Origin: a virus
Lineage: Duplodnaviria > Caudoviricetes
Direction: 5' to 3' (one strand)
DNA length: 49,120 bases
Virus record (IMG/VR): IMGVR_UViG_3300012940_000034
Location: 1 to 49,120 of that record
Made by a program: the position numbers and the translations under genes. Position 1 is the first letter of the stretch, and every line of letters starts with the position of its first letter. Below the pieces are notes generated by a model. It ran no database searches. It was not told the origin of the DNA and saw only the letters and a list, made by a program, of their open reading frames with translations. Below are positions 1-49,120 of the stretch, one piece after another.

Positions 1-153
1 AACAGCAGCGATATTTTGTACGATTTTCAATGGACACGAGAACGCCCGCACCTAAAAGTGGTACGGGCGTCCCAGAACATACGCAATACGATCTTCTGAA
101 TTATATGTAGTTTAGTATAGCTAAGAGACAGGTTCTCTTTGAAAGGAGACATC

Positions 154-594
154 ATGCGCGGTCAGGTACCGAAGCGCAGCGAAGATAGGCTGCGTCGCAA
201 CGAACCCGAGATCCCCATCGACAAGATTGAAGCCGAAGGACCCGTGAGCGTCCCGCCCCTCAATCTTCCTTACGAACCACATCCCATGGTCGTAGACTTT
301 TACGAATCGCTGGCTCAGAGCGCGTTCGCCATTTATTACGAGCCCAGTGATTGGGAGTATGCGCGCGTCGCATGCCACATCCTTCAGACCATTGTAAGTA
401 CAAGGCGCCCCTCCGCCGAAATGTACAAGGCGCTTCAGTCCGCCATGAGTAACCTTCTTGTCACGGAGGGTGATCGTCGCAGGATGCGTATCGAGATCGC
501 TCGCGACGCCCAGAAGAGCAACAAGGAAGACGCTCAGGTGGCACAGATCATTGACATGTATCGCAAGCGCATGGAGGAAAGCACGAAGAAGTGA
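154..594 (+). CDS. terminase small subunit
   Basis: First gene; GAAAGGAG RBS before ATG154; actinophage small-terminase-like motifs (RGQVPKRSEDRLRRN, LLVTEGDRRRMRIEI). Confidence 0.8.
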   Translation: MRGQVPKRSEDRLRRNEPEIPIDKIEAEGPVSVPPLNLPYEPHPMVVDFYESLAQSAFAIYYEPSDWEYARVACHILQTIVSTRRPSAEMYKALQSAMSNLLVTEGDRRRMRIEIARDAQKSNKEDAQVAQIIDMYRKRMEESTKK

Positions 595-884
595 GCTGGG
601 GGACTTCGAATCGTCGTTCACGCTTACCTCCTAACTGGTTCTCTTACTTGCGCCCTACTGTACTCCGTGCCCACCCCACCTGTCAACTCCATTTTGACGG
701 ATGCACGGGCAAGAGCAGTGAGGTCGATCACATACAACCTGGCGATGACCATAGCCTCACAAACCTACAAGGCGTATGTGCCCATTGCCACAGTATAAAG
801 TCCGCTCGCGAAGGACGTCAGGCACAACTCAGAAGGAAGGCGCTCGGGAAGCGTCCTCCTGAAACGCACCCAGGACGACATTAA
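591..884 (+). CDS. HNH endonuclease (packaging-associated)
   Basis: C-x6-C...EVDHI...NLQGVCAHCHSIK HNH motif between the terminase subunits. Confidence 0.9.
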   Translation: MSWGTSNRRSRLPPNWFSYLRPTVLRAHPTCQLHFDGCTGKSSEVDHIQPGDDHSLTNLQGVCAHCHSIKSAREGRQAQLRRKALGKRPPETHPGRH

Positions 885-2509
885 TGACTGACACAAACAC
901 GCTCTCCGAAGCGCTATACGAAACAACTCTACCGCCCGGACTGCCCGAAAGGTCCTTAGGGTGGTATTTGTTGTATTGGAGTGCGAAGTATCTTCATCAG
1001 CCTGATGGTCCTGATGCTGGGCAGCCGTTTATGTTCACGAACGAGCAAGTTCGCTTGATTCTGTGGTGGTATGCGGTTGATGAGCGAGGGCGTTTTATTT
1101 TTAATACGGGCGTGATTCGACGTATGAAGGGCTGGGGTAAGGACCCTTTTGCCGCCGCCCTATGCCTACTGGAACTTTGCGCCCCCACACAATTCAGTCA
1201 TTTCGAGTCTAATGGGCTGCCTGTAGGGAAGCCGCAAGCAGCGCCGTGGGTTCAGGTTGCTGCTGTTTCTCGTGATCAGACGCGAAACACTTTCACTCTT
1301 TTCCCGACAATGGTGAGCCCTGAACTTATCGCTGACTATGGCCTTGAGATTCACAAGGAAATTATTCATAAGGCTGGTGGCGGGCGTATTGAAGCCGTAA
1401 CAAGTTCGCCAAAAGCACTAGAAGGTGGTAGGTCACATTTCGTAGTGCTGAATGAGACGCAGTTTTGGCTGGAGAATAATAATGGGCATGAGATGCGCGG
1501 GGCGATTCAGGGTAACACGGCGAAGGGCCGCGAGGGTGCTTTTCGCTATTTGAGTATTTGTAACGCTCATCGTCCAGGCGAAAATAGTGTTGCTGAGCAG
1601 GATTACGAAGCGTTCATGGAGTTGATGAGCGGAGAGTTTGATAATCAGCGCGAGTACTTTAAGCTATTTTATGATGCTCTTGAAGCACCTCCTGACACAG
1701 AGTTGAGTGACCCAGTATCTTTGCGCCGTGGTATTGAGTTGTGCCGTGGGGATGCGACGTGGTTGGATATTGATCGTCTTATTCAGGAGATTTACGACCC
1801 TCGCACGATCCCCAGTGAGGCAAGGCGCAAGTATCTCAACCAAATTGTTGCGACAGAGGATGCTTGGATTACGGCAGTTGAGTGGGATGCGTTAGAAAAC
1901 AAACTGCTGCGTCTACGTCCAGGCGATAAGATTACGTTGGGATTTGATGGGTCTCGCGGGGGAGATCATACAGCGCTCGTGGCATGTCGCATTGAGGATG
2001 GAGCGCTCTTCCTTCTCAATTTGTGGAATCCTAAGGCGTATGAGACAGGGAAGATCCCAACAGTTGAAGTTGATAAGGCTGTGCGGCATGCGTTTAGGAC
2101 CTATGAAGTTGTAGGGATGCGCGCCGACGTCCGAGAATTCGAAGCCTACATCGATCAGTGGACTGCTGATTTCGGCAATAAGCTCCCTATCAAAGCCACG
2201 CCCGGGCATGCTATTGCGTACGACATGCGCACAAAAGGCAAGAAAGATTTTCTCGAAGACTGTGAGGCATTTCAGAGCGCTGTTGTTGATGAGGGTATTA
2301 AGCATGATGGGAATAAGGCGCTTCGTCAGCATATTTTGAATGCACGCACTCGCCCTAGCGAAACTTACGACCTTGTAGGCATTGGCAAGGAATCGCGCAT
2401 GAGCGACAAGAAGATTGATGCTGCTGTCTGTGCGGTATTGGCGTATAGCGCTCGTATGCAATATCTACATAGTAAGCAGAATAAGAAGAAGGGTATGGCG
2501 ATTTTCTAA
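884..2509 (+). CDS. terminase large subunit
   Basis: RRMKGWGKDP Walker A, VVLNE Walker B, LGFDGS nuclease motif, C-terminal KIDAAV. Confidence 0.95.
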   Translation: MTDTNTLSEALYETTLPPGLPERSLGWYLLYWSAKYLHQPDGPDAGQPFMFTNEQVRLILWWYAVDERGRFIFNTGVIRRMKGWGKDPFAAALCLLELCAPTQFSHFESNGLPVGKPQAAPWVQVAAVSRDQTRNTFTLFPTMVSPELIADYGLEIHKEIIHKAGGGRIEAVTSSPKALEGGRSHFVVLNETQFWLENNNGHEMRGAIQGNTAKGREGAFRYLSICNAHRPGENSVAEQDYEAFMELMSGEFDNQREYFKLFYDALEAPPDTELSDPVSLRRGIELCRGDATWLDIDRLIQEIYDPRTIPSEARRKYLNQIVATEDAWITAVEWDALENKLLRLRPGDKITLGFDGSRGGDHTALVACRIEDGALFLLNLWNPKAYETGKIPTVEVDKAVRHAFRTYEVVGMRADVREFEAYIDQWTADFGNKLPIKATPGHAIAYDMRTKGKKDFLEDCEAFQSAVVDEGIKHDGNKALRQHILNARTRPSETYDLVGIGKESRMSDKKIDAAVCAVLAYSARMQYLHSKQNKKKGMAIF

Positions 2510-3936
2510 TGCCAACTGTAAGTGAATGCATTGACTTGGCGCGCGAAGAACTGCAGAAGCGCTCTAAAGACATGCGCGAAGACAGCGAATATTACGAGGC
2601 GTGCAGAGTAATTTCGCGTGGTAGTGCAGTCATCCCGCCTGAGTTTCGCAATCAAGTGGCGAGCGTAGGCTATAGCAGGTTGTATCTTGATGCTCTCACA
2701 GCCCGCACCAAAATCGACGGCTTTAGGACTCCCGACACGCCAGAGTTTGATGACCGCTTGATGGACTGGTGGAATATTAATGATCTTGAGCAAGAGAGCG
2801 TTGTAAGTTTTCTTGAGACGTTGATTCATGGGCGCTCGTACATTAGCGTGAGTGCCCCCACCGATGAAGATGCGCTCTATGGTCACCCTATGGATGTGCC
2901 GCTTATCAGGATTGAGTCCCCTCGTCACATGTGGGCTGATATTGATCCTCGCACTCGTCGTGTCAATTGGGCAGTTCGTTTTTATCGCGACCCCAGCTCG
3001 AGAGACGCCACAGACGAAGATCAGCAGTACACAGTCTACCTCCCTGACCGCACGGTCATTCTCGTTGACAATCGCCGTGGTGATTACACTACGGTTGATG
3101 AGATTGTGCACGACCTAGGTATAGTTCCTATTGTTCCGTCGATGAATCGTGAGCGCGCAGGCGACAGGTATGGCAGGTCAGAGATCATTCCTGAGCTGCG
3201 CACTGTACAGGACGCTGCGACTCGCATCATGCTCAACATGCAGACCGCCGCCGATCTTATGGCTGTCCCGCAGCGCCTCCTTTTTGGTGTTGAGAAAGAA
3301 GCCATCACATCGAACATTGGGGATGCGGCTGCCCAGTACAAAGCATACATGGCGGGTATCCTAGCATTCGAGAATGAAAATGGCAAGGCGACTCAGTTCA
3401 CGGCCGCCGAGCTTTCCAACTACACAGGTGCTCTCCAAGAACTAGCACGCAACGCGGCAAGTTACACAGGGCTACCTCCTCAGTACCTTTCGTTCAACTC
3501 ACAGAACCCCGCGAGTGCCGACGCCATTAGAGCAAGTGAAGCACGCCTTGTCAAGACCTGTGAACTGAAAGGCTCGATGTTCGGTAAGATTTGGACTCAG
3601 GTCATGAGGGTGGGAGCGCTTGTGATTGACGGCAAGGTGCCCGAACAGTATAATAGACTACAGGCAATCTTGGCGGACCCCAGCACCCCGACGTACGCCG
3701 CTAAGGCTGACGCCGCCATGAAGCTAGTCGCAGGCAAGCCTATCATCCCGGTTGAGCAGGCACGAATTGACATGGGGTACACTCCTGAGGAGCGCGCCCA
3801 GATGAAGGAGTGGGATGAGCAAGAGACTGCCGAGTACGCCGCATCGCTACTCGGTGTCCCGAGCGCTCGCTTCCCCCTAACCACAAGTTCAAATAGCAAC
3901 GAAAACGATTCCTCACCTGATACTGAGAATCAGTGA
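2509..3936 (+). CDS. portal protein (SPP1 gp6-like)
   Basis: 475 aa directly after terminase; YGRSEI, SADAIRASEARLVK motifs. Confidence 0.93.
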   Translation: MPTVSECIDLAREELQKRSKDMREDSEYYEACRVISRGSAVIPPEFRNQVASVGYSRLYLDALTARTKIDGFRTPDTPEFDDRLMDWWNINDLEQESVVSFLETLIHGRSYISVSAPTDEDALYGHPMDVPLIRIESPRHMWADIDPRTRRVNWAVRFYRDPSSRDATDEDQQYTVYLPDRTVILVDNRRGDYTTVDEIVHDLGIVPIVPSMNRERAGDRYGRSEIIPELRTVQDAATRIMLNMQTAADLMAVPQRLLFGVEKEAITSNIGDAAAQYKAYMAGILAFENENGKATQFTAAELSNYTGALQELARNAASYTGLPPQYLSFNSQNPASADAIRASEARLVKTCELKGSMFGKIWTQVMRVGALVIDGKVPEQYNRLQAILADPSTPTYAAKADAAMKLVAGKPIIPVEQARIDMGYTPEERAQMKEWDEQETAEYAASLLGVPSARFPLTTSSNSNENDSSPDTENQ

Positions 3937-4009
3937 TTTAGTATTCTCACAGATAGGGAAGGTAGCTATCTTGCAGATTCGCTACCTCAGGTTAGTTATC
4001 TTCCCTTGA

Positions 4010-4080
4010 ATGTCCTTGATGTAACGGTAGCATGACAGGCTCCAACCCTGTTTGTGTGGGTTCAAATCCTACAGGACATG
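4010..4080 (+). tRNA. tRNA-Trp(CCA)
   Basis: Acceptor ATGTCCT/AGGACAT, anticodon arm ACAGG-CT CCA AC-CCTGT, T-loop TTCAAAT. Confidence 0.9.
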
Positions 4081-4081
4081 C

Positions 4082-4152
4082 GGTCCTATCGTCTAACGGT
4101 TAGGATACCAGCTTCTCACGCTGGTGGTCAGGGTTCGATTCCTGTGGTATCG
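4082..4152 (+). tRNA. tRNA-Glu(CTC), degenerate (possible pseudo-tRNA)
   Basis: Anticodon arm CCAGC-TT CTC AC-GCTGG is intact; T-arm is 1 nt short and the acceptor stem has a mismatch plus G-U pairs. Confidence 0.65.
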
Positions 4153-4160
4153 ACGTTTAA

Positions 4161-4233
4161 CTACGCGTAACTCAGTTGGTAGAGTACCTGTCTTACAAAC
4201 AGGCGGCCGGAGGTTCGAGCCCTCCCGCGTGGA
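4161..4233 (+). tRNA. tRNA-Val(TAC)
   Basis: CTACGCG/CGCGTGG acceptor, CCTGT-CT TAC AA-ACAGG, GGTTCGAGCCC T-arm. Confidence 0.93.
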
Positions 4234-4234
4234 C

Positions 4235-4345
4235 ATGTGCAATCGTTGCAAAAGTAATAACGTTAGACGTTATGAAACAAAGACAGATGTTCGCATCGTT
4301 TGCAATGATTGTGGGTTAGTTTCGGTGAGTGCGAAGAGGAAATGA
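4235..4345 (+). CDS. 36-aa zinc-ribbon microprotein
   Basis: MCNRC...CNDCG (two CxxC); starts right after tRNA-Val and its stop abuts ATG4346. Confidence 0.55.
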   Translation: MCNRCKSNNVRRYETKTDVRIVCNDCGLVSVSAKRK

Positions 4346-5113
4346 ATGAGCCTGCCTACTGAGGTCACTACAGTCCGCGTTCGTGATTCGTACGTGGGCT
4401 TTGATGGCGACCCCGCATCAGGGCGCATTTCATTCTACCCCACAGTCTCACAGGTACGAGCAACTGTGAGTGACGTCACAATCCTACGGGAGAAGACCCC
4501 GCTCGTTGCTGAAATCGACAGCACAGGCGCTTTTAGCATCCTTCTACCTAGCACTGACGACCCCGACCTAACCCCGACAGGGTGGGGGTACTTGGTTGTC
4601 GAGCAGTTCAACAACAGGGCTAATCGAGCACCGTACACCATTCTAGCGCCTGCGGGACCGGACATTGTTCTTAGTGAGGCGTCGCCGCAAACGCCTATAG
4701 AGACTGTCAAGGTCTACGTACAAAGCGTCAATGGTGTGTCTCCCGATGCGAACGGCAACGTAAACGTTACTGCGTCGGTAGGCAGCGTTGAGTGGGTAAA
4801 CGTACTTAACAAGCCAACTGTGTTTGCGCCGACTGCTCATACTCACGACTATACCACAGGCGTCACTGGGAAGCCAAGCACCTTCCCTCCCAGCGCGCAC
4901 ACTCATCCTCAGAGCGACATCACAGGGCTAACGGCCGCTCTCGACAACAAGGCTGATGCTTCTGACGCTCCTCGCTTCCTCCTGTTCAACGCAGGATGGC
5001 CCGCTCGCGGTACAAGCCCACGCGCCACGTTCTTCATAGGCGGTAGCGCTAGTTTTGACGCTCCCTCGGACATTAACTTGATCAATGGCGACGTCTGGAT
5101 CCCATCGTCATGA
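4346..5113 (+). CDS. virion fibre/minor structural protein
   Basis: VQSVNGVSPDANGNV and repeated KP-x-xF-xP-xAHTH fibre motifs. Confidence 0.7.
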   Translation: MSLPTEVTTVRVRDSYVGFDGDPASGRISFYPTVSQVRATVSDVTILREKTPLVAEIDSTGAFSILLPSTDDPDLTPTGWGYLVVEQFNNRANRAPYTILAPAGPDIVLSEASPQTPIETVKVYVQSVNGVSPDANGNVNVTASVGSVEWVNVLNKPTVFAPTAHTHDYTTGVTGKPSTFPPSAHTHPQSDITGLTAALDNKADASDAPRFLLFNAGWPARGTSPRATFFIGGSASFDAPSDINLINGDVWIPSS

Positions 5114-5808
5114 CCCTGATTGCTCACTTTCCGTGTAACAGTCCAGGGTCTCTTATGCTGCGAGACGCGACAAATAATGGGTTCGACACCGACCTAACAG
5201 GGTCGAGCACCGCCCAAATTGTCGGCGGCCCTGAAGGCGTCAGCAACGGCGCCATGCAGAAGACCGGAACTAACAGGCTAATTTTTCCTGAGGCGCTTAG
5301 GCAGGCCATTCAAACTGCGTCGCGAACGCTATGTTTCTGGGCAAAGGGAACAGACGGCGTTTGGTATATCGAGGAACATGTCCCTGCCCCCACCGATTCC
5401 GGGGGCTGGGGTATTTTGTACTTGAGCGGCAGTATTTGTGCGCAGGCACGTAACACATCGTCGCTCGTTCGGTCAGGAACAGTAGCACCGACAGACGGCG
5501 AATGGCACCACTACGCAGCGACATACGACGCGACAGGCCAGACGCTGAAGTTTTACCTTGACGGCGTGAATGCGAACACTGATGCTCTTGTGCCTCCCAT
5601 TCGCACTGACACATCTACTTTGCTCGGCCCAGAGTGGAGTTCGAGCGCAACGCTTCTCAGCGACATTCGATTTTATGACGAAGCAATAACAGACTTCGCC
5701 AGCATCATCAATCCCTCAGAGCCCACAGCGACAGAAGCATACATTCGTCAAGGAAACGCTTGGATAGCGACACAGCTTCGTGTCCGTAAAGATGGCACTT
5801 GGCAGTAA
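5110..5808 (+). CDS. LamG/concanavalin A-like domain virion protein
   Basis: TLCFWAK, DGEWHHYAATYD, LKFYLDG, LSDIRFYDEA LamG signatures. Confidence 0.8.
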   Translation: MTLIAHFPCNSPGSLMLRDATNNGFDTDLTGSSTAQIVGGPEGVSNGAMQKTGTNRLIFPEALRQAIQTASRTLCFWAKGTDGVWYIEEHVPAPTDSGGWGILYLSGSICAQARNTSSLVRSGTVAPTDGEWHHYAATYDATGQTLKFYLDGVNANTDALVPPIRTDTSTLLGPEWSSSATLLSDIRFYDEAITDFASIINPSEPTATEAYIRQGNAWIATQLRVRKDGTWQ

Positions 5809-5809
5809 T

Positions 5810-5885
5810 CGGATTGTAGCTCAGCTTGGTTTAGAGCGCTGCATTTGGGATGCAGAGGCCGCAGGTTCGAATCCTGCCTGTCCGA
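5810..5885 (+). tRNA. tRNA-Pro(TGG)
   Basis: CTGCA-TT TGG GA-TGCAG anticodon arm, GCAGG TTCGAAT CCTGC T-arm. Confidence 0.93.
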
Positions 5886-5901
5886 CTTAACGAAACGAGC
5901 T

Positions 5902-6720
5902 ATGGTGAATCTTAATGAATACGTGAGGCGCAAGGAATCGCTGATTAGGCGCATGCTTCGCGCTGTAGCTTGGGTTTTTCAGCAGTTCATTGTTCCTGGT
6001 ATGTCGCTTACGCAGTGGCGTCAGATGCTCGCAGTTCTCTATCGAGTACTTGTCCCTTTCAGGGAAGAAGGCACCGAGCTAGCCCGCCAGTTCTTCGATA
6101 CCAATCGCGAAGAACAAACAGGTCTAACAACTCGCCACAACATCTACAAGGACGATCACTACCCGTTTGAGTGGCTGGCTCAGGATATGCGCCCCACTTA
6201 CGTGCAGTTTCAGCAGACGAAGAACGTAGAAGGCGCAATTAACGATGCTGTTAATCGCGCTATTAAGGTGGTCGAGGACGCACAGCGACACACCCTAATT
6301 CAAGGCGTCAGCGACGATTTTTCTCGTCCCATTCGCGGGTGGGCGCGTTTCGATCCTAAACCCCCTACATGTGCCTTCTGCACAATGATGATTTCACGTG
6401 GACCTGTGTACAGTACACAAACCACAGCAGCTTTCAAGGGATCGAAGGAACTGGCTGCGAAGCTCTGGCAGGAAAACGACACAGACGCCATGAATCAAAT
6501 GATGCACAAATGGCATCCCGGGTGTACTTGTGTCGCTGTTCCTGTGTATAAGTTCAGCGATTACCCTAGCGAGGCGCAGGAACTTGAAGCTTTCGAAATT
6601 TATAAAGAAGCTCGCAAGCGCGCCAAGGACAAAACTTACAAAGGCATCCTTCTGGAGATGCGTAAGGAACTTCGTGGTTCGAAGGAAGAAGACGAAACAA
6701 CGCTTACGTCAGCAGCGTAA
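5902..6720 (+). CDS. MuF-like minor capsid / capsid maturation protein
   Basis: WARF...CAFCTMMISRGPVY...HPGCTC motif; start moved to ATG5902 because the upstream part overlaps tRNA-Pro. Confidence 0.75.
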   Translation: MVNLNEYVRRKESLIRRMLRAVAWVFQQFIVPGMSLTQWRQMLAVLYRVLVPFREEGTELARQFFDTNREEQTGLTTRHNIYKDDHYPFEWLAQDMRPTYVQFQQTKNVEGAINDAVNRAIKVVEDAQRHTLIQGVSDDFSRPIRGWARFDPKPPTCAFCTMMISRGPVYSTQTTAAFKGSKELAAKLWQENDTDAMNQMMHKWHPGCTCVAVPVYKFSDYPSEAQELEAFEIYKEARKRAKDKTYKGILLEMRKELRGSKEEDETTLTSAA

Positions 6721-6776
6721 TTTGTTGACGATTAAATCGAGTCTGGTACTTGATCAATTACCCTGGAGGTAACGAA

Positions 6777-7334
6777 ATGACACAGCCTAGCCAGCCATTG
6801 AATGAAAATGCAAATGGCAATGCAGGCAATCAGCAGCAGAACAACGCATCGAATGACTCAGGGATTGACCTGAGCAAGATTGATAGCGTTGAGAAGCTAC
6901 CTAAATGGGCACAGGACGAGTTGTCACGTGCTCGTAATGATGCAGCAAGTTATCGTAATCGCTTGCGCGACGCCAAGAATGAAGTTGAAGCAGAAGTAAA
7001 GCAGAGCGTGCAGAGCGAAGTTGAGAAGCTTAAGACGGAACTTTCAGATCTTAAGGGCCAGTTGGCTAGTGTTGAAATCGACAGCATTAAGCTTGATGCC
7101 GCGCTAGAGGTAGGTGTTCCTGGTGAGCATCTAAAGGCGTTCGCTAGCAGGCTACAGGGTTCTACTGCTGAAGAAATTAAGGCCGACGCAGAAGCTGCAA
7201 AAGCGCTATTCAACCTTGCTCCTAATGCAGGTAGTCGCGCTACTGATCCTACAGCCGGGCTAGGTGGAAACCAGCCGAATAAGACTCCTGAAAGCGCGTT
7301 CGGTGACTTTGTCATTGGCAAGCTTTCTAGGTAA
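6777..7334 (+). CDS. scaffolding protein
   Basis: GGAGG RBS; coiled-coil, ARNDAASYR, RLQGSTAEEIKADA, DPTAG; lies before capsid. Confidence 0.85.
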   Translation: MTQPSQPLNENANGNAGNQQQNNASNDSGIDLSKIDSVEKLPKWAQDELSRARNDAASYRNRLRDAKNEVEAEVKQSVQSEVEKLKTELSDLKGQLASVEIDSIKLDAALEVGVPGEHLKAFASRLQGSTAEEIKADAEAAKALFNLAPNAGSRATDPTAGLGGNQPNKTPESAFGDFVIGKLSR

Positions 7335-7358
7335 TTGATGAAAGATAAGGACATTTAA

Positions 7359-8420
7359 ATGCCTCAGTTTATGAACGAGGTCTCCCCGAATCGCGATGAT
7401 CGCCACCAGGGGCGTATGGCGTATCTTACAGACGAGCTACTTCCTCGCGAAGTAACTGGTGTTCTGTGGGAGCAGGCACAGGAAAGTTCGCTTGTGCTAC
7501 GCCTAGGCCGCCAGGTGCCGGTGGGTTACGGCGAGACTGTTATCCCGATGAGCACACTTGAGCCAGAAGTTGGCCAGGTTGGTGTTGGTACGTCGGCAGC
7601 GGACCGTGAAGGTTACCGTAAGCCAGTGAGCGGTATCGCTTGGGAGTCGCAGAGCTTTGCGCCTATCAAGATCGCTACCATCGTAACTGCCTCCGAGGAA
7701 TTCGCACGTGCAAACGTGAATGGCATGTGGAGCAACGTTACTTCGCAGCTAGCGCGCGCTGTCGGCCGTGGTATTGACCTTGCTGTCTTCCACAACCGGC
7801 GCCCTGACACTGGTGGTCTTCTGCTCGGTACTGCTGCCAACCACAGCATCAGTGAAGCTCCTAACCCTGTAGATTACGGCACGGGGACTGACCCGCTAGA
7901 TGTCGACCTGACAACTGCGTGGGCTCAGCTTGTTGAAGCAGGCTACAACCCGAACGCTTGGGCTATTGACCAGAGCTTCGTTCCGCCTGTTCTTACCGCT
8001 CGCGATGCACAGGGCAATCTGATTTTCAACGGTCAGCTTAACCTTTCTCAGCAGTCGCTCGGCACGCTTGCGGGTCTTCCTGTGGAGCAGGGCCGCGCCG
8101 TGAGTGGCCGTCTAGGAACTTACGCTGGCACGAACACTAAGGCCGTTCTTGGTGACTGGAGCCGCCTAGTGTATGGGTACGCGGATGGTGTTCGTGTGAA
8201 GGTCACTGACACTGGTGTTATCACGAATGCCGATGGCACTCAGATCAACCTATGGCAGACCAACCAGGTTGCGATTCTCATCGAAGCAACCTTTGGGTGG
8301 CTTGTTGACCCGAACGCGTTCGTTCGCCTAGTCGACAGCACTGCTACTGTTGCGCCGTCGACTGTGCCGGGTGGCGAGTCGGCCGCTGACGGGATCACCA
8401 CAGACGGGGAAACTAGCTAA
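7359..8420 (+). CDS. major capsid protein (HK97 fold)
   Basis: 353 aa after scaffold; PIKIATIVTASEE, NLWQTNQVAILIE. Confidence 0.93.
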   Translation: MPQFMNEVSPNRDDRHQGRMAYLTDELLPREVTGVLWEQAQESSLVLRLGRQVPVGYGETVIPMSTLEPEVGQVGVGTSAADREGYRKPVSGIAWESQSFAPIKIATIVTASEEFARANVNGMWSNVTSQLARAVGRGIDLAVFHNRRPDTGGLLLGTAANHSISEAPNPVDYGTGTDPLDVDLTTAWAQLVEAGYNPNAWAIDQSFVPPVLTARDAQGNLIFNGQLNLSQQSLGTLAGLPVEQGRAVSGRLGTYAGTNTKAVLGDWSRLVYGYADGVRVKVTDTGVITNADGTQINLWQTNQVAILIEATFGWLVDPNAFVRLVDSTATVAPSTVPGGESAADGITTDGETS

Positions 8421-8431
8421 TCTAGAAAAGT

Positions 8432-8470
8432 AAAGGGAGGGTAGTTCTAATACTGGGCTGCCCTCCCTTT
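8432..8470 (+). terminator. intrinsic terminator after capsid gene
   Basis: AAAGGGAGGGTAG...CTGCCCTCCCTTT hairpin. Confidence 0.75.
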
Positions 8471-8482
8471 CTACTACAGGAT

Positions 8483-8707
8483 GTGAAAATGCGCAAGATC
8501 TCCGACCTCCTAGGTAGCCCTAAGTTTCTTCGCGCGTTTCACGCAGCCATGGTGATAGTGTGGGTGCTTCTCATTATTCCTTCCTTGTTGTTTTGGAGTA
8601 ATGCGGTTGCATGGGTTGTGCTTATGTCGCTGTGGGCTAATATTGCTGCTCATTGGTCGGCTTGGCAGGCCGCACGAACTGAAGTGAAGGAAGACGAACG
8701 AGAATGA
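8483..8707 (+). CDS. small 2-TM membrane protein
   Basis: Two hydrophobic helices; ATGA overlap with the glycosyltransferase. Confidence 0.7.
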   Translation: MKMRKISDLLGSPKFLRAFHAAMVIVWVLLIIPSLLFWSNAVAWVVLMSLWANIAAHWSAWQAARTEVKEDERE

Positions 8708-9678
8708 AAATCGTGTTCTACTGTCATTACTGGGCACCATATCATTTTGCAGGCTCAGAGATGATGGCACAGAACATCCTTCGTTATTTTCGCGAGTTTG
8801 GACATGAAACTACGGTACTGTGCACTGCTGAGTCTCCTGACACTGAGTGGTGGGAGTTTGACGGTACACTGTGCTGTGTCCCTGAACGAGGCAGAGCCGC
8901 CGAGCTTCGCCTGGACGCCATCAAACCTGACCTTATCCTAACACACCATCAGTGCACCCCGCAAGCCGTCACGTACGGTAGGCACATGAACATCCCTGTT
9001 GTGCAAATTATTCATAACGATATGGATGTGAGCAAGCGTTACTTGAAACTGGGTGCTGACTATGTGATTTATAACACTAATTGGATTAAGGACAAGTTCG
9101 ATGCGATTTACAACCTCCCAAGTTGCGTTCTTCATCCTCCTGTGTATTCTATTGATCATAGGGCTGAGCCTGGTGATCTAGTTACTCTTGTCAATTTGAA
9201 TGCTCATAAAGGTGCTCGCATTCTCTATGCACTCGCCGATCGAATGCCCGACGTTAAGTTCTTAGCAGTTGAAGGCGGACATGGCATTCAGATTTTCGAA
9301 ACTTGGCCGAACGTCACTCATCAGAAGCAGACAACAAATATGCGTGAAGACGTTTGGGCAAGAACAAAAATACTGCTAATGCCATCTATATATGAATCGT
9401 ATGGGATGGCAAGCGTTGAAGCTTTAGCAAGCGGGATCCCTGTGATCGCAAACCCCACGCCCGGACTTCGAGAGTCTCTAGGTAGCGCAGGGATTTTTGT
9501 TGATCGGGATGATATCGATGGCTGGGAACGTGAGATTCGTCACTTGCTAAACGACAGTAATCGTTGGCAAATGCAAAGTGATCTTGCTACGCAGCGAAGT
9601 AGTGAGCTAGACCCTAGTGAAGAATTGAAGAACGTTGTAAGTAATCTTGAGGAGTTGGTATGGCGTACGCAACAGTAG
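8704..9678 (+). CDS. glycosyltransferase, GT-B / GT4 family
   Basis: N-terminal AGSE; HKG; LLMPSIYESYGMASVEALASGIPVI (E-x7-E). Confidence 0.92.
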   Translation: MKIVFYCHYWAPYHFAGSEMMAQNILRYFREFGHETTVLCTAESPDTEWWEFDGTLCCVPERGRAAELRLDAIKPDLILTHHQCTPQAVTYGRHMNIPVVQIIHNDMDVSKRYLKLGADYVIYNTNWIKDKFDAIYNLPSCVLHPPVYSIDHRAEPGDLVTLVNLNAHKGARILYALADRMPDVKFLAVEGGHGIQIFETWPNVTHQKQTTNMREDVWARTKILLMPSIYESYGMASVEALASGIPVIANPTPGLRESLGSAGIFVDRDDIDGWEREIRHLLNDSNRWQMQSDLATQRSSELDPSEELKNVVSNLEELVWRTQQ

Positions 9679-10109
9679 ATGATGTTGAGTCGCGTCTAGG
9701 CCGTCAGCTCACCCCCGAAGAAGAGGCACAAGTTCAGGTGCTTCTAGAAGACGCCGAAGGAATGATCCGCCAGCGAATCCCGGATCTCGACGCTAAGGTT
9801 GCGAGTGATGAGAATTACGAGCGCCTAGTGATCATGGTTGAGGCGAACGCTGTCATTCGCGTGATCCGTAACCCTGACGCGTTCATTGCTGAGACAGACG
9901 GTAACTACTCGTATCAGCGAGCAACGGAAGGCGCCAGTGGGTATCTGGATATTCTGCCTAATGAGTGGCAGTGGCTGCTTGGGGGTGGCTCGATGTTCCA
10001 GATTGTTCCTGTTGACCCTTATGGGGATCGAATTGAAGGTGCTCATCGTCAGCCTGACGCGCATTACTGGTGCCCGCCTTCGCATGGGTTTTATGTCAGG
10101 GTGAGGTGA
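9660..10109 (+). CDS. head-to-tail adaptor
   Basis: MAYATVDDVESRLGR...IRNPD...ETDGNYSY typical of actinophage adaptors. Confidence 0.85.
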   Translation: MAYATVDDVESRLGRQLTPEEEAQVQVLLEDAEGMIRQRIPDLDAKVASDENYERLVIMVEANAVIRVIRNPDAFIAETDGNYSYQRATEGASGYLDILPNEWQWLLGGGSMFQIVPVDPYGDRIEGAHRQPDAHYWCPPSHGFYVRVR

Positions 10110-10110
10110 C

Positions 10111-10470
10111 ATGAGTCTTCTTCGGCACGGAAACCAGACAGTCACAGTTTATCACGCCGAGAAGTGGGAGTCTGCTGACGGGAACGTCATGTGGAGGCCC
10201 TCAACAACAGACGTAGAAACTATAGACAATTGCGTAGTTCAGGTCGAGGCGCAGTCAGGCACGAGCGCTAGGCGCACGGAACAGGACGAAGAAGGATATG
10301 ACACAGAGCGCATTTATCGTCTCCGTCCCCCACAGACTTACACACGAGTGATTAATTTCGCAAGTGAAGTCGAGTGGAATGGTCAGCGCTGGGCCGTGAA
10401 CGGGTGGCCTAAACTATATAACGGTAGCGTTCGGACTCAGCATGTTGATTATTCGCTGAGGAGGGTTTGA
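10111..10470 (+). CDS. head-to-tail stopper
   Basis: Synteny; VEWNGQRWAVNGWP motif. Confidence 0.75.
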   Translation: MSLLRHGNQTVTVYHAEKWESADGNVMWRPSTTDVETIDNCVVQVEAQSGTSARRTEQDEEGYDTERIYRLRPPQTYTRVINFASEVEWNGQRWAVNGWPKLYNGSVRTQHVDYSLRRV

Positions 10471-10471
10471 C

Positions 10472-10783
10472 ATGGCTGTTGAACTTCTCAATGACAGGCA
10501 GATGAATCACACAATTTCGCACCTAGAAGGCGTTAAACGCGCTGTTTATGGTGTTGCTAATGAGATTGGCGGGATTGCCTCATCGCGCCTCGCACCTCAC
10601 AAGAAAACCTTTCCGGGTGCTCACATTGTCGTGTCTCAAGGTGATGTTGACGCCTTTGCATCACTAGTAGACGAAGCCGCACTCTCCATTGAGTTTGGCC
10701 ACTTCCTAGGCCCTAGGACGCGTGGGCTTGATCGTCAGTTCGTCCAAGGTCTGGGGCTTTTCATTGACTGGTACTACAGCTAA
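10472..10783 (+). CDS. neck/tail completion protein
   Basis: AALSIEFGH motif; synteny. Confidence 0.65.
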   Translation: MAVELLNDRQMNHTISHLEGVKRAVYGVANEIGGIASSRLAPHKKTFPGAHIVVSQGDVDAFASLVDEAALSIEFGHFLGPRTRGLDRQFVQGLGLFIDWYYS

Positions 10784-10792
10784 GGAGCAGAT

Positions 10793-11200
10793 GTGGAAGA
10801 GATGCCTCGCGTTCAGAGCGTAGTAATTCCTCTGCTTCGTGACGAATTCCCAGAAGCTCAGGTAGTTTCGTGGGTTCCTGAAATTGCTGACCGCCAGTAC
10901 CCAATTATCAATGTCCGTCGTCTTGGCGGACTTCCTGTCGATCCTGAGTTTCTAGACCGCGCTGTAATTGAACTAACATGCTATGGGCTACAGAGCGAGG
11001 GTCTCGAAGCGAACGAGGAACGTCTTAAGCGCGCGCAACTACGCCTGTGGCGTGCAGTAAGGCAGCAGGAGGTTGTAGAAGGAGTAGGTTATCTTCATTC
11101 GTATTTTCAGACGATGGGGCCTACTCAGTTTGACTCGCCCTACGATCAGACATTTCGCAACCAGAGTCTAATTCAGTTGGGTTTGCGCCCAGCAATTTAA
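10793..11200 (+). CDS. tail terminator
   Basis: YPIINVRRLGG; directly upstream of the major tail gene. Confidence 0.75.
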   Translation: MEEMPRVQSVVIPLLRDEFPEAQVVSWVPEIADRQYPIINVRRLGGLPVDPEFLDRAVIELTCYGLQSEGLEANEERLKRAQLRLWRAVRQQEVVEGVGYLHSYFQTMGPTQFDSPYDQTFRNQSLIQLGLRPAI

Positions 11201-11219
11201 CGATTGAAAGGGAATTGAT

Positions 11220-11801
11220 ATGGCTCATGTTGATGAGGCCGTAATCACACCAGGTACCGGGTTTATTTTTGTCGCTGACCCAGGCACCGCACGCCCATCC
11301 GAGGAACTTATCGAGTCGTACGTAGCCATGGACGATGATCATTTTCCGGGTTATAGCTCCATAGGCCATACGTCGCGCGACGACCTCCCGTCGTTTGGGT
11401 TTGATGGTGGGGACACGGAAGTTCAGGGTACGTGGAGTAACGCGTCGTTCCGTGAAGTTGTGACGGAAGCGCCCGCCGACTACGTGACGTTCAACGCGCT
11501 ACAGTTCGATGAGCAGGTACTTGGGCTGTACTATGGTGTGACGACAGACACGCCCGGTGACGGCATTTTCGAAGTGCAGGAATCCCCCACAACAACGGTG
11601 AACAAGGCCCTCCTTGTAGTGATCGTAGACGGCCCACGCCGCGTGGCATTTCACGCAGCGAGCACGTCGATTCGTCGTGAGGATGCTGTGGAACTGGCTA
11701 CGGACGCGTTCGCTGCCTTCCCGCTTCGTGCTACCTTCCTGAAGATTAGCGGTCAGCCAATCTATTCGTGGGTAGGGGTCAGTGCCGCTGTCGCAAGCTG
11801 A
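11220..11801 (+). CDS. major tail (tube) protein
   Basis: GHTSRDDLPSFGFDGGDTEVQGTW motif of L5/D29-like tail tubes. Confidence 0.9.
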   Translation: MAHVDEAVITPGTGFIFVADPGTARPSEELIESYVAMDDDHFPGYSSIGHTSRDDLPSFGFDGGDTEVQGTWSNASFREVVTEAPADYVTFNALQFDEQVLGLYYGVTTDTPGDGIFEVQESPTTTVNKALLVVIVDGPRRVAFHAASTSIRREDAVELATDAFAAFPLRATFLKISGQPIYSWVGVSAAVAS

Positions 11802-11823
11802 TAAACTCATTTGACGCATTATT

Positions 11824-11871
11824 TAGTATGCCAGTAGGTCAAAATTATAGGCCTACTGGCATTACTATTTT
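11824..11871 (+). terminator. intrinsic terminator after major tail gene
   Basis: TGCCAGTAGGTC...GGCCTACTGGCA stem followed by T-run. Confidence 0.7.
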
Positions 11872-11885
11872 CATAGGAAGGTACA

Positions 11886-12299
11886 ATGAGCAAGATCTTT
11901 ACCCTTGACAATTACAAAAAGAAGGCAGACCGCGAGTACACTCACTACACTATCAAAGTTGACGAAACCACAACCGTGACACTTCTCAACCCGATGCGTA
12001 TTGAGTCGGAAAAGCGTGAGCGCCTATTCGACGTTGTTGATAAGTTTCAGGCATTGAGTGATGATTCTTCGAAGGAAGAAGGTAAGTGGCAGGAAGTCGG
12101 CAACGACGAACCCACGTTTGATGCAGAGCAGTTGAAGTTGCTTGGTGCGTTGCTCATCGAAGTGTTTGAGCTTGTGGGTGATGAGAATGTTCATGCTTTG
12201 ATTGAGCGCGTCCAGGGCGACTATCCTGTGATCATGGCCATTTTCCACGATTATTTTGAGGCTGTTGGTCTGGGGGAAGCATCTTCCTCGCGCGATTGA
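11886..12299 (+). CDS. tail assembly chaperone (gpG-like)
   Basis: Between tail tube and tape measure; ends just after the GGGGGAA slippery site. Confidence 0.85.
   Translation: MSKIFTLDNYKKKADREYTHYTIKVDETTTVTLLNPMRIESEKRERLFDVVDKFQALSDDSSKEEGKWQEVGNDEPTFDAEQLKLLGALLIEVFELVGDENVHALIERVQGDYPVIMAIFHDYFEAVGLGEASSSRD
12272..12278 (+). other. programmed -1 frameshift slippery site G GGG GAA
   Basis: In frame CTG GGG GAA; -1 frame is open (GGSIFLARLMHF...) to 12715. Confidence 0.85.
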
Positions 12300-12715
12300 T
12301 GCATTTTCATCTTCACGAGATGATTGCAGATTTCCGCGAGGTTTATCACCTTCGCCTACTAGATGTGCTTGATGGGACATTGAGCGTAGCAGAGGCGGCA
12401 ATCTTAACGGAACAGCTCCCTCCATCTTCACGAACATTCGCCGCTCGGCAGGGCGGGGCAGAATACTGGGGATGGACACTTGACCGTCACCTTACAGCCG
12501 CGCTCGTTGACGCCGTTCGTGAAAACACATTCGCATTCATTCAAAGTAACACAAAGAAAAAGCTTCGCAATCCTCAGCCCATCCCACGGCCGGGAGATGA
12601 AGAGCGCAAGCAACAAGAAAAGCAGAACAACCCCTTCGCGCTGATGGTCAAGGCGCAAATGAGCAAACTGCGCGAAAGCGAACAGAAGACAAAAATTGTC
12701 ATTCCTGATGAGTAG
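12278..12715 (+). CDS. tail assembly chaperone extension (gpGT, frameshift product)
   Basis: -1 frame ORF, ADFREVYHL...LPPSSRT...WGW. Confidence 0.8.
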   Translation, partial: SIFLARLMHFHLHEMIADFREVYHLRLLDVLDGTLSVAEAAILTEQLPPSSRTFAARQGGAEYWGWTLDRHLTAALVDAVRENTFAFIQSNTKKKLRNPQPIPRPGDEERKQQEKQNNPFALMVKAQMSKLRESEQKTKIVIPDE

Positions 12716-12729
12716 AAAGGAGACGCGTA

Positions 12730-15090
12730 GTGACTAGTCCTGGTGGGGCGGAAGTTGGGCGCGTCTCCATTCGCGTCGTCCCTGATACGTCGGGTTTTCG
12801 GCGCGAACTTAATCGTGAACTGAAGGAAATTGAAGAGAGCGTCGAGCTTGAAATTCCTTTAGAACTTAACACGGCACAGGCTCGCCGCGAGGTTGAGCAG
12901 CTTCGTGCCGAGCTAGCTACTCTCAGTGACCAGACGATTAACATTCGTGTCAATGAGCGTGGCGGAGCTTCCTCGCTGAGCGGTATTCGTGCAGAAATCG
13001 CACGTATCAATCGTGAGGGAAGTGCTCTAGGAAACATGCTGAGGAACGTCTTTGGTGGGCGTTCACAGAATGATATGAACTTGTTTCAGCGCATTGCCTC
13101 AACCGCTCTGGGTCAATTTGCCAATCTCGCTGACGCAAGCACGAAGGGCCTTATTAGGCTTGCCGATGGTATCGGAGACCTAGTACAGAATGGGATGAAG
13201 GGTCTTCTAGCCAGTGTCGTTCAGATTGTGATTCAGTTCTCAATCTGGGCTCCTCTCATTACCACACTCGCTGGGCTTATCGTTTATCTTGGTGGCGCGA
13301 TTGCTGCCGCGCTAGGTGGTCTTCCTGCGCTCCTTGCAGGCATTGGTATTCCTATTGCGGCTATTGTCCTGGGTTTTGATGGCTGGAAGAAGGCTGCTGA
13401 AGGACTTGCCCCAGCGTTCGATAAGCTAAAGACAAGTCTCAGCGATACATTCGAGAAGACCCTAACACCATCTTTCAATAAACTTAATAAGCTAATGCCT
13501 ATCATTAATGATGGCATGGTGCAGATTGCTCGCTCAATTAGCAATGTCGTGAAAGGCTTTGTTGATTGGGCTGTGAGCGCTGAGGGTATTTCCGTAGTTC
13601 GTAATATGCTGAGCGGAGTCAATGACTTCGTAAAGGAAATGCAGCCAGGCCTACAGCGCCTGTTCGAGTCGCTCATGAATATTGCTGGCGTTCGTCAGTA
13701 CTATGAAATTCTAGGCGACACGTTCGATAATGTATTTAAGCGTTTGGCTCGCTTCTTTGATGAGATTCGCACGAGCGGGCAGCTAGAAGCTGGGCTTCGT
13801 AACCTAGGCGATCTACTTTATGGATTGACTGATCTGTTTGCTGCCCTACTCGAAGGTGCCTTGCAATTTTTCAACGCCGCTGCCCCCGGCATGGAGACAT
13901 TCATCGGTGGACTGACAAGTTTCTTTGAGCGTCTCGACTGGGAGCGCCTAGGTGACGCGTTCGGTAGGATTTTCGGCGCGCTAGGCAACTGGCTGATGAA
14001 CCTAGACCAAACCACAATGGATAGGTTCACTGATGCTATGGTTGCTATCGCCAACAAAATTATTGAGCTAATTCAGAATGGCACGCTCGATAAGATGGTG
14101 GCACTGTTCGGTGGTCTGTTCTATGCGTTCCTCGCCATTCTAGAAATCACAGATCAACTGTTCAACTTCTTTGACTGGATCACAAGCATCCCGCAGCGGA
14201 TCAGCGATGCATTCAATGGATTTTCGCTTACAGGTATCGGTCAGGGGATGATTCAGAGCCTTCAGGACGGTGCTGGGTCAAAGTTCATTGAGTTTAGTGG
14301 CTGGCTGAACGAACGTAAGCTCGATATTATTGGGTTTTTTAGTGATGCATGGAATTGGCTGACTGATCCTGGGAATGGTCTAATCACAGGGTTCAGTAAT
14401 GGTGCGTCGCAAAAGTGGGCCGACTTCACCGGCTGGTTGGGTAGGGCTAAAGACAGTGTAGTTAGGTTCTTTAGCGATGCCTGGAACTGGATTAAGAACC
14501 CTGGTAACTGGTTGTTCGGCGGGTTTGGCGAAGGTGCCAATCAGAGCTGGACTAACTTTATTGGTTGGGTCGGTAGCATTCCTGGCGCGATTGGTGACTT
14601 CTTCAAAAATGCTGGGAATTGGCTGGTTAATGCGGGCCGCAACGTTATTAGCGGGTTCTTGCGCGGCGCCACTGAGATGTGGAATAGTAATAGGGATTGG
14701 TTTGCGTCTATTGCTGGCTGGATTGGGCAGCATAAAGGCCCGCTGAGCTATGACCGTAGGCTTCTTATTCCGGCTGGTCGCGCTATTATGCAGGGTCTGT
14801 TCGAAGGTCTGACGGATGGTTGGAGCGATGTTCAGACGCTCGTCAATGGGATGACGCAGACGTTTGAGGACTTCGGCAGTACTGATCTTGCGGCTGCTAT
14901 GAATGTGCAGCAAGTAGCAAGTATTTCTAGCGACAGCACTTCTCAGATTGAAGCGGCTGCGTCGCTTGCTGGTAATGGAATTGACCAGAAGATTGCTAGC
15001 GCTCTTGAGGGCTGGACAATCGAAGTGAATAAGTATGGTGTGGCGCGTCTAAATAAGAGTGCTGTTCGTGACAATGAGGTGGGTCGCTGA
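12730..15090 (+). CDS. tape measure protein
   Basis: EVGRVSIRVVPDTSGFR N-terminus; helical, W/F-periodic C-terminal repeats; 786 aa. Confidence 0.92.
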   Translation: MTSPGGAEVGRVSIRVVPDTSGFRRELNRELKEIEESVELEIPLELNTAQARREVEQLRAELATLSDQTINIRVNERGGASSLSGIRAEIARINREGSALGNMLRNVFGGRSQNDMNLFQRIASTALGQFANLADASTKGLIRLADGIGDLVQNGMKGLLASVVQIVIQFSIWAPLITTLAGLIVYLGGAIAAALGGLPALLAGIGIPIAAIVLGFDGWKKAAEGLAPAFDKLKTSLSDTFEKTLTPSFNKLNKLMPIINDGMVQIARSISNVVKGFVDWAVSAEGISVVRNMLSGVNDFVKEMQPGLQRLFESLMNIAGVRQYYEILGDTFDNVFKRLARFFDEIRTSGQLEAGLRNLGDLLYGLTDLFAALLEGALQFFNAAAPGMETFIGGLTSFFERLDWERLGDAFGRIFGALGNWLMNLDQTTMDRFTDAMVAIANKIIELIQNGTLDKMVALFGGLFYAFLAILEITDQLFNFFDWITSIPQRISDAFNGFSLTGIGQGMIQSLQDGAGSKFIEFSGWLNERKLDIIGFFSDAWNWLTDPGNGLITGFSNGASQKWADFTGWLGRAKDSVVRFFSDAWNWIKNPGNWLFGGFGEGANQSWTNFIGWVGSIPGAIGDFFKNAGNWLVNAGRNVISGFLRGATEMWNSNRDWFASIAGWIGQHKGPLSYDRRLLIPAGRAIMQGLFEGLTDGWSDVQTLVNGMTQTFEDFGSTDLAAAMNVQQVASISSDSTSQIEAAASLAGNGIDQKIASALEGWTIEVNKYGVARLNKSAVRDNEVGR

Positions 15091-16016
15091 TGCTTGATAT
15101 TCCTATGTTCTGGCTGGGACCTATCGGCCAGATGATGCCATTGGCGTGCCCAGAACCAGGTGTGAGCAATGGGCTTAAGTTGAAGGCCGCATCAAGCACA
15201 TCCTTGTCGGCTCGTAGTACAGTTACGATTCAGGGTTATAGGCGCGAATGGGGTTTTCAGGAGGCGTGGCTTGATCACGAAGATATGGCATTTCTTGAGG
15301 CCATGTTTTCGTCCGTGATCAAGCCACCTTACCGCATCCTTGACCCTCTGAAAAAGAATAGATTTCGTCCTAGCGTCGCAGCCTGTAGACAAACATCCGT
15401 GTGGTCTGGGGGTTATGATTCGTGGCAAATCCCAGTGAACAATGGAATTATGGAAGTTGCTGATGCTGACTTTCCTGCTGTTTCGTATGTGAGTGACGGG
15501 GATTTGCGCGAAGTACAATATCGCCCTTCGAGCGCGCTCGTGTGGCATGCTACAAATTCCGGAAATATGTTCCTTTACCCTAACGGGTTACCTAACACCG
15601 ATGGTACGTACAAGTTCTCACGTACAGATCCTGTTCTGCCAGGCGAAACTATTACTGTGTCTTTTGCTGTGCGCTTGAGTGCTGCCGGGCAAGGGGCACT
15701 ATCCTTGGCTACGGTGAGCCCGACAGGAACAGTGGGTTTGGCAGGAGCTACAACGTTCACGAATACAGCCTGGGGAACTACATCATTCACCTACACAGTT
15801 CCAAGTGATGGGAGCGTAGTAGGTGTGTTTCCTTATTTCACTATTAGTTCTGATACAATTGATCTTTTCATTGGACCTGGGCAGATGGAAGAAGGAAGCG
15901 ATGTGACGAGTTGGGAGCCTGGATATGGCGCGCCCGAGTGCTACATCTCTAATCTCAATGTTCAGTCCCCTCGCTTCCCTCTTTGTACCGTCGATCTCAC
16001 CATTACGGAGCTTTAA
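15090..16016 (+). CDS. minor tail protein (distal-tail-like with carbohydrate-binding insert)
   Basis: First gene after tape measure; GETITVSFAVR...QMEEGSDVTSWEPG. Confidence 0.75.
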   Translation: MLDIPMFWLGPIGQMMPLACPEPGVSNGLKLKAASSTSLSARSTVTIQGYRREWGFQEAWLDHEDMAFLEAMFSSVIKPPYRILDPLKKNRFRPSVAACRQTSVWSGGYDSWQIPVNNGIMEVADADFPAVSYVSDGDLREVQYRPSSALVWHATNSGNMFLYPNGLPNTDGTYKFSRTDPVLPGETITVSFAVRLSAAGQGALSLATVSPTGTVGLAGATTFTNTAWGTTSFTYTVPSDGSVVGVFPYFTISSDTIDLFIGPGQMEEGSDVTSWEPGYGAPECYISNLNVQSPRFPLCTVDLTITEL

Positions 16017-18616
16017 TGTATGTGGACCCTGATCCAGTTCTGAATCAGGCAATTGCAGATGAGCTAAAGAAGCCCGTCCGTGTTCTTGTGGACCTGATTT
16101 ATTTCGACTGGGATAATGATGGTTATCAGAGTGAATATTCTGACATGAGTGCCGTGCTCGTTAGCGCTGATCTGGAGCGCTCGGCCCTGCAAAGTGACCT
16201 TCCTGAGCAAGTGAACACGATTCAGGGATATAGCTCTGCCGAATTGCAGGTGACTTTGCGCGGTAATCGTGATTCGAGTGAACCTGACGTTGCCCAACTT
16301 CTATCTCGTTTCAATGTTTCTGGTCCGTTTTTCAATCGTGAACTTACAGGTACAACGGTTAAGTTCGAGAAGCGCATCGAGACGCCCAAAGGTAATGTAG
16401 ACATTCGGCAGTTCACTGGGCAGATTCGCGACATTCAGATCACTCGTTCCACAGGTGAAGTCAAGATCATCGCTACAGACATCTGGCAGTGGGCTACGCG
16501 CACAGCTTCATTCCCCTTCTGGGCTATCGACAAAAGCACATCTGCCAACGGGGATCTATCACCCACGGCAGGAATTCAGCGCAGCATTAATGCTTCGTGG
16601 TTGCTTACGGAAGCCTTGCGTCAGGCAGGGACTCCTGTTGCTCCTCCCGAGCGCTCGGACTGCTTCGTGTCATTTTCCTGTGTTGGTAGCATGCTACATT
16701 CGGTAGGCGAACCTTGGCATGATCCTGGCAGCATTGATCCTTCACTTCATGTTATGAACTGGGGCAATGTGAATATTATGACTGGATGGGGTCCGTGGGC
16801 GCCCGCTATGACACCTGGCGTTGGTAGTGGAAGTTCTCGAACGTTCTTCGCCAACCAAGCATATATTGATCGCACCAAGAACAATGGGTTCTTTAAGGTC
16901 CCCCGCGCGGGAACGTCTGAGGCGGGGAAGAACCTAGGTGTCACGTTCTGGGCGCAGAGCGACGGTAGTGCTTCACGAGGCTTGCCCACAGGAAGCCCTC
17001 CTTACTACTATGATGGTTTGCTTGTTGCTTTGAGCTTGACGTCGAGCATCGCGCTTCCCGAAATTTGGGTCCAGCACGGCAAGAATGGGCAGATTTATGT
17101 GACCATTCTTGACTGGCCTGGCGGTACAATGACTCCTCGTCAGTTTGGCTGGGCACCTAAAGCTGCGGGCTGGCATCACTATGACGTGAACATTCGTTTT
17201 CGCAATAATCAAATCACAGCCGTTCTCACGGTCGATGGTGTGGATCAGGGCGCCCCGACGCTCGGCAGCTTCCCTACTGTGGGTTACACTTACGTTGCTA
17301 ACAGTTACCCTACAGCTATTAATGATTTGCGCAGTAATCCCATGCAAATTCGCATGTGGGACCCTGCGCAGTTCGTTCAGGTCTATGGTGGTGGAACAGA
17401 CAGCGTTTACTCTCCTTCTCAGGTTGAGCCTGTTCTGACAAAGGATGGGCTTCCTTGGCTTGTCTGGGAGGGTTGTCACGCGGAAATGGACTTTATCCCT
17501 GACACCTATGAAGAGTATGTCTGGGATATTCTGAAGAATCTAACCACTGGGGAGTTTGCTGGGCTCTATACAAATGAGTACGGACAGCTAACCTTCTACC
17601 CTCACTGGAAGCTACGCCAAACCATCCCCCTAAACTCATCGGAAACTTACACTGTCGATGACCTAGAGGATCTAGTTACTAACCCGTCACTTGATCAATA
17701 TCGAAACACTATCGCTGTGACTTATACATCGCGCGCCGTCGAGATTGATGATGTGTGGACAAACACAGACTCTCTAGGGCTGCGCGTCGTAGACGATGGT
17801 GTGTCTGTGTTGTTTGATCCTATCTATTTGTCTGGTGAAGTAATCAAGATAGTGACATTGGTGCGGTTGCTTTCAGGCTGGAATGACGCAACTACTTCGG
17901 AATGGTACGAAGACAGAACGACTCGCGCATTTCTTACAATGTCAGGGTATAATGGTGTGTCGGGCGGGTCATCGAACATCTATGACGGCCTAGGTTCTGA
18001 TGGTCTAGACCCTCTACATGACGGGTCAGGCAGCCGAGGGTTCTCGACAGCGAACGCGTCGATCATTCCTGGCCCTGATGGTAGGAGCTTTCAGATTCGC
18101 GCAACCGCGCCTGCTAACTCTTGGGCAACTGGTGTGTTCTTCGGAGCAAAGGCTATTCAGGATAGCTCAGGCAACCAGACTGTTCCTTCCCCTGCCTTCT
18201 GGGTGAAGGGCGCTAAGTATGGTTCGCAAATTGAGAATTTGTGGATTGAGACGAATGACGCAGAAGTTCTCGACAAGGGACGTGCGGTTCTAAAACTGGA
18301 GGCGAGCGTGTGGCGCCAGACAGAGCAAACAGCAGCAGCCATCGCGCCTCAACTACTATCCGACCTCACTAACCCGTCGCCCGTGATCAGCGGTTTGTCG
18401 ATTCCTTCCGACCCACGCCTACAGATCACAGATGTTATCACCTTGTACCCGGAAGGTGAGTACTCAAATTCAGGTATTCAAGCGCAAATTCTAGGGATTA
18501 GGCGTCCCGGAGATGGTAATGATGAACTAGATCTTCGCATTACTCGTGCACCTTCTAAGTGGGTTCTTGGCGCGTCTGGCGCTAGTGAGCTAGGCCAAAC
18601 GACAGTTCTGAACTAA
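16016..18616 (+). CDS. large minor tail / baseplate hub protein
   Basis: TAATG coupling at 16014-16018; LamG-like GWHHYD insert; WVLGASGASELGQTTVL C-terminus. Confidence 0.8.
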   Translation: MYVDPDPVLNQAIADELKKPVRVLVDLIYFDWDNDGYQSEYSDMSAVLVSADLERSALQSDLPEQVNTIQGYSSAELQVTLRGNRDSSEPDVAQLLSRFNVSGPFFNRELTGTTVKFEKRIETPKGNVDIRQFTGQIRDIQITRSTGEVKIIATDIWQWATRTASFPFWAIDKSTSANGDLSPTAGIQRSINASWLLTEALRQAGTPVAPPERSDCFVSFSCVGSMLHSVGEPWHDPGSIDPSLHVMNWGNVNIMTGWGPWAPAMTPGVGSGSSRTFFANQAYIDRTKNNGFFKVPRAGTSEAGKNLGVTFWAQSDGSASRGLPTGSPPYYYDGLLVALSLTSSIALPEIWVQHGKNGQIYVTILDWPGGTMTPRQFGWAPKAAGWHHYDVNIRFRNNQITAVLTVDGVDQGAPTLGSFPTVGYTYVANSYPTAINDLRSNPMQIRMWDPAQFVQVYGGGTDSVYSPSQVEPVLTKDGLPWLVWEGCHAEMDFIPDTYEEYVWDILKNLTTGEFAGLYTNEYGQLTFYPHWKLRQTIPLNSSETYTVDDLEDLVTNPSLDQYRNTIAVTYTSRAVEIDDVWTNTDSLGLRVVDDGVSVLFDPIYLSGEVIKIVTLVRLLSGWNDATTSEWYEDRTTRAFLTMSGYNGVSGGSSNIYDGLGSDGLDPLHDGSGSRGFSTANASIIPGPDGRSFQIRATAPANSWATGVFFGAKAIQDSSGNQTVPSPAFWVKGAKYGSQIENLWIETNDAEVLDKGRAVLKLEASVWRQTEQTAAAIAPQLLSDLTNPSPVISGLSIPSDPRLQITDVITLYPEGEYSNSGIQAQILGIRRPGDGNDELDLRITRAPSKWVLGASGASELGQTTVLN

Positions 18617-18624
18617 GGAGACTC

Positions 18625-19458
18625 ATGGCTACCTGGCCAACACCATCACTATCTGATGGGTATTTGGTCGCTGAGGGCGACTGGAATTTGCATGTCGATA
18701 ACCTAAACGATCTGAACACTCGGGTAGGTACAGGAAACGGCACAGATCTTGCATCTCGCGTCTCCACACTTGAAAGCGGAAAGGTCGCTACTACTCGCAC
18801 CATTTCTACAACGAATGGCCTACAGGGTGGTGGCGACCTTTCCGCCAACCTCACGCTCAGCCCTGTCTATGGTACCTCAGCGAACACAGTTGCACAAGGA
18901 AATGATTCTCGTATCACGGTTACGCAGGATGCTTCGATCGGGAATAGCGCGCTTGGAACCCGTGTGACTGCCCTAGAAGCGCAGCGAAACGCATTTTTCT
19001 ATAGCAACGTTGATCAGAACGTTCCTAACACTACTGAACAAAAAGTTAAGTTCGAATTAGGGTCTAGCGTGACAGGGCTCGCGACTAAGAACGCCGCCAA
19101 CGACACAATCACACTTGTTAAGGGTGGGTTGTGGATGATTGAGGTCGGTTTGAGGTTTGGCCCTATCACCTATGTAGGTAGCCCTACTGGCGAGCGCTTC
19201 TTCCGAATCACTAACGGTGGGACTGGTACTGCGAATGCCTACAAGAATAAGAACGAATATCGTAGCACGGGTCAGGTTACGATGACTGGGGATACATTTG
19301 TTGCTCCGTTCGCTGCTAATGCAACGATTTCAATCACGGTGCAGCACAACTCGGGAACATCAACTGCCGCCGGTGATGCGGCTAACAACGCTGTTATTCA
19401 GGGTTCGGTAGGGGGCACTGTGGTGCATGTGTCCCTGACTTATCTTGGTGGTTCGTGA
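18625..19458 (+). CDS. minor tail / receptor-binding protein A
   Basis: AAGGAG RBS; GLQGGGDLSAN fibre motif; beta-rich C-terminus. Confidence 0.75.
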   Translation: MATWPTPSLSDGYLVAEGDWNLHVDNLNDLNTRVGTGNGTDLASRVSTLESGKVATTRTISTTNGLQGGGDLSANLTLSPVYGTSANTVAQGNDSRITVTQDASIGNSALGTRVTALEAQRNAFFYSNVDQNVPNTTEQKVKFELGSSVTGLATKNAANDTITLVKGGLWMIEVGLRFGPITYVGSPTGERFFRITNGGTGTANAYKNKNEYRSTGQVTMTGDTFVAPFAANATISITVQHNSGTSTAAGDAANNAVIQGSVGGTVVHVSLTYLGGS

Positions 19459-19478
19459 TTTGAACTAAAGGAGTATCT

Positions 19479-20255
19479 ATGGCTACTTGGCCTACGCCAT
19501 CGCTGTCTGACGGGTATCTAGTTGCTGAAGATGACTGGAATTTGCACGTTGACAATTTGAATGATCTAAACACCCGTGTGGGTACTGGAAATGGAACGGC
19601 CCTTTCTACTCGTGTGTCTACTCTTGAGACGGGTAAGGTTCCTAACACACGAACCATTACTACCGCTTCTACTTCAGGACTGACTGGCGGTGGAGATTTA
19701 TCAGCTAACCGATCCTTGGCTGTCAACTTTGGTGATACTGCAACAACAGTCGCAACTGGGCTGCGTGCTCTCAATCTGGAAACACGCGCCACTGCCCTTG
19801 AAAGCGGCAGGGCGTTGAATAAGTATGGCCGTTGGTATTCCACGTCCACTGCCGTACATGATACAAGCACAGTTCCCATCACGAGTTGGGTAGCTGACGG
19901 GACTCCTATGACGGACGTTAGTGTTTCTGGGAGTACGTTCACAGTTAACACTACTGGTCTGTACGAAATGACCGCGCAGTATCACGGCACAATGAATGAG
20001 ACGCAAGGTACCGGCGGGAACACTAACTTCTTCATTGCCAAGGTGGACTTGACGGCACTATATGCTCAGTCCCAGGGCTACCGCGTTCAGTACCAAGCGG
20101 GCGCTATTGAAGTGTCGGATAATATTTCTACTGGTGCTGTTTCGCTGACGGCAGGCACGACCTTCAACGTGACACTGGGAAGTGCCACACCCGTTGGGAT
20201 CACGCTGAGCAATAGCCTGAAGCGGACATTCATCTCGATTCGCCGAATTGCATAA
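19479..20255 (+). CDS. minor tail / receptor-binding protein B
   Basis: N-terminus nearly identical to the previous gene; different C-terminal domain. Confidence 0.75.
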   Translation: MATWPTPSLSDGYLVAEDDWNLHVDNLNDLNTRVGTGNGTALSTRVSTLETGKVPNTRTITTASTSGLTGGGDLSANRSLAVNFGDTATTVATGLRALNLETRATALESGRALNKYGRWYSTSTAVHDTSTVPITSWVADGTPMTDVSVSGSTFTVNTTGLYEMTAQYHGTMNETQGTGGNTNFFIAKVDLTALYAQSQGYRVQYQAGAIEVSDNISTGAVSLTAGTTFNVTLGSATPVGITLSNSLKRTFISIRRIA

Positions 20256-20264
20256 GGATAAATT

Positions 20265-20588
20265 ATGCCTGAGTTTCTATTCGCCACTCAAAAACCTCGC
20301 GTTGTTTGGCGCTTCCAACTCACCGCTGAGAACTTGAACGACACCGCTCAGTTCATCTTCGATAACACAGGGGTGAATGCCCAGGTAGTCAACAACGGCG
20401 TTGAGTGGCAGTATGGCGTTCTTCCTGTGGTGTCGAGGCGCGCAGAGATAGGTGACTGGTTGTGGTGTGATGGACCGACGACAAACATGGGGATTACGTA
20501 TATCAATATTAGTCAGACTGAACCCGTGGAAAGTGTGGGGCTTCAGCCTATCACAACCAATGATCCGGCGTATACAATCACTGAGTAA
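20265..20588 (+). CDS. hypothetical protein
   Basis: AAGGA RBS; tight packing in the tail operon. Confidence 0.7.
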   Translation: MPEFLFATQKPRVVWRFQLTAENLNDTAQFIFDNTGVNAQVVNNGVEWQYGVLPVVSRRAEIGDWLWCDGPTTNMGITYINISQTEPVESVGLQPITTNDPAYTITE

Positions 20589-20605
20589 GTAAATTTCACC
20601 TGGGA

Positions 20606-20956
20606 GTGCACATGGATTTCAGTGCAATTCTGGGCGCGATTCCAACGCTAGGACCTATCGGGATTGTTCTTCTGATTCTTGCTTATGTCGGTAAGCAGTG
20701 GATTGGGAGTGACGCCCGATACAAGGCTGAAATTGAACGTCTTAATGCCGCCCATGAGGCAGAACTTAAGCGTATTAACGAAGCGCATGATGACGAGTTG
20801 CGTGAACTACGTGATGATATTCGCGAGTTGCGCAAGGACATCGATAATCTAAGGCGCGAGCTTGAAACTGAGCGGCGCCTAAGGTACGAAGCACAGGAAG
20901 AAGCGCACCGCGCACGACTGCAGTCGGGGAATTCTGAAAAGAAGAATGAGCAATGA
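20606..20956 (+). CDS. membrane-anchored coiled-coil protein (lysis cassette)
   Basis: N-terminal TM then heptad-rich coiled coil. Confidence 0.65.
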   Translation: MHMDFSAILGAIPTLGPIGIVLLILAYVGKQWIGSDARYKAEIERLNAAHEAELKRINEAHDDELRELRDDIRELRKDIDNLRRELETERRLRYEAQEEAHRARLQSGNSEKKNEQ

Positions 20957-21489
20957 AATTATCAACAAAAGGAACTGCCTATGTAGGTCTTCTGCTAGTG
21001 GCACTAGTAATGGCAGGTATTGCGATCGTGCGGCAATTCACAGTAGAAGATACAAAGAACGACCTAGCCAATCAAGTAACTAACGCGTGCCGTAACGATA
21101 GGGTTGGTGCCGAAGCGCGAGGATTGAATTGCGCACAGGCAGAAAACGAAACAACATCACCTAACCCTAATCCTATCACCGTCACAGCACCGCCGAGCAT
21201 TCTTCAGGTCCCATTGCCGACAGTAATCACAGCGACACAGCAAGTCCCCCTGCCATTTCCCACTGTCGAAACAATTCAACTTCCTGGAGAGCGCACAGTA
21301 GAACGAAACAATAACACACAAACTGTAACTAAAACGGAAACTTCAGTGTCTACAACTGTGAGTACTCCGCCGCCAGAAGTCACTACCACGACAACGACAT
21401 TTTATGAACCTACTACGACAACAGTCTATAGGCCGTGCCAGGTAGTTGACGTTCCTGACGATATCCCAAAGTGTCCAGAAGGAGAGTAA
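20953..21489 (+). CDS. membrane-anchored Thr/Pro-rich protein (lysis cassette)
   Basis: N-terminal TM, Cys pairs, T/P-rich stalk. Confidence 0.65.
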   Translation: MKLSTKGTAYVGLLLVALVMAGIAIVRQFTVEDTKNDLANQVTNACRNDRVGAEARGLNCAQAENETTSPNPNPITVTAPPSILQVPLPTVITATQQVPLPFPTVETIQLPGERTVERNNNTQTVTKTETSVSTTVSTPPPEVTTTTTTFYEPTTTTVYRPCQVVDVPDDIPKCPEGE

Positions 21490-22407
21490 ATGGCTAAGGG
21501 CATCGATGTCTACACGAAGTATCAAAATGTCCTGAATTGGCAAGCCGTGCGTGCTGCGGGAATTGAGTTTTGCTATGTCAAGGTGAGCGACGGAACGAGC
21601 ACACGCGCAACGAATAATTACGGGGCGCTAGGTACACGTGCGGGCGTTGTGATGGGGGCGTATCACTATGCACAGTTCGGGGACCCTGTTGCACAAGCAA
21701 ATCTATTAATTGATCAGGCGGCAGCAAATAACTTGCTTGACCTTGCGCCCGCCCTAGACCTTGAAGACCCTTTCGTCCCAGGCACACAGGCCGCAAACTT
21801 TGCTATTGCGTTTTTGAAGCAGGTGAAGGCGCGAGGACATCGACCATGCTTGTACGCCAACAACTCAATGCTAAATAGCATTCTTGCGGCTGTCAAGCGC
21901 GAGATCCCAGATGTAATTGTGTGGGTGGCTCGTTATGGAGCTAATCCTACGGTCGAATACCACGTGTGGCAGTACAGCAGTTCAGGAACTGTGAGTGGTA
22001 TCGCGGCAAGTGCCGTGGATATGAACACGGGAAGCATTCCGTTCAATCTTCCTTCAGGAAGTTCAGGAGGCAATACCTCCGCTGTTATTGATGATGAGGA
22101 GACAACATTGAAGCTAGAACCTGGCGAGAATCGACACCTCCCAATTCCAGTCGCTGGTAAGCCACCTTACCTCTACATCGCCGCTGGCTTTGGTGATTGG
22201 GTGGACGTGCATCAGATTGTATTCGTTGGGCCGACTAAGGGCGATGGCGGGAATTATATTGCTGGAGGCTATGATCAGCCTGAGGGTCAGCCCGCGTGGC
22301 GATGGGTCAGTGATCGTCCTGGACCCATTCGTATTCCTGACGGCACAGCGTTTGTCGTTATTCGCTACACGACCCCGTTCGATTCCTGCGTCGCATACGT
22401 AGGCTGA
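21490..22407 (+). CDS. endolysin, GH25 muramidase
   Basis: GIDVYTKYQ, YVKVSDG, GAYHY, ALDLE, VWQYSSSG. Confidence 0.92.
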   Translation: MAKGIDVYTKYQNVLNWQAVRAAGIEFCYVKVSDGTSTRATNNYGALGTRAGVVMGAYHYAQFGDPVAQANLLIDQAAANNLLDLAPALDLEDPFVPGTQAANFAIAFLKQVKARGHRPCLYANNSMLNSILAAVKREIPDVIVWVARYGANPTVEYHVWQYSSSGTVSGIAASAVDMNTGSIPFNLPSGSSGGNTSAVIDDEETTLKLEPGENRHLPIPVAGKPPYLYIAAGFGDWVDVHQIVFVGPTKGDGGNYIAGGYDQPEGQPAWRWVSDRPGPIRIPDGTAFVVIRYTTPFDSCVAYVG

Positions 22408-22416
22408 AAAGGAGAA

Positions 22417-22683
22417 TTGATGCGTTACGTTAAGGCTATTGCCGCTGTTATTGGAGGGCTTACGCCTGCCGCTGTGCTAGGGCTTCTTTCACTTTTCGGA
22501 GTGAATGTGTCCGAGGACACAATTACGAAGGTGCTTGCGGCCATCACCCCGCTCACTGCTACAGTGGGTGTGGTAGTTGCCCCTAAGAATGCTGAGAAGA
22601 ACGAGCAAACCGAGGCTCAGGCAATTGATTATAGCGTTCCTGCGCAGACAGACGAACGCGAGACTATTGAGATTCCTCAGTAA
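22417..22683 (+). CDS. holin
   Basis: Two hydrophobic segments with a charged tail, after endolysin; possible dual start. Confidence 0.7.
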   Translation: MMRYVKAIAAVIGGLTPAAVLGLLSLFGVNVSEDTITKVLAAITPLTATVGVVVAPKNAEKNEQTEAQAIDYSVPAQTDERETIEIPQ

Positions 22684-22694
22684 CTCACCATTTA

Positions 22695-22734
22695 AAAACG
22701 CCCACCTATCCTTCATGTGGTAGGTGGGCGTTTT
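22695..22734. terminator. bidirectional terminator at arm convergence
   Basis: AAAACGCCCACCTA...TAGGTGGGCGTTTT. Confidence 0.85.
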
Positions 22735-22836
22735 CTATTCCTCATAGTCAGGAAAATCCCATGAATTCATGTCCTGCTTAATGAGCAACTTTGCTTCCTC
22801 AAACAAGGCAGTATCACTATCGTACTCGTCGTTCAC
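22735..22836 (-). CDS. 33-aa acidic hypothetical protein
   Basis: GTG...MNDEYDSDTALFEEAK...YEE*; fills the gap to the terminator. Confidence 0.4.
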   Translation of the reverse strand: MNDEYDSDTALFEEAKLLIKQDMNSWDFPDYEE

Positions 22837-22851
22837 TTACTTTGCTCTTTC

Positions 22852-23376
22852 TCACATGTATTTCTCAACAAGCTCGGACGCTTTCTGCCCTAGCTGCGTA
22901 ATTGTTCCATCGTTCAGCAGTAGATCATCAGTGGGTAGCGCGCTAATTCCTGTGTCGCTCACGTGCGAATTGACGGCTTCAACGCCTGGTCGTTCGACGC
23001 GCACGACAATCCCACCATTTGCTTTCACAAACGCACACTCATTCTCATAGCGCACATCCGTGTACACAACGTGATGACCCTCTTGCAAGTGCCCAATCAA
23101 CTGCGCACGTGTCGCCATCACCCACGCGTCTTCACCAATTACTTCTCTAACACTGTGCCCTAGGTTCTGTAGGTACTCCCTCACCCCTGGCAACTCATTT
23201 TTCGCATACTCCCAACCGTGCGCCTCTACCAAATGATACACAGATGGATCGAGGCGCAGGGCTAGTTCTTTAAGCTTGTCGGCAAACGACAATCGATAAA
23301 ACCCGTGTCGAAGTCGTAGCGCCTTAGCAACCGTGTCCTTCCCGCTTCCTGCATACCCCGTCAGACCTATAATCAC
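22852..23376 (-). CDS. deoxynucleoside monophosphate kinase
   Basis: IIGLTGYAGSGKDT P-loop, FADKLK, REYLQNLG, TDVRYENE. Confidence 0.9.
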   Translation of the reverse strand: MIIGLTGYAGSGKDTVAKALRLRHGFYRLSFADKLKELALRLDPSVYHLVEAHGWEYAKNELPGVREYLQNLGHSVREVIGEDAWVMATRAQLIGHLQEGHHVVYTDVRYENECAFVKANGGIVVRVERPGVEAVNSHVSDTGISALPTDDLLLNDGTITQLGQKASELVEKYM

Positions 23377-23516
23377 CGTATCACCATTCCGATCAACATC
23401 ACAATTAAGCCTAACACAATTACGGTCACGAGCGCTAACAGCGCAAATAAAAACACAACGCCCGGAGTGATGAGCATTGCTACAATCGACGTGACAGAAA
23501 TCAGAGTGCGTATCAA
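23373..23516 (-). CDS. 47-aa hydrophobic membrane protein
   Basis: Open frame of almost entirely hydrophobic residues, 4-nt overlaps on both sides. Confidence 0.55.
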   Translation of the reverse strand: MIRTLISVTSIVAMLITPGVVFLFALLALVTVIVLGLIVMLIGMVIR

Positions 23517-23755
23517 TACAGATCGTCCAGGGCTTCTTTTAGTGCCTTGCGAATTGCTTTAGCTTGTTTAGGCGTCAAGCCATCAAGCAGCACGCCCCCA
23601 ATCTGCAGGTAAATTCGAGGGTTTTTAGGCTGTAGATCGTGTACATCGCCCAAATCGTCATAGTACACTGTAGCATCCACATTATTAGTAAACTTTACAG
23701 CAACACTCAAGTAATTTTTCTTAGTTTCAATCGCTACAGAACTTGTCACTTCCAC
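23513..23755 (-). CDS. hypothetical protein
   Basis: GGAGA RBS; operon packing. Confidence 0.6.
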   Translation of the reverse strand: MEVTSSVAIETKKNYLSVAVKFTNNVDATVYYDDLGDVHDLQPKNPRIYLQIGGVLLDGLTPKQAKAIRKALKEALDDLY

Positions 23756-23865
23756 TCTCCAAACAACTCAGCAAATGATGTATCAATCTCATCATATCGC
23801 CGAACATCCTCATTGTCAACCCACATGACCTTAAATCTGTCTCGCCACGCGTCACTTACAATCAT
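23746..23865 (-). CDS. 39-aa hypothetical protein (likely leaderless)
   Basis: ATG 6 nt downstream of a -10 box TACTCT. Confidence 0.5.
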   Translation of the reverse strand: MIVSDAWRDRFKVMWVDNEDVRRYDEIDTSFAELFGEWK

Positions 23866-23871
23866 ACACAC

Positions 23872-23900
23872 AGAGTAGCACATGGAAAAACCCCACGCAA
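23872..23900 (-). promoter_or_regulatory. sigma70-type promoter
   Basis: TTGCGT-17-TACTCT with extended TG. Confidence 0.55.
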
Positions 23901-23930
23901 CCCTCTCGCTGAGAGTTACATGGGGTTCTT
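23886..23930 (-). terminator. terminator of tRNA operon
   Basis: Minus-strand AACCCCATGTAACTCTC...GAGGGTTGCGTGGGGTTTTT; G-U pairs only work on the minus strand. Confidence 0.75.
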
Positions 23931-23931
23931 G

Positions 23932-24003
23932 AGCCCCTACGACGACTCGAACGCCGTACTCCTGTTTACAAGACAGGTGCTTTACCGGTTAAGCTATAAG
24001 GGC
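23932..24003 (-). tRNA. tRNA-Thr(TGT)
   Basis: GCCCTTA/TAGGGGC, CCTGT-CT TGT AA-ACAGG, TTCGAGT. Confidence 0.9.
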
Positions 24004-24006
24004 ATG

Positions 24007-24210
24007 TGCCCTCTTGATTTAGCTTCCGCTCGCTGCGACGTTCCCTAGGCTATCGCATCTTACAGTTGCAGCTCAGCGGGCTACTGAGCAAATGTGTCAA
24101 GCACGACACTCCGTGCGTTACATGTTTGTGACCTAAGACATGTTGACACCTCTGAGTGACACTCTTAGTCTTAAGTCACAAGGTCCTAACGACTGCCACA
24201 CGAAAGGACA
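24007..24210 (-). ncRNA. unclassified ~204-nt structured RNA candidate
   Basis: Closing stem TGTCCTTT/AGAGGGCA, 14-bp stem TTGTGACTTAAGAC/GTCTTAGGTCACAA, further hairpins; no ORF of 60 aa or more; inside the tRNA operon. Confidence 0.6.
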
Positions 24211-24279
24211 GAGCGCATGTCGAGCAAGGACGCATGATCAGGTTTGCAGCCTGACGCCTATCCATTCGGCCAATCGCCT
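24209..24279 (-). pseudogene. tRNA-Cys(GCA)-like with aberrant T-arm and acceptor
   Basis: Canonical D arm and TCAGG-CT GCA AA-CCTGA; T-loop is CTTGCTC and the acceptor is poorly paired. Confidence 0.65.
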
Positions 24280-24325
24280 GTAGCTACCTTACCCTAGTCC
24301 TCGGTGAGGTAGCTCCACTTTGTTG

Positions 24326-24410
24326 CGGAAACGGTGTGAGTCGAACACACTCCCCCGTGAGAGGGGCCTTGCCTTAGCAGGGCAGCGCCTTACCGTTCGG
24401 CCACGCTTCC
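24326..24410 (-). tRNA. tRNA-Ser(GCT)
   Basis: GGAAGCG/CGTTTCC, loop CT GCT AA, long variable arm, TTCGACT. Confidence 0.9.
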
Positions 24411-24425
24411 TCAATGTATCCCATG

Positions 24426-24506
24426 CCGAGGTTAAAGGAATCGAACCCTTAGGCGTTGCCTAGCGACGCTTTTCGAGAGCGCTTGTCCCCATGGACGCTA
24501 ACCTCG
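24426..24506 (-). tRNA. tRNA-Ser(CGA), atypical D arm
   Basis: CGAGGTT/AACCTCG, GCGCT-CT CGA AA-AGCGT, variable arm; D arm GTCC-ATGG-GGAC. Confidence 0.75.
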
Positions 24507-24549
24507 TCAGCCACAGGCGCTTCAGTGAGAGGCATCCTGTGGTCTTGTG

Positions 24550-24620
24550 CTCCTCACCAAGGTATTGAACCCCGTCCTTCTGGTCCAGAGCCAGACGTGC
24601 TGCCTTCACACCCGTGAGGA
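24550..24620 (-). tRNA. tRNA-Gln(CTG)
   Basis: TCCTCAC/GTGAGGA, TCTGG-CT CTG GA-CCAGA. Confidence 0.85.
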
Positions 24621-24625
24621 TTAAG

Positions 24626-24700
24626 TCTCCCCTGCAAGATTCGAACTTGCGGCCTCCTGGTTCGTAGCCAGACGCTCTATCCAGGCTGAGCTAAGAGGAG
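24626..24700 (-). tRNA. tRNA-Arg(ACG)
   Basis: TCTGG-CT ACG AA-CCAGG, GCAAG TTCGAAT CTTGC. Confidence 0.92.
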
Positions 24701-24701
24701 A

Positions 24702-25046
24702 TCATAGACGCGTGTAAGTCCGTGCTGCATGGCAATTCGCGCACACGATCTCGCACTTGGCAATTTCTAGTTTTAGAGTATCTAGAGAAACACCTTGCGA
24801 TGCAAGCGTAGACACATTGTCGCTTTTATCGGCTGCATTCAGATGGTCGAATTGCATAACATAGTGTGGATATTGTACCCCACAATCGACACAAGGTGTT
24901 GACGATTTTAGGTCTGCAACATACTTACGGTTTTTTATCCTGCGCCGCCTAATAAAGTCTATAGAATACTGTATTGCTTGTTGCCGCGTGCGCTGATAGT
25001 AAGCCCGTCTATATTGTTTTTGATCTTCTGGATTTTTATATGGCAC
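24702..25046 (-). CDS. HNH endonuclease within the tRNA array
   Basis: PCVDCG...MQFDH...KCEIVCANCH; start set at GTG25046 because the upstream ORF portion is tRNA. Confidence 0.85.
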   Translation of the reverse strand: MPYKNPEDQKQYRRAYYQRTRQQAIQYSIDFIRRRRIKNRKYVADLKSSTPCVDCGVQYPHYVMQFDHLNAADKSDNVSTLASQGVSLDTLKLEIAKCEIVCANCHAARTYTRL

Positions 25047-25047
25047 G

Positions 25048-25119
25048 TGAGGTATGCGAGTCTCGAACTCGCCCAGCCTGCTTGGAAGGCAGGAATGCCG
25101 CCAACAACATCTATACCCC
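25048..25119 (-). tRNA. tRNA-Gly(TCC)
   Basis: GGGGTAT/ATACCTC, CCTGC-CT TCC AA-GCAGG. Confidence 0.85.
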
Positions 25120-25124
25120 AAGAG

Positions 25125-25207
25125 TTGCAGTGAAGGGAATCGAACCCCCATGCTCCTAAGAGAACGGAACTACAATCCGCTGAACCCACCACCTGTTCAA
25201 CACTGCA
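25125..25207 (-). tRNA. tRNA-Tyr(GTA)
   Basis: TGCAGTG/CACTGCA, GCGGA-TT GTA GT-TCCGT, variable arm. Confidence 0.85.
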
Positions 25208-25212
25208 ATGCG

Positions 25213-25284
25213 CCTCGCCACTAGGGATCGAACCTAGGCGTCTCGGGCTTCAACCGAGTGCTCTACCGACTGAGCTACAGCGAG
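25213..25284 (-). tRNA. tRNA-Phe(GAA)
   Basis: CTCGG-TT GAA GC-CCGAG, CTAGG TTCGATC CCTAG. Confidence 0.9.
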
Positions 25285-25289
25285 TTAAG

Positions 25290-25362
25290 TAGTCCGTGCG
25301 GGGTTCGAACCCGCGTTCTCCTGAGTGAAAGTCAGGCGAGATCACCGCTACTCCAACGGACC
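25290..25362 (-). tRNA. tRNA-Glu(TTC)
   Basis: GGTCCGT/ACGGACT, CCTGA-CT TTC AC-TCAGG. Confidence 0.92.
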
Positions 25363-25367
25363 ATACG

Positions 25368-25440
25368 TACTCCCGCAGGGATTCGAACCCTGACTAACAC
25401 GCTTTTGAAACGTGTGCCTCTGCCGTTGGGCTACGAGAGC
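25368..25440 (-). tRNA. tRNA-Leu(CAA), short variable loop
   Basis: CACGT-TT CAA AA-GCGTG, CAGGG TTCGAAT CCCTG. Confidence 0.88.
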
Positions 25441-25543
25441 AAGCACTAGTTTATCACGCCGACATGGCAGTGTCACGTGAACTCACCAGCGGGAACCTGC
25501 CAGTTCCTGAACACTCGAAAGCCTTAGGAGCTGACGGTGTTTT
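25441..25543 (-). ncRNA. unclassified ~100-nt putative pseudoknotted RNA
   Basis: GGAAC-TGGCAG-GTTCC hairpin whose loop complements downstream CTGCCA; extra hairpins; lies between tRNA-Asp and tRNA-Leu. Confidence 0.4.
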
Positions 25544-25544
25544 G

Positions 25545-25617
25545 CCAGGCGTACGGGAGTTGCACCCGCACCCACCATCTTGACAGGATGGGACTCTACT
25601 AATTAAGCTAACGCCCG
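25545..25617 (-). tRNA. tRNA-Asp(GTC), atypical T- and D-loops
   Basis: CGGGCGT/ACGCCTG, CCATC-CT GTC AA-GATGG; T-loop TGCAACT, D-loop lacks GG. Confidence 0.8.
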
Positions 25618-25664
25618 TTACTGCCTCCCGCCACCAGCTACTTAGGTATCTACGAGAGACATTG

Positions 25665-25736
25665 TGGACCTACACGGATTCGAACCGTGCCTATCTGCGT
25701 GCAAAGCAGACGTGCTTCCGCTAACACTATAAGCCC
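25665..25736 (-). tRNA. tRNA-Ala(TGC)
   Basis: G3:U70 identity pair present; TCTGC-TT TGC AC-GCAGA. Confidence 0.92.
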
Positions 25737-25742
25737 ATAGCG

Positions 25743-25815
25743 TAGACCTGGAGGGATTCGAACCCACACTGACATGCTCCTAAGGCATGTGCCTCTGCCA
25801 TTGGGCTACAGGTCC
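25743..25815 (-). tRNA. tRNA-Leu(TAG), short variable loop
   Basis: CATGC-CT TAG GA-GCATG, TTCGAAT. Confidence 0.88.
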
Positions 25816-25865
25816 AAAATCGTCAGCGAGCGAACTTTATGGGAACGCCCCCGACGATGTATGCA

Positions 25866-25895
25866 ATTATACTCTAAACTTCGGGCTCGTGTCAA
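25866..25895 (-). promoter_or_regulatory. consensus promoter of tRNA operon
   Basis: TTGACA-18-TATAAT. Confidence 0.85.
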
Positions 25896-25906
25896 GCGCC
25901 CAGTGA

Positions 25907-26260
25907 TTAGAACTCGTCGTCGCTCGACCGCTTGGCGCGCTTAGGAGCCGCACTCAGCTTCTTGACACGGTAAACGAAGTAGCGCTTGCCTTTCGGCTTG
26001 CCCTGAAAATCAATTTCAAGCTCGTCGCCGACACTCAAATCGTCAATGTCGTTAAGCTCCTGCTTTAGGATCGAGCGAAATGCCGTCACCGTTAGCTCTT
26101 CGCCGTCAACATCAAGCACGACCTGAGGGTGAAGATTGCCTTCCTGATCCTCATACGTATCAATCTCAAGAACCTTACCCTGAATCTTCTCAGGCTCCTG
26201 AGGGTTCCAGTAGTCAGATCCTTCGTTCTTCGGAATGTCTAGGTGATCCCAGGCTCCCAC
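25907..26260 (-). CDS. single-stranded DNA-binding protein (putative)
   Basis: OB-fold-like beta pattern and acidic C-terminus SSDDEF; next to exonuclease. Confidence 0.6.
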   Translation of the reverse strand: MGAWDHLDIPKNEGSDYWNPQEPEKIQGKVLEIDTYEDQEGNLHPQVVLDVDGEELTVTAFRSILKQELNDIDDLSVGDELEIDFQGKPKGKRYFVYRVKKLSAAPKRAKRSSDDEF

Positions 26261-26293
26261 TTATCTTCTTCCTTTCGTTGTTCGAACACTTGT

Positions 26294-26322
26294 ATTATAT
26301 CAGTTTCTTATTTAATTGTCAA
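26294..26322 (-). promoter_or_regulatory. consensus promoter upstream of SSB
   Basis: TTGACA-17-TATAAT. Confidence 0.85.
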
Positions 26323-26324
26323 AT

Positions 26325-26603
26325 TTAGAAGGGCTTTGGATTGGCGATGTTGCAATCTTCAGGAAACCTGCCATGTCGGCACGTCCAGCAAAGGATATCG
26401 TGGAAGCGTTCGAAATGATCGCTGTCCTCTTCGCCATCCCAATCGTCATCCCATAGCTTCTTAGCTAGCGCTTTAGCCACAGCATATGTAATTTGCTCAG
26501 CTTGCATGCTGTCGTCACTGTTGCGTAGTTCTGCGTCGAGAGCGTCAATCACACCGTCAAAAATGCTCGTTGCGCTGTACCAGCCCACTAGAACCTCCTC
26601 CAA
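26325..26603 (-). CDS. hypothetical protein
   Basis: Open frame in operon; true start is probably the internal GTG after GGAGG (VGWYSAT...). Confidence 0.6.
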   Translation of the reverse strand: MEEVLVGWYSATSIFDGVIDALDAELRNSDDSMQAEQITYAVAKALAKKLWDDDWDGEEDSDHFERFHDILCWTCRHGRFPEDCNIANPKPF

Positions 26604-27394
26604 AACGTCTTTCCCTCGGGGTAAAGCGCTTCTTCGATCACACGCTTTTCCCTCAACTTGACGTGCTGATACGTCCTTAGCAATGCCCTAAAGTCCACCC
26701 ATAGCTCGTGATCAAAACGAAGCTCGAACAAATTCCACCCATCGGGCCTCACCCAAAACACACGCGAACGGTCGAACTCCAAGTTATCTGTGACATTTCC
26801 GTTCTCGTCGTACATCTTCTCAGCCATGGCATACGCAATATTTTGCAACCCTACGCTGCTTCGAGGCCCGCCAGCGTTCGTCTTAGCATCGACCATGCAC
26901 ATCTCATCGTTAATCAGCCAAGCATTGTCATACGTCCCCGCATAACCCCACTGATCACTAAACACCATAGTTTCGTTACGAACAGGGGTAACGTCGAACT
27001 GCTCATTCAGCTCTTCCCACGCGCGAGTAACCCAGCCTAGCGGGTTTTCTCCCTCCCACCCATCGACCTCGTACATCTCAGGGTGCTGTGCTCTACCTTC
27101 TAGAATGTCTTCGAGCACTTTATGCGCCGCAGTTCCTAGTTCACGTGCAATGCGCCAGTCATCAAGGAACACATCATCGTTCTTCACTTCTGCCAGGAAC
27201 GCGGCCTTCGTAAGTTCGCTCATGCGCTTGCGATTATTTGCTAGGTACGTCGCCTGCAACTTCAGCTTGGCCTTGTCAATCCCTGGTTTGCTCATCACGT
27301 TCAAGATCGACGTCACACCAGCATACTTCTCGCCAGTTTCCTTATTAATATACCAACGATCCCATGACTCGTCATACTCACGTTCGAATGTCAT
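26588..27394 (-). CDS. PD-(D/E)XK (Cas4-like) exonuclease
   Basis: GVTSIL, GTAAH, GYAGTYD...VDAKT, LQNIAY. Confidence 0.85.
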   Translation of the reverse strand: MTFEREYDESWDRWYINKETGEKYAGVTSILNVMSKPGIDKAKLKLQATYLANNRKRMSELTKAAFLAEVKNDDVFLDDWRIARELGTAAHKVLEDILEGRAQHPEMYEVDGWEGENPLGWVTRAWEELNEQFDVTPVRNETMVFSDQWGYAGTYDNAWLINDEMCMVDAKTNAGGPRSSVGLQNIAYAMAEKMYDENGNVTDNLEFDRSRVFWVRPDGWNLFELRFDHELWVDFRALLRTYQHVKLREKRVIEEALYPEGKTFWRRF

Positions 27395-27799
27395 CTACTC
27401 TTCTTCCATCAATTCCAAGTATTCAGCCGCTCGTTTGAGCTTATGAGGGTCGTCATAAAAATTCCCAAGCCCAAGATTGCATGCTCTACATAACAGAGCG
27501 CGAACCTTACCTGACTCATGGTTATGATCCACCATCAGACCGTGTTCTAGCTCACATTGAGGTGTCCTACATATTGCACATTGCCAGTCCTGCAGGTACC
27601 CTAAACGTAGGTACTGCGCAGGAGTCAGGTCATACTGGGAGAGGCGCCGATCATGAGCACGGCACTCGATACACCTAGCCTCCAGCCCGTCCTTATTGCT
27701 GCTCTTCTTCGTGTACAACGAAGTCGAGAGCGTACGCTGGCATCCCGAACAGGTCTTCGTGAGCTGAGATGACGAAGTAGCTACCTCTGTCTGAGTCAC
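27395..27799 (-). CDS. recombination endonuclease VII-like protein
   Basis: CSGC...CIEC; CAIC...VDHNHESGKVRALLCRACNLGLG; GGAGG RBS. Confidence 0.9.
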   Translation of the reverse strand: MTQTEVATSSSQLTKTCSGCQRTLSTSLYTKKSSNKDGLEARCIECRAHDRRLSQYDLTPAQYLRLGYLQDWQCAICRTPQCELEHGLMVDHNHESGKVRALLCRACNLGLGNFYDDPHKLKRAAEYLELMEEE

Positions 27800-27896
27800 T
27801 CATCACCTCCCCGTACTTGCGCCTCAGTCGTTCGAGGAGTACGATGTTCTCAAGAGGCGACGCGCAGCGAATTAGGTCTCTCACATACACACGCAT
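27693..27896 (-). CDS. hypothetical protein (leaderless)
   Basis: ATG 7 nt downstream of TTGACA-17-TACACT; overlaps Endo VII by 107 nt. Confidence 0.45.
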   Translation of the reverse strand: MRVYVRDLIRCASPLENIVLLERLRRKYGEVMSDSDRGSYFVISAHEDLFGMPAYALDFVVHEEEQQ

Positions 27897-27903
27897 GTTC
27901 GAA

Positions 27904-27932
27904 AGTGTAACACGGAAGGTTAGGAATGTCAA
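27904..27932 (-). promoter_or_regulatory. leftward promoter at the divergence point
   Basis: TTGACA-17-TACACT. Confidence 0.7.
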
Positions 27933-28675
27933 ATATCGAGCGAATTATCGAGCTTGAGAAGTTCATCGACGGTGACGCTGAGCAACTTGAGAGCGCTCGG
28001 TGGGAGGCTGCACGTCTCATTGCGGAGGAGCTTGAGAGCGGGAAGTCTAAAGCTCAAGTCGCGAGAGAGATTAGCAAGTCAGAGGGCCACGTTCGACATA
28101 TGGCTAAAGTATGGGAATCGTACCTAGGTACGGACGAACGCCCACTCTTCAACAAAGCATATCAGGAAGCGAAGAAGCCTAAGCATACAGCACGTAACGA
28201 CGTCCCTATAACACCGTTCGAACAGCTACCTGAAGAGCCTGAGAAGGAAGAGCGCAGTGTAGCACATGCTCCTAAGCGACGTCAAATCACCGCAGTCTCC
28301 TCTGATGACGATGAACCATATGTTGACACGCGACAACTTCGAGAGGATCAGTCCCTAAACGATAAGCGCGTGAACGATTACACTAAGCTACTGAACGATG
28401 TATCCGATCATGCATCGTTATATCTTGTTGAGCTTGACAAAGCAGCGCTCGGCAGTAGCAATGGTGTGATGTCGATCTCAACAGAAGAACTTCAAAAGGC
28501 CCTTGACAAGCTAGACAGTGTTCGAGAAACTCTCTTTAACAAGATCAGTGAGTATAAAGAAAGGCAAGCTAGTGAAGTACACTGTACAAACTCCGGCCGG
28601 GCAGATCGACGTACCCGCGAACCTGAGGTTGAAGGTACAGGGCAGGTGGTATTTGCCCGCTTTGGTGGTCGCTGA
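27926..28675 (+). CDS. HTH DNA-binding protein (putative regulator)
   Basis: GKSKAQVAREISKSEGHVRHM helix-turn-helix pattern. Confidence 0.65.
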   Translation: MSNIERIIELEKFIDGDAEQLESARWEAARLIAEELESGKSKAQVAREISKSEGHVRHMAKVWESYLGTDERPLFNKAYQEAKKPKHTARNDVPITPFEQLPEEPEKEERSVAHAPKRRQITAVSSDDDEPYVDTRQLREDQSLNDKRVNDYTKLLNDVSDHASLYLVELDKAALGSSNGVMSISTEELQKALDKLDSVRETLFNKISEYKERQASEVHCTNSGRADRRTREPEVEGTGQVVFARFGGR

Positions 28676-28991
28676 AGTTATTGAGGCGCTTGATGAGCTG
28701 CCTACTAGGTCATGGGAACTGTTTAATGTAGCGCCGTCGAACGCACGTGCGGCATCACGCGCTGTTCAACTCTGGGTCAACGATCAGATTGCTCGAACAC
28801 CGTGGCGTGTCCTTAGCGGGGTTAAAGGTTATTGGTTCTCTATGAGTGAAGACGAGATTAAGCAGCATTTGCGGAGGAAGGGCGACGAAGTGCATGTTCG
28901 GACTCTACGTCATAACGAGACATTCGGGTGGGCAGGCGGGAATATTCAGGTCATTCCTGAGTTTAAGGAACTACTCGTAGATGCGATGTGA
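28572..28991 (+). CDS. hypothetical protein
   Basis: GAAAGG RBS before GTG28572. Confidence 0.6.
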   Translation: MKYTVQTPAGQIDVPANLRLKVQGRWYLPALVVAEVIEALDELPTRSWELFNVAPSNARAASRAVQLWVNDQIARTPWRVLSGVKGYWFSMSEDEIKQHLRRKGDEVHVRTLRHNETFGWAGGNIQVIPEFKELLVDAM

Positions 28992-28998
28992 TCTTCGC

Positions 28999-29027
28999 TT
29001 GCTTAATTAAGAATTCTATGCTACAGT
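28999..29027 (+). promoter_or_regulatory. promoter of primase-helicase
   Basis: TTGCTT-17-TACAGT with extended TG. Confidence 0.6.
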
Positions 29028-29127
29028 ATGAGTGACGCGCATGGACTATTTAGTTTATGCGCGTATCCTCATGCGCGAAATAAGTTTGTGCATCGCAACT
29101 ACGCCGTGGGGCGTTAAGGAGGAGTAA

Positions 29128-31476
29128 TTGTCCGATTACATTCAGGAGATGCTTGACCTAGGGTGGGTGCTATTTCCTCTCGCGCGAGGCTCAAAGCAAC
29201 CCCCAGAAGGACGCACAGGTCATCTTTCATGGACACAGAGTGATTCGCTTGACTTTCTTGACGAGCTACGCTCACCTAACAACGTAGGAATTGTCACTGG
29301 TAAGTCTTCAGGAATCGTTGTCATTGACGTTGACCCGAAGCACGGCGCAAGTTACTCGGTAGTAAGCGAGCTTGCCGACGAACCTATCGAAACGAGAGTG
29401 CACGAGACGCGTTCAGGGGGATGGCATTTCATTTTCAGTTACCCTGACGGGGTTGAGCGCATTGCTAATTCCGTAGGAATGCTCGCGCCCGGCGTTGATG
29501 TTCGTGGGGATGGGGGCTACGTTGTTGGGCCTGGAAGTGTCGTTGGTGACGGTAAGTATTCAGTGCTAACTGACAGTGATATCGCCCCGTTGCCTGCGAG
29601 AATTCTCAATCGCCTTCTTCCTGCGCAGCGAGACGTACCCGAATCGCATTATCAGTACCCGGAAGATCAGTGGGATGATGTGGTTCGTTGGCACAAAATG
29701 AATGTGCGTGAAGCAGCGGACGCTCCCGAAGGCGCACGTGACGATACTGTATACAGAATGCTAGTTAGGTCGTTTCAGCTCGCACAGTGCGTCCCTTCCA
29801 CTGTCCTTAGTCAGGATAGCATTGTGCAAGACTATGCAAAGCGTGTGCCTTACACGATCAAGGGATTGGGCGGAAAGATTGAGCGCGCTTGGCAGTTTGC
29901 TGAAGCAACGCCACGGGCACACCCCGAACCTCTCGCATCTCCAATTTCAACTAAAAACGAGAAGGTTGAAGGACCGCCTGTGATCTCAGAAGACGAGTAC
30001 ATTCCCAACAGTGTTATGAATCCAGCATCGTTCAATGATGCAGGAAACGCCGACCGCCTAGCCGAACTTTACGGTGATCGCTTGCGCTACGTTGAAGGTG
30101 TTGGATGGTTGATTTGGGATGGGATGGTGTGGAGGACTGAACAGGACTCAAGCGCTAGCGTAATCGAAATGATTCAGCACGCGCACGCCTTGTTTTGGAA
30201 GGACTATAACGAGAAAGTCACGAATGGGGATAGGGGTGCTAAGGCGTTGTATGCTCATGCTCAGTATTCATTGAGCATGAAAGGCATCATGAATGCCATG
30301 ACCCTTCTCAAAAACAGGCACGAGATTCGCCTCACAGTTGACGATCTCGACGCGCACAATCACTTGCTCTGTGTACGTAATGGGGTTGTTGATCTGCGCA
30401 CGGGAATGCTTAATAAACACTCACCTGACTTGCACATGACTCGCCTCATCGACATTAACTATCACATCGATGCAGAAGCACCTCGTTGGAGTCAGTTCAT
30501 TGATGAAGTAATGCCTGGCATGGATGATATGCCGCCGTTCTTGCAGCGATTGGTAGGGTATGGGATTACAGGAGAGACGTCAGAACATTGTCTCGCAATT
30601 CACTACGGCAGGGGCAGTAACGGGAAGTCCATTTTCCTTGACACTTTGCGCTCAGTGTTTAGGAGTATTAGCGCTGTCAGTGATTGGACTTCGTTCGAAC
30701 GAAAGTCGAATGGTGCGGGCGGCCCTCGCCCAGACCTCGTGCGACTGCGAGGAGCAAGGCTGGTCACTGTCAATGAAGCCGACGCACGCGCCACGATCGA
30801 TGAAGCGCAGATTAAGCGCATGGCCTCAGGTGATGCGATCACGGCACGAGGGCTACATAAGAGTGACATTGAATTCACACCCAACTTCCTCATCCAAATG
30901 GCAACAAACGCTAAGCCAGACATCACAGGTGCCGATGAAGGAATTTGGAGACGCGTCAAGCTTATCCCTTGGACACGCTATTTTGCCCCTCATGAGCAAG
31001 ATCATTCTCTCGCCACTACGCTTCTTGAAGAACGTGAAGGTATTCTAGCGTGGGCCGTGAGAGGTGCCGTTGAATGGTACGCCACAGGTCTTCAGGAGCC
31101 TGAACGCGTCCGCGCTGCCACGCAAGATTATCGTGAAGCCACTGACATTCTCGGTGGGTTTATTGATAAGGCGGAACATGGCGGGTGGTTGGTGCCTGAA
31201 GATAATAAGCGTGTCCCTAGCGCTTGGGCTTACTCGCTCTACAAAAAGTGGGCTGAGTCACAGTCCTACGAGCAACGAGACATGCTCAAGCAAAAGCAAT
31301 TCAAGGCCGCCATGGAGGAGAGAGGCTATAACACGAAGCGTACGCAGAGAGGCATGGTCTTCACAGGTCTTGCCGCCAACACCGCCGTCGCCGCCGTGCG
31401 CCTGCATTCGACAGACGTAGGATGTAAGCCAGATGTGGCCGATGGGCAGCAGGAAGCAATCGTAGTTAAGTTTTAA
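29128..31476 (+). CDS. bifunctional primase/polymerase - D5/SF3 helicase
   Basis: NVGIVTG...VIDVD...T.SGGWH...DVRGDGGYVV prim-pol; YGRGSNGKS Walker A; GIWRR. Confidence 0.93.
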   Translation: MSDYIQEMLDLGWVLFPLARGSKQPPEGRTGHLSWTQSDSLDFLDELRSPNNVGIVTGKSSGIVVIDVDPKHGASYSVVSELADEPIETRVHETRSGGWHFIFSYPDGVERIANSVGMLAPGVDVRGDGGYVVGPGSVVGDGKYSVLTDSDIAPLPARILNRLLPAQRDVPESHYQYPEDQWDDVVRWHKMNVREAADAPEGARDDTVYRMLVRSFQLAQCVPSTVLSQDSIVQDYAKRVPYTIKGLGGKIERAWQFAEATPRAHPEPLASPISTKNEKVEGPPVISEDEYIPNSVMNPASFNDAGNADRLAELYGDRLRYVEGVGWLIWDGMVWRTEQDSSASVIEMIQHAHALFWKDYNEKVTNGDRGAKALYAHAQYSLSMKGIMNAMTLLKNRHEIRLTVDDLDAHNHLLCVRNGVVDLRTGMLNKHSPDLHMTRLIDINYHIDAEAPRWSQFIDEVMPGMDDMPPFLQRLVGYGITGETSEHCLAIHYGRGSNGKSIFLDTLRSVFRSISAVSDWTSFERKSNGAGGPRPDLVRLRGARLVTVNEADARATIDEAQIKRMASGDAITARGLHKSDIEFTPNFLIQMATNAKPDITGADEGIWRRVKLIPWTRYFAPHEQDHSLATTLLEEREGILAWAVRGAVEWYATGLQEPERVRAATQDYREATDILGGFIDKAEHGGWLVPEDNKRVPSAWAYSLYKKWAESQSYEQRDMLKQKQFKAAMEERGYNTKRTQRGMVFTGLAANTAVAAVRLHSTDVGCKPDVADGQQEAIVVKF

Positions 31477-31480
31477 CGAG

Positions 31481-31520
31481 TACCGCTAGTGTTACGTTAA
31501 TGTGACCTAGCGGTATTTTT
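31481..31520 (+). terminator. terminator after primase-helicase
   Basis: TACCGCTAG...CTAGCGGTA followed by TTTTT. Confidence 0.7.
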
Positions 31521-31524
31521 ATGC

Positions 31525-31740
31525 CGTAAAAGTGTGTAGGGTGTGTAGGGTCAGTGTATGTTACAAAACGATAACCTACACACTGTTTCCGCAGGTCATA
31601 GTATATATTTTTTATTTTGTGTAGGGAGTGTAGGGTAATATAGAAATTAGTTCTTATTGAAAAACGCAGGGAATTCTCTTAGAGAAAAAACTTCAGAATG
31701 TAGGGTAAACCTACACACTACTTAGCATACCTAAACTTTG
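31525..31740. repeat. 216-bp repeat copy 1 (iteron-rich, putative origin)
   Basis: Matches 45024-45239 with 3 mismatches; multiple TGTAGG/CCTACA boxes and AT-rich core. Confidence 0.9.
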
Positions 31741-31766
31741 CAGTTCGAACAGACGCATGCTATACT
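31738..31766 (+). promoter_or_regulatory. promoter of DNA polymerase operon
   Basis: TTGCAG-17-TATACT with extended TG. Confidence 0.65.
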
Positions 31767-31813
31767 CATGAGACGTTCGTGACCCTCAAGATGGCACAAC
31801 TAGAAAGAAGAGC

Positions 31814-33718
31814 ATGAAGACATTTCCCTATCGCATTCAAGGCGATAACGTTGAAGTTCGCGTCATCGAGAACACAGAAGATTTCGATGAGTGCGTTCGC
31901 TGGATGAGTGAGCGCTCGGCTTACGAACTATGCTTCGACACCGAAACAACTCATCTCAACATGTTCGCCGACGACTTCCGCATCCGCACCGTTCAAGTAG
32001 GCAACGCCGACCGCGCGTATGTATTGCAAATGCAAAGTGTTCGTGATGCACGCGCACGTAAGATGCTTGACATTCTAAGCGACAAGAAGTTCAGTGGTAT
32101 AAACTTGCCCTTCGACCTTCTCGCCTGCGACTTGACAGGGCTCTACAGTCTTGAAGCGCTCGAAGACAATTATCATGAGATTAAAATTCTTGCTCATTTG
32201 CTAGATCCTAGAGGCAAAGCAGACGGGGGCGTAGGGTTTGGCCTTAAAGAACTAAGTGCTCGCTACATTGACCCTAAGGCTCCTGATACTCAAAAAGATC
32301 TTAAGGATGAGTTTAGGAAGATTAAGTGCACGCTCGAGACGGGCTGGGCGAATATCGACATCAACAATCCCACGTACCTTCTATACGCAGGACTCGATGT
32401 CATTCTAGGCGCCCGTCTTCATCGTCACTTGCGCAACCTCATTAACAATGAGGGGTATGGGAGGCTCGCGAGGTTTGAACACGAAGTGCAGCGCGTGACG
32501 ACGAGGATGAAGCGCCGAGGCTTTTCACTGGACGTTGAATACTCTGAATTGCTCGTGAAGCGCCTCGTGCAAAGGTATGAGGAGAATGTCGAGCACGCAC
32601 GCAACCTAGGCTTGGAGAACGTGAACGCCCCCAAACAGGTCGCCGCACGCCTACTCGAACTGGGCTGGGAACCTCGCGAATTCACTAAAACAGGAAGCCC
32701 TAAGACTGATAAGGCTGTGCTCGAAGCGCTCGCGATGGACGTGACTCTCGACCCCGCCATTAAGACGCTTGTAGGGGCCATTGAGGGGGCAAAGCGTGCG
32801 GCTAAGTGGAAGACGGCCTATGCCGAGGCAATGCTCACAGCACGCGACTCCTGGGACAGGGTGCACCCTGACATTAATTCGTTGCAGGCCCGTACGGGGC
32901 GCATGAGCATCGGCAACCCTCCCCTACAACAGCTCCCATCCCGAGGGGACGATGCCTGGATTATTAGACGTCAAGTTGTCGCGAAGCCAGGACATGTCAT
33001 TGGTAGTGCGGACTATGATCAGGTTGAATTCCGTGTACTTGCTGGGCTGGCTGAGGTGAGTCAGATGAAGTATGCAATTGCAAATGGAATTGATCTTCAC
33101 GATTACACGGCCCAGCTCGTCTACGGTGACGACTTCACCAAGGCCCAACGCAGCATTTGCAAGGGCGTGGGCTTTGGGAAGGTGTTCGGTGGTGGGGCAG
33201 AGACTCTGAGTAGGCAGACCGGAGCACCGATCGAGAGCGTTCGTCACGCTATCCGCGCGTACGATGACGCCTACTTTGAGCTGCCCGCGTATGCAAAACG
33301 ACTGCAACGTGAGCAGCGCTCCAATGGTGGGTTCATCGTGAACTATCACGGTAGATACCTCCCTCTCGACGTCGGTCGCGAGTACGCCGCTGTCAACTAC
33401 TCAGTGCAGAGTATCGCCCGTGACCTCCTCGCACAAGCACTCATCGACCTTTCTCACGCAGGGCTTGATGACTATCTGTTACTTCCTATTCACGATGAGG
33501 TGTTGTTCGAGGCGCCCCGCGAAGATGCAGAAGATGTCGCCCGTACTGTGGGGGAGATTATGAGTGGGAAGTTCATTGATGTCCCCATTAGCGCTACAGG
33601 CGAGGTGTATGGGCGCACGTGGGCACTAGGGTATGTTTACAGAGACAGTGCGGGTGTGGTACGTTCGAAGGGAACGAAGAACGCAGTGGAAGGATGGGTT
33701 GAGCCGCATGACTTCTAA
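31814..33718 (+). CDS. DNA polymerase, family A with 3'-5' exonuclease
   Basis: FDTET exo I; ARTGRMS, ADYDQVEFRVLA (motif A), K-x3-FG (motif B), IHDE (motif C). Confidence 0.95.
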   Translation: MKTFPYRIQGDNVEVRVIENTEDFDECVRWMSERSAYELCFDTETTHLNMFADDFRIRTVQVGNADRAYVLQMQSVRDARARKMLDILSDKKFSGINLPFDLLACDLTGLYSLEALEDNYHEIKILAHLLDPRGKADGGVGFGLKELSARYIDPKAPDTQKDLKDEFRKIKCTLETGWANIDINNPTYLLYAGLDVILGARLHRHLRNLINNEGYGRLARFEHEVQRVTTRMKRRGFSLDVEYSELLVKRLVQRYEENVEHARNLGLENVNAPKQVAARLLELGWEPREFTKTGSPKTDKAVLEALAMDVTLDPAIKTLVGAIEGAKRAAKWKTAYAEAMLTARDSWDRVHPDINSLQARTGRMSIGNPPLQQLPSRGDDAWIIRRQVVAKPGHVIGSADYDQVEFRVLAGLAEVSQMKYAIANGIDLHDYTAQLVYGDDFTKAQRSICKGVGFGKVFGGGAETLSRQTGAPIESVRHAIRAYDDAYFELPAYAKRLQREQRSNGGFIVNYHGRYLPLDVGREYAAVNYSVQSIARDLLAQALIDLSHAGLDDYLLLPIHDEVLFEAPREDAEDVARTVGEIMSGKFIDVPISATGEVYGRTWALGYVYRDSAGVVRSKGTKNAVEGWVEPHDF

Positions 33719-34022
33719 CGAAGACCGTGACATTCGCATAGGGGTGACTGTCGCGTTTGCTCTAATTATGTGCCTCGGCACCCTGATCTTCGTCTGGGTG
33801 ATGTTCATCACAGCGAACGATATGTATAATAAGCAGGACTTCGCATATGACCTTGCTCAGCATGGGTGGGGTGTGGGGAGTGAGGCGTTCAACACCGCAC
33901 AAGCTCTGTGCCGAACACAAGATTACAGTTCGGCATACATGCTTGCGCAGAACGCCAAAGTCATCTATCCTGATGGTGATGTACAGGCGTACGTTGACGC
34001 TGTAATGAAGACGTGCCGATGA
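33708..34022 (+). CDS. membrane-anchored hypothetical protein
   Basis: N-terminal TM helix then DUF732-like Cys pair (ALC...TC). Confidence 0.55.
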   Translation: MTSNEDRDIRIGVTVAFALIMCLGTLIFVWVMFITANDMYNKQDFAYDLAQHGWGVGSEAFNTAQALCRTQDYSSAYMLAQNAKVIYPDGDVQAYVDAVMKTCR

Positions 34023-34258
34023 CAAGGGACATGTGGGGCGATGACGATGACAGGTACGAGGGGTGTTTGAGTTGTTCGTTTTATTTCTTGTGCTTATTTG
34101 TGTCGCTGCTGCTGTTAGCGTCTTTGTTGCTCTAGACACATTTCGCACCGCTCGTATCAGTGAGCAGCGCATGAATGGAATTAGTGCGCGCTCAATCAAT
34201 TAGGTTGGACCGATAAGGAAATCATGCGAGCTATGTCACGTACTACGGGAGGAATGAA

Positions 34259-34672
34259 ATGAAGATTGAAATCGATTCTGAGAAGGCGCTGGCTCTACTG
34301 AAGCGTGCGGTGGAAGAGCGAGGGGCTGACTACGTTGACCCGAACGCCGGAGGTGAAATCCCGTGCACGTATGCTTACCCTGACGACAGTGGTGTTATTC
34401 ACCCTTCGTGCATTGTTGGTCACGCTCTGTACTATGCGGGTGTGAGGGACGAGACGCTGAGGGATGTCGCCGACGTAGGGGATGCTTCTGAGCTAAGGGG
34501 TTGGTTTACGGAGCAGTACCGCGAGGGAATCATTGACGAGGAAGTCGAGATCACCCCGTCCGCCGCAACATTGTTCCTGGTCGCGCAGAGGAAGCAGGAT
34601 CTCGGCCGTACATGGGGCGAGGCCCTGAATGATGCACAGCGACACTACGATGAGGGGTATGATGCCACCTAA
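34259..34672 (+). CDS. hypothetical protein
   Basis: GGAGG RBS; AVEERGADYV...PSCIVGHAL...QDLGRTWGEAL. Confidence 0.75.
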   Translation: MKIEIDSEKALALLKRAVEERGADYVDPNAGGEIPCTYAYPDDSGVIHPSCIVGHALYYAGVRDETLRDVADVGDASELRGWFTEQYREGIIDEEVEITPSAATLFLVAQRKQDLGRTWGEALNDAQRHYDEGYDAT

Positions 34673-34829
34673 GGCCACCAAATATAGCGTGAAAGTGCAA
34701 CACCCGATCCTACGTGACTGGCGTACGCTGGCTACAGGCTTGACCAAAGCGCAAGCAAAACTGTACGCTGACACTGTTATCTGGAATATTCAGATTGTAG
34801 AGGAAACGAATGAAGCAACGGACAGCTAA
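34662..34829 (+). CDS. hypothetical protein
   Basis: Operon packing, GAGGGG RBS. Confidence 0.5.
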   Translation: MPPKATKYSVKVQHPILRDWRTLATGLTKAQAKLYADTVIWNIQIVEETNEATDS

Positions 34830-35025
34830 GGTTGAGGCTTTCAGCGGCGACACTATCACTGATAATAACGGGGACATGTGGGTGTTCCTGAGTGATACGC
34901 GCATGCTACACGTTAAATTTGATCTGGAAGCCGTGAAGCGCATTGTGAATCCAGACTATGACACGCCCGCCGCTCACGATGATGACGACGATGACTACCC
35001 TCATTGCGGATGTGACTGTGTCTAG
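34810..35025 (+). CDS. hypothetical protein
   Basis: GAGG RBS; operon packing. Confidence 0.55.
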   Translation: MKQRTAKVEAFSGDTITDNNGDMWVFLSDTRMLHVKFDLEAVKRIVNPDYDTPAAHDDDDDDYPHCGCDCV

Positions 35026-35425
35026 GCTCGACTGGGACAGTCACTTTCTGACCTTGGCCGGGAGCACTGCGTTGCGTAGCACGTGTTCCCGGCTTCAGGT
35101 CGGCAGTGTCGTCGTCAACCAATACTTGAACGTGGTCGGGACAGGCTACAACGGAGCGCCTCGCGGGGTCCCTCACTGTGTACACGACGACGACGCCCCC
35201 TGCCGCATCGCTGTGCATGCCGAAGTGAACGCCTTGCTGTTCAGTCGAGAGACGCACGGCTGTACTCTGTACGTGACACATTGCCCTTGTTATGATTGCG
35301 CTAAATTGATCATCAATGCTGGTATTAAGCGCATGGTGTATGCACGAGCGTATCGCAGTATTGAAGGGCTTGACATGCTAGCGCTCGGTGGCGTAGCATT
35401 TGAACAAGTGAACACGGAAGAATAG
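35018..35425 (+). CDS. dCMP deaminase
   Basis: RSTCSRLQVG, GYNG, HAEVNAL, PCYDC zinc motif. Confidence 0.92.
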   Translation: MSRLDWDSHFLTLAGSTALRSTCSRLQVGSVVVNQYLNVVGTGYNGAPRGVPHCVHDDDAPCRIAVHAEVNALLFSRETHGCTLYVTHCPCYDCAKLIINAGIKRMVYARAYRSIEGLDMLALGGVAFEQVNTEE

Positions 35426-35434
35426 GAATGAGTA

Positions 35435-35677
35435 ATGAAGAGGGAAGAGGTTGCCTATCGAGTCGTTGATGTTGTCGGGGGAGACACAGAGCGCGCCAGA
35501 CACATACTACTTATTCTAAGTGACGCAGTGAAACGCAAAAAGGATGAGTACGTGGAGCGCTTTGGCAGTGGTGCCAACACGGGATTCGTGCAAGGGCTTA
35601 ACGAAGCAGAAGCATTTTTATATAACGTGTCATGGGATGTGACGCGCGAAGTAACGAAAGAGAAGGAAGTAAGTTGA
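35435..35677 (+). CDS. hypothetical protein
   Basis: Operon packing. Confidence 0.6.
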   Translation: MKREEVAYRVVDVVGGDTERARHILLILSDAVKRKKDEYVERFGSGANTGFVQGLNEAEAFLYNVSWDVTREVTKEKEVS

Positions 35678-35886
35678 AGGAACTAATTTTTCGGATTGTA
35701 GATAAGAATGGCGTGCCTGTGAATTTCAGGAATAATGGGCGCAAGAACATCTATTTCAGCTCAGGACACGCTAAGTCGGCAGCAACTCAGTTCAATAGCA
35801 TTCGAGTGTTTAAGAATGGCGAGACTCATCAGATCGACGGCGCACCGTTCAGTGTTGTCGGCGGTAAGGTGGAGTGGGATGAGTGA
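35674..35886 (+). CDS. hypothetical protein
   Basis: AAGGA RBS before TTG35674. Confidence 0.55.
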   Translation: MKELIFRIVDKNGVPVNFRNNGRKNIYFSSGHAKSAATQFNSIRVFKNGETHQIDGAPFSVVGGKVEWDE

Positions 35887-36208
35887 CTATAGTTCGACTG
35901 CAGAGTTGCGCGACGAAATCATCACTAAGATCAACGCGCACGAGACGCCTTATCACGAGAACGTTACTGCCCAGTATGACTCACAAGTAAGGCGAATCAA
36001 CGATACATTTACTTCCCAGGGACGCGGGCACACGTACCGCACGGCTATTTTTAGTGTCGCTTTGAATGATGAGACCTGTGATGTGCTTTACTTTGCAGTG
36101 GATTATGCTGTGGGCAGTGCTGTCGTTGATGATCTTGAGGGGGACGGAAGCGTGGCATACCCTGTGAAGCCTGAACAGAAACTTATCACTGTTTACGTGC
36201 GAGAGTAA
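35879..36208 (+). CDS. hypothetical protein
   Basis: GGAG RBS; C-terminal PVKPEQKLITVYV. Confidence 0.6.
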   Translation: MSDYSSTAELRDEIITKINAHETPYHENVTAQYDSQVRRINDTFTSQGRGHTYRTAIFSVALNDETCDVLYFAVDYAVGSAVVDDLEGDGSVAYPVKPEQKLITVYVRE

Positions 36209-36226
36209 CGCGAAAGGATAAGTGCT

Positions 36227-36751
36227 GTGTTCGACCATAGAGTGCCCTTTGACAGTTATTCAGCAACCTACATGACTTTGCGTAACACGAATATAGAAGA
36301 GACTGGTTATCAATTTGTGTCACAAACAGGTTACATGAAAGAAATTTTCGTTGACCCTGATGGATTGATCGAGAATGTGCGCTCGACATTGAGTCACGAG
36401 AATGTAGAGTATGATACATTTGTAGGTAGTGGGCTGAGCGCAGCACTTATCCTTCCTCGTCTTGCGACAGCACTCGATTGCGCTTGGGCTGTGGTGAGGA
36501 AGAAGAGTGAGGGAAGCCATAGTTGTAATGAGATTGAAGGCACAATTGGGGAGCGCTGGGTCTTCTTCGATGACTTGATCGAAACAGGGGAGACGTGGCA
36601 TAGGGTGCAGAAGGCTGTGTATGATAACCTTAGACATCAGCGTTTGCGGGCATCGTACGTAGGAGCCGTAACCTACAGCTGGGAAGTCACGTACTGGTCG
36701 GTAGGACGTGAGCCTGTTGACCCCGAATTTAAGTTCGAATATGATGAGTAG
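36227..36751 (+). CDS. type I phosphoribosyltransferase-like protein
   Basis: VGSGLSA, VVRK, WVFFDDLIETGET PRPP-binding loop. Confidence 0.8.
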   Translation: MFDHRVPFDSYSATYMTLRNTNIEETGYQFVSQTGYMKEIFVDPDGLIENVRSTLSHENVEYDTFVGSGLSAALILPRLATALDCAWAVVRKKSEGSHSCNEIEGTIGERWVFFDDLIETGETWHRVQKAVYDNLRHQRLRASYVGAVTYSWEVTYWSVGREPVDPEFKFEYDE

Positions 36752-36936
36752 CATGACTGGACATCACTTGCGCGTTTTCATGTTGATGGTTGCGGCGTAC
36801 GCTATGGGTGTGCTACGATCAAGACTTAAGTGCGATTGCCAGGCGCTACGCAGACGTATTGTAGTGAGCAATCGTGAGAAGGATGCGTGGCAAAGTGAAG
36901 CACGCAAGTATTTCATGTTATGGTGGGAAGGGCAAA

Positions 36937-37212
36937 ATGACAAAGTGGGATGTTAAGGTTCGGCGAACCGAAGTAATTCTTCTTAACGACGAAGTTATTT
37001 CTAGGGAAGATTTACGAAAGCTACGCGACGATATTAACGAAGTTTTGGCGGCGGAAGCTGTTCATCCCAGGACGATTTTTGACGCCTATGGGGATGAGTG
37101 GACGCGGGACGACAGCGGTGATACTGATGTAGCTATGTATGTGTGTGACGGCGAATATTGTTCTCGCGACGAGATTGAGCGCGTATACGGGATCGCTAAT
37201 GAGCGATACTAA
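36937..37212 (+). CDS. hypothetical protein
   Basis: GGAAGG RBS; DAYGDEW motif. Confidence 0.6.
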   Translation: MTKWDVKVRRTEVILLNDEVISREDLRKLRDDINEVLAAEAVHPRTIFDAYGDEWTRDDSGDTDVAMYVCDGEYCSRDEIERVYGIANERY

Positions 37213-37852
37213 GAGCATCTTACTTAGTGGCATTGTAGGATCGGATGCGTACGGCCTGAGCACACCTGACAGTGACATTGATAGGCTAGGAGTGTTCGCG
37301 TACCCTACTGAATCACTTCTCAAGCTTCGAATTCCTCGTGACACAGTTGTGTCTCATGATCCTGATGTAGCGTTGCACGAGGCACGCAAATTCCTACTAC
37401 TATGTTTAAAGTGCAACCCCACGGTCACTGAGCTTCTCTGGTTAGAGGACTATGAAGTTCTAACGGGTGCGGGTGTTGAATTAGTGAGAATGCGCGGGGC
37501 ATTTCTTTCACAGGCGTACGTGCGCAATTCTTACCTTGGATATGCTTCGTCGCAATTTAAGCGGTTGATGGAGAAAGGCGATTGGAAGCGAGGGACAAAA
37601 CACGCCAGACATATGTTGCGTTTGCTTTCGCAAGGTATGTACTTGTGGACCACGGGTGAGTTGAAGTTGCGCGTCGAAGACCCTCAATGGTACTTTGACA
37701 CTGCCGAAAGCATCTACGCTAACCCTACTCTCGCCAAACAATACCTTCATCGAGCCGAACAAGTCTTCGATGAGACGCGCCCTGTCATCCCCACCCAACC
37801 TGATGAACTGAGAGTGCAGGATTGGTTGTTGTGGGTGCGTAGAATGTACTAG
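37199..37852 (+). CDS. Pol-beta-superfamily nucleotidyltransferase (RlaP/YcgL-like)
   Basis: VGSDAYGLSTPDSDIDRLG (GS...DxD), KCNPTVTELLW, KHARHMLRLL. Confidence 0.85.
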   Translation: MSDTKSILLSGIVGSDAYGLSTPDSDIDRLGVFAYPTESLLKLRIPRDTVVSHDPDVALHEARKFLLLCLKCNPTVTELLWLEDYEVLTGAGVELVRMRGAFLSQAYVRNSYLGYASSQFKRLMEKGDWKRGTKHARHMLRLLSQGMYLWTTGELKLRVEDPQWYFDTAESIYANPTLAKQYLHRAEQVFDETRPVIPTQPDELRVQDWLLWVRRMY

Positions 37853-37897
37853 TGAGTAGTGTTATAATGATAATGAAATGATAAATGGAAAGATATA

Positions 37898-38125
37898 TTG
37901 ATGTTTGATGATGGGTCGCTTAGTGCAGTAGAGCTTCAGGCTCTATTAGGCACGGTGCTTACGGAAATTTTCTTCGAGTTTGGGCGCGATTCGTTTAGGT
38001 TGTCGCGGGCCGCTCGTGATAACTTCTTGGTAGCGCACAGCCTGGTTGGTTTGAGCGTTGACGTGGATATAGATGAGAATGAGGATCTTGTTTTGAGGTT
38101 TGTTCGGCTCGAAGAGGGTGTCTGA
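37898..38125 (+). CDS. hypothetical protein
   Basis: Downstream of TATAAT (37863) in an AT-rich spacer. Confidence 0.55.
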   Translation: MMFDDGSLSAVELQALLGTVLTEIFFEFGRDSFRLSRAARDNFLVAHSLVGLSVDVDIDENEDLVLRFVRLEEGV

Positions 38126-38224
38126 ATCTTAAGAGTGAGGTTTGGGAAAGTCTAGAAAAATTTTTGAAGGATTTTGGAGGGCCACGAACCGTGCGGCTCT
38201 CCTTTCCTCATTTAAGGAGAATTT

Positions 38225-38371
38225 ATGCCGTTCAGTAGTCATGAAGGCAAGCAATGGGCCATCGACCGCATCATCGAGATCAACCCCCTCACCGTACTGG
38301 ACGTAGGAGCCGGGGAAGGTATTTGGTCGATGCTCTTGCGTGCCGAATCATCTCTATCATTGGGGGTATGA
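38225..38371 (+). pseudogene. truncated SAM-dependent methyltransferase (48 aa)
   Basis: AAGGAG RBS; motif I TVLDVGAGEG then a premature stop. Confidence 0.65.
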
Positions 38372-38463
38372 GGAGATGCTCAATACCTTAAAAGATGATA
38401 AGGGCGAGGTGCTTTCTGACAAGAACAGCGTTATTGGTGTTTATTTATGGCAGAGAAAGCGCG

Positions 38464-38607
38464 ATGAGTAAAGAAGAAGCAACGCGTAAGGTCGAATTGC
38501 GTCGATCGAACGCGTCAGGGCCGCATGGCGATAAGCGTGAACGCAGACGTAGGACGCGAAAAGAGAAGGAACGAGCGGAGATAGAGAGGAGTAAGGGCGA
38601 GGAGTGA
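38464..38607 (+). CDS. small basic protein
   Basis: ELRRSNASGPH...RRRRTR; GTGA overlap with next gene. Confidence 0.6.
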   Translation: MSKEEATRKVELRRSNASGPHGDKRERRRRTRKEKERAEIERSKGEE

Positions 38608-38843
38608 ATATCGAGGCGACATGCAGAGGCTGTTCGAAGACATGGAATGGGGCGTCTAAGCGCTGTCACTGCTCACAGTGCCATAACACTTTTGAAGAAA
38701 TAGAGGCGTTTGACTTGCATATCTATCACAAGCGTGGTAGGGGCGGGAGGACTGCATGTAAACGACCCGAAGACATTGGGTTGACATGGGTGGATGGCAC
38801 GTGGTACTTTGTCGGTGAGTATGAAGGAGAGCATGAAGAGTGA
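38604..38843 (+). CDS. zinc-binding protein (FDxH-type)
   Basis: CRGC...CHCSQCHNTF...FDLH...C. Confidence 0.7.
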   Translation: MNIEATCRGCSKTWNGASKRCHCSQCHNTFEEIEAFDLHIYHKRGRGGRTACKRPEDIGLTWVDGTWYFVGEYEGEHEE

Positions 38844-39010
38844 GTAACGAGCGTCACGAAGTTATTGCGCGTCAGATGTTGTATTGTTTGAATGTTATGA
38901 TGCGCGATAGGATGTTTGGCGGCGTGAAGAACGAGAATGAGGTTGCGAGGCGCAGGGCGAAAAATAAGGTCGCTCGCAAGCAGCGTCGCATTAATAGGAG
39001 GAAACGATGA
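38840..39010 (+). CDS. 56-aa basic protein
   Basis: RRRAKNKVARKQRRINRRK; 4-nt overlaps on both sides. Confidence 0.55.
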   Translation: MSNERHEVIARQMLYCLNVMMRDRMFGGVKNENEVARRRAKNKVARKQRRINRRKR

Positions 39011-39201
39011 GTAAGTGGGTAGCTTGGGTGTTGATGACAGTGCTCGGGGTGATTGTGAGTGGGGCGATTGCAGGATTGGCATTGATTGCTGGTAGTGGGG
39101 GAGGGCTGGCGCTAGGGCTTTGGGCGTTCGGTAGTCTTGTGTCCTGTGCTACGCAGGGCGTGGTGATTGGGTTTGCCCCGGCAGTAGACAAGGAGAAGTG
39201 A
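39007..39201 (+). CDS. small membrane protein
   Basis: Two hydrophobic segments; GGAGG RBS. Confidence 0.6.
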   Translation: MSKWVAWVLMTVLGVIVSGAIAGLALIAGSGGGLALGLWAFGSLVSCATQGVVIGFAPAVDKEK

Positions 39202-39914
39202 TGCAGGTCACATGCATTGCTAAAACAGAAATCCCCCTCCGCTCAGTCAATTACTTGATCGAGGATGCTCTTGAATCTGAGTTTTCGTTTGAGCGTTACG
39301 CTGACGAGGAAGACACAGAGCGCCTGATTGAGTTTGCAGGTCGTGCGTGCTACCAGTCATTTAATAGGCCTAACGAAGCAACCGCCGACCCTAAGGACTA
39401 TATCGCGAATATCCTTGCGAAAGGACATTTCAGTGTTCTTGAGCACGCAAGCGCATCATTCTATGTCACAGGAGTGTCTCGAAACCTACTACTTGAACTT
39501 GAGCGTCATCGTCATCTGAGTTTCAGTGTCCTTTCCCAGCGCTTCGTCAACAGCGAAAACGCTACACTCATCATTCCTCCTGCCCTTCGCAACATCGATG
39601 AGGACATGCTGCCTAAGCTGTGGGCTGAAGCATATGCAGCGGCACAGGACGCGTACGCGCACACCGTTGCGAGTTTAGGTGATTTAGCGCGTAAAGAGCG
39701 ACGCGAGGCAGCACGCGCCATCCTCCCAGGCGGAGTTGAAACGAAGTTTGTTGTTACAGGGAATATGCGCGCGTGGAGGGATGTTTTGCAGAAACGTTTT
39801 AGCGTTCATGCCGACGCTGAGATTTGCGAACTTGCAGGGATGATTCTCGATGAGCTACTTGTTATTTGTCCCGCAGCGTTCTCTGATTTTCCTGAGGAAC
39901 CCTTCGATGATTAG
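39198..39914 (+). CDS. thyX: flavin-dependent thymidylate synthase
   Basis: GHFSVLEH, ELERHRHLSFSVLSQR, AREAARAILP-like motif, GNMRAW. Confidence 0.95.
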   Translation: MMQVTCIAKTEIPLRSVNYLIEDALESEFSFERYADEEDTERLIEFAGRACYQSFNRPNEATADPKDYIANILAKGHFSVLEHASASFYVTGVSRNLLLELERHRHLSFSVLSQRFVNSENATLIIPPALRNIDEDMLPKLWAEAYAAAQDAYAHTVASLGDLARKERREAARAILPGGVETKFVVTGNMRAWRDVLQKRFSVHADAEICELAGMILDELLVICPAAFSDFPEEPFDD

Positions 39915-39922
39915 GAGATGTG

Positions 39923-40099
39923 ATGCTTTCAGAGCGTGATGTTTTCACTGTCAGTGATAAGGTGTTCGTGAGAAAGGTACGAACCCTAGAAGGTTATAAG
40001 TGGGAAGTGGTGGATGACCTGCTAGTTTTCGAACCTCTAGCGACGCACGATGAGCTTGAAGAAGCATACGAGGACGCTAAGTTTTTCGCTCAAGAGTGA
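39923..40099 (+). CDS. 58-aa hypothetical protein
   Basis: AGGAG RBS, open frame to TGA40099. Confidence 0.55.
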   Translation: MLSERDVFTVSDKVFVRKVRTLEGYKWEVVDDLLVFEPLATHDELEEAYEDAKFFAQE

Positions 40100-40135
40100 G
40101 GGAGTGAGGGAGCGTTCGCTGTTTAGTTTCTACAT

Positions 40136-40546
40136 ATGCAGAATGAAGCGTATGTAGAAGTCTTTGTGGCGGGCACTCCCGTCCCGCAGGGGAGTCTACG
40201 CGCTTCACGCCACGGCCATCTGTACTATAGCAATGCTAAGACTTTAGGGCCTTGGCGCAATGCAATAACTGAGGCCGTGAGTGAAGCGCTCCCTCCTGAT
40301 CATGAACCTATTGACGTAGGTGTGTTCGTTGAAATGACCTTTTGGTTTCCTAGACCTAAAACAGTGACGCGTGAACAGAAACTCACGGCACCTGACACCG
40401 ATAAGCTGGCCCGTGCCATTCACGACGCCCTCACCAACGCACACCTTTACACAGACGATAGTCGCGTGGTAGGCTTTACGGCAAGGAAGTATTACGCGAA
40501 CGAAGAGCGTCCTGCGGGGTGTTTGATTCGCGCTTGGGTTGACTGA
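40136..40546 (+). CDS. rusA: RusA-like Holliday junction resolvase
   Basis: GTPVPQGS, PDTDKLARAIHDAL, DDSRVV. Confidence 0.88.
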   Translation: MQNEAYVEVFVAGTPVPQGSLRASRHGHLYYSNAKTLGPWRNAITEAVSEALPPDHEPIDVGVFVEMTFWFPRPKTVTREQKLTAPDTDKLARAIHDALTNAHLYTDDSRVVGFTARKYYANEERPAGCLIRAWVD

Positions 40547-40554
40547 GGTGAGAA

Positions 40555-40734
40555 ATGTCGTTGGCACGAAGACAAAAGACCTGCGCAGCGTGCGGCAAAC
40601 CATTGGAGTTTGACAGACCGTGCGCATCTCAAATGATCATTGATGGCATTGTGCGATACGTTGCCGTGCATGATCATTGCAGTGTATTTTGCATGATGAA
40701 AGAAGGTAAGTCTCATGATCGACCCAAGTCGTGA
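40555..40734 (+). CDS. 59-aa zinc-binding hypothetical protein
   Basis: GAGGTG RBS; CAACG...HDHC. Confidence 0.5.
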   Translation: MSLARRQKTCAACGKPLEFDRPCASQMIIDGIVRYVAVHDHCSVFCMMKEGKSHDRPKS

Positions 40735-41317
40735 AGTTGAGGATGTCGCGATCGCACTGACAAAGGTGCTAGGTGATGATTGGGAGTCGCTAAGCCCTGA
40801 GCGAAGGGCTCGCATGCGCGCCACAGCATTCTACGTCTTCGAAAACACGCTAGAGGCACGTAAGCGCACGATGGAGCAGTGCGTGTCGATGATCGAAGAT
40901 TTGATGAACGCGCCCAGCACCCCTAAGCGCTGGTTGCCTGGCATTAAAGAGGCAATGAACACGGTTCGTGTTCGCGCAATGTTCGAATCTGAAGAACTTG
41001 TCATTGGAGCTAGCGTTCCCGAACACCTTCCTTCAAATTTCGAAGCTGACGACCCCTACGAACACCTAACCCCTGGCGATTTCGACCCCAACCCAGTCCT
41101 GCCGGTGGAGGAGCGCTGCGGTGCGCGTCACGATGGGGGTTGGGAGTGCACACGTGCCGTACACCCGCCTCACTGGAGGCACTGGGATAGTGATCGTGAG
41201 GTTGTGAGTGCCCTAAGCGGCCAGATTCACACGATGTGGTATACTGAGGACGACGAACTTGCTCTTTCCCCCGCGTACGTTGCCTGGGTTGAAGAGCATG
41301 AAGAAGACGAATTTTAA
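40715..41317 (+). CDS. hypothetical protein with C-terminal Cys/His motif
   Basis: CGARHDGGWECTRAVHPPHWRH. Confidence 0.65.
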   Translation: MIDPSREVEDVAIALTKVLGDDWESLSPERRARMRATAFYVFENTLEARKRTMEQCVSMIEDLMNAPSTPKRWLPGIKEAMNTVRVRAMFESEELVIGASVPEHLPSNFEADDPYEHLTPGDFDPNPVLPVEERCGARHDGGWECTRAVHPPHWRHWDSDREVVSALSGQIHTMWYTEDDELALSPAYVAWVEEHEEDEF

Positions 41318-41335
41318 ACTGTAGCTTTACGCTGC

Positions 41336-41379
41336 AATTTCCCCACTCATACAGTGAGAGTTTGAGTGGGGAATTTTTT
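41336..41379 (+). terminator. intrinsic terminator
   Basis: TTCCCCACTCA...TGAGTGGGGAA followed by T-run. Confidence 0.7.
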
Positions 41380-41404
41380 ATCGACTAGTGAATGAAAGGT
41401 AGAC

Positions 41405-43414
41405 ATGGCAGAGGTTAAGTGGGGCCCTAGTGGGCGCGAGGTGTATGATCGCACGTACTCGCGAATGAAGGCGAATGGGGAGCGTGAGACGTGGGAGGAG
41501 ACTGTTAGGCGTGTTGTTGATGGAAACTTGGCATTGGTCGATGAGAAGTATACACTTTCCGATGAGCGTGCGCTTCTGATCGATTACATGACCAATTTCA
41601 AGATCATCCCGGCAGGACGCCAGCTGTGGGCTAGCGGGGTTGAAGGGCGTCAGTTTCTGTTCAACTGTCATCTGTCAGGCTGGGGTGAGCGATTGAGCGA
41701 TCACTCTACGTTCACTTTTATGCGCCTGATGGAAGGTGGGGGTGTTGGGGCGAATTACTCGAACAAGTACCTTGAGAAATTCGATAACATCACGACGAAG
41801 CTGAATGTGCAGTTCACTTGCTCAGAGACACATATTGATTACGCAGAGCTACAGCCTCATCTCACCTCATCGAACGACGAGGAGTATGATGCGTTTGTGT
41901 GGGTGGAGGACTCGCGTGAGGGCTGGGCAGATGCGCTCGCTAATATCATTGAATTGTCGCAGTGTAATGCACTTTCTGAGGTGACTGTGCGTGTAGACGT
42001 GAGTTATGTGCGTCCAAAGGGAAGTGCATTGAAGACGTTCGGTGGGCATGCCAGTGGCCCACTACCTCTCGTGCTCATGCTCAAGGAAGTCAGTGACGTG
42101 CTTAATTCGCGTGTCAATAACACGCTTGATGGGTTGAGTGCTATGCTCATTGATCATTACATTGCGCAGTGTGTGGTGAGTGGTGGGAATAGGCGCTCGG
42201 CACGCATGAGTATGATGCATTGGCAGGACCCTCAAATTTTCGATTTTATGGAGATTAAGCACGAGGGAGAGCATTGGACGACGAACATTAGCGTTGAGAT
42301 TGATGATGCATTTTGGCGAGCGCTTGAGGCGAATGACACTCATGCAGAAAATGTGATGCATAAGATTGCCGAGGGTATGCTTCATAATGGGGAGCCTGGG
42401 TTCTGGAATAGCTCACTGTCAAATGTCGGGGAGCCTAATACAGTCATTGGTACAAACCCTTGCGGTGAGATCGCGCTCGAAGAGTGGGAGAATTGCAATT
42501 TGGGGCATGTTAATTTGGCGGCATTCGTTGATGAGAATGGTGTGATTGATTATGAGGAATTGGCGATTGCTCATTCGCTCATGACGCGCTTCCTCATGAG
42601 GGCGACGTTCGGCGACGTGAGGGACGCAAAGCAGCGTGAAGTGCTGAATCGTAATCGCCGTATCGGGGTTGGGCACTTGGGGTTTGCGTCCATGGTGGCT
42701 ATGACTGGTAGGAAGTATAGTGATGTAGCGCGCGATCAGGATATTGTGTTCATGCTTCGTGATATGAGCGCTATTGTTGATTTTGAGGCAAACGACTTCG
42801 CTTTTCAATTGCGAATCCCAGTGCCAGTGAAGACGCGCACTGTCGCTCCCACAGGCAGTATCGCTAAGCTCCCAGGCGTCAGTGAAGGCATTCACCCTAT
42901 TTTCGCCCCTTACTTCATTCGCCGTATTCGCTTTAGCACGATCATTCCTGAGCAGCGCGACCGTGTGATTGAACTGATGAATCAGGGATATAAGGTTGAA
43001 GAGGACGCGCAAGCACCGAACACCATGGTGGTTGAGTTCCCGATGAAGGATTTGTTGGTTGAGGAAGTTGAAAAGCGCTGGGGAGAGGACGCGGTGAAGC
43101 TTGTGCAGGGCGCCAGTGACCTGACGCTTGAGCAAATGCTGCGTGTGCAGGCGGTCTATCAGCAGCACTGGGCTGACAACGCTGTGAGCTTCACGGCAAA
43201 CGTAGACCCCGCCAACTACTCAGTCAGTGATATCGTTGAGGTGCTGAAGCGCGTTGGCCCTGAGCTGAAGGGCGCGACTGTGTTCCCTGAGAAGAGCTTC
43301 GTGCAGCCGCCGTACTCGCGTTTGACAGAAGATGAGTTCAAGCGCTATACTACCTCTGATGTAGGCGATGGAATTGACGAGAACTGTGCTACGGGAGCGT
43401 GCCCAGTTCGCTAA
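41405..43414 (+). CDS. nrdJ: class II (adenosylcobalamin) ribonucleotide reductase
   Basis: PAGR, FNC, TNPCGEI, VAPTGS, C-terminal CATGACPVR; no NrdB gene present. Confidence 0.92.
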   Translation: MAEVKWGPSGREVYDRTYSRMKANGERETWEETVRRVVDGNLALVDEKYTLSDERALLIDYMTNFKIIPAGRQLWASGVEGRQFLFNCHLSGWGERLSDHSTFTFMRLMEGGGVGANYSNKYLEKFDNITTKLNVQFTCSETHIDYAELQPHLTSSNDEEYDAFVWVEDSREGWADALANIIELSQCNALSEVTVRVDVSYVRPKGSALKTFGGHASGPLPLVLMLKEVSDVLNSRVNNTLDGLSAMLIDHYIAQCVVSGGNRRSARMSMMHWQDPQIFDFMEIKHEGEHWTTNISVEIDDAFWRALEANDTHAENVMHKIAEGMLHNGEPGFWNSSLSNVGEPNTVIGTNPCGEIALEEWENCNLGHVNLAAFVDENGVIDYEELAIAHSLMTRFLMRATFGDVRDAKQREVLNRNRRIGVGHLGFASMVAMTGRKYSDVARDQDIVFMLRDMSAIVDFEANDFAFQLRIPVPVKTRTVAPTGSIAKLPGVSEGIHPIFAPYFIRRIRFSTIIPEQRDRVIELMNQGYKVEEDAQAPNTMVVEFPMKDLLVEEVEKRWGEDAVKLVQGASDLTLEQMLRVQAVYQQHWADNAVSFTANVDPANYSVSDIVEVLKRVGPELKGATVFPEKSFVQPPYSRLTEDEFKRYTTSDVGDGIDENCATGACPVR

Positions 43415-43508
43415 CAGGAAAGGGCGAGGAGAGCGACGAGTGATGAACGAATCTCGCTAGAGATTTTTATGCCGCAGTAGTCGAAGCTTTAACCTAACAT
43501 TCAAACTG

Positions 43509-43552
43509 TAATAAGCCCTTCACTGTGCGTAGTGAGGGGCTTATTGCTTTTT
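43509..43552 (+). terminator. terminator after RNR
   Basis: AATAAGCCCTTCACT...AGTGAGGGGCTTATT followed by T-run. Confidence 0.75.
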
Positions 43553-43588
43553 CAACATAAACCTGTTATAATTCGAACATGAGTACGA
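43544..43588 (+). promoter_or_regulatory. leaderless promoter with overlapping LexA-box-like site
   Basis: TTGCTT-17-TATAAT, ATG 6 nt later; TCGAAC-ATGA-GTACGA at 43573-43588. Confidence 0.65.
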
Positions 43589-44226
43589 TTCTGCAAAGCA
43601 AGTACGGGGAGTTGATGCCGTACATTGAGCGCATGTGCCGACGCTGGCAGCTAGATAGTGTGTCGACAGAGGACGTGCAGCAAGAAGTCATGGTGAAGTT
43701 ATTGGAAGAGAATGAGGTGAAGGAATTCACGAACGCGCGTGAGCTGTGGGGTAGGGCGACTATTCACGCACGTGAGAGCATTGCTGCGTGCTTTGCTGCA
43801 TCCCTGCCCGTCAGCGGGATCTCTCACCAGGTGCATAACGCGGCACGCCGACACCTCGAAGCCAACAACAACGACCCTCAAACGGCCTACAAGAATCAAA
43901 TCCCGACCCTAGCCAAGGTCAGCCGCAACGTGCTCGACATTGTCGCTGGCGGTTCGGGGTTGCGTGAGCCCGCCGTCCTCGCGCGCGAAGACCATGAACC
44001 TAGCGAGCCCTATTATGGCCTGACGGAGCAAGAGGAAGCCTCCATCATGGCTGCTGTGAACTCTCTTCCTGAAATCGAAAGGAATGTTGTGAGGGCGTAC
44101 GTGTGGGGGGATGGGGAGAGGTTGACGCTGCGCCAAGTAGCGCATAAATTAGGGTATAGTGTTAGTGCTACGCGAAGCGCATGGAATAGGGCGCGAAGAC
44201 GATTGAGCATTGAACTGCGTGCCTGA
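43579..44226 (+). CDS. RNA polymerase sigma-factor-like protein
   Basis: EDVQQE region-2-like; LPEIERNVV...TLRQVAHKLGYS...ARRRL region-4 HTH. Confidence 0.78.
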   Translation: MSTILQSKYGELMPYIERMCRRWQLDSVSTEDVQQEVMVKLLEENEVKEFTNARELWGRATIHARESIAACFAASLPVSGISHQVHNAARRHLEANNNDPQTAYKNQIPTLAKVSRNVLDIVAGGSGLREPAVLAREDHEPSEPYYGLTEQEEASIMAAVNSLPEIERNVVRAYVWGDGERLTLRQVAHKLGYSVSATRSAWNRARRRLSIELRA

Positions 44227-44350
44227 AAGCATTCGTTTAGTATGTGAGTAGTGAGAAGTTGAGACGCGCACATACAATCGATAGAAGCGCATGATTCCTT
44301 CTCCTGGTGAGTTGCTAGGGTTGAGCTGTGCTCCTTTTAGCAACAAATAT

Positions 44351-44397
44351 AAATACCCCCTGACAGGTCATCCTTCCGCCTGTCAGGGGGTATTTTT
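44351..44397. terminator. bidirectional terminator at convergence
   Basis: AAATACCCCCTGACAGG...CCTGTCAGGGGGTATTT. Confidence 0.85.
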
Positions 44398-44549
44398 CAT
44401 TTCTCAAACGTGCACTTACCCTTATGCCCTGCGCTCTTCCCACATCCCTTTGTCTTCTTACAAAACCCCTTACCGGTGCGCTCCCCACCTTCAGCAACGC
44501 GCCCGAAGCGCCCTACTTTCTTTCCACCTAACCCATTGGTGCTCTTCAT
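44397..44549 (-). CDS. 50-aa basic Gly/Lys-rich zinc-finger microprotein
   Basis: C-x5-C-x5-H-x3-C. Confidence 0.55.
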   Translation of the reverse strand: MKSTNGLGGKKVGRFGRVAEGGERTGKGFCKKTKGCGKSAGHKGKCTFEK

Positions 44550-44556
44550 CCACGAA

Positions 44557-44733
44557 TTATACATGTCGATTTCCTGTGCCTTGGCAGAATGGGCAGTCAG
44601 TGACTCGTGCCTTTTCAGGCTTCCCAGACGGGTGAGGCACCTTATATCTCCCAGTCCCACCGCACGTCTTACAGCTTCCCTTTGGCTCGTCCACAGGCTT
44701 CCCAGGGAGCTTTTTCTTCGGAGGTTTGGGCAT
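44557..44733 (-). CDS. 58-aa DnaJ-type zinc-finger microprotein
   Basis: GAAAGGA RBS; CKTCGGTG and CPFCQGTG; below the ORF-track cutoff. Confidence 0.7.
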   Translation of the reverse strand: MPKPPKKKLPGKPVDEPKGSCKTCGGTGRYKVPHPSGKPEKARVTDCPFCQGTGNRHV

Positions 44734-44782
44734 TAGTCTATCCTTTCAACGTCACATATCGAATGCAACCAGTGACCCTGTG

Positions 44783-44953
44783 TTAGGTCTTACGTCTAAC
44801 GTACCCTCTACATTGCTTATTATGCTTACTAGGCTTTTCCTTAAAGTCTTCCATGCAGGCGCAACACGTGACGCGCGCTTTTCCCTCCCCCTGCGCCGCT
44901 GCATGCGCCGAAGTGTGACGCTCTTCCTTTTCCTTTTCCTTTTCATCGCTCAT
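44783..44953 (-). CDS. 56-aa leaderless microprotein
   Basis: ATG 6 nt after TTGACA-17-TAGGGT; CCAC...H...C. Confidence 0.55.
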   Translation of the reverse strand: MSDEKEKEKEERHTSAHAAAQGEGKARVTCCACMEDFKEKPSKHNKQCRGYVRRKT

Positions 44954-44959
44954 ACCTTA

Positions 44960-44988
44960 ACCCTACCCTACCCCCTCGCCCCTGTCAA
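44960..44988 (-). promoter_or_regulatory. leftward promoter
   Basis: TTGACA-17-TAGGGT. Confidence 0.65.
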
Positions 44989-45023
44989 TGCCACACTATC
45001 GTTACCTAAATGTGACCTAATGG

Positions 45024-45239
45024 CGTAAAAGTGTGTAGGGTGTGTAGGGTCAGTGTAGGTTACAAAACGATAACCTACACACTGTTTCCGCAGGTCATAG
45101 TATATATTTTTTATTTTGTGTAGGGAGTGTAGGGTAATATAGAAATTAGTTCTTATTGAAAAACGCAGGAAATTCTCTTAGAGAAAAAACTTCAGAATGT
45201 AGGGTAAACCTACACACTACTTAGCATACCTAAGCTTTG
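45024..45239. repeat. 216-bp repeat copy 2
   Basis: Direct repeat of 31525-31740. Confidence 0.9.
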
Positions 45240-45730
45240 GAGTTGTCGGCTACCGGGGACCGCCGGTTCGCGTAGTCGAGCGCGTTCCGCCACGGATCGT
45301 TGGCGCTGGAGTGCTCCCCGACCACGGCGGCCGGGGCGAGAGCAGCGGCCAGCTTGTCGGCCCACTCGATCGCCTCGTCGCGCTCCTTGATCACATCGAG
45401 CATCGCGCGCTCGTGCTCCTCGCCGGAGACAGGCGCGAGAGTGTCGGCCGCCGGGGGCCGGGACGGGGCGGCGAGCTCGGCCAGCACAGGCTCCAGCGAC
45501 TCGGCTACGTCGCGGGCGTCTTTCCACAGTTGTTCGATCACGCGGAGCTTGTTGCCCGCGCGGTCCTCGCTCATGTCGAGCGTGTACGTGCCGGGCAGGC
45601 CGTTGAGCTTCGCGATCGCCAGCCGCACGGTCTCGCGCGGGTCGGTTCGGGTGTCGTTGTTGTCGGCCGGGGTTCGGTTCACGGTGCCGCCACCGGTGGG
45701 CATGCGGCGGAAGATCTGGACTTCATGCAT
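45230..45730 (-). CDS. high-GC hypothetical protein (recent acquisition)
   Basis: AGGAG RBS; G/C third codon positions dominate; WADKLA...GEHSSANDPW motif. Confidence 0.75.
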   Translation of the reverse strand: MHEVQIFRRMPTGGGTVNRTPADNNDTRTDPRETVRLAIAKLNGLPGTYTLDMSEDRAGNKLRVIEQLWKDARDVAESLEPVLAELAAPSRPPAADTLAPVSGEEHERAMLDVIKERDEAIEWADKLAAALAPAAVVGEHSSANDPWRNALDYANRRSPVADNSKA

Positions 45731-45799
45731 TGGGTGTCTCCTGTGGACGGTTGCGGCGGCTGTGCCTTATTGATGTACTGCTGAAGCTTGAACATTCAA

Positions 45800-45923
45800 T
45801 CAAGCCTTTCAATCAACTCAAGCCTTTCCAATATCGCTCAAGCCTTTCAATCGACTCAAGCCTTTCAAATATCGCTCAAGCCTTTCAATCAACTCAAGCC
45901 TTTCCAATATCGCTCAAGCCTTT
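45800..45923. repeat. tandem array, 7 x TCAAGCCTTT with alternating 18/20-bp units
   Basis: Spacers AATCAAC/AATCGAC alternate with CAATATCGC/AAATATCGC. Confidence 0.92.
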
Positions 45924-45963
45924 ACATTTCTACGTACATGTCCTACGTCGCACTTAAAGTTTC

Positions 45964-46215
45964 TTAAGCCCCCAACACCCCTCGAATCGCCGTGTAGGTC
46001 ACGATTTTCGCTTCAAGATCCTTCGTACTTACACTCGCGTCATTCTTCACTGAGATGCTCAAGCGCGTCAAGCATATGTCGCATCTGAAAGCCTTCGAAC
46101 TTTGCTTCGCAAGCCCGCATACTGACGCATCGTGCCTCAACTCGTCACGATCAACTAGCACATGACACATAGCACTTAGGCCATCACACTCTGTAACGAG
46201 CCTTCGTTCGCTCAC
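45964..46215 (-). CDS. hypothetical Cys/His-rich protein
   Basis: C...CH...CG...CDIC. Confidence 0.5.
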   Translation of the reverse strand: MSERRLVTECDGLSAMCHVLVDRDELRHDASVCGLAKQSSKAFRCDICLTRLSISVKNDASVSTKDLEAKIVTYTAIRGVLGA

Positions 46216-46477
46216 ATCATGAGCCTACCGCAAGAGAGCAAGCGGCACAAGCCCCAATCTCAATCTCACTTCGCCCTACCTCCTTCGCTCATGCCCACAT
46301 GCTTTCATGCACACACGCCAGGTGTCAAGGGATATTTCTAGGGCCCTGAGGCCCTCGTAGAGCGCCTGAAAGTCCTCCCCGGTGTCCTAACCCTCGGGAG
46401 CTGAAAAAGTCCGTGAAAATGCCTTCGGGTGGGGTAAAAACGACGTGCTATGCACACGCGAGCTTGAGCGCACGCAT

Positions 46478-46514
46478 GAAAAGACCCCCTCACCTATCGA
46501 TGAAGGGGTCTCTC
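46478..46514 (-). terminator. intrinsic terminator
   Basis: Minus strand GAGACCCCTTCA...TGAGGGGGTCTTTT. Confidence 0.7.
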
Positions 46515-46618
46515 TCACACATACCACCTAGCAGTAGCCTCTTCCACTCAGAAGCATACTCATTAGCACGCGTGCGTACTCTCGTGCCTCGTGCGCATGC
46601 CTACCGCTAGTGTTCATG

Positions 46619-46759
46619 TCAGTCTTTCCTCACGTACGCCGTTGCCGCCCCAAACTCATCGGCAAGGTTGTCTGCAATCCTGTCGGCAAGCGCTCGATTA
46701 GGGATGTCCGAGACAAACAAAATGTCCTTTACCCCGTCATGATACCAAACAGAGTACAT
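46619..46759 (-). CDS. hypothetical protein
   Basis: GAGGTG RBS before MYSVWYHDG. Confidence 0.5.
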   Translation of the reverse strand: MYSVWYHDGVKDILFVSDIPNRALADRIADNLADEFGAATAYVRKD

Positions 46760-46763
46760 CACT

Positions 46764-46985
46764 TCACCTCGATTCGACTCGAACGATCTCACTAACCCTA
46801 CCAGCCCTGGTGAGCGTGATCTCCACCAAAGCACCCTTTTGATCACCAAGGAGGTTCTCGACCTCGTAGTTGCACGATGCGTCACTGCTCGTGATGAAGC
46901 TACCTCGGTCCGTGTGCAGCCGCCAGCGAGGGTTGCCCGACGCGCTGTTGTTCAAGCGCTCAGCCCAACGCAACACCGTGATCAT
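46764..46985 (-). CDS. hypothetical protein
   Basis: RLNNSASGNPRW motif; coupled to upstream gene. Confidence 0.65.
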   Translation of the reverse strand: MITVLRWAERLNNSASGNPRWRLHTDRGSFITSSDASCNYEVENLLGDQKGALVEITLTRAGRVSEIVRVESR

Positions 46986-47239
46986 GATCGTTTCACCTTC
47001 ACACTAATCTTGACATTCCTACTCAACGCCATAATAGCCCACACGGGCATCCCAAGCAACGTCAGCATCATCCCGACGAAAGGCATGTTGACGAGCAACA
47101 GCGCATACACCATGACCCCCAACCACAGCAGGGTCGAGCGCGTCGCCTTGCTCAAGAGCGCGTACTGCGCATAGAACTTCACAGTTCCAAACGTCAGTGT
47201 CAGCGTCTCTTTCCATGTCTCGCGTAGTGTGTTGCTCAT
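46982..47239 (-). CDS. membrane protein
   Basis: GGAGG RBS; two TM segments. Confidence 0.6.
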   Translation of the reverse strand: MSNTLRETWKETLTLTFGTVKFYAQYALLSKATRSTLLWLGVMVYALLLVNMPFVGMMLTLLGMPVWAIMALSRNVKISVKVKRS

Positions 47240-47509
47240 CGCTTCGGTCCTCCATACACATGCACCCTACCACCAGCGAGAATGAGGCGCACGTGCTCTT
47301 CCGGCGTCCTCGCCCCACACTTACAACGTTTCGATGCCATGGGCGCTCTCTACCTATCATGTGAACGATATGAAGCAGGGTCTTAACGACGCGGTGCGCC
47401 GAGTCCCAGAGGTTCAGGATTCGATCTCCTGATAACCTACCTGCCCTGGGTTCTACGTGGGGCTAGGTGCGTTTGCTGCGTACGCCTTGAGCGTCCCAGC
47501 CCCCATCAC

Positions 47510-47848
47510 TCACACGAAGCGAGGCTCGCGCATCCCCTCGCCATCAACCAGCGTCATCATATGCCCATTGAAATCCACCACATCGCCAGGCTCAAGCTCA
47601 ACAACCTTAGGCGCCGGACCAGTCGAATAGGCCGCAATGACAGTAGCAAGCGGCACGATGTAGGCGTACGGCCCGGGGTACTTATCGCCCCCAGTTTCCC
47701 TGCGCGCCTGCCCATCCGGCCCTACAAACCCCAACACCGTGTTCATCGTGCCACGTCGATACACAACGTTCTCAGCCGTCTTCCAGTGGTCCTGCTCATT
47801 TCGAAACAAAGGGTGAGGGACCAGATCGGCTTTGATGACCTTGCTCAT
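47510..47848 (-). CDS. hypothetical protein
   Basis: GGAG RBS before MSKVIKAD; own promoter upstream. Confidence 0.65.
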   Translation of the reverse strand: MSKVIKADLVPHPLFRNEQDHWKTAENVVYRRGTMNTVLGFVGPDGQARRETGGDKYPGPYAYIVPLATVIAAYSTGPAPKVVELEPGDVVDFNGHMMTLVDGEGMREPRFV

Positions 47849-47883
47849 GTGGATCACTCCCGTGTGCTCTGCTGATATAGAAG

Positions 47884-47912
47884 ACACTACTCGCTGAGGT
47901 GATGCGTGTCAA
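47884..47912 (-). promoter_or_regulatory. early-type promoter
   Basis: TTGACA-17-TAGTGT. Confidence 0.7.
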
Positions 47913-48166
47913 GCGTTTTGCTCGGACTCATTCTTGATCATTTCACGGCGCGCTCCCACTAACATGTCATGCGCTACCTGCTCAGCTGTCTCAAGGTCGC
48001 GAATGAATCGCTGCTCACACACGACGGGCCGATACTCATTCTCATATCGCACAGTAGCCACATACCAAGGCATCAGCCCATGGCCCGCCATGAATCCCTG
48101 GCGCACCTCAGCCGTCAGCCTAGCGTTCGTGTCCGTCTTCACAACACGTACCTCGTTCGCAACCAT
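47909..48166 (-). CDS. hypothetical protein
   Basis: GAGGAAGG RBS; own promoter upstream. Confidence 0.65.
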   Translation of the reverse strand: MVANEVRVVKTDTNARLTAEVRQGFMAGHGLMPWYVATVRYENEYRPVVCEQRFIRDLETAEQVAHDMLVGARREMIKNESEQNA

Positions 48167-48208
48167 CGCTATTCCTTCCTCGCGTCCCGCGTGTCCCTAA
48201 CACCTAAG

Positions 48209-48237
48209 ACGCTACGCTTCCCAGCGATGCGTGTCAA
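48209..48237 (-). promoter_or_regulatory. early-type promoter
   Basis: TTGACA-17-TAGCGT; shares TTGACACGCATC with the 47884-47912 promoter. Confidence 0.7.
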
Positions 48238-48242
48238 GCACC

Positions 48243-48695
48243 TCACTCACATGTTTTGGTCGTCTTGGGGTTGTCGTAGAAGTCGCTCTTCACCCAACTA
48301 CCGTCCTCGGCCTGCACGTACCCTTCCTGCCCACGATTCGGGTCATGTGCGTCATTCGACTCAACCGTGTCAGGCTCAGGCTCTGTCTGCGCGCTCGCAT
48401 AGAAGCTCTCAGGCACCCAACTCCCATCCTCTGCCTGCACGTACCGTGTGCTTCCACACGTGTGATTCCCCATGCTCTTACAGTCCCACCCCGACTCATC
48501 CTCATCAATGCGCCCATCACAGTTATCATCACCGGCTTCGCATGAAGGGGCGGGTGAGGACACGGACACTGATGCGGGCGTAGGGGTAGGTGTGGGCGCG
48601 TCCTGCGCACCAATAAACCCAAAGAACCCAACCACCCAAATGGCGATCAAACCAAGCACAGCAGGCATCTCAAGCGTCCTTCCTAGTCGAATCAA
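48243..48695 (-). CDS. membrane-anchored/secreted acidic protein
   Basis: TM, PT linker, GDDNCDGRIDEDESGWDC, 2x YVQAEDGSWV. Confidence 0.7.
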   Translation of the reverse strand: MIRLGRTLEMPAVLGLIAIWVVGFFGFIGAQDAPTPTPTPASVSVSSPAPSCEAGDDNCDGRIDEDESGWDCKSMGNHTCGSTRYVQAEDGSWVPESFYASAQTEPEPDTVESNDAHDPNRGQEGYVQAEDGSWVKSDFYDNPKTTKTCE

Positions 48696-49032
48696 GGGTA
48701 CGTACTGTGTAGCATGCGCTTCCCTGCGCCGTCAAGCTTCCGTCCTGAAGCATCATGGTAAAGGGCCTATATACATCCCTACCTACAGACGCCCCATCAT
48801 ACGCCCCATGTACAGGGCGAGTGGTAGGTGCTGCGCATGTAGGTGCGTGGGTGTATAGCGCACCAGTCAGTGTGAGTACAGGGGTGCACAGCGCAGTAGA
48901 GGCACGCACGCATGGGGGTGTGTGCTGTGCGTGTGCCCTGATGTACATCACAACGACACGATAGCACGTGTTGGGTGTGTGCGCAGCACTGCGCGTGTGC
49001 ACTTTTTTATTTGTGAGATTTGCTACTTTCGC

Positions 49033-49062
49033 TTGCGCGTCGCACTGCGCGTGTGCTAGGAT
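49033..49062 (+). promoter_or_regulatory. rightward promoter near genome end (may read across the joined ends)
   Basis: TTGCGC-18-TAGGAT with extended TG. Confidence 0.45.
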
Positions 49063-49120
49063 TGAGATGCCGCTACGTCTGTGCCCCCAGGGGGGTATCC
49101 CCTACGGGGGTCGCACAGAT

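Follow-up and report, generated by a model that had tools for sequence, protein, structure and literature searches.

On balance, we read the 204 bases at positions 24007–24210 as a patchwork in which the final 92 bases match a tRNA spacer of a sister lineage and rather probably encode a small, stable, pseudoknotted RNA, with a 3' end that would be made by host tRNA processing and a conserved loop that would bind a protein. The surrounding tRNA operon carries a broken tRNA-Cys gene and a hairpin with a 14-bp stem, and both natural versions of the 92-nt module are able to form the same helices (Table 1).

Table 1 Features of the tRNA operon around the 204-nt stretch and related elements of the phage group
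Feature	Position	Strand	Remark
Consensus promoter (TTGACA and TATAAT, 18 nt apart), preceding the first minus-strand tRNA	25866–25895	-	Putative promoter role
tRNA-Ser(GCT)	24325–24410	-	Its 3' end is the nearest tRNA boundary 5' of the 204-nt stretch
Separate spacer hairpin, 8-bp stem AGCTACCT/AGGTAGCT	24282–24314	-	z -3.31 for 24280–24324
Broken tRNA-Cys: 5' acceptor strand, D arm, GCA anticodon arm, no canonical T arm	24233–24279	-	Own tRNA model
Tail pairing back onto the 5'-most 24 nt of the tRNA-Cys remnant (predicted)	24187–24215	-	Duplex -27.7 kcal/mol
56-nt hairpin, 14-bp stem with one G-U	24126–24181	-	Only thermodynamically firm part
Small hairpin GCACG/CGTGC	24101–24116	-	Probability 0.57–0.78
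Conserved 92-nt module, with the Arg-to-Gln spacer as its homologue in L099 and L256	24004–24095	-	3' end flush with the next tRNA
Hairpin H1, GCTCAGT/GCTGAGC (GTGCGGT/ACCGCGC in L099, L256)	24071–24089	-	
H1 loop bases, predicted pseudoknot 5' strand	24081–24078	-	GCCC
Hairpin H3 with invariant stretch AGCCTAGGGAAC (24051–24040), including palindrome CCTAGG	24032–24059	-	
Invariant A-rich linker AAATCAAG	24013–24020	-	19 nt past the loop motif in both lineages
Predicted pseudoknot 3' strand, GGGC (GTCGAC in L099, L256)	24008–24011	-	
tRNA-Thr(TGT), final tRNA of the cluster	23931–24003	-	
Terminator-like hairpin and T run, after the last tRNA	23886–23930	-	Seen in sequence and alignment
Second spacer family, copies	L084:11065–11150, L085:9451–9526, L094:8622–8708, L099:10676–10761, L256:3197–3271		
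tRNA-Leu-side element	L001:4437–4694, L089, L090, L091, L260:1151–1362 (-)		

Setting and fold of the 204-nt stretch

The window, that is, the whole 49,120-nt stretch of DNA analyzed, is the record of a 49-kb siphovirus-type phage and is about 95% complete. Its closest cultured matches are actinophages, with protein identities below 45%, which points to an actinobacterium as the likely host. Thirteen tRNA genes are found on the minus strand (23931–25815), and the 204-nt stretch is part of the 321 nt that separate tRNA-Ser(GCT) from tRNA-Thr. The consensus promoter is the likely start of the operon transcript, and the order of promoter, tRNA genes and terminator-like hairpin, the last of which is missing from the consensus scan output, suggests that the cluster and the stretch are co-transcribed. 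ARAGORN listed neither a tRNA-Cys nor a tRNA-Lys in the record. A free-standing HNH endonuclease gene (24702–25046, minus strand) lies between tRNA-Gly and tRNA-Arg, as in the tRNA region of T5. Four further tRNA genes occur among the head genes, past the portal gene (4010–4234 and 5810–5886, plus strand), and this tRNA-rich phage also encodes an RlaP-type nucleotidyltransferase (37139–37852, plus strand; Pfam PF10127, RNA repair). Four more spacers of the operon fold well (25441–25543, 25618–25663, 24507–24548 and 24280–24324, minus strand; z -3.0 to -3.7), and that at 25618–25663 resembles a tRNA-Leu acceptor minihelix. Structured spacers are common in the phage group as a whole, z being -2 or lower in 17 of 45 short ones, 3 of which belong to the window.

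The initial annotation had described the stretch as one multibranch RNA of 204 nt. All of the stems it listed can be drawn at their minus-strand positions and, in line with its claim for frames of 60 aa or more, no ORF of at least 50 aa overlaps 24007–24210. The preference that it saw for the tRNA-sense strand is borne out in part. The minus strand folds better than its shuffled versions (z -2.74, 1/200 as low), but the plus strand also beats shuffles (z -2.23, 5/200 as low), so the strand bias is only modest; 6 of the 132 genome windows of equal length that were scored fold as well as the 204 nt. The 14-bp stem (24181–24168/24139–24126) forms with a probability of 0.98, and such a stem arose in 0/200 shuffles. 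When this hairpin was kept and the rest shuffled, the whole multibranch fold lost its excess (z -0.72, 72/300): the folding signal of the 204 nt comes from one 56-nt hairpin. The other proposed helices fared less well. The nested TAGC-CCGCT/AGCGG-GCTA domain has pairing probabilities of 0.011 and 0.015, against 0.98 for the rival GCTCAGT/GCTGAGC hairpin, and enforcing the annotated helices costs about 10 kcal/mol. The terminal stem TGTCCTTT/AGAGGGCA reaches 0.84 when the stretch is folded alone and falls to 0.05, 0.00 and 0.00 when it is placed in three longer pieces of the transcript, and there is no tRNA end at position 24210. For the proposed GTGTCAA/TTGACAC pseudoknot, a perfect 7-bp complement occurred by chance in 121/200 shuffles, while the GCACG/CGTGC hairpin is drawable, with moderate support.

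RNase III cleaves helices of a turn or more, which the length of the 14-bp stem fits, and the 56-nt hairpin is possibly a cutting site of this type according to its predicted fold. No homologue of this hairpin was found. Homologues of the full 204 nt, whose collection had been proposed as a check, were likewise not found by blastn in 50,697 phage records and 72,556 plasmid records, by blastn and nhmmer in 246 loci, or with a one-sequence covariance model in 14 sources. The initial annotation had not recognized the stretch as tmRNA, RNase P, SRP or 6S RNA, and this agrees with Rfam 15 (including tmRNA, RNase P, SRP, 6S, Y RNA, GOLLD, ROOL, ribozymes and introns), where no family matches at its gathering score and the search up to E 10 returned three chance matches only, far below gathering. 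Several other identities were rejected: a decayed protein gene (best E 0.26 in six-frame tblastn), another tRNA remnant within the 3' part (2 bits), a retron (none of the 50 scanned proteins was named as a reverse transcriptase), a MITE (no target duplication flanking the hairpin), a tmRNA (none by ARAGORN, also at a lowered threshold, and no T-loop motif in 23991–24330) and a group I intron in tRNA-Cys (no Rfam match, and no T arm with a matching acceptor strand anywhere in the window).

Upstream of the hairpin, our own model, built from 50 tRNAs of the phage group, detected a tRNA-Cys remnant (21.3 bits, E about 1e-6), which had been missed by ARAGORN, Rfam and the initial annotation and whose weak blastn matches are actinophage tRNA-Cys genes. 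The D arm and the anticodon arm are present in this unit; a T arm with a UUCRA loop and a 7-bp acceptor stem were not found in it. A forced cloverleaf has -15.5 kcal/mol, versus -35.4 kcal/mol for a rod of about 92 nt (24278–24187) that is predicted to be capped by the anticodon arm. The energy of the back-pairing duplex was matched by 12/2000 shuffled tails and that of its D-arm part alone by 40/2000, the whole-fold test of the rod being weaker (200/2000); among intact tRNAs tested for back-pairing, 7/8 show no such excess. The core helix of the rod has a probability of 0.81–0.86 in three longer contexts, where the annotated terminal stem has 0.00–0.05. Because the rod helix outcompetes that stem in context, the first 24 nt of the 204-nt element likely belong to another unit, the predicted Cys-derived rod. 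A contig piece from another study covers 24199–24349 with zero differences, so the odd tail of the tRNA-Cys is not an assembly slip. No RNA dataset was listed among the sequencing runs that contain the sequence, and the region 24004–24198 is covered by no independent sequencing run; two contigs of a possible source run overlap by 28 bases at 24095–24122, a junction that no single piece bridges.

Relatives and predicted fold of the 92-nt module

Protein-led and pattern scans yielded seven distinct relatives that span the slot (L003, L084, L085, L086, L098, L099 and L256). All seven carry an intact tRNA-Cys there, followed by 460–701 nt of gene-sized sequence and a tRNA-Lys ahead of tRNA-Thr, so the arrangement of the window is lineage-specific. 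L094 stops short of the slot, and five loci have a single tRNA there. The 92-nt module is absent from 5/7 of the syntenic relatives; in the other two, L099 and L256, its homologue alone fills the 92-nt spacer that separates tRNA-Arg from tRNA-Gln.

The first lead to this homologue was a weak blastn match (E 4.3) to the L099 spacer, and the second copy (L252/L256) came from a pattern scan. In a global alignment, 24095–24004 runs end to end with the L099 and L256 spacers with a single gap inside the alignment; the spacing of AGCCTAGGGAAC and AAATCAAG and their distance to the next tRNA are equal in both lineages. The last 58 nt, a length picked after the alignment was seen, contain 37/58 ungapped identities, a count reached by 1/1000 shuffles in free register against 23 kb of the relatives' clusters. 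Local alignment against 44 non-coding spacers gave 8/1000 shuffles as good with one scoring scheme; with two others L099 was not the top match. A first shuffle test was non-significant (34/500), and a one-sequence covariance model scores L099 at 6.7 bits (E 1.1). The L099 and L256 modules are identical at 90/92 bases, while their flanking tRNAs share 47/76 and 52/72 and two other spacers 53/86 and 32/84; this identity could reflect selection or recent exchange.

Wider searches left the family small. A profile of the three module sequences, run against 269 loci, added no member, the L099 spacer gave nothing beyond chance against phage records, and its copy of the module has no match in Rfam. 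Pattern scans of IMG/VR returned 6, 3 and 1 stretches: 2/6 are the L099/L256 lineage and the other 4 have no tRNA nearby; 2/3 are again that lineage and the third is L254; and the single stretch of the last scan equals the blastn match in Mycobacterium phage HC in length and position. In contig L254, a 6-bp hairpin lying 4 nt past a tRNA carries the loop CCTAGGGAA, with neither H1 nor the A-rich linker, and this single pattern match lends weak support. Two further protein-led scans gave no new relative with a tRNA cluster, and a genome scan led to L260. The 92-nt family was not found in the accessible parts of the literature searched. Six short module motifs are absent from the portion of the PMC10690425 supplements that was searched, and the family may be among the 10,006 candidates of that study.

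Both versions of the module share the conserved CCUAGGGAA loop and the AAAUCAAG linker, and both can form the same two helices. H1 has 7 bp and the same end point in the two lineages, with 7/7 pairs kept through two double and two single changes. The loop-tail helix, GCCC/GGGC in the window and GTCGAC/GTCGAC in the sister lineage, keeps 4/4 pairs with two double changes, and in either lineage its 3' strand ends 42 nt past the beginning of the loop motif. After shuffling of the 5' part, both helices were available in 90/20000 (window) and 16/20000 (L099) cases, with a helix register that was chosen after the match was seen; MAFFT put the 5' strand of H1 elsewhere. The module is thus predicted to adopt an H-type pseudoknot with a long third loop, which holds H3 and ends in the A-rich linker. 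A-rich linkers in such pseudoknots often dock in the first stem.

H1 has a probability of 0.90–0.98 in three of four longer contexts and of 0.38 in the 321-nt spacer. It drops to 0.01 when the window module is folded alone without pseudoknots, because tail pairing competes. The L099 helix CCAGG/CTTGG keeps only 2/5 pairs in the window, so this copy may be drifting. Compared with shuffles, the module shows no folding excess (z +0.3 for 24007–24125, +0.11 for L099 and -0.29 for L256), and the helix comparison covers two independent lineages.

Other elements were observed in the same phage group. A second uncatalogued spacer family has about 35 nearly invariant bases (ATAGTTGCC.GTAAAATCC..AGCATGAAC.GGAC) and was seen in 5 relatives, where it occupies three tRNA slots and shows one double-sided change in its stem; its L084 copy has no Rfam match, and in L099 the sequence on its 3' side is reminiscent of a fluoride-riboswitch core. 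Behind the single tRNA-Leu of one clade lies a conserved non-coding element of about 185 nt with 87% mean column identity and a long central hairpin. It has no Rfam match, and its homology to the 204-nt stretch was rejected, with model E no better than 0.19 and alignments within chance. Short spacer hairpins at L098:7102–7136 and L099:8954–8996 carry in their loops CTCTTAA, the anticodon loop of tRNA-Lys(CUU), and are possibly anticodon decoys or tRNA remnants. A tRNA with a CUA (amber) anticodon, a possible suppressor, is present at L099:8997–9072 and L256:1719–1794, in a slot where relatives have tRNA-Arg(CCU). Contigs L257 and L260 of the phage group were found inside a bacterial assembly (G003) labeled with the name of a Bacteroidota genus, likely as contamination of that assembly.

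Proposed mechanism and alternative explanations

We propose that the whole operon, between the promoter (25895) and the terminator (23886), is transcribed as a single RNA and that host RNase P, in cutting before tRNA-Thr, would create the 3' end of the module at 24004. In L099 and L256, processing of the flanking tRNAs at both ends would free a 92-nt RNA. In the window there is no tRNA boundary on the 5' side, so the module would remain part of a longer RNA, at most the 321 nt of the whole spacer, unless cleavage within or close to the 56-nt hairpin released it. With its 3' tail hidden in the pseudoknot, the RNA would be degraded more slowly by 3' exonucleases, and the CCUAGGGAA loop would offer a binding surface to an RNA-binding protein of host or phage, for which the RNA would act as a decoy or an adaptor. 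Protein binding through the loop is, in our view, the most likely function, as argued from the conserved unpaired bases alone. The initial proposal of a novel phage non-coding RNA in the tRNA operon is thereby likely retained, in agreement with the lack of an Rfam family; its size, 5' end and fold were likely wrong, because the conserved unit is the last 92 nt, with a different hairpin and pseudoknot.

The alternative that survives best, though we hold it to be unlikely, is that the stretch is non-functional debris of a rearrangement that broke tRNA-Cys and removed tRNA-Lys, with an inherited and decaying 92-nt piece, and that the sole working part is the 56-nt hairpin, which would serve as a signal in RNA processing or stability. 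The confinement of all folding signal to that hairpin agrees with this, as do a tRNA-Cys broken here and intact in 7/7 relatives, the loss of one L099 helix from the window copy and the absence of the module from most relatives. Decay sits poorly, however, with two motifs that are invariant in exact register and with four double-sided changes that preserve two helices.

A bolder proposal, to which we give little credence, makes the module the first-seen member of a new functional class of phage RNA, either a self-cleaving ribozyme or a ligand- or protein-binding pseudoknot, perhaps dimerizing via its CCUAGG loop, and one of several mobile RNA modules that are shuffled among tRNA spacers like cassettes. 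The narrower idea that the 92 nt are a new-class self-cleaving ribozyme helping to cut the tRNA transcript strikes us as improbable: no Rfam ribozyme matches even at E 10, and our own HDV-like and hammerhead descriptors found nothing in the window region or the L099 spacer. The compact predicted pseudoknot, the invariant unpaired bases and the contact with tRNA ends would suit such a role, and theta ribozymes provide, in the part of PMC10879173 consulted, a precedent for tRNA-linked ribozymes in phages; these cut at the tRNA 3' end, however, and the window copy has no tRNA on its 5' side.

A single 204-nt multibranch RNA closed by the terminal stem, into which the 92-nt module may have expanded in this lineage, is a poor candidate. 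The stem does reach 0.84 when folded alone, and RNA2H of T5 is a 172-nt multibranch RNA with a terminal stem, but transcript context reduces the pairing to 0.00–0.05, no tRNA end lies at 24210, the homologue pairs the same 3' strand inside the 92 nt and no full-length homologue was found. We regard as very improbable that the working part is instead the tRNA-Cys-derived rod (24278–24187), acting as a Y-RNA-like or anticodon-display decoy for Ro60/Rsr or an anticodon nuclease. Its back-pairing beats 1988/2000 shuffles, an excess that 7/8 intact tRNAs tested alike do not show, and it carries a GNCGAAN0-1G motif; that motif, though, is just the D arm and is also found in tRNA-Ser, the T arm that YrlA RNAs need according to the consulted part of PMC4201824 is missing, no TROVE domain was detected among 23 proteins searched against Pfam and no Ro-like name among 50 searched against PHROGs, and there is no second example. 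That part of the stretch is regulatory DNA, with an antisense promoter TTGACA-17-TAGTCT at 24143 (plus strand) and a palindrome beside TTGACA at 24100 (minus strand), is hardly credible: other intergenic sites of the phage do read TTGACA-17/18-TANNNT and 24127–24094 resembles the divergent-promoter region of Mycobacterium phage Babsiella (29/34), but that match has an E of about 1, 5/22 plus-strand TTGACA sites have TANNNT, several of them within genes, and the minus-strand TTGACA site has no -10 box.

For the favored small RNA, tests by cleavage, probing and pull-down are direct, given its two natural versions, the invariant bases of its loop and a specific fold prediction. The module would exemplify how such elements move between spacer slots in an uncultured, actinophage-related phage group, and how folding z-scores miss them; its value is limited by the tiny family (two lineages) and by the prediction of a small RNA from sequence.

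Comparison with known phage and bacterial RNAs

Bacterial Y RNAs (YrlA, YrlB and Yrn1), as far as the consulted part of PMC4201824 describes them, resemble the Cys-derived unit in that this unit is a tRNA-derived rod with GNCGAAN0-1G on its 5' strand; the motif lies at 24270 and is also present in the D arm of tRNA-Ser. They differ in that the unit has neither the T arm nor the acceptor-stem loop followed by the D arm, and the YrlA order of T arm, acceptor-stem loop and D arm was not found in it. No Ro60/Rsr gene was found within about 4 kb in this phage record, which is about 95% complete. Theta (minimal HDV-like) ribozymes are, like the predicted module, small pseudoknotted RNAs that touch phage tRNAs. 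In the accessible part of PMC10879173 they are described as requiring a nested double pseudoknot with a catalytic C in J4/2 and as cutting at a tRNA 3' end; our own descriptor and Rfam revealed no nested double pseudoknot (P3/L3, P1.1, catalytic C in J4/2) in the module.

The closest parallels are provided by T5 and T4. The T5 record (AY543070) annotates eight non-tRNA RNAs in the tRNA region (RNAI, RNAIII, RNAIV, RNA2H, RNAX and the tRNA-like RNA1–3), and T4 has two, at least in the part of PMC3014915 consulted, so the stretch, contrary to the initial suggestion, does not represent an undescribed kind of system. The T5 RNAs are also non-coding units, of about 70–170 nt (719 for RNAX), that lie between or flush with tRNA genes; their function is unknown, and some are tRNA-derived. 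They show no sequence likeness to the module (8/8 without a significant match; in the best case 13/200 shuffles score as high). The short ones are predicted to be closed by a terminal stem, unlike the loop-tail pseudoknot predicted here, and RNA1 and RNA2 keep the T arm that the Cys-derived unit has lost. The T5 RNAs are annotated as stable RNAs, whereas the module is known from its sequence alone. RNAC and RNAD of T4, small RNAs of unknown role transcribed from the phage tRNA region according to the consulted parts of PMC3014915 and PMC9697503, are likened to the module by description, not by sequence; they share with it the origin in a tRNA region and belong to a different phage group. The module is likewise non-coding and part of a phage tRNA cluster; it lies on the same strand as the tRNAs and, in L099 and L256, between two of them. 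It is likely a small RNA of no catalogued family and of the kind found in the tRNA clusters of T4 and T5.
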